NCBI RefSeq assembly: GCF_006345805.1
Contig: NC_043003.1
Coordinates: 113,088,001 to 113,152,000 of the forward strand
Direction of reading: 5' to 3'
Length of the DNA stretch: 64,000 nucleotides
From: Octopus sinensis
Lineage: Eukaryota
Shown here in pieces: positions 1-64,000 of the stretch. The notes below the pieces were generated by a model. It made no database searches. It worked only from the letters and a program-made list of their open reading frames with translations, and had not been told where the DNA came from. How positions within the stretch are numbered: position 1 is the stretch's first letter; every line of letters starts with the position of its first letter. A program made the translations under genes and the position numbers.

Positions 1-262
1 CGGTATGCCAGTTTCTTGGCGTATAGGTTCCCCACCTGGACGGGACGCCGGTCCGTCGCAGGTGAGCTGCAAGATGCAGGAGGAAAGAGGGAGAGAAAGT
101 TGTGGCGAAAGAGTCAGCAGAAGTTCGCCATTACTTTCTGCCGGAGCTGCGTGGAGCTTAGGTGTTTCGCTCATTAACACACACATCGCCCGTTCTGGGA
201 TTCGAACCCGCGATCCCTCGACTGCGAGTCCGTTGCTCTAACCACTAAGCCATGTGCCTCCA
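1..262 (-). mobile_element. tRNA-derived SINE, family A (3' end cut by window edge)
   Basis: Reverse strand begins TGGAGGCACATGGCTTAGTGG (A box) ... GGTTCGAATCCC (B box); body aligns by eye to copies at 9404, 33610 and 44997. Possibly an octopus OR-type SINE (from memory, unverified). Confidence 0.9.
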
Positions 263-1194
263 ACAAAAGATACATTGAACTAGTTCTTCTCGAAGCAGTA
301 AGGCACCACCAAATACAACATAATATCGCCCACCCAGATGCTACGTTTCCATTGAATGACAGACAATAAACAATATCATGATAAACGTTGCTACATCGTA
401 AATGTATCGCCAGGCTGGACAATTCTTTTTCTTTTAAGCTTATCATTGTTTTCATTATTTTTAGATGAAATAATAGAAAGAAATCCTTATTTATGTGTTA
501 TTCTTTTTGTTTTAGTAATTTCTTTCTCTTGCCGATATTCATCGTCTTTTTTTTTTTACCAAGAGCCACAAGTCTAAGTTATCAATGAATATAAATAAAT
601 GGAAATAGACGTCATTGACATGCAAGCATCCTTTATGTTAGACAGACGTATATTTTTTCTCTCAAAGCAAATGATTTCACATACTTCAGCCAATTTTGTG
701 TATTATCTTCATTGAGTCTAAAATATAATCATATGCTTCAACAATTAGCTAATTGTTTCCTTTCTAAATTAATCACAGTTTTACAGTTTATGCTATCTTA
801 CACAAGCGTGTTAAATGCCAGTGGAGCAGGTATTTAATATCGTTTATCTGGTGTAAAATAGTTCGCAGCCGCGTTGAACTCTACGATACGAACATTTCTT
901 GGCTAAATTTCTCCGAAGTATTGTGGTCTATTTTTAAGAGTGAGGTAGAATAAATCCTGAAATACGAGCTTACAATATACATACGTATTAATAGATACAT
1001 ATATACATGCACACACACACACACACGCACACACGCACACACCCACACACACACACAGAGAAGAAGCCATCTCTTCCAGCTGACGTTTATAGCCCCAGGA
1101 AGACATCTCTTCCAGCTGGCTAACGACACACGTTCTGTGTCCCATTAGTATTTGTGAGGGGAGGTCATCGCTCCCATCTCTAGCCTTACGGGAT

Positions 1195-1240
1195 ACACAT
1201 TGACTCGAGTTTCTGGATGGTTACCCGTCCTCAGTGTGTG
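1195..1240 (-). ncRNA. Hammerhead ribozyme-like motif (type I, degenerate; Penelope-terminal type)
   Basis: Minus strand acacaca-CTGAGGA-cgggtaaccatcca-GAAA-ctcgag-TC-aatgtgt; palindromic stem III ACTCGAGT; stem I acaca/tgtgt with mismatches next to the core. Confidence 0.6.
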
Positions 1241-1844
1241 TTAATCACCAGCTGGTGAAGAAAACTCATTCCACTCGCAAAATACTATGTTTTTTCCAGC
1301 TCCCATCAATAGTACTGTCCTGTATAGGACACCACACTAGGTTGGCAATTATATGTTACGATTCCGTATTGCTACTGTTTATACCTCTCTCAGAGATTTA
1401 ATATAGCTTATTTCTCCTTTTTCGAGATCAGCGATAGTTTGTACCCTATCAAAAGTAAACTAATAAACTAAATGAGAGCTGCAGAGCAAGATATCTATAC
1501 GGTTTCAATTCTCGGTTGAATAAAATTCATTTTTACACAAAATTTGAGATAGAAATCATGCGTTCACAGATATTTGTAATCGAACTCTGTATAACTAAAT
1601 GGATGGATGCTTGGCTATTAAATTATGGCAATTAAATTATAGATAACTGAACGAAATAAGGCTGCTAATCCCAGAAGGATTTGAATTTTGATCGTGGAAA
1701 TACAAACCTACATACTTGTGTAAGGTAAAAGAAAAACTCTACTTCTTCGGCCTTCCTCCCACCTTATTTATCTCCTTTTATTAATGATATAGTCATTGAC
1801 TTACCACTAGACACACAGACACTGGTGTAGAACTCTATCAAGTT

Positions 1845-1977
1845 TATATTAATTTATCGACCATGAAAGGAGTGGAAGTCAAACTAGTTAGGATTTGAAC
1901 TAAGAAACGCAGACGGCCGTAACTAAATCTTGGAAACCATTTCAATGGACATTCTCATATTTCTGCCTCTCCGCCAC
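1845..1977 (-). mobile_element. Degenerate SINE family B remnant
   Basis: ttaatttatcgaccatgaaagga...ggatttgaactaagaa resembles the reverse complement of the family B core at 29164. Confidence 0.55.
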
Positions 1978-2150
1978 TTTCTTTCTCTTCGATTAATAAT
2001 AAACTCTTACATTACTTCCCATTCTGTAATTAATTTTGTTCATGCGGAAAGTAATAATGCAATCTCGTTGTTGCTATGGAAGAAAGATCCAGAAAAATTT
2101 ATTGCGTCTTCTCATAAACATAAGTGAAATACCAATAACGTATATATATG

Positions 2151-2188
<38 letters not shown>

Positions 2189-3114
2189 CGCACACATTTA
2201 CACATTCCATTACCAAAATATGTACAGCTAGTAGACATACACACAAGCCGCCGCATGTGTGCGTGAGTGCATCATACCAAACAACCAATGGCCACTAGGT
2301 GAAAGTCTATCAAGTGTAAAGTATTTTAGTAGTTCAGCTGAATCTCCTTACAAGGAACGTTTGAGGCAAGTTAACCGTTTGTTTTGCATGCACAGACATT
2401 TGGGATTTGTCGTGTGTAAGCCTATAAGATTTCACATTTGTAAGTTGTTTTTCCTTCCTACGTTAATTCTTCATATTACATACCACTATAATCTCTCTCT
2501 TGTACAAAAAGTGTGCATGTATATATCTGTGTGAGTTTCCGGAGCAGTTTCCAGTGTATTAATGAGTGACTTATAATTGCACAAGTTTGTTCCTACTATT
2601 TTCAAACAGTTAGAGAGACGAATATCGCAGTGTGCAATTTCTTTTGACCCAAAATATATAATACGTTTGTATGTGATCAAAGAGAAATCGATATAGCATA
2701 AATATGTACAAAAAAGAAAATACGAATGTTGGATCGAATTTGGCAGCCTGGGCTTCGATTCATATTGGAATTCACTGAATTTCACTTTCATCTTCAAAGC
2801 GCCTGAGAAAGACATGAACTTTCGCACATCTTATTTCCTTATAAGGTATTTTTTTGTGTGATAAATAATATATTACTGGGACAATCTTGTTATTTTGGGT
2901 TTTACGCAACAAAGTAATAAATTTCAAGACATGAAAAAAAAAAAAAAAGATAAATTAAGAGCGTCAAAAGTTAAAGTCAATAAAATCTAAAAAATAGTTT
3001 TGAATATGTTGCGTACGGACGAATGAATAATTATTTGAATCTGTTTCGACGATTTAAGACTCTGATTCATATTATATTGTAATGCTACACAACATATACT
3101 TGAAGCTTGAAGAA

Positions 3115-3369
3115 CAATGGTTCTCAACCAGCTTTTAATTGTGGGCCCCTTTGGCTCTTATTTTACTTTACTGGACCTTCGTAGCCATTCGATGTATATT
3201 AAACAAATCCTACTGCATTTTTATAATTAAATATTATTAGGAATTGTATAAAAAGAAAATAATATTTTGTCTACTGCAAAATTATAACCAATTTCTTGCA
3301 CGTAAATTTTAACAGTAAAATCTTATGTGAACTCCCTTGGGTCATATGGACCCTGAGTGTAAACCACTG
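3115..3369. mobile_element. Probable hAT (Charlie-like) MITE
   Basis: Imperfect terminal inverted repeats caatggttctcaac ... gtaaaccactg around a 255-bp non-coding AT-rich body; no clean 8-bp TSD left. Confidence 0.5.
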
Positions 3370-3627
3370 CTTTAGCGTAATCTGAACGCAAACACAGAGT
3401 AACAGAGTGCAACAACAACGTGCCTTAACTTATAGTTAAAAACCAACGGACTTTCGAGCAGTTTTTGTTTCTTAATTTTAATGAAAACACTTGGAAGACA
3501 TTTGCCAAAAGTAGAACAGTGACAACTTCTTAAACTGTCGGTCAAGTATGTTAGTTCCAAGAATAATTTAGATATATTAAATTAATAATTATCAAAAAGT
3601 AATTATCTTCAAATATCTTTAAATTAA

Positions 3628-3917
3628 CTAGGATGTTGTGATAAAATACACCGAAAATGGTGACACAGCAGTCAAAAAATTGTAAAGAATAGGGATTTTT
3701 ATAGAAAAAAAAGCACCTTTTGATGTAAATAATTTTTGATCTTAACATGGTCAGATTTGAATTTTTTTCTTCTACGGAATGAAGAGCAAGTCCTCTTCTA
3801 TCAGTTTTGGCCAACTTGCGCCGCAGGGTCTCGGAGGAGATAGTTTTAGTTGAAGGCTACAAAACCTGCGACACACACACACACACGCACAGACAACTTC
3901 CGCTTTACATGTATAGA
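3628..3917 (-). mobile_element. Short non-autonomous Helitron
   Basis: Minus strand A|TCTATACATGTAAAGCGGAAGTTGTCTG-(TG)n ... hairpin CACC-attttc-GGTG ... CTAG|T: 5' TC, 3' CTAG, subterminal hairpin, inserted in an AT dinucleotide. Confidence 0.65.
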
Positions 3918-4832
3918 TTGGATTTTCAGATGGAAGTCAAATGTAATTATTTAAACGCTCCGATTAAAAAGAAGGGTTTTTAGCATGACGCGTGTTATGT
4001 CCCCGGTAATTTCCTTTCATGTAAATAAATGTTTACGTTGATTTAAAAGATTTATCCAAATTCGTTGTATGTACATAGTTTTTTTTATGTAGGGTCTTCC
4101 AAACTTTGTTAATCTATATGGTCGTATATTGGCATTAGAAAATGTTTTAGTGGCTATCACATTTTTTTGATTTATTATTTATTTATATGTTGTAATTCTG
4201 TATTATTACTTTCTATATTTTTTTATATGTATATTGGTATGAATAATTTGAGTTTTGGTTAGAGAATATTATAAAAATGAAAGAATTTTGTCCATTTATT
4301 TCCACTGTCCACCTGCGACTTTGATTAAATTGATTAGGAATACTACGCGATGAATATTCAATACCAAACAATCTTAATCTCCATATTTAAGCTGCATTAA
4401 ACTTTGGTAAGCTTACCTTTACCTATTCGCACCTGAAAGGTGGTGATCCCTTTCTTCTCTTCTGTTTGTTATTACCTTTGTTTACCTACCAATGCGTCGT
4501 TTCATTTTAAGGATGCTTATTTACCCATCCATTATGATATTTCGACTGTTGTCAAATACGTTTTAGCGTTATCGTTCTAACCTTTTGTAAACAATCACAT
4601 ATGATTCGTCCCAAAGAATCAACCTTTAAATAAAACTTTTGCTACCACTAGCGAAAGCTATACCTATCTTTCAGAAAGCACCATACCAATTTCACTTCAT
4701 GCGGCATTCGCTGTTTCGTTATGCGCAGGCTATGTGGGAAGACTACAATAAAGGGGCTTTTGTTAGCTTATAACAGAATCGATAATCACTAGGTACACTA
4801 AAACCCATTTTTCTTTTCCAGATAATACAAGC

Positions 4833-5323
4833 ATGCCACCTAAAAAGATAGCCTGCATTGGCAGAAAGCCTTCTGCAACGCTGGCAGACTAAGGAAACTG
4901 AGGAACAGAGGCCCTGTAGACTGTTGGTAAGAGCTGCCGCTGCGGAGTGCGTGCTGCTGAGGCAAGGGCTGCAGAAACCCCCACAAAAGCGTGCTGTCAG
5001 TCGGGCACGCAACGCGGCATTCACTTCCGTCACGAGGGCCGAAGAGGTCCCAGAAGAGAGTGCTATCTGTCGGGCAAGCAACACTGCATCCACTTCTACC
5101 GCGAGGTTGGCAGATGACGATAACCATCGGACGATGAGACTTCAATCTAATGACTGAGACTTCAATCATGCTACTGGAGGCCATCGATTAGTCGATGGGC
5201 ATCAAAGGCGCTCAACTATGATCCTGCCGAGGATTACGCCATTCATCGAGAGATTGTTACGGGAGTACGTCTGTAATATGTCCATTTTGCAAGGCTCTCA
5301 GGTGGGCTGGAGAATCCAGTGGC
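4833..5323 (+). pseudogene. Helitron Rep/helicase N-terminal fragment (STPR-like repeats and start of Zn finger), disrupted
   Basis: ATG CCA CCT AAA AAG (MPPKK) after a ttttcttttccag acceptor; repeats ETEEQRPCRL / KRAVSRARNA / EVPEESAICRASN; then across frameshifts YDPAEDYAIHREIV..ICPFCKALRWAGESSG, typical of animal Helitron RepHel N-termini. Confidence 0.75.
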
Positions 5324-5403
5324 CTATATATACACTAATTCAAATTCAGAAAATAAAGATGTAGCATTAATATAATTTATTAACTGCAAACATTCAACAC
5401 ATT

Positions 5404-5490
5404 CTCTTACAGCTGTTTCGATTTTGCCCAAAGAATTAAATTTCAATAATTAAAACATTTCACTAGGCAAAATCTCATCATCAGAGGAGG
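5404..5490 (-). ncRNA. Hammerhead ribozyme-like motif (type I) at a probable Penelope-like element terminus
   Basis: Minus strand cctcct-CTGATGA-(tga)-gattttgcc...ggcaaaatc-GAAA-cagctg-TA-agag; 9-bp stem II, palindromic stem III ACAGCTGT; AATAAA about 25 nt downstream, then (TA)n. Confidence 0.75.
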
Positions 5491-5690
5491 TTATAAGATA
5501 TTGTTTCCAAATCATCTCAACAGTCTAGATGCACTTTTATAAAATATTCCAGGCACTGTTGTATGTAGAATTATTTGGTTCCTAGTGGGTATAAGAAGGC
5601 ATACTATCTACTAAGTCATTACAAACAGAAGTATTCTAACTGATGGGGCAGAAAGTCTTGAAATTGAAGGAAAAACAGTGTAATCACCAT

Positions 5691-6130
5691 ATTCGTCCAT
5701 TAGCTAAATGTTTAGCCAATTAATCGATCATTTGTTTAATCGTTCGATTAATGAATCAATAGAATTTGTATATATTACATACTCATATAAATTTAGTTTG
5801 CTTGAAGCATTGACAAATATGAAAATAATAATCTTTTTAAGAACCTGCTAGAAAAACAACGGAACTAAAAATATTCATCCATTCTAATCGGGTGAAGTAG
5901 TTCTTGACAGTGGAACCACTGGACAGTATAACGAACAAAACACACCTTTCGTAAAACGATGTTGCATTTCTTAAATTCGAAATTGTTTGAATTTTACCAG
6001 ACACGTCATTTTCGAAGTTACGAATGGAAACTAAAGGACTTATACAAACAAAACCGACTGATTCAATAATTGATCGATTAAACAAACGATCGATTAATTA
6101 ATTGGCTAAACATTTAACTAATTGACGAAT
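5691..6130. repeat. Inverted repeat, ~70-bp arms, ~295-bp spacer
   Basis: 5691-5760 attcgtccattagctaaatgtttagccaattaatcgatc... is the imperfect reverse complement of 6058-6130. Confidence 0.8.
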
Positions 6131-7035
6131 AACAAAAATGTGAAATTGAACCAGTGCATGTGTTTTTATTCGCTTCAGATAAAATAAAATCTGTTTCAAC
6201 ACACAGGTTCACATTAAGAATCTTCCTAATCACATACAAAAACGAAAGACACATAATGTTAAATTAGCTTAATATTGTACCAAGTATCAAATAAAATGCA
6301 ATTTCATATATATTTATATATTTATATATCTTCGACGACAAAATGATATATGCTTCATTTTCAAGATTTACCCGTAATGAAAGAAAGGAAACAAATATGC
6401 TCGCGAACAGAAACAAAGTAACAGGCCCGACAGGTCAGGACGTTCGCGTGGGGCTCAGTTCAATTCTGGGGCGCTCATTGAATGCAGCCTTGTTTATCTA
6501 AGAGTTAAGCTTATCATACTACGAAAGAATATAATATCAGACCACACACAAAGAGTATTGTTGAGTTCAAGGTGGGCCCCTCTCGAAGGATTAAGGATAA
6601 GAACATAGATTTTGAAAAGTGTATCATGCCATGTGCTTATTTTTTTAATGCATGTATATAGGTGTGTGTGTATCTGTTCATGTGCGTGTGTAGTATATAC
6701 AAACACAGACATACATAGATATACGCATGCATACATACACACATACATGCATGCATAGATATGTATATTTATATAGGTACATTCACGCGTACACACACAT
6801 ACACATATGACACATATGACAGAGACAAATGAAGGTCGAATGGTAAAAGCTGTTAGAATCAAATGAACGAAGGAATACAATACGATAGCGCGTTAGAATA
6901 TGCTAAGGTTGAAGAATATGCGTGAGTGTGTGTGTGAGTGTGTGTGTGTGTGTGTTTGTGTGTGCGTGAGTCTATTTGTACCGTTGTTTGCGTGTATGCG
7001 CTCCATCTGTGTGATCTGTGTGGTTTGTGGGTGCT

Positions 7036-7087
<52 letters not shown>

Positions 7088-7221
7088 AAATCACAATAAG
7101 GATCAAAAAAATTGAATATTACTTAATAACATCAATTTAAAACACCAAGTGGCCTAGCGTAAAAAAACTGGGATACAGTAAAAAATATTATTTATATATA
7201 TATATATATATTTATTTATAT

Positions 7222-7253
<32 letters not shown>

Positions 7254-7522
7254 GTTTTGTATTCCGTTAAGAACGTATTGTACAAAATGGAGCTCGTTCA
7301 GCCTTTGAATTGGGCAGATACCCGGAGGAATTATGGTATACTGCCAATTCTAGGTTCAGACATTCCTCGTATGTGAAAAATAAACAGCTAGTTCCTATTA
7401 TACAGGTAAACCGTTACTTAATTTAAATTTAAATCCTCTACATATGCTGCATCGAAACACGTGTAGTGGTCATTAAAAAGCCGTCGAATCGTGCTGCATC
7501 TTACTTTTGACTCTATTATTTA

Positions 7523-7555
<33 letters not shown>

Positions 7556-7715
7556 CACACACACACACACACACCCTTTCTGTATCTTTGTTGTTTACTG
7601 AATGACTTTGGAGTGGTGGGATTCCATATCAGCACTCCTGAATGTACGTTTTGCTCTGATTGTTGGCTAGTTGGTGTATGAGGGAATTTGACTCTGCTGC
7701 CCTCATCTACACATC

Positions 7716-7910
7716 ATACCTATTTCTTTACTACCCACAAGGGGTTAAATATAGAGGGGACAAACAAGGACAGACAAACGGATTAAGTCGATTACATCGA
7801 CCCCAGTGTGTAACTGGTACTTAATTTATCGACATCGAAAGGATGAAAGGCAAAGTCGACCCCGGTGGAATTTGAACTCAGAACATAACGGCAGACGAAA
7901 TACGGCTACG
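7716..7910 (-). mobile_element. SINE family B (headless body unit)
   Basis: Reverse complement of the 184-bp unit at 29211, including the gaaataggtat unit junction. Confidence 0.85.
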
Positions 7911-7911
7911 C

Positions 7912-8779
7912 ATACGACGTAGTCAAACATTAGCACCGCCAGTTCAAATGTGGTCGGACATCGGTCGAAAGTGCTTCTATTCCTGGACGACCAAATTCCG
8001 CCATTGATGATGACACCATCCATAAAATGGAAGCCACCATTTTGGTGGATCGCCACATGATTATTCGGCCACCAGCCCAAGAAGTGCGGATAAGTGTAGG
8101 GTCAGGGGGAAAATTATTCACGACTATTTGCACATGTGGAAGTTGTTTGAACGATGGACTCCCCGGATGCCCACACATTTTCAGAAGCAGGAACAAGTCA
8201 ATTGCTCCCAGGCTCTTTTGGCAATGTGCCAAGAAGACGAGGAGGAATTTTTCGGCAAACTTATCACACACGTTAAAACATATGTCCATCACTATGATCC
8301 TGAGACTAAAAGCCAGTCGAAGCAATGGAAGACTGACATCTCACCTCTTCCAAAGAAAGCTCATGTCCAAACCTCAGCAGGCAGGGTGATACTCAGTCTT
8401 TTGGGACCAGCGCGGAGTAGAGATGATGGATTTCCTGGCAAAGAGCACTACAATTAACTTCACCGCTGCAGAGAAGCAAAGAGGCCTGACCTGCTAACCA
8501 AAAGGGTCCACCTTCTTCAAGACAACGTCCCAGTTTATAATGCGCAGCACACTCCTGCGCTATAAAATCCTTCCTCATTCTCCTTGCTCTCTCGACCTCG
8601 CATCATCTTCTTTCCACTTCTTTCCAACCATGCGGTCTTTTCTGAAGCGGAAGCATTTCGAGGTAAAATCTTAATTCCAGAAGCAACCTACTGATTTCTA
8701 CAGACGAGGTCTTCACAACTGCATAAAGCAATATGAGAGGTGGGTCACCATTGGTGGTGGCTATGTAGAGAAGGACTAA
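7912..8779 (+). pseudogene. Decayed mariner transposase
   Basis: Across frames: RQFKCGRTSVE..PGRP, YVHHYDPETKSQSKQW, PKKAHVQTSAGRV, LLQDN, SLDLAS (YSPDLAP-like), ends GGYVEKD-stop; many stops and frameshifts, TIRs not recognisable. Confidence 0.85.
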
Positions 8780-8789
8780 TAGTTATGGG

Positions 8790-10270
8790 AAGTGGGTCAG
8801 GGCAAAGTTTCAGATCAAAGATAAAGACCAAGGAAGAGATCTTGCGTGTCTCTTTATTTGCTGATGACTGCGCATTGATTTCCCGCACTTTTGAGGGAAT
8901 TCAGGAAAGGATCGATAGATTTGCTGCGGCAGTTCGTGAAATTTGAACTGACTACCAGCATCAAGAAGACTGAAGTGTTATTCCAACCAAGGCCTGCGGC
9001 AGGACATACTCAACATTTAATAGTGATGATAAACAACAAGCCTTTCAAATGGATCGGATCATTTAAATATCTTGGAAGGACAGTCAACTTTAAGAGTACT
9101 CTTCACGACGAAGAATAGACGTTAGAATAGCGAAGGCTACAAGTGTTATTTAAAAACTTGCCCATCGTTTGTAGGATGAACAAGATGTCAGTCTGAAAAT
9201 GAAAACAAGTGTATACAAATCTTGTATATTCAGTACACCTTTGTATGGGGCACACACACGCACACACATACACACGCACATACACACACACACACACACC
9301 ACACGTACACACACTCTCTACAACAGACATATAAAGAAACTTGCAAGCTTTCCCATGTGCTGTTTGCACAACATATGTAACATAAAATAGCAAGATAAGA
9401 TATAGTGGAGGTACATAGCCTAGTGGTTAGAGCAGCGGACTCGCGGTCGAGGGATCGCGGGTTCGAATCTCAGACCGGACGATGTGTGTGTTTATGAGCG
9501 AAACACCTAAGCTCCACACGGCTCCGGCAGAAGGTAATGGCGAAACTTCTGCTGACTCTTTCGCCACAACTTTCTCGCACTCTTCCTTCCTGCATCTTGC
9601 AGCTCATCTGCGATGGACCGGCGTCCTGTCCAGGTGGGGAACCTATACGCCAAGAAACCGGGAAACCAGCCCTAATGAGCCAGGCATGGCTCGAGAAGGA
9701 ACAAACAACAAGATAAGATATCCAATGCAAAGAACTAAGAAAAATGTGATATCTCCAATATACAAATTATTCTGTTGAAAGTTCAATGCTGATGGGTAGG
9801 ACATCTTGTTCGAATGAAAATTGGACGTTTTCCCCAAATTTTTCTGTATGTCCAACAAGTGGAGGGAAATCGTGACAAAGAAGACCTCACCTTTGGTATT
9901 AGGATAAGTTGAGGCAATCACTAAAATCTCTACAGCTTAACCTGACATCATGGGAAAGACAAGGGCTAGATCGATCTGCTTAGTGTAAAATGTGTCACGA
10001 TGCATCCAAACAATCTGAATTGAAGATAAAACAAAAAATAGAACTATATCCCGCAACCAAAAGACACACTTGTCCACTCCCGGTCAAAATTATAATTATC
10101 GATGTCCCCATTGCACCTTCATATAAAAATCCATATCAGGACTGAAACTACATTCACGCATTCATTGCAAATAAATTCAGATTCTTAGTTCCTTTTTTTC
10201 CTTTTTCTTTTTTTTCTTGTTTTTATTAATCTCTTTAACCTTAAGTCTAAACCGACGGGATCGACCATCA
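8790..10270 (+). mobile_element. RTE-clade LINE 3' fragment, decayed, split by a SINE
   Basis: LFADDCAL, SIKKTEVLFQP, FKYLG, KTSVYKSCIFSTPLYG, RHIKKLASF..CLHNICNIK; resumes after 9721 and ends in a C-x2-x..IGL..H-like finger remnant. Confidence 0.8.
9404..9708 (+). mobile_element. tRNA-derived SINE, family A, full length with 13-bp TSD
   Basis: A/B boxes, short (AAC)-type tail, TSD caagataagatat at 9391-9403 and 9709-9721. Confidence 0.93.
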
Positions 10271-10403
10271 TCACACACACACACACACAGATAAATACAC
10301 ACACATACACAAAAAATATATATATTTGTGTTGCCATGATAGATCGTTAGCCACTACACACATTTTTTCTCTCCTTGTGTCTCTCCTTGTTTTTTCTGTG
10401 TCC

Positions 10404-10438
10404 CTTTCTGTAGAAGAGCGTAGACTCGAAATGTAAAA
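10404..10438 (+). ncRNA. Minimal hammerhead-like motif, degenerate
   Basis: cttt-CTGTAGA-a-gagc-gtag-actc-GAAA-tg-TA-aaa; A6 mutated and stem III imperfect. Confidence 0.4.
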
Positions 10439-10526
10439 TACTTTTTCTAATCTTGAGCGTTATACTAATACATCTGTTTGTTTTGTACACCACCTGTCTT
10501 CGTCTTTTGTTTTTTTCGTAAAATCT

Positions 10527-10586
<60 letters not shown>

Positions 10587-10896
10587 TATATATACATACA
10601 TACCTTTGCATTATATATGAATATTATTAGAAAGGTGCTGGAAGCCGGTTGCATTACCAGATAGCTTGGTCTTAGGATTCAGTTCTTTATTCCATATGGT
10701 GTGAAGCCAATCATTGCGGGAGACGGTCACGTTTTTGAGAATTAGCGACATTTTATGCATCGAAATAAGAAACAGAAGTACGAGAAAAACTTCAGTTTTA
10801 TATACATATATACATACATACATACATTCGTATACACATATGTGTGTGTATGTGTGCTTGTGTGTCCATGTGTGTGTATGATTATATATATATATA

Positions 10897-14026
<3,130 letters not shown>

Positions 14027-14402
14027 GGTAATTCGGTACTATCGTTTCGCACTACATCATTTTATTAAATATTGTAATTATTACAACAGTTTTAAAATGT
14101 TGAGCAATCATAAGCCATTTATAGAGGTTTTCCATTAATACATATTTTCATATTAATTGATAACATTATAGAGAGGGTAGATATATAGACAAATATGTCG
14201 ATTTGAATTTCAAGAACATTAAGGTAGTAGAGTTTATCTTCTGACTGAAGAATATTCTTCAAGTTATTTTGAACTGCTAGAAGGTTGGGAAGTATATTCA
14301 GTTGAAAGGAGACAAAAGATATTTTCTATTTATAGAAATAGGGGTGAAATAAATGTCAGAAGTTATTTATAAAGAAATTAATATAAATATATATATGTAT
14401 AT

Positions 14403-14461
<59 letters not shown>

Positions 14462-14462
<1 letters not shown>

Positions 14463-15780
14463 CATCATCATCATCATCATCATCATTTAGCGTCCGTTTT
14501 CCATGCTAGCATGGGTTGGACGGTTCTACTGGGGTCTGTGAAGCCAGAAGGCTTCATCAGGCCCAGTCAAATCTGGCAGTGTTTCTACGGCTGGATGCCC
14601 TTCCTAACGCCAACCACTCCGTGAGTGTAGTGGGTGCTTTTTACGTGCCACCCGCACTGGTGCCAGACAGAGCTGGCAAACGGCCACGAACGGATGGTGC
14701 TTTTTATGTGCCACCGGCACGAGGGCCAGGCGAGGCTGGCAACGGACACGAAACGGGGCGGTGCTGGCAACGGTCGCGAAACGGAAAGTTCTCTTACATG
14801 CCACCGGCACTGGTAACACATCTGCAATTTCCATTGATCGATTTCCATTGATCGATTTCGATTCTGATCCTCACTTGCCTCAATGGGTCTTCACAAGCAG
14901 AGTTTCGACATGCCACCGGCACAGGTAGCACATCCGCAATTTCCATTGATCGATTTCGATTCTGATCCTCACTTGCCTCAACACGTCTTCACAAGTAGAG
15001 TTTTGTGTCCCAAGAAGGGAAGGTATGCATACGTAGGCTGGCTCCATCCCATGTAGAAGGCCACAGGTTGTGGACTCACTTGTCCTGCCGGGTCTTCTCG
15101 CGCACAGCACACTTCCAGAGGTCTCGGTCTCTAGTCATTTCCTCAGTGAGACCTAAAGTTCGAAGGTCGTGCTTCACCACCTCGTCCCAGGTTTTCCTGG
15201 GTCTGCCTCTTCCACAGGTTCCCTCAACCGCTAGGGTGTGGCACTTTTTCACACAACTATCTTCATCCATTCTCGCCACATGACCATACCAGCGCAAACG
15301 TCTCTCTTGCACACCACAACTGATGCTTCTTAGGTCCAGCTTTTCTCTCAAGGTACTTACACTCTGCCGAGTGTGAGTACCGGCATTACACATCCATCGG
15401 AGCATACTGGCTTCATTTCTAGCGAGCTTACGCATATCCTCAGCAGTCACGGCCCATGTTTCACTGCCATGTAGCATGGCTGTTCGTACACACGCATCAT
15501 ACAGTCTGCCTTTCACTCTGTGCGAGAGGCCTTTTGTCACCAGCAGAGGTAAGAGCTCTCTGAACTTTGCCCAAGCTATTCTTACTCTAGCAGTTACACT
15601 TTCAGCACACCCACCCCCGCTGCTGACTTGGTCACCTAGGTAACGGAAACTATCAACTATTTCTAGTTTTTCTCCCTGGAAAGTGACGAAGTTGGTCTCA
15701 GAGCATTTTCAGTGTTTATTGTTCCTGAGCATCTGCCACATACAAAAACCATCTTCCTAGTTAGCCTTCCTTTGACATTG

Positions 15781-15782
<2 letters not shown>
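14462..15782 (-). mobile_element. RTE-clade LINE 3' fragment with long repetitive 3' UTR and (TGA)n tail
   Basis: Minus strand DSFRYLG, VKGRLYDACVRTAMLHGSETW, RLRWYGHVARM, GRGRPRKTW, stop at 15076; tail read as (tca)n at 14462-14485. Confidence 0.9.
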
Positions 15783-15858
<76 letters not shown>

Positions 15859-15916
15859 AGTGTGCACTTTTCAGTGATGGTAAAATCAACAAAAAGTAGT
15901 CCATCTGCTGAGAGTG

Positions 15917-16026
15917 AATATTATTTAATAAACATATATATTTTATGAACCACTAATAGTTGTTTTCCTCGCATAACACTATTAATAGTTCATAAAATAT
16001 ATATACTGTGCTTATTGAATAATATT
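15917..16026. repeat. AT-rich hairpin/inverted repeat, ~45-bp arms, ~16-nt loop
   Basis: aatattatttaataaaca-tatatattttatgaaccactaatagt versus actattaatagttcataaaatatata..tgcttattgaataatatt. Confidence 0.75.
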
Positions 16027-17182
16027 ACACACACAAATACACACACACACACAAACACACACACACATGCACACACTGATCCATTCAACACGTTAGTATA
16101 GTGTACGAAAATTTTCTTCTATCCGAGAAATATCTGAATTAAAATTCATAAGTCCTCCAGGCTGACTTAGAGATCATTTTAAGTGTATTTCAAATCAGGA
16201 TTTCATTCAACCTTTTTAGGTTTTTACGTAAAAGAATCGCAATGGACGGATAGAATTCCTCTCTGCTGATGTATTTAAAAACAACAACATCATATCACAA
16301 ATGAACCTTCGCTGGAGCTAAGACGCTCGACCTGAGTGAAGTAGTTACTAAATATCCCTAAAATAATACCTTAGCATCTGAAGGGATGCTCGGCAGAATA
16401 TAGTTTCCATAGAATAAACCATTTTATAGTCATGACTAAAACACCTTTCATCTTATGTCAGATCTGAAGACTAAATAATAACAGTAGTACACTCCTCAGC
16501 ACTAGAGGTCAGGACGAATAGTTACTGCTACGAAGATCTCTTTTATCTAATCTCTATAATACAGGCCACTTTCTAAAAAATCCCCAATCACAACCAGTCT
16601 ACAACCATCACCATCGTACACCCCCACCACTGTTCCCCAAAGGTCCCACAAATCCCTGCTATTTTACTATTTTACCATTGTACCACCGACGCTAATACAA
16701 ATAACAGTAATCCTCCATCCAAAATATTTACCACTCGTTCAACAGAACTACTACCACAACCATCACAAGGATTATACTACCACATTTACATAGCGCCCAA
16801 CACAAAGCAATTTAGCCATAAGCGGTTAAACAGGTGCTGCAACTCCCTCTATCTCACACAGTATGATAAAGTCAGATTTAGTAATTATAGCTAAAATATT
16901 CGAGGCGAGCAAATAAGATAAACAAGTAGTTATTGCTCGGGTTATATATGTGAAGGTTTAGCTAGTGGTCAGCTCTGTTAATTTCCCTGGACAATGACGA
17001 AGTAGCTGAAATGATTATTAGAGAAGACCGACGTTTCAGTTTAAATCTACTCACGAAATCCTTCCGATATTCCGGCGCCGATTCTTCGTCACGTTAAAAA
17101 AGGTGCCTCACACATGTGTCAATGCGTTACAAATATACACGTAAGCGCATACATGCAATACGTACGTATGCATATATATATA

Positions 17183-17227
<45 letters not shown>

Positions 17228-17463
17228 ATATATGAATATATATATATACATATATATATATATTTATATATATGAATATATTTATATACATATATATATA
17301 TTTATATATATGAATATATATATACATATATATGTGTATATAATAACAGTAGTACTTTAAACACATGAGAGGTGTCCTTTTACGCTAGAAGGAACAGCTA
17401 AAGTCTAAACAACTATTAGGGATAAAAACTCGAAGAGAATGAAGAAACGTTTACTATCTATTC

Positions 17464-17531
17464 CCTGGACCATGGTTTCTGTCTTTTTTAGCAAGTGAAA
17501 TAATTTGCTAGGCGAAGTCTTCATCAACAGG
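17464..17531 (-). ncRNA. Hammerhead ribozyme-like motif (type I, C3U, decayed stem II base)
   Basis: Minus strand cctg-TTGATGA-agact..tagcaa..ttgcta..agaca-GAAA-ccatgg-TC-cagg; perfect 4-bp stem I and palindromic stem III ACCATGGT. Confidence 0.65.
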
Positions 17532-17639
17532 TATGCCTAGATTAAACATATAAGTACGAGGCAAATCCAGCGTGTGCCTCTTACTTATATATTATTTTTT
17601 TTCAAATTATAATGCCTGTCTTCTATCTTTCAGAAAGTT

Positions 17640-19342
17640 ATGTAACCACTCTACAAGTTTTCCAGCTATGCCGAGATCACGCAGTTTGTTGCATATCCGG
17701 GTGTAGGAGGTTTATCCGGGATTTTTAGAAGGAATTTATCCAAAGAATTCTTGAAGTCTATGGGATCTGTTTCTGCTTTAATTAGTTTTGGTGTAATGTT
17801 AAAGAGAGCGGGGCCAATTGAGGTGAAATAATTGCGCCGTATTGTTGTTATGTGATGTAAGTATGATTTATGTTGTGAGCGGGTAGCACGGGATCTAAGT
17901 CTTGGGTGTATCTTAAAGGCGATGCCAACATCATTTGGGCAATGCTGATGGAATATTGTCCACCTCATGCAGATGATGTAGCCCTCACGGCGACGTTGGA
18001 GAGAATAAAGCTTAAGCTTTTCTAGTCGACCCCAATAATTAAGGCCTGTAATGTCATCTATCTTTTTTGCAATTGACATTTGAGGTGCTTCAGTTTTCAT
18101 GATAATTTGTTTCGTGTAGGGAGACCATAGAGGACAACAGTATTCAAGGTGAAGTCGGGCAAAAGTAGAGAAGAGGAAGATAATGGTGTGGTTTTATCTC
18201 GACTGGAAAGTTCTAAGAATCCAGGAACACATTCTGCCGGTCAAGTCATCTTTGCTGTTATATGAGAGGCCCAGCTTATGTTGTTGTCCAGAATTACTCC
18301 CAAATCTGTGATGTTATTGGATGCCATGAGAGTTTCACCTGGGAGAAGGAAGTATGGGAGTACCAGAATATCCTTTTTTCTGATGTGGATTAATTCAAAT
18401 TTCTCCTCGTTCAGCAGCATATTATTTTTTTCCGTTCATTGGATGACAGGCAGTAGATCTGGCCGAAGGCATGCCAGGTCACCCACTTCATTGATGACCT
18501 TCTGGATCGTGGAATCATCTGTAAAGATTCTAATGTTACTGTGCTTGATGATGTCAGTAATGTCACTGATGTAGATGGTGAAAAGAAGCGGGCCCAACAC
18601 AGTGACTTGTGGAACACCACTACTGACTTTGGCTGGGCTTGACTTTACTCCTTCGACTACAACGTGTTGGGTTCTGCTTGTCCGGAAACACTCGATCTAT
18701 TGTAGTAACTTTCCAGAGACCCCCATTTTGGATAGTTTTTTTCAAGAGGATCTTATGATCCACTCTGTCAAAGACCTTGCTGAAATCAAGGTAGATGACA
18801 ACAGTATTCGAGCCCTCTCCCAAAGCTCTCAAAATGTCATCAAGGTGATGCAGTAGCTGTGTTAGTCAGTTCCTTCCATTACAGAACCCATGTTGTTTGG
18901 AGTTTCAGCAGTGTGTTGCTTTCAAAAACGTGGGTTATCCGTGAACTCACCACCCTTTCAAATACCTCGATGATATGAGAGTTCAGCGAGATCGGCCGGT
19001 AGTTCACTGTAAAGGACTTGTTTCCCTTTTTGAAAACTGGGATGGACAATAGACCGGGACAGAAAGTTTTCAGGAATATAACCAGCATCCAGTGAATTGC
19101 TCCACAGATTAGCAAGAAAAGATGCAAGTTGGTGTTGGCACACCTTTAGGACACAAGCAGAGAACCTATCAGGGCCGACTGCTGAAGTTTATTTTCGTTT
19201 ATTGCCTCTAAGATATCAGGGGCACCAAACGTTATGTCCGATATAGTGTGTTGATGATTAACATTACTGATACAGTCCAGACCGGCCATATCAGGATTGC
19301 TGAAAACAACGCAGTACTGTTTCTGTAGTATCTCGCACATTT
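17640..19342 (-). mobile_element. Decayed CR1-type LINE ORF2 3' half
   Basis: Minus-strand pieces NYRPISLNSHI, IYLDFSKVFDRVDH, GVPQ..VLGP, FTDDS, NYWGRLEKLKLYSLQRRRE, FKNSLDKFLLKIPDKP; many frameshifts. Confidence 0.88.
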
Positions 19343-19622
19343 ATGTTTTAGAACTGATAATACTAACGACAGCAGCTAAGAGTGAGATTTAAATAGCCTT
19401 CATATGTGTGTTGTGCGTATCTCTATTGTGTGTCTGTGCCTTATTCCTGCGTTTGAAGCATGACATATGATGTTGTTGATGTAATTGTGATCCTGTCCTG
19501 AGATATAGATTGTAATGTAAAAATCTAGAATCGGTATATATATACATATATATATATATATGTATGTATGAGTGTGTACGTGCACACACATACGTCCATT
19601 CAAACGCACGCACGCATACACA

Positions 19623-19678
<56 letters not shown>

Positions 19679-20262
19679 ACACACCGACTGACAAAGTAGA
19701 TTAGACGATGGAGACAGAGTGAAGCAGTGGATAAGATAAAGAGTTGGGACACAAGGAAGAAAGTGTTAAGAAGCTGAGAATGAGTTTGGGAACGGGGAGA
19801 AATAGAATCACAGGTGGCTGTATTTTATAAAGAGGGTGGATCTACGCGAGAGAGATAGGCAAAGAAAGTGATAAAAGATGAATTGGGGACAAGGAAAAAA
19901 AAGCAACTAGTCGGAGGTGTGAGTGTTGTTGCGTGTGAAGTAGCATAGCGCAATGGTTGTAAAATACGTGGCCTGTGAGATATTGTCATAAAACTGACGG
20001 AATGGGGCGGACGAATCGTCAAATTGATTGATGTAAGTGCGAGGATACGAGAAACACAAGAGCAGGGAAGAGATGTGGATGGATGTATTAGGCGGGTGGG
20101 GGTGGTAGAAATTGTTTTTGTTATTTCAGAGGATTAGAAGATATTTTAGTTGAAGTTGTGAAATAGAAGGGGAAAAGAAATAAATGAAAATCCGTGTGCA
20201 TAAGTAAAGTAGAGGGATGAAAGAACTAGTGCTAAAGCAATATATATGTGTGTGCGTGTGTC

Positions 20263-20364
20263 GAGGCGCAATGGCCCAGGGGTTAGGCAGTGGACTCGCG
20301 GTCGTAGGATCGCAGTTTCGATTCCCAGACCGGATGTTATGAGTGTTTATTGAGCGAAAACACC
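20263..20364 (+). mobile_element. SINE family A-related head fragment
   Basis: gaggcgcaatggcccaggggttagg...ggactcgcggtcgtaggatcgc...tttattgagcgaaaacacc. Confidence 0.75.
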
Positions 20365-20518
20365 CACTATGATAGGAATTGTTTCTGTTTTTAGATTCCA
20401 CATTCTAGTTACCTCTATTTCCAGGTTTTTGTATTTTGAAAGTTTCTCCATTTCTTTTAGAGACACGTTGTCATCTGCCGGTATTGATACATCAATTAGA
20501 AAGCATTTTTCTTCATGA
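20363..20518 (-). mobile_element. R4/Dong-type LINE RLE fragment (same family as 25721)
   Basis: Minus strand HEEKCFLIDVSIPADDNVSLKEMEKLSKYKNLEIEVTRMWNLKTETIPIIV, nearly identical to the 25726 ORF. Confidence 0.85.
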
Positions 20519-20591
20519 AAGCATTTTTTCTTCAGTTCGCCATGTTAATAATAATAATAATAATTATTATTATTATTATTATTATTAACAT

Positions 20592-21005
20592 GGCGAACTG
20601 GCAGAATCGTAACCGCGACGGACAAAACGTTCTGAGTTCAAATTCCACTGAGGTCGACATTACCTTTCATCCTTTAGGGCTCGATGAAATAAGTACCAGT
20701 TGGACACTGGGGTCAGTGTAATCGACTTACTCCCGACCCCGTAATCGCTGGCCATGTGCCAAGATTTGAAATCACTATTATGATTATTAAGATGGTGAGC
20801 CGGCAGAATCGTTAGCACCTCGAATAAAATGGGTCGCAGTATTTCTTCTGTCTTTAAGTTGTGAGTTCAAATTCCGCTGAGGTCGAATGTACCTATTTTT
20901 CCTTCCAAGGTCAATGAAATAAGTACCAGTTGATCACAGGGGGTCGATGTTTTCGCCCAGGTCCTCCACCAAATTTTCAGGTCTTATTCATATAATAGTA
21001 AGAAT
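20592..21005 (+). mobile_element. Two adjacent monomeric SINE family B copies
   Basis: Heads ggcgaactggcagaatcg (20592) and ggtgagccggcagaatcgttagc (~20794), each followed by gagttcaaattcc..gaggtcga..aaataagtaccag. Confidence 0.8.
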
Positions 21006-21106
21006 TAATTTTATTGTGATTAGTAGGGTAAATGTAGTTGGGCGGCGCCCGACAAAGTGTTCAGCAGTATTTGTTACAGCTCTTCACGTTCTAAATTAAA
21101 AGCGAG

Positions 21107-21159
21107 ATGGTTATATCAGCGATGATTTCAGATTTGATTAATCTTCATCAGTCACCCAT
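21107..21159 (-). ncRNA. Type I hammerhead ribozyme with intact catalytic core
   Basis: Minus strand atgggtga-CTGATGA-agatt-aatca-aatct-GAAA-tca-tcgc-tga-TA-taaccat: 5-bp stem II, 4-bp stem III with tetraloop, stem I with one G.A mismatch and a bulge. Confidence 0.8.
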
Positions 21160-21471
21160 TATTCTGTCACCGGGGGTTAAAAAACTTATCTCACCTTGTC
21201 AGTCTTACAGAGAACTCCACAGGAAACATTGACTGATTCCGAAAATGATGAATCGAGAATTATAAATAATTATTCGCAATTTACTACCGAAAAGCAACCG
21301 GCACAGTCGTCACTAAAGGGACGAAGAGTGTTAGTCAGCACCAGCATTACAAAAATAAAGGGTCAAAAACAACCCTTAACCACGTGAGAGCAATTTTCTA
21401 ATGATTGACAACGGACAATAGCTCTCTACGGCAAATGTGTGTGTGTGTGTGTGTGTGTGTTTCTTCTGTTT

Positions 21472-22460
21472 TCAATCATTTAAATTCTTCCTCTGAAGAA
21501 GGAGCTGGTTTCTAATAAAGATACAAATCCCCATCTGTGGAATGTAGATAACGAAAACAATGTCACATTTTAAACCTGGAAAAGTCTTGCATAGTCTTAA
21601 CGTTCCGCTTATAGATTGTATTTGTAATGTTCGAGTCAGCTGGTTGATTTCTTTTTCTGATAATTCAATCTTATCCAGAGTAACAGTTAAGCATTTACTT
21701 ACCAGACCAAGTGCTCCAAATATTGTTAGTATAAATTTGTAATCCGGATAGAGAAGCTGAATGGTTCGAAGCAGTTGTTCCATGTTGTCTTCTTTCTCTT
21801 CCCCTTTCAAAGAATTAGTCACATCAGCAGGACAGCTGACCTCTCTGGTAGTAGATACGTTTTTTTTGTCTATCCCAAACAATAATATCCAACCTATTAT
21901 GCTTACATTTGAGAGATGTTTTGATGAGATTGTTCCATCGGCATTCCTTGTGCTGATGTTAGTGTATGTATCCAATAACTGGAGAATTATCTGCATTTAT
22001 TCCAGACAGACTTTTTCCCGAATGTGATTGTATATTGTTTATGCGACGTCATTTTGCATAGGGAGGTAGTACCTTGATGACACTTTTGGGCAGCTTCTAA
22101 CCACATGTGTGTTGTCTTCCACAGAAATATGACGGTCTATATTTTCGGTTGTAGGTTACTATTCCGGGGGCATCAGTGATTCTACTGTGGATTAGGTATT
22201 TAGTAGCAATCTCCTGTTCTTGGATTACAAACGCATAGCTTTCGCAGCGTGATGGGATGTAGTGGTTACGAATCCAAAAGAGGCTTTGCTCCATGTCAAT
22301 ATTACTATCTTCAAGTCTTCGGGAAACACACCCACGCATAGTCTTTTTTTAACTATGCTGAGCGTTGCACCGCCAGGTCTTCTTTGTGGTCTGCTAGTCC
22401 GGATGATTTAGAATTGTATGGAAGGTCATCAGGTTGAGAGTACTTTCTGAGGAGCTCACC
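21472..22460 (-). mobile_element. Decayed RLE-type non-LTR retrotransposon 3' region (R4/NeSL-like)
   Basis: Minus strand ESYAFVIQEQEIATKY, Zn-knuckle remnant (HVVRSCPKVSSRYYLP), EVSCPAD..KGEEKED..LYPDYKFILTIFGALG (RLE). Confidence 0.75.
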
Positions 22461-23224
22461 TCCAACACGTAGGATATTGTGTGTATGTATACATACAATG
22501 TTTACGATAGAGTGAGTTTAAGTGTGTGAGTATGTGTGTGTGTGCATGTGTGTCTGTCTGTCTGTACGTTTGTCAGTGGTATATATCAGACACATGTGCA
22601 AACGACATTTGAAAACTGGTCAGGCGGTATCAGTTCGAATGAATTCCGTTGCGTTGAGTGTTCAGTTCAAGTTGCGAAAATGATTCCATATTCTTTCGAC
22701 TGGAGAGACGCTGATTCAGTGATTAGAATTTTGAATACTCGAAAGTAACAATTCTATTGCAGAGAAAGTATGTTATGCCGTAAAATAACCACAGAGTTGG
22801 CCCAAATAACTGTACCGTATCCCCATTCTGAAATCATTATGAAACGCATTACATAAAGCACTCATTTGAAAAAAGATTAAATCCACAAAACGCCTGTCGC
22901 TCATTCTGAAAATAATTTTCAACATTTGATTAGTTCTTCGCTTGGGTTAGTGCCCAGAATATTCGGTTTACGATCGTCAGGTCCTGAGCTCGAGTCCTAG
23001 TGGCCTTTGTGTCCTTGAGCAAACATATATATGTGTGTGTATGTGTGTGTTTGTGTGTGTGTGCATGTGCTTGTATGTACAATTAAATGTAGCTCTAATA
23101 GTGTAAACGACATCGGCCACATATACATAGCATTCGCGTGACCAACAATATATATATATATATATATATACGTTAAATATTTGCTAAATATTGGCTAAAC
23201 TGGCAAAATGGCCATTCCGAATAT

Positions 23225-23285
<61 letters not shown>

Positions 23286-23289
23286 GTTC

Positions 23290-23557
23290 TCTACCGGATC
23301 CGACCATGAGTGTTCCAATGGATGCGATCAACCGAACAATTTACTACTGAAGTAAGTGGTTTAGCGCTCGACAGACACGCGTAACCTTCGCGCAGATCTC
23401 CGGGAGATTCTGCATGTTACAAATCTCGCCCTATTAATTACAGGTAAAACTTATTTCAGTGAGCTGGACCAACAAGAAATAAAGTGTTTGCTCAAGGACA
23501 CAAGGGCCACTAGGAATCGAGCTCAGGATCGTAAGCCGAATATTCTAGGCACTAACC
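23290..23557 (-). mobile_element. Degenerate tRNA-headed SINE related to family E
   Basis: gagctggaccaacaagaaataaagtgtttgctcaaggacacaa...ggaatcgagctc matches the 5' half of the 26130 element; 3' half differs. Confidence 0.6.
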
Positions 23558-23559
23558 CT

Positions 23560-24000
23560 TATTGTCTGTTTCCTGTCCTGTTTCTTTATTTGTACTGTTT
23601 TTTCTTCATTTGTATTGTTTGATTTTCATTTGCATTGCTTTTACTTCCTGTTTTTTGTCACTTGTTTTACTCCTCTGCAAAAGAATTTTATTTAATTCCT
23701 TTTGCAGGAAGGGCTGCTTCGACTGTGTTCTGTCCTTACCTTCGAAACACACTTTGAGTCGAACCAGGGACAGCTGATGAAGGGGAATTTTCCTTGTATT
23801 GTTTGTCCTGTACTCTGTTTTTTCGTTGTTTTAAAAAAAGTCCGTTTCCTTGTTTGAATTTATGTTCTCGTCTCTCGTTGTGTTCTACGTTTATTTGTGG
23901 TGTCCTGTACTCATATATATATATATGTATGCATGTATATATACATTTAGATGTAAGTATGTACATATATGTATGTATATATGCATATATTTTATTTATT
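23560..24000 (+). repeat. Interspersed repeat family F copy 1 (probable Penelope-like terminus; carries hammerhead core segments)
   Basis: Colinear with 57940-58450: T-rich lead, gcaggaagg..gaaacac..gagtcgaac..gacagctgatga, two tgtcctgtactc motifs, TA-rich end. Confidence 0.8.
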
Positions 24001-24023
24001 TATTATATTACTATATATATATA

Positions 24024-24054
<31 letters not shown>

Positions 24055-25289
24055 CATACACAACATACAACTCGTAATATCCCATCTGAGGAGACTAGTG
24101 TTGCATATACAATGCATGGATACGAGTGTGGATAGCGTAACAAATATTCACTTATATTTTTGCTAATTTGTTTGGAAAATCTCCCAGAGAAATCCGACGA
24201 TCTTTCAAGAGGACAATCATATTTTCGTGATACCAAAAGAGATTTTCAGGTGTAAGATTATAAAAAAGAAGCATTAAAAAAACCTCTAAAATGACAACGG
24301 AAACAACCTTGTAGACATTGCTTATATCAGGGCTAGAAGTTTGTTTTCAGTTCTGAAAGAGTAGGTGCCACCCATTTTTCCCCTACATTTTCGAACATAA
24401 TACATGTTTAGATGCTGCATTCTCATTTATGGAACATTCTGTGTAATCGGAGTAAACAGGAAGTTTGTGAAATGATAATGTCTGAACAAGTGCAATGAAC
24501 TAAAAAAAAAAGAGGAAAACAAAAATAAATGAAACAAAAAAAAACCCTGCTAAGTTCGATACGAGCGACAAGCAGAAGTGATTAACACGCGATTATATTT
24601 GCCTTAGTGGAATGTGAAATATCATCATAGGTATTGAAATTATGTTTATATAACGTTGAACAAAAGTAATAAATGTTAATTAACACGGAATAAATTGGTA
24701 ATTTAAACACAGCCAAACCATCACCGCCATACATCAAATGAGCATTATGGCATACATGCACGCACATATACACACGCATGCGCATACAGAAATACGCATA
24801 CAGGAGTCGGTTGCTTTTGTCGATTTTTTTTTTGTTGCCAACTTTGTTATTGTTATTGTTATTGCCGTTGCTGTTCGTGTAAAATCAATATTAATTTTCT
24901 AGTTTAATAACATTGATTAGATTCATCATTCAATATTGACTTTTTTGGTTTCTTTATTGCAGTGAATAACACAAAGGATGGCGATGACGACGGCGACGGA
25001 TGATGGTGATGGCGATGATGATGATGATGAGGATGATGATGGCGGGGAAGAAGGCGACGATGATGATGGTGAGAAGGAGAGAATGGAGATGGGGAAAAGT
25101 TGAGATGATTTTTACATGTCTTATAATAATTGCGATTTGTAACAATTTTTCTTAATGTGTTTTGTGGTTGCTGTTGAAATTGATGATCTTACTTTTATCA
25201 CTTTTCTTTTTTTCATAGACAGAACTCATTTTCTTCCAGCAGGCTATCGAGAAATACCCATTACAAGGAGTTTGTCAGAACGATGTATT

Positions 25290-25413
25290 ACTATGATTAT
25301 AATGATAATAGTAATAACAACTACTACAGTAATAATAATAATACAATAATAATAATAATATATAATAATAATAAATAATAATAATAACAATAATAATGAT
25401 AATAATGATCATG

Positions 25414-25450
<37 letters not shown>

Positions 25451-25496
25451 TAATGATAATAATAATAATAATAATAATGATAATAATAATAATAAT

Positions 25497-25542
<46 letters not shown>

Positions 25543-25594
25543 TAATAATAATAATAATAATAAAAATAATGATAATATAATAATAATAATAATG

Positions 25595-25625
<31 letters not shown>

Positions 25626-25677
25626 TAATAATAATAATAATAATAATAAATAATAATTATAATAATAACAATAATAA

Positions 25678-25720
<43 letters not shown>
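25290..25720. repeat. (TAA)n microsatellite
   Basis: ~430 bp imperfect TAA array; others near 26063, 26478, 49340, 55530 and 56770. Confidence 0.95.
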
Positions 25721-25724
<4 letters not shown>

Positions 25725-26059
25725 CGTGTCTCTAAAAGAAATGGAGAAACTCTCAAAATACAAAGACCTGGAAATAGAGGTAACTAGAATGTGGAATTTA
25801 AAAACAGAAACAATTCCTATCATAGTTGGTGCATTAGGCATGATGAAAAAAAATTCAGACAAATACATAACAAAAACACCAGGACTTACAAACACATATA
25901 ACATACAGAAAATTGCACTACTAGGCACTGCACACATCCTACGTAGAACACTTTCAATACAGTAACCATCAGAGCATCACAACAAATCACAGCACATACC
26001 CAAGGCACACAGAGCTGCGCTCGGTAGTGAAGTGAAAGCACGCTATAAATATAAAACTA

Positions 26060-26062
<3 letters not shown>
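25721..26062 (+). mobile_element. R4/Dong-type LINE 3' end (RLE C-terminus + 3' UTR) inside (TAA)n
   Basis: NVSLKEMEKLSKYKDLEIEVTRMW..IPIIVGALG..IQKIALLGTAHILRRTL-stop, ~95-nt UTR, TAA arrays on both sides. Confidence 0.88.
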
Positions 26063-26108
<46 letters not shown>

Positions 26109-26129
26109 TAATAATAATAATAATAATAA

Positions 26130-26473
26130 TGTTGTGATTTTTGTTGTGACCCCCTTCGGTCATGATACTGACCATGGGCTTGCACCTAGAAAGTTATCCT
26201 CCCAGGCACAAGTCAGGGCAAGGTTGTTTATGGAAGATCAGCAGTCACCCATGCATACCGGCCTCCTCTCTCCACGCCACCAGTGTTATCCAAGGCAAAA
26301 GCCGATACAGCTTGGCACCAGTGACGTCGCAACTCATTTCCACAGCTGAGTGAACTGGAGCAACGTGAAATAAAGTGTCTTGCTCAAGAACACAAAACGC
26401 ATCCCGGTCCGGGATTCAAGCTCACAATCTCACGATCGTAAGCTCGACGCTCTAACCACTGAGCCATGCGCCT
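26130..26473 (-). mobile_element. tRNA-derived SINE, family E
   Basis: Minus strand aggcgcatggctcagtggttagagcg (A box)...ttgaatcccgg (B box)...tcttgagcaagacacttt; short AAC-type tail. Confidence 0.85.
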
Positions 26474-26484
26474 TTACAATAATG

Positions 26485-26521
<37 letters not shown>

Positions 26522-26908
26522 TAATAATAATAATAATAATAACAACAATAATAGATAAAGATCCTGGTTTTCTCTATTATATCGGTACAGCGTCGTCCTC
26601 ACTATGTCACGTTGGTCATCATCGTATTCTCGTGACGTAGCTCTTCCTAATACTTCTGCTGCATTCGCTAAGAATGCATTTACATTTTGCTCTACTTCTT
26701 CATTGCCGCTTTTGATGTTTCTGTTCTCACTGGGCACGTTATCTGTTGGTGAACTATTATTTCTCTCTTCTAATCTCCTTGTTATATCTCTTCTATTTCT
26801 ATGTCTGTTAATCACCCTTTTACTCTTATTACCTGATCGGCTAACCGTTACTCACTTGTTTCGAAGAGTCCTATCTCATTCCATTTTGCTTTCATTCGTT
26901 GTCGGAAT

Positions 26909-27113
26909 CCAACCACATGGTTCCGGGTTCAGTCCCACTGCGTGGCACCTTGGGCAAGTGTCTTCTACTATAGCCTCGGACCGACCAAAGCCTTGTGAGT
27001 GGATTTGGAAGACGGAAACTGAAAGAAGCCCGTCGTATATATGTATGTATATGTGTGTATATGTTTGTGTGTCTGTGTTTGTCCCCCCAACCGGTGCTGG
27101 TGTGTTTATGTCC
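26909..27113 (+). mobile_element. Internal fragment of SINE family C (no head start, no tail)
   Basis: ccaaccacatggttccgggttcagtccc...ggtgtgtttatgtcc matches 50016-50241; flanked by tccaa on both sides. Confidence 0.85.
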
Positions 27114-27378
27114 AAGCTGTTCCAGCTTCATTAACACCATCATTTGATATATTTGCATCAGACATTTTCACTCGACATTGCAGTATGTGTTTCAAGGTTA
27201 GCCACAAATCGATACTTTTTATCGAGAAACAATCTCTTGTAAGATTGTCAACCAAGACTTCAGAGCCCTTTCTACCCATAAGTTGGGCCTGTTCCCTTCG
27301 CATTTCTGTGCGTTGGAGACCATGAACTTACCGGAGAATTAGCACTTATACACTCATACAAACAGACAGACACACACA

Positions 27379-27409
<31 letters not shown>

Positions 27410-27451
27410 CACAAATATGTATATCTGTATATATAATACATATATATTTTA

Positions 27452-28025
27452 GTTAGGCCTAGAAATATACGCAGACCTAGGATTATAGGAAAACCTAAGA
27501 CTGAAGAAAGACGTAGGATTATAGACTGATCTAGGATTCTAGAGAGATGAAGTATTATAGTCCTAGAATTATGGAAAAACTGAGAATTATAGAGAAAATT
27601 ATTGTTATATATTGACCTAACATTATAGAAAGACGTAGGATTAGAGATAAAACTAGTATTATGATAGATCTAGGATTATAAAGGGACCTGGAATTATTGA
27701 TAGACACATGATTATAGAAAGAGCTGGCATTATTGAACGAGGATTATATATAGACCTATAAATATAGATAGGCCTAGAATTATAAATATATGTAGGATTA
27801 TGGAAAAAAAATAGGATCATAGATAGAGGACAAACCTATATAGATAGACCTAGAATTATAGACAGACCTATTCTAATAGATAGACCTGTAATTATAGATA
27901 GACGTAAGATTATAGAATGAGGATTATACATATACTAATATTTATAGATAGAGAGAGTATTACAGATAGACTTAGGATTACAGAAAGACTCAGAGATTAT
28001 AGATAGACCTAGGATTACAGATAGC
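27452..28025. repeat. Degenerate ~18-bp minisatellite (AGATAGACCTAGGATTAT), roughly 30 units
   Basis: Recurrent attatag/ggattat at ~18-bp period, e.g. agatagacttaggattac, agatagacctaggattac. Confidence 0.85.
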
Positions 28026-29163
28026 CGTTGAGATGTTGGTGATGGTTGTCGTCGTCTTCTCAATCATCAGTGGCGTGGTTGTGATGATCGATGCTGAAGA
28101 AATATGTTGATACTGACGGTAGTAGAGGTAATGGTTGTGTTAGCTTTGGAGTTACCAATGAACATTGAGGGTTAGTGGAGGTGATGGGGTGATGGTAATT
28201 TTAATGGTAGTGGTGGTGGTGGTGGTGGTGGTGTGGGTGGTGGTGACGAGGTATTGGTGATATGAAGACGGTAATGTTTTTGGTAAAGCTGCTATAGTTG
28301 CGACAACGGGTGCCAATAGATTCCGTTTCGACCGACATTGGGTTACTGCTTGTCCTCTTGCATTATAATCATTCAAGCATTTGTGCAAGATCACGTCTTA
28401 GGAAAGACGAGGTCAGTTTGCATTGCGAACCAATGAACGAACTGTATGCATATAATCTATCAATGTTTGTTCGGGGCCAGTTTATTAACGATTGTCTTGT
28501 GAAATATTCCTGAACGAATACAAGAAAAGACAAAAAAAAAAAAACAATAACGAGAATCGGCGATCAGCAAATAACGGTATCAGTAGCGAACTAGTCCGAA
28601 ATCAATAGAGAAGTATCGTCTATTGGTACAATCTTTGCTTTGTTTGCCAGCTTGGTTTGCTTGCTGATTTCCCCTATTTTAATTGTTTTTTATTGCTGTT
28701 TTTTTTTTGGATTATTAGTGATTGGGACAAATGTGGAGGAAAGTATTTTGTTTCGAATAAAAAGAGAAGAAAACTTGTATAGATATGTTGATTCTTCATT
28801 CTATACTTTCGTTGTTTTGCTACATTTTTTTTCTAACACTTCTGTGCATACATACACAGAACATTGTAAGCGCTTACACACACGCACACGCGCCCACAGT
28901 CACGCTCACACACTCTCACGCACGCACATGCTTCTACACATGTTCACGCTCACAATATACACAAGGCACTGTGCGCATACATTCAACATAACGAAAATGA
29001 GAAAGGACAAATCTTAAGGCGTTGATAAGTCAACTTTAATTAGTAAAATATAGGTTGGCATTTGCAGGAAAATAGTGACCTTTGGGGACAATCGAGAAAC
29101 TGGCAACATTGATAGGATGGAATACTGTGCGAGGGTAGTCGTGCGACAACTTGGGTAAACTCA

Positions 29164-29760
29164 GGCGGCGAACTGGCAGAATCGTTAGCACGCCGGTCGA
29201 AATGCTTAGCGGTATTTCGTCTGCCGTTACGTTCTGAGTTCAAATTTCGCCGAGGTCGACTTTGCCTTTCATCCTTTCGGGGTCGATAAATTAAGTACCA
29301 GTTACGCACTGGGGTCGATGTAATCGACTTAATACCTATGTCTGTCCTTGTTTGTCCCCTCTGTGTTTAGCCCCTTGTGGGTAATACAGAAATAGGTATT
29401 TCGTCTGCCGTTACGTTCTGAGTTCAAATTCCGCCGAGGTCGACTTTGCCTTTCATCCTTTCGGGGTCGATAAATTAAGTACCAGTTACGCACTGGGGTC
29501 GATGTAATCGACTTAATACCTATGTCTGTCCTTGTTTGTCCCCTCTGTGTTTAGCCCCTTGTGGGTAATACCGAAATAGGTATTTCGTCTGCCGTTACGT
29601 TCTGAGTTCAAATTCCGCCGAGGTCGACTTTGCCTTTCATCCTTTCGGGGTCGATAAATTAAGTACCAGTTGCGCACTGGGGTCGATGTAATCGACTTGA
29701 TTTGTTTGTCTGTCCTTGTTTGTTCCCCTCTGTGTTTAGCCCCTTGAGGGCAATGAAGAA
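29164..29760 (+). mobile_element. SINE family B: one head plus three tandem 184-bp body units, single 16-bp TSD
   Basis: Units start ggtatttcgtctgccg at 29211, 29395, 29579; TSD acaacttgggtaaact (29146-29161) / acaactcgggtgaact (29761-29776). Core ctttgcctttcatcctttcggggtcgataaattaagtaccag resembles a Meta/Nin-type conserved SINE domain (from memory). Confidence 0.92.
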
Positions 29761-30571
29761 ACAACTCGGGTGAACTTGTGTGAGGGTGGGAAAAAAGGGA
29801 AAAGATGGGGGTTGGGGTGGAAATAAATGAAGATTGCAAAAAATTATGTTTTCTACTTTAGAGACATTGTATTCTCACTGCAAGTGATTGCTTGCGGGGA
29901 ATGGCGGGGCTGGGGCGTCGTTCAGATTTTGTATACACATTTCTGTTGCTTAGTCGCACGGCTTGAGCTAAACTAGAGATTATCTTCATTTGGAAATATT
30001 GTGGCAAGTATGGCGCTTCGGCCCGGTGGTGATGTTGTGCCACAGGAGGTTGTGCCAGGAGAGGGGGTGCTGTCATCTTCATCAGGTTGTGATCAGACCG
30101 TTCCACTAAACAAAGAGACTTTGGGAGGTGGCCTTTATGATGAAGCAAAAGCCGAGATTATTTGCTGTGTCAGTGTGTCAGAGATGTATATGGTAATATT
30201 ATAGTAACTGGTACTGACATTCAGTGACACAGCTTCCAGCGGTTATACGATGTTGAGAGAAGTTAAGGCAGACATCCCCAATACTGGTGGTGAGGCAGTT
30301 GATTATTCACCGATGAAAAACTTGATTGTACAACGGTAGATACGGTTTATGAACTTAGAATATGGACTTGAGCCAGAGTAACTACAAGCTATTATTGCTG
30401 TATTCCAGATGAGAGACAGAGGAATTGTAGAAAGAATGATAAATCCTACTCGACAAGACAAGTCGCTAGGTAGATAGTGACGTGTATTATAGCAAAATAA
30501 TAGCAAATTTCTGCGTCATAGAAGCACGCATATTTTGTATGTCTTTAAGAGGTGGCAGGATCTACGTTTAA

Positions 30572-30738
30572 ATCTTTGTTTTGCTGCAAGATCAGACTGA
30601 ATCTAAAGATGCAACTTACGAAACTATGCGGCAAGCAGCGAATTGATGCAATGATGATACATTAGCCAGATAAACCAGAAGAGTTCAGAAAGTTACTGGC
30701 AGGCTCCCTACCCGCAGATCCTCGGTTGTAGAGGTAGA
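30572..30738 (+). repeat. Local direct duplication of 33104-33273
   Basis: atctttgttttgctgcaagatcag...gatcctcggttgtagagg at both sites with few substitutions and one 3-bp indel. Confidence 0.92.
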
Positions 30739-30816
30739 TCTAAATAGAACGAAGGAGAAAAATTTTTGCTCGGAGTTAACTAAAATTAGCGTGTTTTATT
30801 ATTAACATTTAGTGTA

Positions 30817-31022
30817 AAGCGGTGAGCTAGCAGAATCGTTACCATGCTGGACCAAGTACTTAGCAGCACTTTTTACGGTTATTGAGTTATATCACCGAGG
30901 TCGACTTTGTCTTTCATCCTTCTGGGGTTGATAAAATAAGCAACAGCTGAGCACCGGGGTTGGTGTCAACGTTCTAGTCCCGACCTCCAAAATTTCAGGC
31001 TTTGAGCCTAAAGGGGAAACGA
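30817..31022 (+). mobile_element. Older monomeric SINE family B copy
   Basis: gcggtgagctagcagaatcgtt...ccgaggtcgactttgtctttcatccttctggggttgataaaataag. Confidence 0.75.
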
Positions 31023-32015
31023 TTCTCTTGTGCAGTTAGTGTGGTGAAAAGAAATCATAAGCGAACCACAAAAGTATTCTTCATAACCAGGGTTTTTATC
31101 TGTGGGACTTGTTGGAGTAAAGAAAGTGGCCTTTGAGATCTACTTGTGAGGTCACTTGTCACATATTATGGTGCGATGAAAGTAGAGAATTACTCACGTT
31201 ACGTGATCGGTTAATCTCCTTCGTTGTTTAATAAGCGATTAACGTATATTAAACAAGGATATTCAGTGTGACGCAATAACTGTTAGGCGTGGCCTTTGAG
31301 GTGCAAGCACAATCCATGGTTTCTATCAAATTCCCATATAACGAATTCCACAGAGCTGAGGATCGAGTAAAAGGCCCAGGATGATAGCTAGAGAGATAGT
31401 TGCTTCTATATTCTTTTATTTTTTTCAGTTCGAGAGCAGCGGCCACGTTGGGGCACACGCATACACACACATACACAGAATACGGATTAGAGCCAGTGAT
31501 TCAAAAGTATTTGGATATCGTTCAATAGGGCTTTGGATTCCGCTGACACTTTTATACAATTCTAAGTAATGGAATTGCATCAATAATATGTTTGTTGCCA
31601 TGACAACACAGTGTTCCACTAGATTACATTGAGTGGAAAAAAGTAGCAGATCGTAGCCTTATCAAACACAAACAGAAAGTCGGCTTTCAAGAAAAATGTG
31701 CAAATATACAAAGATATTATACAAATTCAAATAACACTCTAACACCAAAAATATATTCAGGTACAGACACATGAAATGAACGCGGACATCTGCATGTGTG
31801 TATGTGCTTGTGTGTGTGTGTGTGTGTGTGTATGCGTGTATGTGTTTGTGTGTATTAATGACTTTGCGCGTGCGAGCGTGTGTGTGTGTGTGTGTGTGAG
31901 AAAGAGAGAGAGAGAGAGAGAGAGAGAATGTGTGTGTGTGTTTATATTAAATGTTGACTGGCATCTCTAAGTTTCCTCTCACGCTTGACTGCTCACGGAG
32001 ATCAGCCAATGCTGA

Positions 32016-32050
<35 letters not shown>

Positions 32051-32417
32051 GTACTGATCCATGATAGAAAATTCAGCAAAAAGTACCTTTAAATAAATAA
32101 TATATATATATATATCGCGGGGTCTATCGTAGTGTTAATAATTAATGACTGTCCTCATAGATACACTGTTAGTCTGTTCTTATCCTTAATGGTGTGTCAG
32201 GTTTGGAGAAATTCTTCACACTTGAGATTATCTCCCTTGTTCAGCGGAGCTGGTTTTAATTGCAATTTGGTAATTGTTACACTTCCTCTAGATGAGGAGA
32301 TAATTCTAATAAATCAAGAAGTGCTGTTGTATGCTATTTGTTATTCACATATTTGTCTATGGCGTTCATATATTTACTACCTGCCATTCGGAGTTATTTC
32401 GCCGACCACATTTTTAG

Positions 32418-32476
<59 letters not shown>

Positions 32477-32884
32477 GCACACAAAGACAGAGATAAATAG
32501 ATAAGGAGAGAGTGAGAATGAAGAAGAACGCATATCTTTTTACCAAACTAAATCTTATGCATTGGAAGGCACCTCATTCATCATACAAACGATCGATATT
32601 AATTCGATATCCAGTCTCGAACACCATTTCTGCATCTTTCAGTTTCCCCCATCTTGACAGTTTCGCTTATTCGCCTCCACTAGACTAAAATTTATCACCT
32701 CTGACTGCCTACCTATTAAATTTCTATAACAACATAAATATGTGTACTTGTGAGTATGCGTGCGTGCATGTGTCTATGTATGCATGTGTATATGTATAAT
32801 TGCAGAAGCTCCAAAACCGTGACAACTGCTGCTGCTGCAGCTTGGCGGTTTCAACGCCAGATTGGGTGGCTGCTATGAACCCTA

Positions 32885-34370
32885 GCCAAGCTACATGGGT
32901 GAGCATCGGATTTGCTGTATAAATATCAACGAACAACCCTCGCTTGAGTTGAGTACACTGCATGAACTGTGTGTCACCAGTGTTTTGTACATATCCCCGA
33001 TCCAGACACTAGCATCGACTAGAGCTTATAATTACAAGACAATTCCATTCGAAGAATTTAGTCATGGCTCGATTCTTCCTCACTGCAGACTATATCATAA
33101 TTCATCTTTGTTTTGCTGCAAGATCAGACTGAATCTAAAGAAGATGCAGCTTACGAAACTATGCGGCAAGCAGCGAATTGATGCAATGATGATACATTAG
33201 CCAGATAAACCAGAAGAGTTCAGAAAGTTACTGGTGGGCTCCCTACCCTCAGATCCTCGGTTGTAGAGGCAGAGATGTAATGGGATACTCTCAGGAACAC
33301 TACCCATAGAACTGCATTGAAGGTCTTTGTTAGGAAATGCTACAAGTTGCAAAATTAGTTTGAGGCAGGTTGGGCAAGTTCGCCGCTGTCATCGAGGCAA
33401 AATATTACCATTATTAAAACATAAACGCTACTTCACCGATGTGACCATGTCAGCACAAAGAAAATTAAGATGCAAGTTTCAGAAAACAATCAGATTCTAT
33501 GCAAATGACAGCTAGTTTCTGGGTTTGCAAATATATTCACTCATCACCTGGGACAGATGTTATCTGTGGAAGATATGAGAAAACAAAGAAGGCCATCGGC
33601 CCAATCATGTTGTTGTTTTGTTTCTTCTCGAGTCATGCCTGGCTCATAAGGGCCGGTTTCCCGATTTCTTGGTGTATAGGTTTCCCACCTGGATGGGACG
33701 CCGGTCCGTCGCAGGTGAGCTGCAAGATGCAGGAGGAAAGAGGGAGAGAAAGTTGTGGCGAAAGAGTCAGCAGAAGTTCGCCATTACCTTCTGCCTGAGC
33801 TGCGTGGAGCTTAGGTGTTTCGCTCATAAACACACACATCGTCCGGTCTGATATTTGAATCCGCGATCCCTCGATCGTGAGTCCGCTGCTCTAACCACTA
33901 GGCCATATGCCTCCACCGGCCCAATCATGAGCAAGACAACACCGACTATTGAAAACCGTAACATGCGAAACCCTCGAAGACAAAAACAACCAGACGGAAA
34001 TCTGGGTAGAACATGAATCCCAAACTCTATTCCACAGAAAACCCCATCCCAGACAGTGTGCTAGACACCACGGAACGTTTGCAAGTGATGGAGGAACTGG
34101 ATACTGGCTGTCTGTTGAAAAACTGACCAAAACTATTGATTACTTTTCTGTTTGGTAAAGCACTGGGACTGGATGGCATTTCATTAGAGATCATCAAACG
34201 AACAAAGAGCATCCTTTTGCGACACCTTTGCAAACTGCTGTGCTTTCATGGATAGAGCAGTGCTACAGGGTGTGAGGGGCTGCAATATTGTTACTTTGTT
34301 CAAAAAGAAAGGAAATAAAAGCGATTATAGCAACTACAGAAGAATTTCCTTGCAGATCATCTTTCGGAAG
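32885..34370 (+). mobile_element. Decayed RTE-clade LINE (end of APE to start of RT), split by a SINE
   Basis: NINEQPSLELSTLHELCVT, SLFCCKIRLNLKK, RWVEH-like, GKALGLDGISLEIIK, IVTLFKKKGNKSDYSNYRRISL. Confidence 0.75.
33610..33916 (-). mobile_element. tRNA-derived SINE, family A, full length with 13-bp TSD
   Basis: TSD cggcccaatcatg at 33597-33609 and 33917-33929. Confidence 0.93.
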
Positions 34371-34900
34371 AAAATTCCTGAAAAGAGGTAAATCAACTCT
34401 AAAATGATCTAATAAATTTTTAAAAGAATTTTAAAATTTCAAATCTTTGATTATAGTTTATGTAATAGAAATAAAATGTTTTCCAAAATCAAGAACTGTT
34501 CCATAGAAAAGAAATGGCAAAAACTTTTACGCAACAATGCTTCGTTTCTGTTTGGGGGCGGCAATTCACTTCGCCATTCAAAAACTAATAAAACTTGGTG
34601 CGCAGGTTATTAAAGACAGAAAGCTAAATCTTGCAGTCGTTGTTCAAGATACTGACGAATGGTAAATTATGTGTGTGTGTGTGTGTGTGTGTGTATACTA
34701 ATAATAACAATAGTCCCTGGGGTATTGTGTATTATCATTGTTATTATTATATTTATCCTACAGTATATCAGTACAGCTCGATGCAACCCCAAAACTTGTT
34801 CATCAGTCAGCATCGTTAGACTGTGGCTGGCATAATGGAATGGAACCTTTATTTGCATAATCAAAGAGTTTCCCGTAAACAATTATGTTTGTATGTGTAA

Positions 34901-34970
<70 letters not shown>

Positions 34971-34973
<3 letters not shown>

Positions 34974-36212
34974 GGGTTGGACAAAATAATGAAAACACCT
35001 AGCATCATAATATCATAATTTTGAAATATCTATAAAACCGGCAAAAGCTTGTTTATTTTTACGTTTTTTTATATATTATTAGTGTTGTTTAATATGTTTT
35101 GCTAAAGTTGTTGTTTCTTTTCAGATATCATGAGAAAAAGGGAATTAAAATTTATTAAAATGACAAATCTATCGGACTTTCAACGAAGTCAAATTGTTGG
35201 TGCTCATATGGTAGGCGCTAGCGTTACGAAAACAGTTGAAATGTTTGATGTATCAAGAAATACTGTCTCGAAAGTGATGACAGCCTTTGGGAAAGAGGGA
35301 AAAACCTCCTCGTCGAAATAAAACTCCGGAAGAAAACCAAAACTTTCAGAGAAGGACTGCTGGACTCTTACACGAATTGTTAGAAAGGATCACAAAAGTG
35401 CAGCTCCCAAAATTACTGCAGAGCTTAATGACCACCTCGAAAACCCAAATTCCACAAAAACTGTTCGCTAGGAGATGCACAAGACCAGATTTCACGGGAG
35501 TGCTGCAATCAGAAAACCCCTACTTTCAAATACAAAAGTCGCAAAGCTTTTAAAGAGGAGTAAAAACCTACAGAATTGGTCCCTAGATCAGTGGAAGAAT
35601 GTTATTTTCTCGGATGACTAATCCTTTACTTTATTTCCGATTACCGGCCGAGTATACGTGTGGAGAGTATACGCATTTGATCCAGAATGCCTTCTTCCAA
35701 CTATTAAGCATGGAGGAGGATCTGTGACGATCTGGGGAGGGGGAGGGTTATATCTTGGCAGAATTAACAGTCAAGACTATTTATGCATTTTGTCTGATCG
35801 AATTCATCCTATAGTTGCCGAACTATCTTCAGAGGGAGACACAACCTTTCAGGATGATAATGCACCAATTCACACATCTAAATTGTTACTGAATGGTACG
35901 AGGAACATTCTAGTGAATTTGACCATCTTATCTAGCCACCACAGTCCCCAGATCTCAATATTACTGAACATTTATGGTGCATTTAAGAAAAACAAGTAAG
36001 GAATCGATATCCTCCACCATCACCACTACAAGAACTGGAGACTGTTTTAGCTGAAGAATGGACAATAATTCCTTTGGAAACAATTCAAACTTTGTACGAG
36101 ACCATACCTCGTAGAATTCAAACTGCAATTACTGCCAAATGCGGTCCTACTCCATATTAAAATAATTGTTTTTGAAATTTTAAGGTGTTTCCATTATTTT
36201 GTCCGACCACTG
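34971..36212 (+). mobile_element. Full-length Tc1-like DNA transposon with disrupted transposase
   Basis: ~30-bp TIRs caggggttggacaaaataatgaaaacacct / aggtgtttccattattttgtccgaccactg flanked by TA; LSDFQRSQIVG (HTH), SGRKPKL, WKNVIFSD, KHGGGSV, FQDDNAPIHT, SPDLNITEHLW; stops and frameshifts. Confidence 0.93.
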
Positions 36213-36225
36213 TATATATATATAT

Positions 36226-36280
<55 letters not shown>

Positions 36281-36486
36281 TGTGTGTGTGTGTGTGTGTG
36301 AGCTGCGTATTTAAAGTAATACCCTATAAAGATTGTATTTGACACTTTTCTTCTTCTTCCTTCTTGGTCATACTTCCGCTTTCAATTGATATTCTTATTG
36401 AAATTTACGCATTCATCTACGTATGTATGCAGTTATATACAACAGGTTATATTTATGCATACAAATATATAATATATATATATATT

Positions 36487-36551
<65 letters not shown>

Positions 36552-37218
36552 TATATGTACATATATACATATACATATATAAACATGCTCACATACATAC
36601 ACTTATATGAATGTACATATATGTGTATACATACACGCACATAAGCACTTCAACACATAAATGCGCGCGTACACACACACACACACATGTGTGTGTGCTG
36701 GAGATGTAAAAACGTAAAGAGGAAAGATTTTCGAGAATTTATCAATAGGAAAAAAATATATTATCGATATGGAAGCAAATCTATATGTGAGAAATACTAA
36801 AGTAAAAAAGATGAAGAAAATACAAATACAAGAAGCAGGATCTAAAAAGAAATTCCACGCATAAATCAAAAATTAGATGCATGTGTATGCATGCTGTCAT
36901 GCATGTATATGTATCTATATTCCATAATAAATGGCAAGAAAGGGATTATAAAACTCAACGCCTACAAAATCGTGCGAGAATTTCTAATAGCAAACGTGTT
37001 CTTAACGGTGGTAGACAAGCTAATCTGTCGATTAAATATGATTTTCGATTGAGAAAACCGTGTATGGTAAGATTTCTGACACGATGCCAAGAGAGATGGC
37101 TTCAGGGTTAACTTGGAACTGCAAATCTGCAAAGATTATATGTATACATGCCTATATGTATGCGGAAGTAATACATGCAGAGATACGTACATCGAATGCT
37201 CGTATATATACATATATA

Positions 37219-37263
<45 letters not shown>

Positions 37264-37322
37264 GCATATATTGTACATGTCTGTATATATGTGTGTGTAC
37301 GTATATGTATGTATATATCTGT

Positions 37323-37354
<32 letters not shown>

Positions 37355-37704
37355 CGCGCATGTGTATGCGTGCGTATGTTTGTAATGTATGTATTTCTGC
37401 GTGATCTTATTGGCTTGTGATCTGAGGCAGTATAAAGTTCTCGGTGTGTCTGTGTGTACCACATATTATGGGCGTGTGTTTTAATATGTAAGTGCGGATA
37501 AATGCTTGACAGTTTGTGTTTGCCTGTGTGTGTGTATGTGTGAATGTGTGTGTGTTTGAGTGCGGGCGGGAATACCTGATGTGTTCTTGCGTTTATGACG
37601 GAAAACTAATTATGGTTGTTTCCATTTAATAATGAGAATATTTGTACAAGATAAATAATCTTATATATGCACAGGCGTACACATATACATGCATGAATAC
37701 GTAT

Positions 37705-37744
<40 letters not shown>

Positions 37745-38441
37745 GCATGATACATACGTACACACACACACACATACACACCGTCATATGTAGCTATGTA
37801 TGTGCGTGTATGTGTTAAAGAGAGAGGGCGTGTTGAATACTATTTATGTATTTAAAGATTCTGCCCATTTGAGAATCAAACATTGTCGTTAATGACAGCT
37901 ATCTGTATAATATTGGCTTTGAAATCACGAAACTCAAAACAATCTTTATCTGGCTCTTACTATGAAGATTTTGGCATCTTGCAAGATGTTTCCAATCCAA
38001 CCAAACGACTGAGCTTTGTTGGAGGTTAAGGTAATGTCAACTGCTAGTTGAACATCAACCGGCGTCAGATTGGCAGAAAACCAGCATAATAGCTTTGTAC
38101 AAGTATATTTCTCTCTAAAACTTTTTGCAAGTGCCTCTTACAAATCAAACTGTCTCTCCAGATAGCGATTCACTGAGGATATCAGTTCCTATGAGGGACA
38201 TCATAAGAGCTTCAGAGAACAAGAAATAATAGCTTTGAAGTTCGCTCGTTGTTAAACGCAATTAAAAGCATGTTCTCTTAAAACATTGTGTGGCACATGT
38301 AGAATAATACGATGGCCTGTTATCAAAGAGAGGAATTTGCGACGCAAGTTCGATTTTCAATTTATTGTCTTACGCTTAATTTGCACTTTACATATAATAT
38401 TTACTAATGAATAAGACAGAAACATTCATAGTGATAAATAG

Positions 38442-41141
38442 CACTGGTCAATGATTTTGGAAAAGTTGTGTGCTTCTTAAACGGGATTAGTTAATTCCTT
38501 TGTATTTTCAAGTCCTGAATGCAAATGTCACCTTGGAAATGCTTATTAGCAACAGGCTTCAAGATACAAGACATGCAATATTTGATTATTGTATTACAAC
38601 ATACAACACGTGTCATTATGTTTAAAGTCCTAGTCCGCATCTACTCCCTGCCTTTTTGCTTGGCGCTTATTGGAGGTTGAAGAATAATCTCTTGCCGATG
38701 CCCAAGCAAACATCGTTTTGCTCCACTTGCCCTTGTGCCGTTTGTCCATGGTTGAAATATCTTGGTGAAGCCCTTCACCATCTCCATTACTAATTGCTCT
38801 ACAGTTCGCTGGAAAAAGGTCTAAATGTGAGTCCAAGACGTGGATTTGACGTGACATGTTACATTCCATGTTCTTGTTAGCCTTGATGAGGTTTTCCACA
38901 AATCCTTTATAATTTCCGTCCCTTCTGTTTCCGAGAAATCCCTTCGCCACAAACTTGAATGCTCCCCAAGCAGCTTTCCCCTACCCATGAAGGGCTGATT
39001 CAAAGTCACCATCTTTAAGAAGCTCTCGAATTTGAGGACCAATGAAGACTCCCTTTTATCTTAGCGTCACTTAGTGGGGAGAATTTTGATGTTAAATATT
39101 TGAATCCCTGACCGGATTTGTCCATAGCTTTTACAAAGTTTTTCATGTGCCCCAGTTTTGTGTCGTGCTGGTAGCAAAATTTTGTTTGGTTCAGTGAGAG
39201 GTGGATGTTGAACGTTTTTCATCCCAGACTACATTGAGTGAAGAGGTAGCCAGTCTCTCCTGATACAGTGGTAACCTCTTGCACAGCTGTCCCAATCACA
39301 CAGAAAGCAGTGTATCCGCCCTGCAAGCTCATCACAAAAGCAACAGCCTTTAAGTCATAACAGAGCTGCCATTGATGTTCACTGTATTTTATGCATTTCA
39401 GCACAAGCGTTATATTCTCATAAGTTTCTTTCATATGAAATGCATAGCCCACAGGAACTGAAGATTCACTATTGACATTATGTAACAAGGCACATTTCAC
39501 TCAAATGTTTCATGAATCTATGAACAGCCTTCAGTGACTGGGTTCGTATTCAATATCTATTTCTTTATGTCCCACAAGGGGCTAAACATAGAGGGGACAA
39601 ACAAAGACAGACAGGGATTAAGTCAATTACATCGATCTCAGCGCGTAACTGGTACTTATTTAATCGACCCTGAAAAGATGAAAGGCAAAGTCGACCACGT
39701 CGGAATTTGAACTCAGAATGTAACGGCAGACGAAATACCTGTTTCTTTACTACCCACAAGGGGCTAAACACAGAGGGGACAAACAAGGACAGACAGACGG
39801 ATTAAGTTGATTATATCGGCCCCAGTGCGCAGCTGGTACTTAATTTATCGACCCCGAAAGGATGAAAGGCAAAGTCGACCTCGGCGGAATTTGAACTCAG
39901 GACGTAACGGCAAACGAAATACCGCTAAGCATTTCGCCCGGCGTCCTAACGATTCTGCCAGCTCGCTGCTCTTTTTATTCAATATCAAGTGCTTCCATCA
40001 GACCATTAATATTGTTGCAGGCCAATAAATCACCTTCCATTATGAAGAAATTGATGAACTGCTGCTGACGGTCATGAAATTTTGAAATCTTCACATCAGC
40101 TATTAGGATATTTCACGGTTGAAGACGAGAGCCTAGCAGCTCTGCCTTATTCTCAGGTAGTTGTAGACCCATGACAAGGTCATGGAATTCCCCTTGTGTT
40201 ATGCGATGTGGTCTATAGAAGTGTGTTTCATCAATATTTGGGATTACTCTGTAAATCCAGCAGTGTCACCTTTCTCTGCTCCCTCCGCATCACTTTCTTC
40301 ACGAAGAATACCGAAATTGGTGCATCAAGAACAGATTGACCATCTCCACGTGAAACTGGGTGAATAGCTAATGGAATGTTTATCTATTCAATGGACTCTT
40401 TTTCTTGTTTGACAAGACCTTTTTTAATGGCACTACCAGGCAGAAATAACAATCGTTGGTATGGTTTGTCGTCTCTTACCACATTATTGACACAACAGAA
40501 AACATTTCTTTCCTCTTCCTGTTCAACCATTGGCGAAGGTTAGTAGCACAAGTGTTGCAGCACATGCGAGGAGCCCACTTCTTATCCTGGTCTCCAATCG
40601 TGCATCCAAAATATAAGTGATTTGCTTTTCTAACCATAGCAGTTATACGGCGCTTCTGTGATGCAGAGGCCACAAATGTAGCAGAAGTTGTCTGTCTTAT
40701 TCACACAAGTGCGAGACATTTCGACAAAGAAAACGAGAAACAATTAGCAGATCAACAGAAAATTCGTTCATAAATTTACAGAGCATCACATCTTAGCAGA
40801 AGTGTTTATATCATTAATTAAAAGATAAAATTAATATAAAATGCCTCACATACATTTCGGTTACTTGCTCAATGAATATTTATTATAAGTTTTAAAAGGG
40901 TTTGACTAGAAAAATCACCTTTCACCTCAGCATATAAACTTGCACAGCACAACCACTGCTGGAACAATACTGAAGGGCAGTGGGACTGCCGTAAGCCTGT
41001 CGGGACTTGTTGTGACACGTATGTGTATCTTGAAAAGTAGAACTAACAAACAGTTTTAACCAAGGTATCCATTATCAGCGACCTAAAATTAGTTGGGAAT
41101 TGCTACTCTGGTCTAAAAAGCATTTTCGTTGTTGACCAGTG
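38442..41141 (-). mobile_element. Full-length Chapaev3-type DNA transposon, decayed transposase, interrupted by a SINE
   Basis: Termini cactggtcaa / ttgaccagtg with flanks tag / taa; minus strand YFGCTIGDQDKKWAPRMCCNTC..NHTNDCYFC (Chapa domain), HMKETYEN, DLKAV..LQGGYT, FLGN, IHVLDSHLDLFP..GEGLHQDI. Confidence 0.85.
39558..39975 (-). mobile_element. SINE family B dimer (head + two body units) with 11-bp TSD
   Basis: Same unit junction (gaaacaggtatttcg on minus strand) as the 29164 trimer; TSD tattcaatatc at 39547-39557 and 39976-39986. Confidence 0.9.
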
Positions 41142-41334
41142 TAATTGATCGAATTCTCAAATATAGAACGTCCGTCCAGATTATGTGGTTCTGAATACGA
41201 AAAAGAAAAAAACCGTTTATATTTAAATAATTTATCTAATATATTTCGATTATGATTTTATAAGTTTTATAAAGTTCTCTTGGGGTTGGCTTGTTTTCAG
41301 TCGTTTACTCTTCAATACGTAATGATTGACGTAA

Positions 41335-41500
41335 AGCGGTCAGTTTGTAAAGTAATTAACACGCCGAGCAAACTGATTTGTGGCACTTCGCCCGTCTTTA
41401 CGTTCTGAGTTCTAATTCCGCCGAGGTCGACTTTGCCTTCCATCCTTTCGATGTCAATGTAATCGACTTACCCGCTCCCTGAAAATTGCTGGCCTTGTGC
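41335..41500 (+). mobile_element. SINE family B remnant
   Basis: cgttctgagttctaattccgccgaggtcgactttgccttccatcctttcg. Confidence 0.75.
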
Positions 41501-43218
41501 CAGGGTTTAGTCTCCATATATTTACAACTAAATGTAACCTTATTAAATATCCTAAGTGAGACTTAGCTGTATGCCTTGCAACAGTTAAACAATATAACAG
41601 ATATTCGAAAACCTGGCAAGAAGTGACAGAATCATTTTGGTTTTACTTCACAGGACTTCTGTTTTCGAGTAACATGCTATAAACCAAAACTTGCATTTCT
41701 CACATGTTGAAATAACGTTGCAATTTCAGTATTCGATTGTAACTCACTTAGTTACTAAATCAGTGAAGTTTCTTCGAATATGTATAAATATCGCAGTTTC
41801 TATTAAGTCTTCGAGCCAAACTGCAGGCGAAGTCTATTACTGATTCAAACATAAATCAATATAACTTTGCGTTTCAGATAGACTCCAGCATGATTCTATG
41901 CCACTTGGCCAGTGTCACTCAAAGGATTAACAGTTACTTTCTAAATGATATAAATTGTCTCTTTAAAGATAAACACAATGGAGTTTAGTCAGGGTAAGGC
42001 CATGCTATAATAGATTAGAGGTGAAAACGAAAAACAGCAATGAAACAGAAGAAAGAAGGAAAAGAAAAAGAACAATGAGGGGAAATGAAAGACAAAAATA
42101 AAAAAACAAATATTAAAAGAAAGAAAACGGAAATGATGGCCGTCTCATTCATTTAAACGTATGAGTGATAAATGATCTGACTAAAGCTATGGCGGTTACA
42201 GATCTATCTTTCGGTTCCCAAGCCACCAGTAGCACGGCCATCATTACCATCAACGGCGTCGATACTATCACCGGCACCACCACCACCACCACCATTCCCA
42301 GTACGACTACCAAAACTATAATTGACAGCTGTAAGCCATCACTACTACAACTATCACAAGCACACCATCATTAGCAGCGGCAACAACAACAGCAACAACA
42401 ACAACGAATAATAAATTTTACTGGTGTTAAGCATAAAAGAATGTTCGATTTAGCGTGCAACGGAAATAGGAATTCTGTTCTGGTTACAGTGTTTTTCTGC
42501 TGCTGCTGCTGAGGTTGCTGACGCTGCTGCTGATATTGATAATGCTAGTAATGTTGCTGATGCTGTTATTGATGTTGCTGGAGGTATGGATGATAACAGT
42601 ATTTTTGCTAAAGTTGTAACTGGTATAAATGATAATAATAAACTCGGTGTCGTCGGCTGATACTTGCCATGGCCGCCTGTGTTGCAGAAGAGGCAGCTCT
42701 TCATTGGCTACAATGCATATATCTGCAATTTGACGGACCTTCCATACATATGTGCTCACATAACACACAAACACATGTGTCTGTTCTTTACATATACACA
42801 CGCGTGTGTGTGTGTGTGTGTGTGTGTGTTAGAATGTATAGGTGTGTGAAACAAGTGAAGAAATCATACTAAATATAAAAGTTCGGTACTGTTAGACAAA
42901 TGAGATTATTTTTTGTCAGTTAAACAACGAAATGTACATTTGCTTCGTTTCTCAAATTAGTATTGAAGCAATGGTTGACTATTAGAAATCCTTCATTCAT
43001 ATCGTATTTGGTGGCGTATAAGAGGCACTGATGGTCGAAGAGAAATGCAAAACGAAACGTGATAACGTAGTTAAGTTTGTTCATTGGAGATTTCGTTAGA
43101 GGTACAGTCTTGAAAGTTCACAGAAATTTTAAAAACATAAACCAGAAGTTATCTCTGAGAATGGTGTGTGTAAGATCGCATTGGATTTTATAATCCAATG
43201 TAACTCCCTAATCGATGC

Positions 43219-43352
43219 TCGCCGAGGTCGACTTTGCATTTCATCCTTTCGGGGTCGATAAATCAAGAACCAATTGCGTCCTCGGATCGATCTAATCGAC
43301 TGGGCCCCCTCCCCCAAAATTTCGGGCCTTGTGCCTGGAGTAGAAAAGAATA
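43219..43352 (+). mobile_element. 5'-truncated SINE family B monomer
   Basis: cgccgaggtcgactttgcatttcatcctttcggggtcgataaat...ggccttgtgcct. Confidence 0.8.
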
Positions 43353-43580
43353 TAGCGGCCATGTCAGTTGGTATATGGTACTATTGACTTAATTGCTTAT
43401 TTAATTAATTTTTATATACAAACATCAAAATTATTCTCAAACTGACATGATTCTCTCCCCTTCTATATGTTTTTTTCAAATACAACTAAATAAAATTGAT
43501 TATGCATAATTGTGTGAGTGTATCAGTATATGCATATGTATTTGTGTATATGCATTTGTATGTATGCATGTATGTGTATG

Positions 43581-43622
<42 letters not shown>

Positions 43623-44050
43623 TCGCGTATTTATATGCCCAGTTTTTGCCTTCTAATAATTCATTTCCACTTAAACAATTCTCCCTGCCCCATCCTTATA
43701 ATAATTTTTACAAATAAAATACTTCCCTTTTCCTTATACTGACGAAGATGTATGCATACACAAATAATTAATTAGGAGTATAGGAAGATACATATTTAAA
43801 CGTGCATGTATGTAGATGTATATCTATCTACACATATGTATGTGTATGAATTGACACATACATGTCTATGTGTATACGCGTATGAACGTATCTGTTTATG
43901 TATATATGCACATGTATACATACGCAGGTTTCTCACATGCACGTGAGTGTGTAGATATACGTATATGTGTGTTTATGCAGGTGTGTGTCTATACATATGC
44001 AAGCATATGTATGTGTGCGTGTATTTATACATACATGTAGTATGTATGAT

Positions 44051-44325
44051 GGCACAAGAATGACTGTGTGGTAGAAAACCTTGCTTCCCAACCACATGGA
44101 TCCGGGTTCAGTCCCACCGCGTAGCACATTGGGCAAGTGTCTTCTATTATAGCCTCAGGCCGACCAAAGCCTTGTGAGTAGATTTGGTAGAGGGAAACTG
44201 AAAGAAGCTCGTCGCAAATATGTGTGTGTGTGTGTGTGTGTGTATTTGTGTGTCGGCGTTTGTTCCCCACCATCGCCTGGCAACCGATGTTAGTGTGTTT
44301 ATGTCCCCGTAACTTAGCGGTTCGG
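44051..44325 (+). mobile_element. SINE family C, 3'-truncated
   Basis: Colinear with 49980-50260, internal (TG)n. Confidence 0.85.
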
Positions 44326-44382
44326 TAAGTGTGTATGCAAGTGTAGGTTTGTGCCGCTGTGTGTATTTGTGCATGTTTAGGC

Positions 44383-44425
<43 letters not shown>

Positions 44426-44996
44426 TTATTATATTCATTGATTATATGATTAAATTTACGCACGCTTGTACACATGCGTATATAAATGTTAATTATTTTC
44501 ATATACACATTCAAACACACCAAAAGCTTACAAAACTAGTAAAAACTAATATACTTTCATTAACCATCGGAATTAATTGACCAACATTGATCTATATCAA
44601 ATTCTGTGTGAATATGTATTAGTGTGTTCGCGCATATATGTATATGTACGTATATACCTATATGCGCGTATGTATTTGTACGTGTCGATATATGTATATG
44701 TGTGAGTACATGCGAGTGTCTGCGTATATATATGAACGTCCGGATACATACACACATATGTATATGTGTATAAGTATACGTGTGTACAAATTTTCATAAC
44801 TTTATCTTATATTTCATAACTTTATTTATACCTTATATTTATGCCTTATATAACTCGGAAGATCCCAGAATATGTTGGTCATACGGAGAGTGAACTCACT
44901 TGGTATTGAAATATACATTACTTACTGATGTATTCATCTCAAAGGTAAACCTATTTCTCATATGTTCATTGCATTGCTCGTGTGTATCTTTATGGT

Positions 44997-45300
44997 GTGG
45001 AGGCACACGGCCTAGCGGTTAGAGCAGCGGACTCACGGTCGAGGGATCGCGGGTTCGAATCTCAGACCGGGCGATGTGTGTGTTTATGAGCGAAACACCT
45101 AAGCTCCACGCGGCTCCGGCAGAAGGTAATGGCGAAACTTCTGCTGACTCTTCCGCCACAACTTTCTCTCACTCTTTCTTCCTGCATCTTGCAACTCACC
45201 TGCGACGGACCGGCGTCCCGTCCTGGTGGGGAACCTATACGCCAAGAAACCGGGAAACCGGCCCTTATGAGCCAGGCATGGCTCGAGAAGGAACAAACAA
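44997..45300 (+). mobile_element. tRNA-derived SINE, family A, full length
   Basis: Near-identical to 9404-9708. Confidence 0.92.
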
Positions 45301-45865
45301 TATAAAATATATATATCTTTAATTTGAGTTTCTGCTGGTTTTGGAGCCTTGGCGCTGATTTTATATACCTTACTGGATTTATATATATTTATATATATAT
45401 ATATCATATATATATAATATATATATATATATATGCGTTCATCTATAAACATATAGGTATTATGCGATAGTACTTGTATGTGTTGTGTGTGTATGTGGTG
45501 TGTTAGTGTGTGTGCGTGTGCCTGTGTGAATCAGTGCATGAAAATGTGAGAGGTAGTTTCTCATTTGTATAGTCATTCCAAATTGTTTCAGATTGGTCTA
45601 TAAATATCTCGAATCAAAATCTCCAATATATTATTTTCCAATCTATAACTAAAGATGCCATTAACATCTTTTGCAAACAAGGTATATGTCTCAATTTATG
45701 AATGTCTGTAGGCGTATAAAAAAACAAAACAGCACCTAAACACACTCACACGCACACTGATGGATGGATGCATACAACAAACATATAGAAAAACAGACAT
45801 GAATATGTGCATATATGTATTTCTGCCCCAACTCACTCCTGCTCCCCTTTCTCTGCATATGTATG

Positions 45866-45905
<40 letters not shown>

Positions 45906-46232
45906 ATATGATATATACCTTTAGAGATAAATAGGCAGATAGACAGACAGACAAACAAATAGATAGATAGACAAACAGACAGACAGGCAGGCAGACAGAT
46001 AGATTGATAGAGAGAGAGAGAGAGAGAAAGAGCGAGATTAATAGACAACCTTACACAAACGTGCGTATATATGTATATTGAAATGTGGTAACGTGAGTCA
46101 TTGTATGTACATATGTTCTTGTGTGCGTGCGTATGTGTGTGTACTTGTGTGCGTGTCGGTGTATGTGTGAATATATGTTCTTTCTAGTTTTTTTATGAAA
46201 TTAAGGGAAAATGGATATTAAATCTTTAAATA

Positions 46233-46588
46233 CTTATTTCTTTAATTGTTTCAGTCATTTGCTGGAGCACCGCCTTCAGTCGAGCAAATCGACCCCAGGA
46301 CATATTCTTTGTAAGCCTAGTACTTATTCTATCGGTCTCTCTTGCCGAACCGCTAAGTTACGAGGACGTAAACACACAAGTATCGGTTGTCAACACACAC
46401 ACATATATATACACACACATATATACGACGGGCTTCTTTCAGTTTCCATCTACCAAATCCACTCACAAGGCTTTGGTCGGCCTGAGGCTATAGTAGAAGA
46501 CACTTGCCCACGGTGCCACACAGTGGGACTGAACCCGGAACCATGTGGCCGGTAAGCAAGCTGCTTACCACACAGCCACACCTACGCC
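46233..46588 (-). mobile_element. SINE family C, near full length with internal deletions
   Basis: Reverse complement of the 49980 element including the ggcggtgctccagc tail. Confidence 0.88.
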
Positions 46589-47929
46589 TATATTAATAAA
46601 TTCATAAGTATATATATTACTGGACCAGTCACATCTGATGATGATTGTAATATAATAGTGGTGGTTAGTGCTCGAAATGGCGGTAGTATTAGCAGGAAGG
46701 TGGTGGTGGTGGTGGTGGTGGTGGTGGTGGTGGTAATAGTCGTCATCGTCGTTGTGATAAATGGTGAATTGTAGTGGTGCGAAGATCGGATGTTGGTGGT
46801 ATCTGGTAGTGATGGTTGGTAGCAGTAATAACGCTGCAATGGCAACGATATCCAGTGATGGTGAAAGGAGTAGCGAGAAGTGGCGCTACTATTTTGCCAA
46901 GGAGTCATGTTGTTGTTTGAGATGACAGTCATAGAAATATTGGTGGTGTGTAGAGCATTGGCATTTGTAAGCCATGTTGTAGGAGTGTTGGTGATGCTTT
47001 ATGTTGTAGTTGTTGATTGTCAACGATACCGTCCATTTTTAAGACGCCATGATGCTTTTTAGATTTGGTTGCTATTTCTAGATTTTGAGACCAAGTGTTG
47101 CCATGTTAGTTTTAGTTCTAACAAACCAATAAATGAAGGCTGTCCAACCATAAATTCTGAAATACTCTGCATTTAATGTTCCAATATGGGTTTATTGGCA
47201 CAAGGCCAGGATAGTGTTCCAATATTGCAGAATAGTGTTCTAATACCTACGGTCCTAGACATTCCAACAATGACTGTCCAGTTTTATTTCAGGCATTGTC
47301 CACTTTCTCTTCTTTAACATGCTTGAATTTAGCTGCTATTTCCAGTAGAAACCATGCCGAAGTAGAGGCTTCCTTGTTGACATGCAGGGATATAGTGTAG
47401 TTGGAGGGAAGTACTTAAAGCTTGCATTCTGAGAATGATTAAAGCTAGGTTTAAGGGAATCGATCATTTGTACGAGAAAAAGTAATGTGATTGGAAGATG
47501 TGAATGTGATATCAACCATGGATGAGGATTTCTTTAGATTTTATGGGTTTGATTGTTTCCAATGTGTAATTAGAGTTTCATATTTTTGTATTGTCTTATG
47601 AAATGCGTCGATACATGTTTTCTGAAGTCTTAATTGTGGACTTTTCATTCGTAGGCTTAAAATGTTCACTGATTGATTTTGCTTATTCGTGTAAGTAATT
47701 TAACTGAGCTTCTTTACGTTACTATATATTTGTTCTGCTTTTTTCATTGGCTTTATGTTTTGTGATGATGATGGATTGGTAGTCAGAAGGCAATCTTGTG
47801 CTTTAGTTTCTTCAACTATTTCAGGGTTAATGCAAAGTTCCCTTGAGAATTTGCAAGCTTCCTTGTTTTAGGGCTTCGCTGACAGTTTTGAACACTTTCC
47901 TATCTATTTGATACTCCACGTCATCATCG

Positions 47930-48942
47930 AAACCCTAAAACATCGTGTGCTGGCTACAATATTAAAGATGCGCCGCTACATTGATTGCACATCGCAGTTC
48001 CAGTAAAACCGATCATTCTGAAACCACCAGAGGCAGTTTTTTAAGGGCTTAGTAGGAAACACAGAAGATAATACACCTCCCGAAGCAGAGGAAACCCGCC
48101 AGTTTTGGAATAACATCTGGGGGCAAGATGTTTCGGACAACCACAGTGGTGAGTCGATTCATTCTGTGAAATCCGAACTCCATCACCCGGCGGAGGTTGC
48201 ACAACAATGGAAGATGCCATTACACAGATATCAAAACTGCCAAACTGGAAAGCAACAGGACCAGACGGAATTCAAGGCTACTGGCTTAAGTGGTTTAGGT
48301 CAATACACAAGAGAATTGCGTTGCAATTAGACAATTGCCTACAGAGTGGTACAGTTCCAGAGTGGATGGTAGAAGGAAGAAAAACGTTGTTAATGAAAGA
48401 TCGGTCAAAGGGCAATGAGGTTGGCAATTACCGACCCATTGCTTGTCTTAACCTCCTACGGAAAGTATTAACAGGTACTCTCGCAGGAAAAATATACGTT
48501 CCTTGCGGAAAACAATCTTCTGCCAGCAGAAAAAAAAGGATGCCGTAGAGGATCCAAAGGCACCAAGGACCACCTTGTGATAGACAATGTTATAATGAAG
48601 AAATGTAAACGGTGCCAAAAAAACTTATGCATGGCCTGGATAGACTTCAAAAAGGCTAACGATATGTTGCCGCATTCGTGGAATTTGGAAACACTCGACA
48701 TATATGGAATAACTGAGAATGTGTGTTCACTGGTTATGAACAGCATGTCTAGTTGGAAAACACATCTTTCCTGTAACAATCAGCAATTTGTCGAGGTAAC
48801 AATCAAAAGTGGTATCTTCAAGGAGATTCTTGTTCATTTCTGTTATTTGTTATAGCCTTAATCCATTTCCTGTAGTCCTACGCAAAATCAACGTGCACTA
48901 TAAGCTGAGAAAGAACGCACTTCGTCTCAACCACCTTCTATT
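47930..48942 (+). mobile_element. R4/Dong-type LINE RT fragment A, decayed
   Basis: KLPNWKATGPDGIQGYWLK, PEWMVEGR, NYRPIACLN, KKGCRRGSKGTKDHLVID, MAWIDFKKANDMLPHSW; breaks at NHLLF just before the MDD motif. Confidence 0.88.
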
Positions 48943-49337
48943 CAGATTTGCTTGTCAGTTGTTTGACCATAACCAGTTGACCAGGTCCCTTAGTGGCTGA
49001 TGATATGTGCATCTCTGATCACAAGCAGAAATAGTGGGGGAGCATCTTAGCCGTGTGATGAAAGAAATTCTTGGGAATTTGGATAATTCACCTTTGGAAA
49101 CATGGGTGCTTCGTTCAACATTCTTAAACAATGCTTATTCAGGGACCTGTTGACCAGAAGAAAGTAATAACTGGGCCCCATCTGCAAGGTCATGCGCTGT
49201 TTATCTTGATATGAGATCACCATGTTGCGCACATATGGTTGTGATGCATGTGCCTGGTGTACCCTTATCAGACGTGTGCTCATGATGGGTATACTGGGCT
49301 TCGTATATTTTACCCCAGTGTCACTTTGATGGCATGC
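48943..49337 (+). mobile_element. Non-coding interspersed repeat family D ending at (TAA)n
   Basis: Colinear with 50979-51362 and with the reverse complement of 56878-57416. Confidence 0.8.
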
Positions 49338-49370
49338 ACTGCACTCTCACTCACTCAATAATAATAGTAA

Positions 49371-49407
<37 letters not shown>

Positions 49408-49434
49408 TAATAATAACATAATAATACTAATAAT

Positions 49435-49533
49435 GAGAAGAAGAAGAAGAGAAGAAGAAGAAGAGAAGAGAAGAAGAAGAAAGAAGAAGAAAAAGAAGAA
49501 GAAGAAGAAGAAGAAGAAGAAGAAGAAGAAGAA
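49435..49533. repeat. (GAA)n microsatellite abutting (TAA)n
   Basis: Direct reading. Confidence 0.95.
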
Positions 49534-49979
49534 AGGATGCATGAAACAAAGTAGCAGTGCAAAAGGTCACGTGTTATTTGAAAAAAATGACAATTAGAAA
49601 ATGTAGGCGCAGATTGATGGGAGTGAATCTAGAATGGCTAGATTACAAAAATGCATATGGTATGGTTCCACACAGTTGGATAAGTAAAACTATGACCATG
49701 TTTGGAACAGCAAAAAAAAAAAAAACATGGATAAAATGCTTAATGAATGTACGAAACATCAGATTACTGAATTGATCCGAGGAAAACAAAAACTTGGCAA
49801 AGTGAACATCGGACGTGGAATATTCCAAGACGATATTTTATTTGCATAAATATTCGTATTGTTCATGACACCGCTCACTATGATATTGCGAAAAGTTAAA
49901 ATTGCTTACGATTTGAGGAAAGGAAATGGTCAGATAAATCATCTTTTCATGGATGATATAAAAATGTATGAGAGAAATA

Positions 49980-50556
49980 GGCGCAGGAGTGGCTGTGTGG
50001 TAAGTAGCTTGCTAACCAACCACATGGTTCCGGGTTCAGTCCCACTGCGTGGCATCTTGAGCAAGTGTCTTCTGCTATAGCCCCGGGCCGACCAATGCCT
50101 TGTGAGTGGATTTGGTAGACGGAAACTGAAAGAAGCCTGTCGTATATATGTATATATATAAGTGTGTGTGTGTATATGTTTGTGTGTCTGTGTTTGTCCC
50201 CCTAGCATTGCTTGACAACCGATGCTGGTGTGTTTACGTCCCCGTTACTTAGCGGTTCGGCAAAAGAGACCGATAGAACATCGATCTGAAAGGTATCAGT
50301 ATATACTGTTCAATCACAGAAATTCCCCATACAATTTGAAGCAACAAGCTTATTCGATAACAACGATATTCTTACACTCTTGAGAGATTCTTGAAACGAA
50401 CAGATGGAAAGCTTGCTGATTTTCAAGAAGTAGAATAAGTACTGGGCTTACAAAGAATAAGTCCCGGGGTCGATTTGCTCGACTAAAGGCGGTGCTCCAG
50501 CATGGCCACAATCAAATGACTGAAACACGTAAAAGAGTAAAAGAGTAAAGAGTAAA
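49980..50556 (+). mobile_element. tRNA-derived SINE family C, full length, carrying a ~155-bp foreign insert (50276-50432)
   Basis: Head ggcgcaggagtggctgtgtggtaag..ggttcagtccc, CORE-like cttgagcaagtgtctt, internal TA/TG repeat, LINE-like tail, (agtaaaag)n end. Confidence 0.9.
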
Positions 50557-50978
50557 TAAGAAACAGCTTGGAAGTCTTGTACATTCAATCCGCATTTTCT
50601 CGAATGACGGAGGTACGCAATTTGGGATAGAAAAATGCACTATTTTGAAAATGAAACGGGGAAGATTTGAAAGAAACCAGGGAGGTGAAATGCCAAATAG
50701 GCAAACAATGAGAGCGGTTGAGAAAGGACAGTGGTGTAAGTACTTGGGAATAATAGTAGCAGACGAAACAAAAACAATTCAGAAATGAAATAAAATTACC
50801 AGTAGAAGGGACACAAGGAAAGCGAGAAAATTATTGCCGCCACTGCTTAATTCCGAAAATCTTATTGAAGCAATAAATTCAAGAGCACTACTCTTAACCA
50901 GATATGGAGTTGGAATTAAAGACTAGCCTAAAAACGATATAGAGAAAGTTAACAGAAAAAACTGGAAAGTAGTTGACT

Positions 50979-51362
50979 ATACGTGCATCTCTAATCACGA
51001 GCATGAGTTGTTGGGAAGCATCATAACTATGTGCTGAGAGGAATTCTTTGGGATTTGAATAATCTACCTCTGGAAAGAAGGGTGTATCATTCATCATCCT
51101 TAAATAACGATTATTTTGGGACATTTAAAGCGAGATGGGCTACTCAACCTCGAGAAAATTCTTGTGCTTTTTATCTTGATATGAGATCACTTGTGCTGTT
51201 TATCTTGATATGAGATCACCATTTCACTCACATATAGTTGTGATGCCTGCGCCTGGGGTACTTTAATCAGTCGGGTAGTCATGATGGGTATATTTGGCTT
51301 CGTACATTTGTATCCCAGTGCCACTTTGATGCCATGCACTGCTCTCTCACTCTATAATAATA
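50979..51362 (+). mobile_element. Repeat family D copy
   Basis: Ends gcactgctctctcactc-tataataata; internal tandem duplication of tttatcttgatatgagatcac. Confidence 0.8.
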
Positions 51363-53289
51363 GAGTGCTTGAGTCGGAGAAATGCAAAATTTTGTGTTAT
51401 TTTCCTATCCAAACGGATAAGAAGCCAAAAGATAACAGACCAGACCAGACAACAATAGAAAAGGAAAAACGAAGGTGCTTGCTAATTGATCCATCATGTC
51501 CCTTTGATTCCAGGATTGTGAAAAAAAAAAGGATGAAAAACAAAAAAAATACAATCCCTTGACATTTGAAATTGCAAGAATTTGGAGTATGAAAGTTGTG
51601 CTCGTAACAATTGATGCATTTGGGAACTGCAAGTAAAGATGCAGAAAAATGATTGACGGTATTTGGAATAAAATTTCTTGTAGAGCCTCTACAGAAGGTT
51701 TGCCTCTTTGGGGCAGGAAAGATTATCAGGAGGGTCTTAAGGGGTAGGGTTAGAGTATTGAAAGCTTGTGGATACCTAAGGATACCGTAGTATTTGAAGG
51801 ATCAGTATACAAGACTCTGAAAGCGCATACATTTTAAAGTATACAAATATGTCGAAATCAAAGATATTAGTGTTCATAAATAATTAATGCATTTTCATAC
51901 AAGTATTCTAACTCGTGTCAACTCCACGCAACGATTATTGCAGGGCAAACACTCGCATGTATTTCTGTGTATGTATGTATGTATGTATGTATGTATGTAT
52001 GTATGTATGTATGTATGTTTTTTGTTAGTAGCCATTATCTTCTTCGAACTAATGGTAATTACGTTATGGATGCCATTAACTGAAATATAGATAAACTATA
52101 TGGAATGCAAACAGTTTGAAATGTTTATAATTTATTAAAGAAATGCTTCTAAGTGTTCACCAACCTGTTAGAATTAGCAACCAAATCTCATTGAAATGTT
52201 ACCATACCAACTCAAAAGGAACGAATATTCTGTACAACTGAATTCTTCATGTAATTTGCCAAAAACATTATCGGTAATTGTATAAATCTACCAGATATAG
52301 AAATTAGTCTTTTTTCAAATAAATCTACTGTTTCCGGAACATCGATCTGAAAGTTATCAGTCAATACTGTTCAATCACAGAAATTCCCCATACAATCTGA
52401 AGAAACAAGCTTATTCGATAACAACGATATTCTTACACTTTTGAGATTCTTGAAACGAACAGATGGAAAGCTTACTGATTTCCAAGAAGTATGAGCTTGG
52501 TTATTTATGAAGAAGTAAAAAGTTCATCGAAAGCAATACTCCGGTGAGAAGTACAATACATTTTGAAAATGATCGAACCATTTGTAGGGATAAGTCGTTA
52601 CAAAGGATTCGTACATCATTTTAAAAACTTATCCACCTTTAATATTCACTGCACCATTTAGAAATAATTGTGACAACTTTTGGCGGATTATTCAATTTTT
52701 TGTTGTCAAAATCCCTGTAAATATTTTCAAATGCTATTATAACACCAGTACCGTTTTTGGCAGCTGAGATAAGAGAATTATTGTGAAGACATGCGGATGC
52801 TGCTGTTGTATGCTGGGATAAGCTAGCTTTCTAATGGATATATTTTCCTGATATCCTGGGATAGAATCGTTTCTTTCATGCTCTGATATCCTTGTGGATA
52901 AACGAAACCTCTGCAACAGTGTAATAACAATATAAGGAGAACAGACGGCAGTAACCACGCGTAACGTACCAACAATATTTTAAGAGCCAACACTCCAACA
53001 CGGTAACTCGAACTGTGAACTTTGAACTCCAGCTTTGAACTGTCAACATACGAACTGTGGAACTAGCGCGACGGCTTTATTCAAACCACAAGGGTTAAAT
53101 AAAGAGAGGACAATACACGTGACAAATATGTGTTGGGGACTTATTGGATGAGATTACATATACTGGATAAATACATTGAAATGTCGGATGAACATGAAAG
53201 ACTGATTGGATGCGGAATGAGTTTGATCCCACCAATCACATTCCTGTGTTGAACCGTTTATTTCGTACTTCGACCTGGTCTGAGTTATG

Positions 53290-54010
53290 GACGCCACCCT
53301 GCCTGTAACCTCGTTCCAATTCTTTTCTATCTGGAGGTCTGGACGAAACCAGACTCAAAGCATTTTCACCGGACCGTCCGACGACGTTGTTGGACGGCAT
53401 CGCCTTGCCTCTCCAGATGCCGAGCTGTCAGCCGACCGACTTATCTCGGTTAATTCTTGCTCCTGCCACCGATTCAGGATTCTTTAGGGCCTCAACTACC
53501 CTCTGTACGTCCTGGTCCCTGGATACGATGACAGTGACATCGTCCGCATACGCTGTTACTGATTTTCCATACCCTAAATCTTGGGGGTCTCCGCTCGTCG
53601 CCTCTCAGTCTTCGCAGCAGTGGCTCAAGAGCCAATACATACAGTAGAGGCGAGAGTGGACAACTTTGACGACCCGAGCATTCGATATTGAACGGCTCCG
53701 AAAAGAAAGTGTTCACTCGAACTACCGACTTAATATTGCAATATAAAGCGTTGATCCAGCAGCGGAATGTCGGGCCAAAACCAGCTGCTTCGAGGACCGC
53801 CGCCAGATACCGAGAATCTACCCTATCAAAGGCCTTGGATTGGTCTAAAGGGACCAACGACTTTCCCTTGCCATGAATCCTATCTATCCTTTCTAAGGTA
53901 TAGTGTATAAGGTGGAGATTATCGTTTATAGACCTGCTGGGGATGACGCAGGTTTGCGCCGCCCCAACGATATCATCCACGACTTTCGCCAACCTTTTTC
54001 GCTAATACCT
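53290..54010 (-). pseudogene. Tx1/L1-clade reverse transcriptase fragment
   Basis: QTCVIPSRSINDNLHLI, LDQSKAFDRVD, RQSCPLSPLLYVLALEPL, then frameshifted AYADDVTVIV and KINRDKS. Confidence 0.88.
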
Positions 54011-54396
54011 TGACCTGAATCTTCAACTCTCCCTGGCGTGCGGTTCAATAAATTATATTCATGACGAATTCTACTGTTGAGCTGTGGATCTATTATGTAA
54101 GCAACATTGCATAATCCATTAACAGTGAAACAATTGTCTAGATAGATAGATGTGCACAGATAGACATTTTCATAAGTGCCTATACATACATATATACATA
54201 CATACATACATATATATATATGTGTCTGTGTGTGTAAATGCAATGAACATTTAATGTCGAAGGTGTACGTATAGAGTTTTGTGAGGAGTATGCATGCATA
54301 TATGCATCATATGAATATACATACATGAGTATACATCCATGGTCATATATGTATATATTTATATACACATTTATATATATATATATATATATACAT

Positions 54397-54468
<72 letters not shown>

Positions 54469-55150
54469 TATTTTACGGCTTCACTTTTTTTCTGCGAGTG
54501 CTTGTGCAAGTATGTGTTTTGTGAATATAGAATAGTTTTGTAACTACCAAATCGTTTTCGGGTTCACCCAGCAATGGCAGATATATTTACAGGTTGGTTG
54601 TAGTTACGAAAATGCGTGTGTTCAAAAAGCCGCCCCCACCAACAATTATCCAGTCCTCTTATCACGATATCTTCCACACAAACCGAGTGAAATACCATCG
54701 AAAGCATGAACGGTGTTCTCCGTTTTTACATCGTAATCTTTTCTTTCTTTTTTATATCTTCTTGTATCGTTTATAATATTTTTGTGCGAAACATGAAATT
54801 CTCTTTCATTTTTCCTTCATCTAAGCGTTGTTTCGCTTTTGTTTTGAACCAACAGCCATGTAATTCCACAACACGAGGGCAGGTCACGAATTCTGCAGAA
54901 ACTTAAAAGCAGCAACTCAATAATATACATTGTATTATTTTATTGTTTCTGTTTTGCTGGTGTTTTCTTATCGGCTGCTGCTCATAGTATTCTGTTAGTT
55001 TTACCGCCATCATCCCTGATATATATATATATTATATATATATATATAAGTATATATATATATATATATAATATATATATATATATTATATATATATATA
55101 AGTATATATATATATATGTAGATATCTATATATATATATATATATATATA

Positions 55151-55208
<58 letters not shown>

Positions 55209-55644
55209 ATGTATATACATGTATATGTATGTATAAGTATATATATACATATATATACTTATATATATATACACGTATGTATATGTATATGTGCATACAT
55301 ATGTATACATGCATGTGGCTGTGTGTGTGTTTATGTATTATGCATGTTACATTTAAAAACTGCGTAGGTTAAATGTAAATTCCCATGAAATAATTTGTAC
55401 CGATGTGTGATTATTTAAACGTATCTGTCTATAAAAATTTAGTTTATTTTATTTAGTTCCCTATTTTTGTTGGTTAAGAGAAATGTTTAGAGTCTAAAAG
55501 CTACCACTTGCAAGGAAACCCACACATTAGCAATAGTAATAAGCAAAATAGCAATAATAATAATACTAACAACAACAATAACAATAATAATAATAATAAT
55601 AATATTAAATAATAATAATAATAATAGTAATAATAATAACAATG

Positions 55645-55704
<60 letters not shown>

Positions 55705-56212
55705 GATAATAATAATAATAACAACAACAGCAATAACAATAATAATAATAATAATAATAATAATAACTAGATAAAAACGGAAAGTATTACACATATATTG
55801 AAGAACGTTTATTATTTAGTCTGAAAAAATTGCGGAATCAAATTAACTTTCAAAATTTAAGTTAATTAAAATACGTGGCAAAAATTATTCGTCGTTGCAA
55901 TTCTTTCTCATGTATCGTTCGCTTATCTTTGCTCTTCTCTCTTCCCCCTCTCGTGTATCGCTCTGTCATCTTTCTTCTTCTTCTCTCTATTCATTTCCAT
56001 AAAAGGAAATATTTTCGATGGCAATACATAAAGATTCAAGTGAAATCCAATTAAGTTATCAAAGAATAAACTGTAAACTGAGACGGACAACTAAATAGCT
56101 CAGCATTAAAACTCGTGTTTGGGGCAGAGATGGGAGTCCACAACCATCTTTATTGCCTCTTTCTATTGTTTCCTTTCGTCGTTTAGTTCTTTGCTTTCAG
56201 CATTATCTTTTG

Positions 56213-56431
56213 AATGTTTGGGTTTCATTGCTCACAATTTAAACACTAACTTTATTTCTACAACTAGAATTAAGATATGTGTAATTGTTTCTTAAAAGAG
56301 TAAGTCTCTTTTTTTTTAGTCATTTCTAAAATATATCAGTAGTCAAGTTTAAGGTATGTGTTATACTGACTACTAATCGAAAAGCTTCCAGTCATAAATA
56401 TATACACTACTTTTTTGACCCTCCCAACACG
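56213..56431 (+). repeat. Local direct duplication with 58747-58963
   Basis: aatgtttgggtttcattgctcacaa...tttttgaccctcccaacacg at both sites, few substitutions. Confidence 0.92.
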
Positions 56432-56604
56432 CAAGTTTTATATATATATAAAGGATAAGCACATTATTTAGAATAATGATCATATCAAGTAGCCAACAGA
56501 AAAAATATCGTATAGGTAATAATTATGTATATATAAATGAGTAGATATTCAAATGAATATTCATATAGATATCATTAATATTATTATTATTATAATTATT
56601 ATTA

Positions 56605-56770
56605 TTCAATAGTTTTATTTTTATTTTTATAGCGTGCTTTCACTTCACTACCGAGCGCAGCTCTGTGTGCCTTGGGTATGTGCTGTGATTTGTTGTGATG
56701 CTCTGATGGTTATTGTATGGAAAGTGTTCTGCGTAGGATGTGTGCAGTGCCTAGTAGTGCAATTTTCTAT
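56605..56770 (-). mobile_element. Very short 3' end of the R4/Dong-type LINE, inside (TAA)n
   Basis: Reverse complement of ~25905-26062 (IALLGTAHILRRTLSIQ + UTR), TTA arrays on both sides. Confidence 0.88.
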
Positions 56771-56799
56771 TATTATTTATAATTTATTATTTATTTATA

Positions 56800-56875
<76 letters not shown>

Positions 56876-56877
56876 TA

Positions 56878-57416
56878 ATGAGCGAGCAGTGCATGCCAAG
56901 TGACACTGGGGTAAAATATACGAAGCCCAGTATACCCATCATGACTACCCGTCTGATAAGGGTACACCAGGCACATGCATCACAACCAAATGCGTGCGAC
57001 ATGGTGTGGTGATCTCATATCAAGATAAACAATGCATGACCTTGCAGGTGGGACCTAGTTAGAGTTTTCTTCTGGTCGAGTAGCCCATCCCTCTCAAAAG
57101 ATCCCTGAATAAGGATTGATTAAGGATGTTGAAAGAACTACCCATTTTTCCAAAGGTGAATTATTCAAACTTCCAAGAATTCCTTTGAGCACACGGTTAT
57201 GATGCTCCCTACTACTTCTACTAGAGATCAGAGATGCACATATCGTCAGCCACTAAGGAATATACTCAACTGGTTAAGGTCAAACAACTGACAAGCAAAT
57301 CTGTGGTATTGAGCAGAATATTTGCTGCAGCCCATCTTTTATACCAAGACAAAACAATGTACATGATAACACTTCCAATCAGCAAAGATCAGAAGCTATG
57401 AGAGCCACTGTCTGGT
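56878..57416 (-). mobile_element. Repeat family D, longest copy
   Basis: Reverse complement of 48943-49337 plus ~115 bp extra 5' sequence; abuts (TTA)n. Confidence 0.8.
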
Positions 57417-57644
57417 AAGCAATAATGCCGTTAAATGGCTAAACAATAAAATTTCATAATGCTCCGAGTGCTCTGCATGTCATGGAAGTAACAGCTGTAA
57501 ACTAATGAGGCTGATTACGCAATTCCTGTTTCCTTGTCATTCACGTAATTTAACATTACGAATAACACTTTACTCCCAAATTTATATGTCTTAAGTTACA
57601 CCATCAGGTTATAAGTACCACTATGCCTAAGAGAAATCTTAAAA

Positions 57645-57675
<31 letters not shown>

Positions 57676-57939
57676 ATCTATCTATAATTATGACGCGAAA
57701 TTCTCTTCTCTTTGCTTTACCTTCCCCTCTCTCTCTCTCTCTCTCACTCTTCCTCATCTCTCTCTCAGCCGCTTGTCTTCCTCTATCTCTCTCTCTCTCT
57801 CACTCCTCCTCATCTTTGTCACTGCTAGCCAAAACTACTTCCTTTTACACGCGGCTTTCAAACTGTAAAGACACACATCTGTGTTCCCATGCGCTGCTAG
57901 AATCTCCTCGTCTAAGCCAGAAAAAAAGGCCTTTTCGTT

Positions 57940-58450
57940 TGTTTTCTTGTTTGTTTTCTTGTTTATTTTTATTTCTCGTATTGTATTTTCTTTTTATTTC
58001 TCGTATTGCATTTTCTTTTTATTTCTCGTATTGTATTTTCTTGTACATATATTTTATCTTGTATTTTATTTTGTAGTTTTATTTGTATCGTTTTTACGTC
58101 CTTTTTGTTACATTTTTTTCTTGCTTGTGTTTACCCCTCTGCGAGGTAATTTTATTTTAACTCTCTCGCAGGAAGGACTAATTTGGCGAGTCGTGTCCTG
58201 TCTTGCCTTTGAAACACTCTAGAGTCGAACTAGTGACAGCTGATGATAGGTAATTTTTCCTTGTGTAGTATGTCCTGTACTCTGTTTTTCTGTTGTAAAA
58301 AAATGGTTTTTCCTTTTTCGTTTCTCGTTGAGTTCTACGTCTAGTTGTGGTGTCCTGTACTCACGTATATATATTTATATATGCATGTATATATACATGT
58401 AGATGTAGGTACGTACATATATGTTTGTATGTATGCATATATTTTATCTA
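57940..58450 (+). repeat. Interspersed repeat family F copy 2
   Basis: Colinear with 23560-24000; T-rich lead has three tttttatttctcgtattg units. Confidence 0.8.
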
Positions 58451-58454
58451 TTAC

Positions 58455-58455
58455 A

Positions 58456-58550
<95 letters not shown>
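58455..58550. repeat. (TCTA)n microsatellite
   Basis: Direct reading. Confidence 0.95.
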
Positions 58551-58551
<1 letters not shown>

Positions 58552-58593
58552 ATAAATATCTATAAAATAATATGTTACTTTACTCAATAGTCA

Positions 58594-58656
58594 AGATAAA
58601 ACTCTGAGTTTCAGATGCCGAAGTGGAAATCCACAACACCATCTCCTCGGTTATCT
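58594..58656 (-). ncRNA. Hammerhead ribozyme-like motif (type I, U4C and U17 variant)
   Basis: Minus strand agataa-CCGAGGA-gatg..gtgga-tt-tccac..catc-t-GAAA-ctcagag-TT-ttatct; perfect 6-bp stem I, quasi-palindromic stem III. Confidence 0.65.
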
Positions 58657-59329
58657 GGTGTTGTGATTTATAGATAAATTTCCTCTATTTACATAATATT
58701 GAGGTCTCTTTCTTTCTTTTGTTATCTCACCGTTTTTATCTATATAAATGTTTGGGTTTCATTGCTCACAACTTAAACACTAACTTTATTTCTACAACTA
58801 GAATTAAGATATGTGTAATTGTTTCTTAAAAGAGTAATTTTCTTTTTTTTAGTCATTTCTAAAATATATCAGTAGTCAAGTTTAAGGCATGTGTCACACT
58901 GACTACTAATCGGAAAGCTTCCTTTCATAAATATATACACTACTTTTTGACCCTCCCAACACGATCAACGTTACGCTCTCTACTCGAATAACATATATAT
59001 ATATACATGTATACATATGTATATATATACGTATGTATATATATATTTATATGTATATATACATGCATATATGTATATATATATATATATATATATTTAT
59101 AAATATACATATACATACATATATAAATATACATGTACATATATATGTATATATATGCTTATATATATAGATAGATAGCCTAATAGATAGATATATAGAT
59201 AGACAGGTAAATAGATATAGATATAGAGAGATAGAGAGATAGAGAGATAGATAGATAGATACATACATACATATACACATGTATGCATATATGTGTGCAT
59301 ATATATGTAATAAAAAGGCATAACTACTA

Positions 59330-60085
59330 TTTATCATGTCCGAGCTGCAGCAACTAAGTCTACTTGTCACACTTCTTGGTTCAACATCACTGTCTCGAAG
59401 CCTTCGGTTCCTTCTAAGCCAGTTTCTGCCATCAACGTTTTCCTCTCGTTACATCCCTACGAGGTAAGTTCCACAAGATTGTTGTGGATGCTTCTCTTTC
59501 AGGGTGAGGCACACAGCGACCAGATAGTCGCAGTCGTCTTTGCCTGGTCTCGCTAATTTTCTGCAGGTCTCCATAAAGGCAATCGTTTTGCGATATGTTG
59601 CTGCTATTTTACATTTTGAATCATTCGTAACTTCCTTGTCTAGCAGCCATCTTTTGATAATGTTTTTTCAGTCTCCATTTTTCACTGCCATATAATAGCA
59701 GTGATTCGAGAGTTACAGTGAACAGCTTGATTTTGATTCGCCTGGGCAATTGGAAGTTCCAGCCTTTCTTTAATTTGTGGCAGGCTGTCATTACATGTGC
59801 CTTACTGATCTTGATGTCTCCTTCTGAACTGCTCACCCAACTCCCTACGTACTTGGTGTTTTCAACAGCATTCGATTTGGAACATCTCAAAGCAAAGAGT
59901 TCAGTATCACTTGATTGGCTGAAAGACATGTATTCAGTTTTCTTCACATTTGTGTGCAGTCCTATTTTAGCCGCTCATGTTTCTGCTCTTATGAGCCGCT
60001 GTTGTGCTTGATCTTTTTCATCAGATATGAACGCTATATCATCTGCGACGTCCAGGTCTGCGATAGTTACTGCGACCCCCGTCAG
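59330..60085 (-). mobile_element. Decayed RTE-group LINE RT C-terminal fragment
   Basis: Minus strand LDVADDIAF, KIGLHTNVKKTEYM, KYVGSWV, IKIKLFTVTLESLLLYGSEKW, RQRRLRLSG. Confidence 0.78.
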
Positions 60086-60119
60086 TATGAAGAAATTGAA
60101 AGAACAAAATGACAAAGTT

Positions 60120-61880
60120 TACTAACTGCACCAGGGTTCAAGCCCTCATCTACAACCTGTTGTCGATGCCGGCCAAGATTTATCCGGCACTTGTGACTTT
60201 TCCACTTCAAACCCGGATGGGAGAGATGTGACTGACGGCAAAGATCAATATGTTAACCTGGTCGATTGGCGGAAGCTAAAAGACCTTTAAACACCAGAAC
60301 TATGAACGAACTCATCTATCATGGATTTTATCATGGCCTATTGCTGAGTTTGAACTCATTTCATCAGTGGCTGATATTACATCAGTTTCCTCTGTTTTGC
60401 TGTTATCAATAATTTCCGTTTCTGTAAAGAGCTGTGGTACCGAAGAAGTCATCCGACATAGCTATCCGCAAGTGTCACAACGGAGTTGTGCAAACATTCC
60501 TGTATTGCACATTCAGTATTTCTCTTATCTTTTGGGGATCTGCGCTCTGAGACCATTTTCCTCGAGCAGTGACTCTCTTATAAAATACTGAAGCAGACCC
60601 TTTTACAAAACTATAGAAGACTTCGTGGTTTGTCCTTATACTTCTGACAGCCCTAGCTCCGTTCTCTGCCATCTCCTTTTCTTGGGATTGCTTGAGTTCC
60701 TTTTCGATCTCAAGCAATGTTTGCTTGAGATAGCATGCTCTTCTATTCTTTTTGCAGCCCATTTCGGCGGTTTAAGATTTTTGATCGCTGTATCATTAGA
60801 AGAATCGTCCTATCCCTAGGAATTATGTTTTTATGTTGGTTTGACATTCTTTCTGGAGTAAACGTACTGCATATTTTATGCTGCAGTTTTATGTCATTAT
60901 CTTGCGTAGAGAGACTGGCAGACCAGTTTTGTTTCGTGACCTCTTTCTCAATTCCCTTCCAATCAGCTTTATAGAAGCTCAGGCTGGACAGGACAGGATG
61001 ATTCTTGTAGCATGCATGTCTAAAGTTTTCAACAGACTATACATTGTTAGGTCTATTAAGTTATTGTCTGAGAGAATCGTCGGTGTCACCTTCACATTAT
61101 GGATGATCGTCGCGTTATTCGTGAAGCAGAGGCTCATGACACCCCCCCCCCTTGTTGGGTGGAACACTATTTACTCTTTAAAGAGAATGTTTGCGAGGTC
61201 GAACAGCGACTCTGCTTGCCTCTCTTCATGCAGTGACATACCTGAGAGAAGGCAAACATTCCATATTAGGGAAGTTGAAGTCTCCTAAACGAAGTATGTA
61301 TGAAGGTTGTCATCAACATTGGTTAGCACTTCATCCATCTTCTTGAAGCTCTCTTCGAATGCGATCTCATGATTTGAAACATTTGGTGGGCGATATGTAG
61401 TATATATTACCATTTTCATCAGTCTAATGTCTACCACCAGTGTGTCACAGACTGAGTTTGAGTGTGACAGCCGGACTACAGGCGTAGCATCTTCCCGGAA
61501 GTATATAGCAACTCCATCTTGAGTCCTTTCTCTCATGTCACTTCAAAATACAACATACTTTGCCATGTGTATCTCAGCATCTGATATGTCAGTGTTCAGA
61601 TGTGTTCCTGTTAGCGTCATGCATATTACTTAATTACATGTAACTAAGTTTCTCAGGTGTGGGGCTTTGCGTTGGTGGGACGTTACAAAGTCCCTAATGT
61701 TCAGCAGGAATATTAGTACGACATATAAGGTGTCAGAGGTGGCCACCCTGGATGATCTTTTGTTGTTTGAAGGGGTCTTGAGTACCGGTACACGTTTCTT
61801 AAATTCAATGTCCGATGTAGCCAGGTCAACTACCTTTCAATCCTCTGTACCATTTCCAAGAAAGACTGCGAGCCAGTAAC
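60120..61880 (-). mobile_element. Old CR1-type LINE ORF2 fragment, same family as 10897
   Basis: SHSNSVCDTLVVDIR, TTYRPP, PTRGGG, IIHNVKVTPTILSDNNLI, LLEIEKELKQSQEKE parallel the 10897 element; extends further 5' (LLNIR) and has a large internal deletion. Confidence 0.88.
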
Positions 61881-64000
61881 TGGTGAGGAGTTTGGGAACT
61901 TCTATATATATGTAGGTAGGCAGATAGATAGATAGATACATACATACATACATACACACATACATACGTGCATACGTACGTACATACACTGACATAGATA
62001 CATACATATATACATACATACAAAAAGTGTGGCAAAAACGAACCGTTTTACTTAGTTAATATTAAATTCAATCAGAAAGTATATAGAGTTAGGCTAAGAT
62101 ATCACTTAGAAAACATAGACATAGATACAGAGCGTAAAAGCATTAGATACACAAATCAATCTGAAATATTTATATTTAGAAAACCAATATGAAAATATTC
62201 TAATCTTAATCTGCATGCAAGAGGAATTTTCTTTAAAGAATATGAGAACTAATCGGGAATACAATATCAAGATAATTTATTAAAATGTTGTTACTATGGA
62301 GCAGAAACCATAAAACTTAATTTGAGCCCATTCTTAAAGAATCAAAGACTTATTTTGTTGTTTTATAAGAGTCTAGGTTGAAAAAATATATCTGCTTATT
62401 GAAAAACTTAGGGGCACCAACATGGCGTAATTTAAGGACAACATTTTCGGTGCAGTTCACAAACGAAACGTGATCGTTTCTGTTTGCGGTTGGACTTAAT
62501 TCAGGAATAAACACTGAATGGCCGATGGAAATCTATAAAAAGAAAATTGCCAATCGCCAACAACGATGTTGGTGAGAAATTGAACTGAAGAGTAAAATCA
62601 AGAGAGAATATGAGACGATGGAGGAGGTGTTAGCGTGTGTGTACTTAGGGTGGACGTAGATTGGAAACCACCAGAAGCAGTGTAATAAAAGGGAAATAAT
62701 ATTTAACCCAAGAGATGTGGAATAAGAAATCACGATCAGGGTGTTGTGTTTACAATTAAGAAATTAAATATGAAGACACTTTGGGGTGCCTTTCTCCAAC
62801 ATTCTAATATACAACTTGCTATCAGTAAATGACAATATCATGGAAAATAATGAAATAAAATGAAGAATCGAATGAATTGAAACAATAAAGCACAAAAAAA
62901 AATAAATAAAAACAGAATCAAAATTCTAAATTCTATTATTAATCCTGAAATTATGAATTACTAGATGTCACCACTCCATTAACACCACCAACATTATCAT
63001 TAACACCACCAATATTATTATTACGACGACAACTACTATAACTATCACCACCACCTCCACTCCCGCACCATCCGCACTAACATCATCATCATTGCTACGC
63101 TACCATCAACTACAACAACAAGAACAACAACAGCAAATGTAAAAAATTTCATTGTTTGCACCAACATCTGAGATTCGATTATTGACAAATTTTGATTCTC
63201 TGAGAACAATGGAACAACTAGAATCTTTTCGATCAATCCTTTGTTACTGAGTCGGGACCCGAAAGGGCAAAATATTTGCTTATTTATTTATGGTTATTTT
63301 CCGATTGAAGCAAATTTTTTGAATATATTTAGAAGGAGGAGCAATGCTGTAAACACTAATTTTGGAAAATTGACTTGAAATCAAGCTCCGTGATTTATGA
63401 AAATTCTGTATTGCCGAGTAAATTCTTCACAATACTTCGCGTAAATTAACAGGGAACATTTCCCCCACTTTTGCTTTTGTTTTTATATCTTACTTTTTTT
63501 TTTAATTCTGAAAAATCTCACATATCTTCTTTTCTATTTTCCCTTTTACATTTATCTCCCGTTCTCACTCGTTTCTCTTGATCACATCTCATCTATTTTC
63601 CACTAACGTCACTCGTTGTTCCTTTTCGGCCTTCGATCCAAACCGCTTCTCTCACCCTCCTTACTCTCAAGGTTATACTTTTACCATCCTTGCAACAATT
63701 CGCACTTCCATAATTTTCTTATTTCAAATTTGATTCTTCATTCTAAAATCTACCCCCCACAAATCAGTTCGTTTTTCCTGAACCATATCAATACGCATTC
63801 ATATCTGATAATATCCTTACTTTAAAGGTTTTTATGACACCCCTGTCTTTCTGTCTCACCATATGTGTGTGTGTGTGTGCGTGTGTGTATGCATATATAC
63901 ACATATACATATACACATATATGCATATATGCATATATACATATACAAATATGTCCATTCGTGTATCTACATATATAAGATAGATACGGATATATATATA

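Follow-up and report, generated by a model that had tools for sequence, protein, structure and literature searches.

A probable type-SGC hammerhead ribozyme core in a likely non-autonomous Penelope-like repeat of Octopus sinensis

Eckert et al. (2023; PMC10085705) divided the hammerhead ribozyme into three blocks, S, G and C, and validated type SGC in vitro. As described there, type SGC was found in virus-like metatranscriptome RNAs and in none of the genomes of known organisms, and a search of the paper's supplement returned 0 matches for Eukaryota or Metazoa. The published SGC ribozymes typically have a three-nucleotide linker between stem I and stem II and a fourth helix that closes block C and is needed for cleavage by SGC-3, and the HRIMA-1 rows of the same paper carry an extra base after A9 and, in several cases, U17. 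Other hammerheads close to the present case belong to Penelope-like elements (PLEs), whose pLTR hammerheads belong to type I, have hardly any stem III and are proposed to work as dimers (Cervera and De la Pena 2014; PMC4209133), and to non-LTR retrozymes, non-autonomous PLE derivatives that were defined and searched for by type I descriptors only, a kind of descriptor that would overlook an SGC family (bioRxiv 10.64898/2026.07.22.740005). A pseudoknotted frame around a hammerhead core is also known from the pistol-like pseudoknot hammerhead (PDB 8YDC; PMC11300833), in which, by its description, an added stem-loop gives rise to a pseudoknot in place of helix II, with no S-G-C rearrangement.

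In the window (the whole 64-kb stretch of O. sinensis DNA that was analysed), hammerhead blocks lie at 23724-23735 (TGTGTTCTGTCC), 23736-23751 (TTACCTTCGAAACACA) and 23768-23783 (GGACAGCTGATGAAGG), in the order UH > GAAA > CUGANGA, that is, S-G-C. Letters, coordinates and order are as given in a first-pass annotation of this DNA. The annotation took types I, II and III to be the only known arrangements, and the order indeed departs from the circular order of all three, but it is that of type SGC, which cleaves in vitro (PMC10085705). The core is complete in the window copy (C3 U4 G5 A6 N7 G8 A9, G12 A13 A14 A15.1 and U16.1 H17), and the predicted cut lies between 23729 and 23730. We consider it highly probable that this is a type-SGC hammerhead core in a likely non-autonomous Penelope-like retroelement, folding likely as a double pseudoknot and cutting the element RNA after 23729. 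Block order, the invariant core, covarying stems I, III and P0, the tandem and inverted layout of the copies and a pile-up of their 5' ends are seen directly. The features referred to below are as follows.

about 23544..24016, + strand: non-coding, likely Penelope-like repeat; a single 5'-truncated copy ending in (TA)n, without the optional 3' tail (placed by blastn against the tandem unit of locus L008 and by 3' ends; genome matches mostly begin at 23556)
23706..23712, + strand: 5' strand of the putative leader helix P-1, pairing with 23788-23794
23714..23723, + strand: 5' strand of P0, a helix that prolongs stem III on its outer side
23724..23729, + strand: block S, stem III strand TGTGT with U16.1 as its last base (23728), followed by U17 (23729)
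23730..23735, + strand: block S, stem I strand CTGTCC
23736..23739, + strand: crossover linker from stem I to stem II
23740..23751, + strand: block G, with stem II strand CTTC (C11.1 at 23743), G12 A13 A14 A15.1 (23744-47) and stem III strand CACA
23758..23767, + strand: 3' strand of helix P0
23768..23785, + strand: block C, with stem I strand GGACAG, core CUGAUGA (23774-80), an unpaired A (23781) and stem II strand GGGG (G10.1 at 23782)
23786..23808, + strand: segment able to fold back on block C (competing hairpin), containing the 3' strand of P-1
58052..58452, + strand: a further copy of the repeat, decayed and belonging to a different subfamily (C11.1>T, G10.4>T and an outer stem III mismatch)

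Complementarity of stems I and III stood as first annotated, whereas the agg/cct register proposed for stem II (37/43 family cells paired) gave way to one in which CTTC (23740-43) pairs with GGGG (23782-85) and A23781 stays unpaired (57/57). The single unpaired base after A9 restores the G10.1-C11.1 pair, a Watson-Crick pair that had been thought missing, and in this register the linker from S to G is 4 nt long instead of the 3 nt first supposed (3-6 nt in most rows, and about 3 nt in published SGC ribozymes). Stem II of the window copy is short and has two G-U pairs. A type-SGC descriptor (5-bp stem I, 4-bp stem II, 4-bp stem III and the core) had one match in the 64-kb window, at CUGAUGA 23774. 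Dinucleotide-shuffled sequence (200 shuffles, 12.8 Mb) had no match, nor had 400 kb taken arbitrarily from the genome. Rfam gave no hammerhead at the gathering threshold, and at E ≤ 10 over 23500-24050 it again gave no hammerhead and returned miRNA matches only, driven by microsatellites. Nested minimum free energy (MFE) folding of the motif yielded a z of 0.06, pseudoknots being beyond what nested folding can show.

For the repeat family, 165 distinct full-motif copies were compared, of which 139 fell into 15 clusters of at least two copies (families) and 26 singletons were left out. Across these 15 subfamilies the helices held: stem I was paired in 73/73 family cells, with both-side changes at 4/5 pairs; stem III in 66/69, with changes on both sides; and stem II in all 57 with the unpaired base after A9, with both-side change at one pair. 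The three stems adjoining the core are supported by covariation, strongly for stems I and III, while stem II is paired but weakly covarying. An additional old family, in which GAGUU pairs with AGCUC, has the identical stem II register, and the extra base after A9 is A, T, C or G depending on the family. Core letters differed in 0/191 family cells vs 171/1,118 in the flank, a comparison that is in part circular, since patterns that include the core had retrieved several of the copies. To remove this circularity, the first 30 of 2,725 matches from a flank-only search were examined; stem I was paired in 143/150 and stem III in 141/150 cells, the core deviated in 20/327 (6%) vs 27-33% at stem positions, and all 11 core letters were intact in 16/30 copies. 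In an alignment of 22 rows (7 singletons, the window copy and one medoid for each of the other 14 clusters), 87.9% of cells were paired and 14/18 counted pairs changed on both sides, a score reached by 0/500 shuffles, with slid controls at 35-52% paired; the rows are related, so these values are descriptive and not a probability, and the independence of paired changes rests on the family-level counts. Very old, low-copy relatives (L116:2960-3140 on the minus strand, L257, L259 and L109 near 3366 on the plus strand) have the identical block order and another stem II sequence, and are too decayed for scoring.

The U at position 17, raised earlier as a caveat, stands for the window subfamily but does not extend to the family at large, where 8 of the families have C at this position, 4 have A and 3 have U (C or A in 12/15). 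Hammerheads with U17 are slower. All three of C, A and U are permitted at this position (PMC12192606).

Outside stem III lies P0, a 10-bp helix (23714-23 with 23758-67) that is paired in 111/133 family cells, with both-side change at 7/7 counted pairs. It includes the ttcgac/gtcgaa pairing, which had been regarded as a possible competitor of the hammerhead and is instead part of this covarying helix. On its other side, block C may be closed by the putative leader helix P-1, which is paired in 84/92 family cells, is rich in G-U pairs and shows no both-side change. The published SGC helix linking both flanks of block C is absent, the flank-to-flank duplex being weaker than P0 in 21/22 rows. Sister families retain a hinge of 4-5 nt between P0 and stem III, which the window subfamily has lost, and this loss suggests that the window copy may be a poor cutter.

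The motif thus resembles HRIMA-1 and the other SGC ribozymes (PMC10085705) in its S-G-C order, two predicted pseudoknots, short crossover, intact core, unpaired base between A9 and G10.1 and occasional U17. In contrast to the single helix between the block C flanks described for those ribozymes, the strand preceding block C pairs here with a 5' leader (P0), and the one following block C may do so as well (P-1); the sequence of stem I is unrelated, and the published examples live in metatranscriptome RNAs whereas the present type sits in a repeat of an animal genome. Because the flank-to-flank helix of block C is absent, with P0 and possibly P-1 in its place, the window motif is a type-SGC variant and not a member of HRIMA-1, and its origin, judged from sequence, is likely independent of HRIMA-1/SGC. 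Unlike the type I pLTR hammerheads of PLEs (PMC4209133), it is non-circularly permuted and has a 5-bp stem III, but the extra base is common to both. Type I motifs of the same genome and the older SGC families also have a GCTC-GAAA stem II strand in common, and together the common base and the common strand suggest an origin from a type I pLTR hammerhead. What the motif has in common with 8YDC (PMC11300833) is the pseudoknotted frame around its hammerhead core. Minimal hammerheads of the ordinary type I kind occur in other repeat families of the same genome (L062 at about 1880-1940 on the minus strand, L175, and L142 near 1130).

The 361-nt neighbourhood of the motif had 3,796 candidates in the 2.72-Gb genome. 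Exact patterns in S-G-C order gave 941 and 1,620 genome matches vs 0 and 0 for reversed controls, an exact pattern for the G-C part gave 5,883 vs 59, and two further exact patterns (flank-only, and block C plus 3' flank) gave 2,725 and 2,509, with reversed controls at 0 and 0. No copy of the repeat occurred in 400 kb of arbitrary genome sequence (a positive control was run), suggesting fewer than about 20,000 genomic copies. At 29 loci of the window's subfamily, full units are about 770 nt long and occur with partial tandems and inverted truncated neighbours, and SGC-bearing copies also form tandems of 740-930 nt. The 3' ends stop at a fixed point or bear an extra tail, and adjoin (TA)n. Partial tandems, inverted copies with 5' truncation, a 3' end that is either fixed or extended by an optional tail, and microsatellite targets such as (TA)n are described marks of PLEs (bioRxiv 10.1101/2021.04.23.441226; PMC11167929), and the repeat shows them all; it is likely a non-autonomous Penelope-like retroelement. 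It is also like the non-LTR retrozymes (bioRxiv 10.64898/2026.07.22.740005) in its non-coding tandem units with one hammerhead each, a unit length within 51-972 bp and many solo copies.

No reverse transcriptase (RT) or endonuclease (EN) open reading frame (ORF) was linked in cis to the repeat in the loci examined (ORF scans, tblastn, flanks). RT-EN ORFs beside copies at three places (L006/L151, L026/L152 and L111/L153) were considered as the autonomous partner and rejected as separate insertions. A high-copy PLE of this genome shares only a short end motif with the SGC repeats and carries its own degenerate type I motif. This very high-copy autonomous Penelope-like element (L151:4582-6435 on the minus strand, L156-L184; 18,209 candidates) has an RT and a GIY-YIG-type C-terminus; its pLTR motif, TTGAAGA...GCTCGAAACGTT, is a type I hammerhead in which nearly all copies shown have U in place of C3, and the end motif that it has in common with several SGC subfamilies is TTTTATTTAT...CTGAGCGCC. 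The SGC repeat family was also found in sequencing runs under four organism labels, and contigs from runs guessed to be RNA contain it, although contigs cannot show ends or splicing. The 3' tail of the repeat unit (e.g., L129, L137 and L142) often ends in the splice-donor-like CCAA|GTAAGT (23/35 motif matches), and ahead of the ribozyme leader lies a pyrimidine tract with AG (window 23690-23707); the two could mark a retained PLE-type intron, although the contigs contained no spliced junction. Elsewhere in the window, pieces of another short interspersed repeat, at 22944-23025 (minus strand), 23485-23558 (plus strand) and 26349-26395, flank the 5' side of the element, and a repeat whose internal period is close to 190 nt occurs in both orientations, at about 90% identity, at 7716-7913, 29165-29727 and 39586-39969.

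The 5' ends of genomic copies were examined as a possible footprint of the predicted cut. Upstream extent of homology was mapped for 98 distinct copies, drawn from the first 100 of the 2,509 matches to block C plus 3' flank (all on contig C1) and including two inverted pairs that are not fully independent; 86 gave scored 5' ends and 12 were internal deletions or divergence, two of the copies being assigned by eye. Counted over 23 nt on each side of the predicted cut, 5' ends numbered 25/93 on the 3' side vs 2/68 on the 5' side (Fisher P = 3 × 10−5); per nucleotide they rose to 15/83 in the 12 nt leading up to the predicted bond and fell to 1/68 in the next 11 nt. Two 5' ends lie exactly at the predicted bond and most are 3-21 nt short of it; a partial copy from the window's own subfamily (L016) also starts at this bond. 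Such a pile-up is what cut templates would leave and suggests cleavage in vivo, and cut RNAs appear to have been used as templates. Reverse transcriptase that stalls at structured RNA could contribute further ends to the pile-up, yet such stalling predicts no sharp edge at the predicted bond.

In the mechanism that we propose, stem III would close a loop holding blocks S and G, and block C, held between P0 and the weaker leader helix, would pair into this loop to form stems I and II. A pseudoknotted hammerhead with a short crossover had been among the first-pass suggestions, and it finds support in the covariation and in the positions of the 5' truncations. Catalysis would be of the general acid-base kind, by G12 and G8, as in any hammerhead (PMC11300833). 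By this cut, tandem transcripts would be reduced to single-unit length and templates would acquire a defined 5' end, and the RT-endonuclease of an autonomous Penelope-like element would copy the trimmed templates in trans. Most dispersed copies, that of the window included, are probably inert truncated insertions that would cut only if read through.

It is also conceivable, though unlikely, that the core works only between two units, with S and G of one tandem copy meeting block C of its neighbour in a domain-swapped dimer. Copies do exist as tandems, the rod of P0 and stem III must bend back for a single-molecule fold, with the hinge missing in the window subfamily, and minimal type I hammerheads of PLEs are described as dimers (PMC4209133). 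However, stem III is here a full 5-bp non-palindromic helix, so the usual motive for dimerising is absent, and for HRIMA-1 and type SGC it is described that stem III is linked to stem I by as few as 4 nt in some rows and that single SGC units cleave during transcription (PMC10085705). Covariation fits the monomer and the dimer mode alike.

We regard as very improbable a functional fold made of block C and the downstream segment (a type I-like hairpin), with the upstream blocks regulatory or mere remnants and no cut at 23729. The hairpin, which block C can form with the next 25 nt (−14.9 kcal/mol and z of −2.5 in the window copy), dominates nested MFE folding of that copy (−30.2 kcal/mol) and has z ≤ −2 in 8/22 rows, and GACA/TGTC is kept in 64/71 and AGGG/CCTT in 54/56 family cells. 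Yet there is no GAAA downstream, changes in the stem I strand of block C are followed by the upstream partner and not by the downstream one, and the 5' ends step down at the SGC cut. Across families the hairpin shows no both-side change, which argues that the downstream segment is not a selected stem I partner; it is possibly an off-switch or a relic of a type I ancestor. Scarcely credible is an origin by chance or from two ordinary hammerheads (the latter also considered at first) whose dead, interleaved remains became fixed in a young repeat: copies within the window's own subfamily are indeed 92-99% identical over the motif, with almost no covariation, but the arrangement persists with unchanged core and paired changes in families differing at about 15% of flank cells, covariation that contradicts such remains, and the 12.8 Mb of shuffled sequence held no descriptor match.

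With the type-SGC reading preferred, the topology is already known; what appears new is its host, its copy number, the peripheral helices and the footprint that the predicted cut has left on genomic copies. A literature search (including PMC13725137 and PMC6962438) turned up no SGC hammerhead described from an animal genome or a retroelement, although subscription papers, repeat databases and bioRxiv supplements could contain one. Tentatively, and as a composite that we hold to be somewhat short of an even chance, this would be the first hammerhead of non-circular permutation to be found encoded in the genome of a cellular organism, having arisen independently from an ordinary type I pLTR hammerhead within a Penelope-like lineage of an animal, cleaving as a monomer caged by P0 and P-1, gated by a downstream hairpin that pairs with the core, and with its cut site stamped on thousands of insertions. 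Thousands of SGC copies in an animal genome would mean that a large class of genomic ribozymes escapes both Rfam and the standard descriptors for types I-III. The many dated subfamilies are material for the question of how a non-circular permutation of an RNA evolves, which is left open in PMC10085705. The role of the hammerhead in Penelope-like elements has been described as unclear (bioRxiv 10.1101/2021.04.23.441226), and the hammerhead is dispensable for PLE insertion in vitro (PMC11167929); the pile-up of 5' ends at the predicted cut bears on what that role may be.

Follow-up and report, generated by a model that had tools for sequence, protein, structure and literature searches.

A hammerhead-like motif in permuted order

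The 64-kb window, i.e., the whole stretch of DNA that was analysed, contains two plus-strand copies of a dispersed repeat of about 770–870 nt that has no open reading frame. The copy at 58 kb (57679..58459) belongs to subfamily B, runs into (CTAT)n/(TA)n and aligns by blastn with a partial-tandem copy, L026 (87% identity, 795 columns). The other copy (23544..24016), delimited by blastn and by its sequence, is a 5'-truncated member of subfamily A with an intact motif: G10.1 lies at 23708, the predicted cut falls after 23729, and GAAA and CTGATGA occupy 23744-47 and 23774-80. Alignment of the 58-kb copy with 23598-23946 gave 74% identity over 367 columns; the 23.6-kb copy is a different subfamily of the dispersed repeat and no local duplicate.

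The original prediction described a reversed hammerhead arrangement with a GUC site at 58178-58250, and direct reading of the sequence located all of the quoted letters there. On the plus strand, a stem III strand GTG (58193-95) is followed by TC, i.e., U16.1 (58196) and C17 (58197; predicted cut directly after C17), and by the stem I 3' strand CTGTC (58198-202); sequence and covariation delimit these parts as block S (58193..58202). Block G (58206..58217), delimited by sequence, covariation, and contigs, comprises the stem II 3' strand CCTTT (58206-10), GAAA (58211-14), and the stem III strand CAC (58215-17). The stem I 5' strand GACAG (58235-39) and CTGATGA (58240-46) follow at 58235..58246, again by sequence and covariation, with CTGATGA forming the 3' half of a split block C. 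Named after the blocks of Eckert et al. 2023 (PMC10085705), the parts run from S, with the cleavage site, through G, with GAAA, to C, with CUGAnGA; types I, II, and III have the cyclic order C-G-S. The reversed, non-circularly permuted order (site, GAAA, CUGAUGA) is therefore confirmed, as is the GUC site at the level of sequence, the cut itself being predicted.

Upstream of the cleavage site lies the putative stem II 5' strand (58172..58176, G10.1 at 58172), placed by cross-family comparison and the covariation set, which splits block C. It is abutted at G10.1 by a hairpin, P0 (58139..58171; arms 58139-45 and 58165-71), supported by covariation in 26 copies. An outer helix, also supported by covariation, pairs 58177..58183 with 58228..58234 and extends stem III, with one mismatch in the 58-kb copy. 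The 5'-3' order by covariation is P0, stem II 5' strand, outer helix, stem III, UH, stem I, and a short linker, then stem II 3' strand, GAAA, stem III, outer helix, stem I, and CUGANGA. Stems I, II, and III cross, i.e., they form a double pseudoknot. Rfam returned no match at the gathering threshold anywhere in the 64-kb window. Within 57600-58600, an E limit of 10 still brought up no hammerhead family, the loose-E matches there being microsatellite-driven and miRNA-like.

The 58-kb copy has a T at position C11.1 (58210), giving G-U where the G10.1-C11.1 pair is G-C in 24 of 26 copies. All covering assembled contigs from three public runs have C at 58210, and the T is private to this copy. Given the loss of C11.1 and other private substitutions, the 58-kb copy is probably an inactive fossil.

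Covariation of the predicted helices

The structure was assessed in an alignment of 26 natural copies from about ten subfamilies, in which covariation cells count copies rather than events and kinship among copies inflates the counts. Across the 24-pair structure, 86.7% of cells were paired and 74 were compensatory, compared to 26.7 in shuffles (0/500), while slid-register controls reached at most 44.5% paired. Pairing was 97% for stem I (compensatory change at three of four pairs), 93% for stem III (three of five), 78.7% for the outer helix (nine of nine), and 92.8% for P0 (four of seven). The core letters CUGANGA, GAAA, and NUH were invariant or almost so while these helices covaried; both CUGANGA and CGAAAC were kept in 49 of the 57 scored copies of subfamilies A and B. 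The conservation of stems I and III across diverged copies, also part of the original prediction, thus extends across subfamilies of the genome, and because both stems covary, the compensatory changes exclude the view that ctgtc/gacag is mere internal repetition of tgtcctgt. With respect to the interaction helix of Eckert et al., which joins the flanks of stems I and II, it is instead the outer helix and P0 that covary; pairing of the P0 loop with the tail after A9 (58247..58262, plus strand) is a possibility in which no compensatory change was seen among the 26 copies.

A descriptor requiring the S-G-C strand order and stems I and III matched once in the real window, compared to no matches in 100 dinucleotide shuffles or in reversed loci. 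This single match is the 23.7-kb copy; the 58-kb copy was missed because its C11.1 reads T. Over the loci and window together, there were 103 matches in 850,084 bases and 0 in the reversed sequences. As the loci had been selected mainly by the G...C pattern, chance was judged solely by the controls and by unplanned matches in flanks (L029, L100, and L111).

Nested-fold stability showed no excess over shuffles (z = 1.12, −0.82, 0.00, and −0.88, plus strands); this is as expected because the stems cross, and it was not counted as support. In the predicted minimum-energy fold of both window copies, the bases adjacent to GAAA are paired elsewhere, which corresponds to an inactive form. It is possible, from this modeling, that the RNA switches between the active fold and this nested one, the latter serving as an off state. 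At the internal loop between stem III and the outer helix, subfamily G (L111-L118) has GAA opposite AGUA, a possible hinge that we take to resemble the loop E/sarcin-ricin motif; in its place, other subfamilies show either tandem GA or a simple bulge.

The carrier repeat

A 29-letter tail motif of the repeat has 1,734 exact matches in the genome, compared to 0 for a control, and indicates at least 1,734 copies. For each window copy, the 40 relatives scored from more than 2,000 candidates were mostly 93–99% identical. Most copies are single and truncated, and tandem units lie 767 and 833 nt apart. By eye, we observed partial tandems, inverted 5'-truncated copies, short tails, and (TA)n, AT-rich, or microsatellite flanks (L026, L040, L129, L120, and L075/L076). 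Partial tandems, inverted truncated copies, tails, and (TA)n targets are described as traits of Penelope-like elements (PMC8557442), and the carrier is likely a non-autonomous retroelement of this kind (Naiad-type). No ORF was attached to the family of the 58-kb copy in the loci examined. A search for an autonomous partner yielded none, the nearby GIY-YIG fragments varying in strand and in distance relative to the motif.

Other hammerhead-like and retroelement sequences were noted during this survey. Two GIY-YIG-associated families end, by eye, in canonical type I motifs. Minimal type I hammerhead-like motifs in canonical order occur at L185 (minus, ~1300-1370), L098 (plus, ~1580-1615), and L091 (minus, between its two copies); two of these lie downstream of C-terminal GIY-YIG fragments, and both wirings coexist in the genome. 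An abundant RTE-like LINE 3' end (window ~14530-14600, minus; L067-L090) carries GAAACAC with CTGATGA 18 nt later, and hammerhead stems were not seen in it. Most of the listed matches among the 8,617 from one motif search were to this LINE 3' end, and we rejected that figure as a copy number. Open frames of a LINE at 10746-13770 on the plus strand (endonuclease-like at 10746-12026, reverse-transcriptase-like at 11947-13770) are unrelated to the motif.

Insertion 5' ends cluster after the predicted cut

We mapped the 5' boundaries of the first 90 of the 1,734 tail-motif matches, anchored ~125-200 nt downstream of the site, against natural full copies; positions beyond about −170 are unreliable (low complexity, window limit). 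There were 22 of 90 5' ends at 0..24 after the predicted cut, compared to four at −25..−1 and four at 25..49 (binomial p = 2.7e-4 for each neighboring bin; Poisson p = 3.5e-10 against the downstream rate). Wider bins held 16 ends at 25..124 and eight at −125..−1. No end fell at −9..−1, placing the left edge of the peak at the predicted cut. A second set with its anchor at +26..+48, comprising 90 of 321 matches and partly the same loci, gave 22 compared to 5. The peak is a 24-nt smear: only two ends lie exactly at the cut, one of them (L298) an internal deletion. Four fold-back junctions and one internal deletion are among the 22 peak ends, and two of the four upstream ends are duplicates.

The peak is most simply explained by reverse transcriptase running off the ends of RNAs cleaved at the predicted site, with small losses at the junctions afterwards; Penelope reverse transcription has been shown to initiate internally (PMC11167929). 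Read in this way, the peak is indirect evidence of cleavage in vivo. Alternatively, the structure could be conserved but non-catalytic, or an ex-ribozyme retained as a site to which the Penelope reverse transcriptase/endonuclease binds, with the peak arising from stalling of the enzyme in the knot. The smearing of 5' ends over 24 nt would fit stalling, and metazoan Penelope minimal hammerheads are reported to cleave weakly in vitro (PMC4209133). We nevertheless regard this explanation as unlikely, given that the catalytic letters and NUH site are all kept across families with wholly different helices, that the left edge of the peak coincides with the predicted cut, and that the 3' edge of the structure (25..49), where a stall would first be expected, accounts for only 4 of 90 ends.

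A likely upstream partner for stem II

The strand before GAAA complements a strand upstream of the cleavage site that starts with G (58172-58176), which produces the canonical G10.1-C11.1 pair. At least four Watson-Crick pairs with this upstream strand are present in 85 of 103 descriptor matches, such pairing being no requirement of the descriptor. We compared the pairing of each family's own strands with that of strands swapped between families; the families and the search window were picked post hoc, with the data already seen, and for the 16-family test the descriptor itself demanded stems I and III. Own upstream partners formed 4.44 pairs compared to 2.76 for swapped partners in 16 families (0 of 20,000 permutations), and 4.77 compared to 2.53 in 13 families (0 of 50,000). 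Downstream, own partners were not better than swapped ones (15,967 of 20,000 permutations for 16 families; 16,632 of 50,000 for 13 families, with 2.46 own and 2.33 swapped pairs). Within the superfamily of the 58-kb copy, the first five stem II pairs are nearly invariant and the sixth is broken in 15 of 26 copies; the case for the upstream partner therefore rests on the cross-family comparison. In unrelated families, G10.1 keeps a similar spacing, mostly preceding G12 by 34-46 nt.

The same split S-G-C fold occurs in five or more additional repeat families of the genome that are distinct in sequence (L120, L126-L128, L133, L135, L137, L138, L145, L147, L148, L154, L156, L157, and L111 minus 5785). 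Together, the comparisons suggest that stem II is likely completed by the upstream strand and that the break in the CUGAUGA block falls between A9 and G10.1; with the stem II strand upstream rather than after CUGAUGA, the backbone would be open at this step.

The original prediction instead formed stem II from cctt and the tagg that follows CTGATGA. This was also our initial reading, and it was dropped: the downstream helix had 0 compensatory cells (500 of 500 shuffles scored as high) and no family-specific signal. An earlier reading of a hairpin inserted after A9 in other families was dropped after family comparisons.

A downstream helix would make the motif an ordinary type-SGC hammerhead, with block C intact and stem II formed with the G-run after CUGAUGA behind a one- or two-base insertion, as in HRIMA-1. 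Four downstream pairs (G-C, G-U, G-U, and G-C) are indeed possible in 22-26 of the 26 superfamily copies, and the published descriptor of HRIMA-1 has one inserted U at this place (PMC10085705). We consider this quite unlikely, however, since the helix lacks both compensatory change and family-specific signal, as above, and since most copies of the other families and of the Naiad family form 0-3 pairs downstream compared to 4-6 upstream.

Just 5' of G10.1 (58150-58172), subfamilies A, B, and C have a pyrimidine-rich run and CAG that resemble a 3' splice site. G3, K, M, and the Naiad family lack the AG, and pairing in P0 can account for the letters.

Proposed mechanism

We judge it likely that the 58-kb element is a decayed copy of a predicted S-G-C hammerhead, its stem II likely completed upstream, in a non-coding and likely non-autonomous Penelope-like (Naiad-type) repeat. 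In intact copies, the outer helix (about 9-10 bp past the internal loop) would bend and act as a strut, returning the chain from where stem III ends to the end of stem I, while P0 would position G10.1. A standard hammerhead core could then form and cut after C17. Hammerhead cores cleave directly 3' of H17 and generate 2',3'-cyclic phosphate and 5'-OH ends. The cut would set the 5' end of the element RNA, or would split tandem read-through transcripts into unit lengths. We infer a helper protein in trans: a Penelope-type reverse transcriptase/endonuclease would start copying the RNA internally, close to its 3' end, and run off at the cut, a proposal that would account for the many insertions whose 5' ends lie just past the cut.

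The linker between the outer helix and stem I is only 0-1 nt in cis, which raises the question of whether the same core forms in trans between two copies or tandem units. Besides this very short linker, the tandem copies 767 and 833 nt apart would accommodate such a dimer, and dimer cleavage is known for Penelope minimal hammerheads (PMC4209133). We find a dimer very unlikely, as stem III has its full 3-5 bp and an outer helix, unlike the short palindromic stem of dimer forms, and as SGC forms with a zero-length linker have been published (PMC10085705).

The original prediction also proposed an overlapping conventional hammerhead that shares the GAAA. Its letters are present in the 58-kb copy; the type I hammerhead that they were taken to form is unsupported. 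At the place of its core (58184-58189), where the family consensus might have restored TGACGA/CTGACGA, 0 of the 100 copies listed (of 327) read CTGAC and the commonest form among them is TCGAC. This pairs with a downstream GTCGA, burying the second 'GTC' in the outer helix. The segment is one arm of that covarying helix; subfamilies A, C, E, G, I, and J either lack it or have a different one. The palindromic TCTAGA loop proposed for this fold is the product of a substitution at 58218 that is private to the 58-kb copy, the covering contigs (X2, X8, and X15) having mostly or wholly G. A switch between type I and reversed hammerheads with two cleavage sites is therefore without support and highly improbable, even though some copies read TTGACGA, one letter off the core, in what is otherwise a covarying helix arm.

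Relationship to described hammerheads

We regard the motif as a real and probably catalytic variant of the hammerhead class, SGC-like but without an intact block C. It has the hammerhead core letters, covarying stems I, II, and III (stem II via the upstream strand), and the G10.1-C11.1 pair. With the type-SGC hammerheads (HRIMA-1 and variants) described in the portions of PMC10085705 drawn on here, it shares the S-G-C order, a conserved core, crossing stems, and a short linker between stems I and II; type-SGC hammerheads, among them forms with a linker of roughly 3 nt, cleave in vitro, the rates for the type being 0.007-0.19 per minute (PMC10085705). The two differ in the split. For type SGC, block C is assumed to be uninterruptible, with stem II after CUGAnGA (PMC10085705), whereas in the octopus repeat this strand lies upstream of the cleavage site and no stem II strand begins 1-2 nt after CUGAnGA. 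The published type-SGC descriptor permits only CUGAUGAG or CUGAUGAUG plus a 0-15 nt linker (PMC10085705); when re-coded, it matched once in 401 loci, and the octopus folds would therefore escape it. The motifs in that study derive from metatranscriptomes and metagenomes, and a single bacterial GCS candidate is the only one placed in a known genome.

The repeat also resembles the minimal type I hammerheads of Penelope pLTRs (PMC4209133) and the non-LTR retrozymes (bioRxiv 10.64898/2026.07.22.740005), as described in the parts of these sources used here: all place a hammerhead in a Penelope-related, tandem, non-coding repeat, with the extra nucleotide(s) after A9 and G10.1-C11.1. Those hammerheads are type I (C-G-S), function as dimers, and have a stem III that is minimal or absent; the octopus repeat has units of about 770-870 nt and a long stem III. 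Whereas non-LTR retrozymes carry a type I hammerhead in each tandem unit, the order here is S-G-C and the copies are mostly single and truncated.

We found no description of a split-core hammerhead, or of permuted hammerheads in Naiads, in the literature searched, which leaves most subscription journals outside; the available portions of PMC3088659, PMC10162972, PMC12192606, and PMC11167929 describe nothing of the split-core kind. Hammerhead variants with additional helices are mentioned in PMC13725137, citing Weinberg 2015 (PMC4509812), and a helix at the A9-G10.1 step may have been described earlier (Weinberg 2015; Lunse 2017).

The split fold, by eye, in Naiad elements

Naiad Penelope-like elements, as far as presented in the parts of PMC8557442 considered here, share with the octopus repeat the (TA)n targets, partial tandems, inverted truncated copies, tails, and, by eye, the split fold; they carry an ORF, whereas the octopus repeat has none. 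Naiads were reported to lack canonical hammerheads, and eight, including Naiad_Ovul, were marked 'HHR_half_core' (PMC8557442). We surveyed 60 of the 81 CGAAAC passages in the supplement of that paper by eye, the record names being mostly not visible. The same split fold with upstream stem II is seen in octopus Naiad 3' ends (passages 32-33) and in passages 1, 4-6, and 8, while passages 11, 13-16, 19, and 20 have an intact C-S-G order, three of them adjoining nematode headers. In the consulted portion of PMC10085705, type CSG is known from only two metagenomic sequences.

The octopus Naiad 3' motif has 464 matches in the genome, compared to 2 for a control. In 12 of 30 loci, it lies 461-1,375 nt downstream, on the same strand, of a fragment that by our own reading is reverse transcriptase thumb-like; a Pfam search of this fragment named no family. 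A search with the Naiad fragment for a partner of the carrier returned only the Naiad-type tail, and we found no sequence link of the carrier to Naiad_Ovul beyond the fold. Nor does the carrier family have the Naiad-clade ORF with N-terminal GIY-YIG, CxC, DKA motif, and RT. As the sole link is the shared fold, we do not file the carrier as a Naiad.

It is reasonably probable, in our assessment, that the fold is an active topology beyond the six block orders of 2023, opened between A9 and G10.1; that it is the missing Naiad ribozyme across several animal phyla, with intact C-S-G in other Naiads; and that it sets the 5' end of thousands of insertions. The description of non-circular RNA permutations dates only from 2023 and drew on environmental sequence whose hosts are unknown (PMC10085705). 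With the predicted fold, an animal genome would now hold thousands of copies of one, and the stated rule of an uninterruptible CUGAnGA would be broken. It also offers a possible answer to why Naiads seemed hammerhead-free, and the 5'-end peak bears genome-wide, albeit indirectly, on the question of in vivo cutting by Penelope hammerheads and its purpose.

A further observation concerns the record that ends just before Naiad_Obim in the same supplement (PMC8557442). A hammerhead was not seen in the portion of its 3' end inspected; this end carries ACCGTTCCAAGGCGGT, which resembles segments of twister ribozymes, and some Naiads possibly have another ribozyme class.
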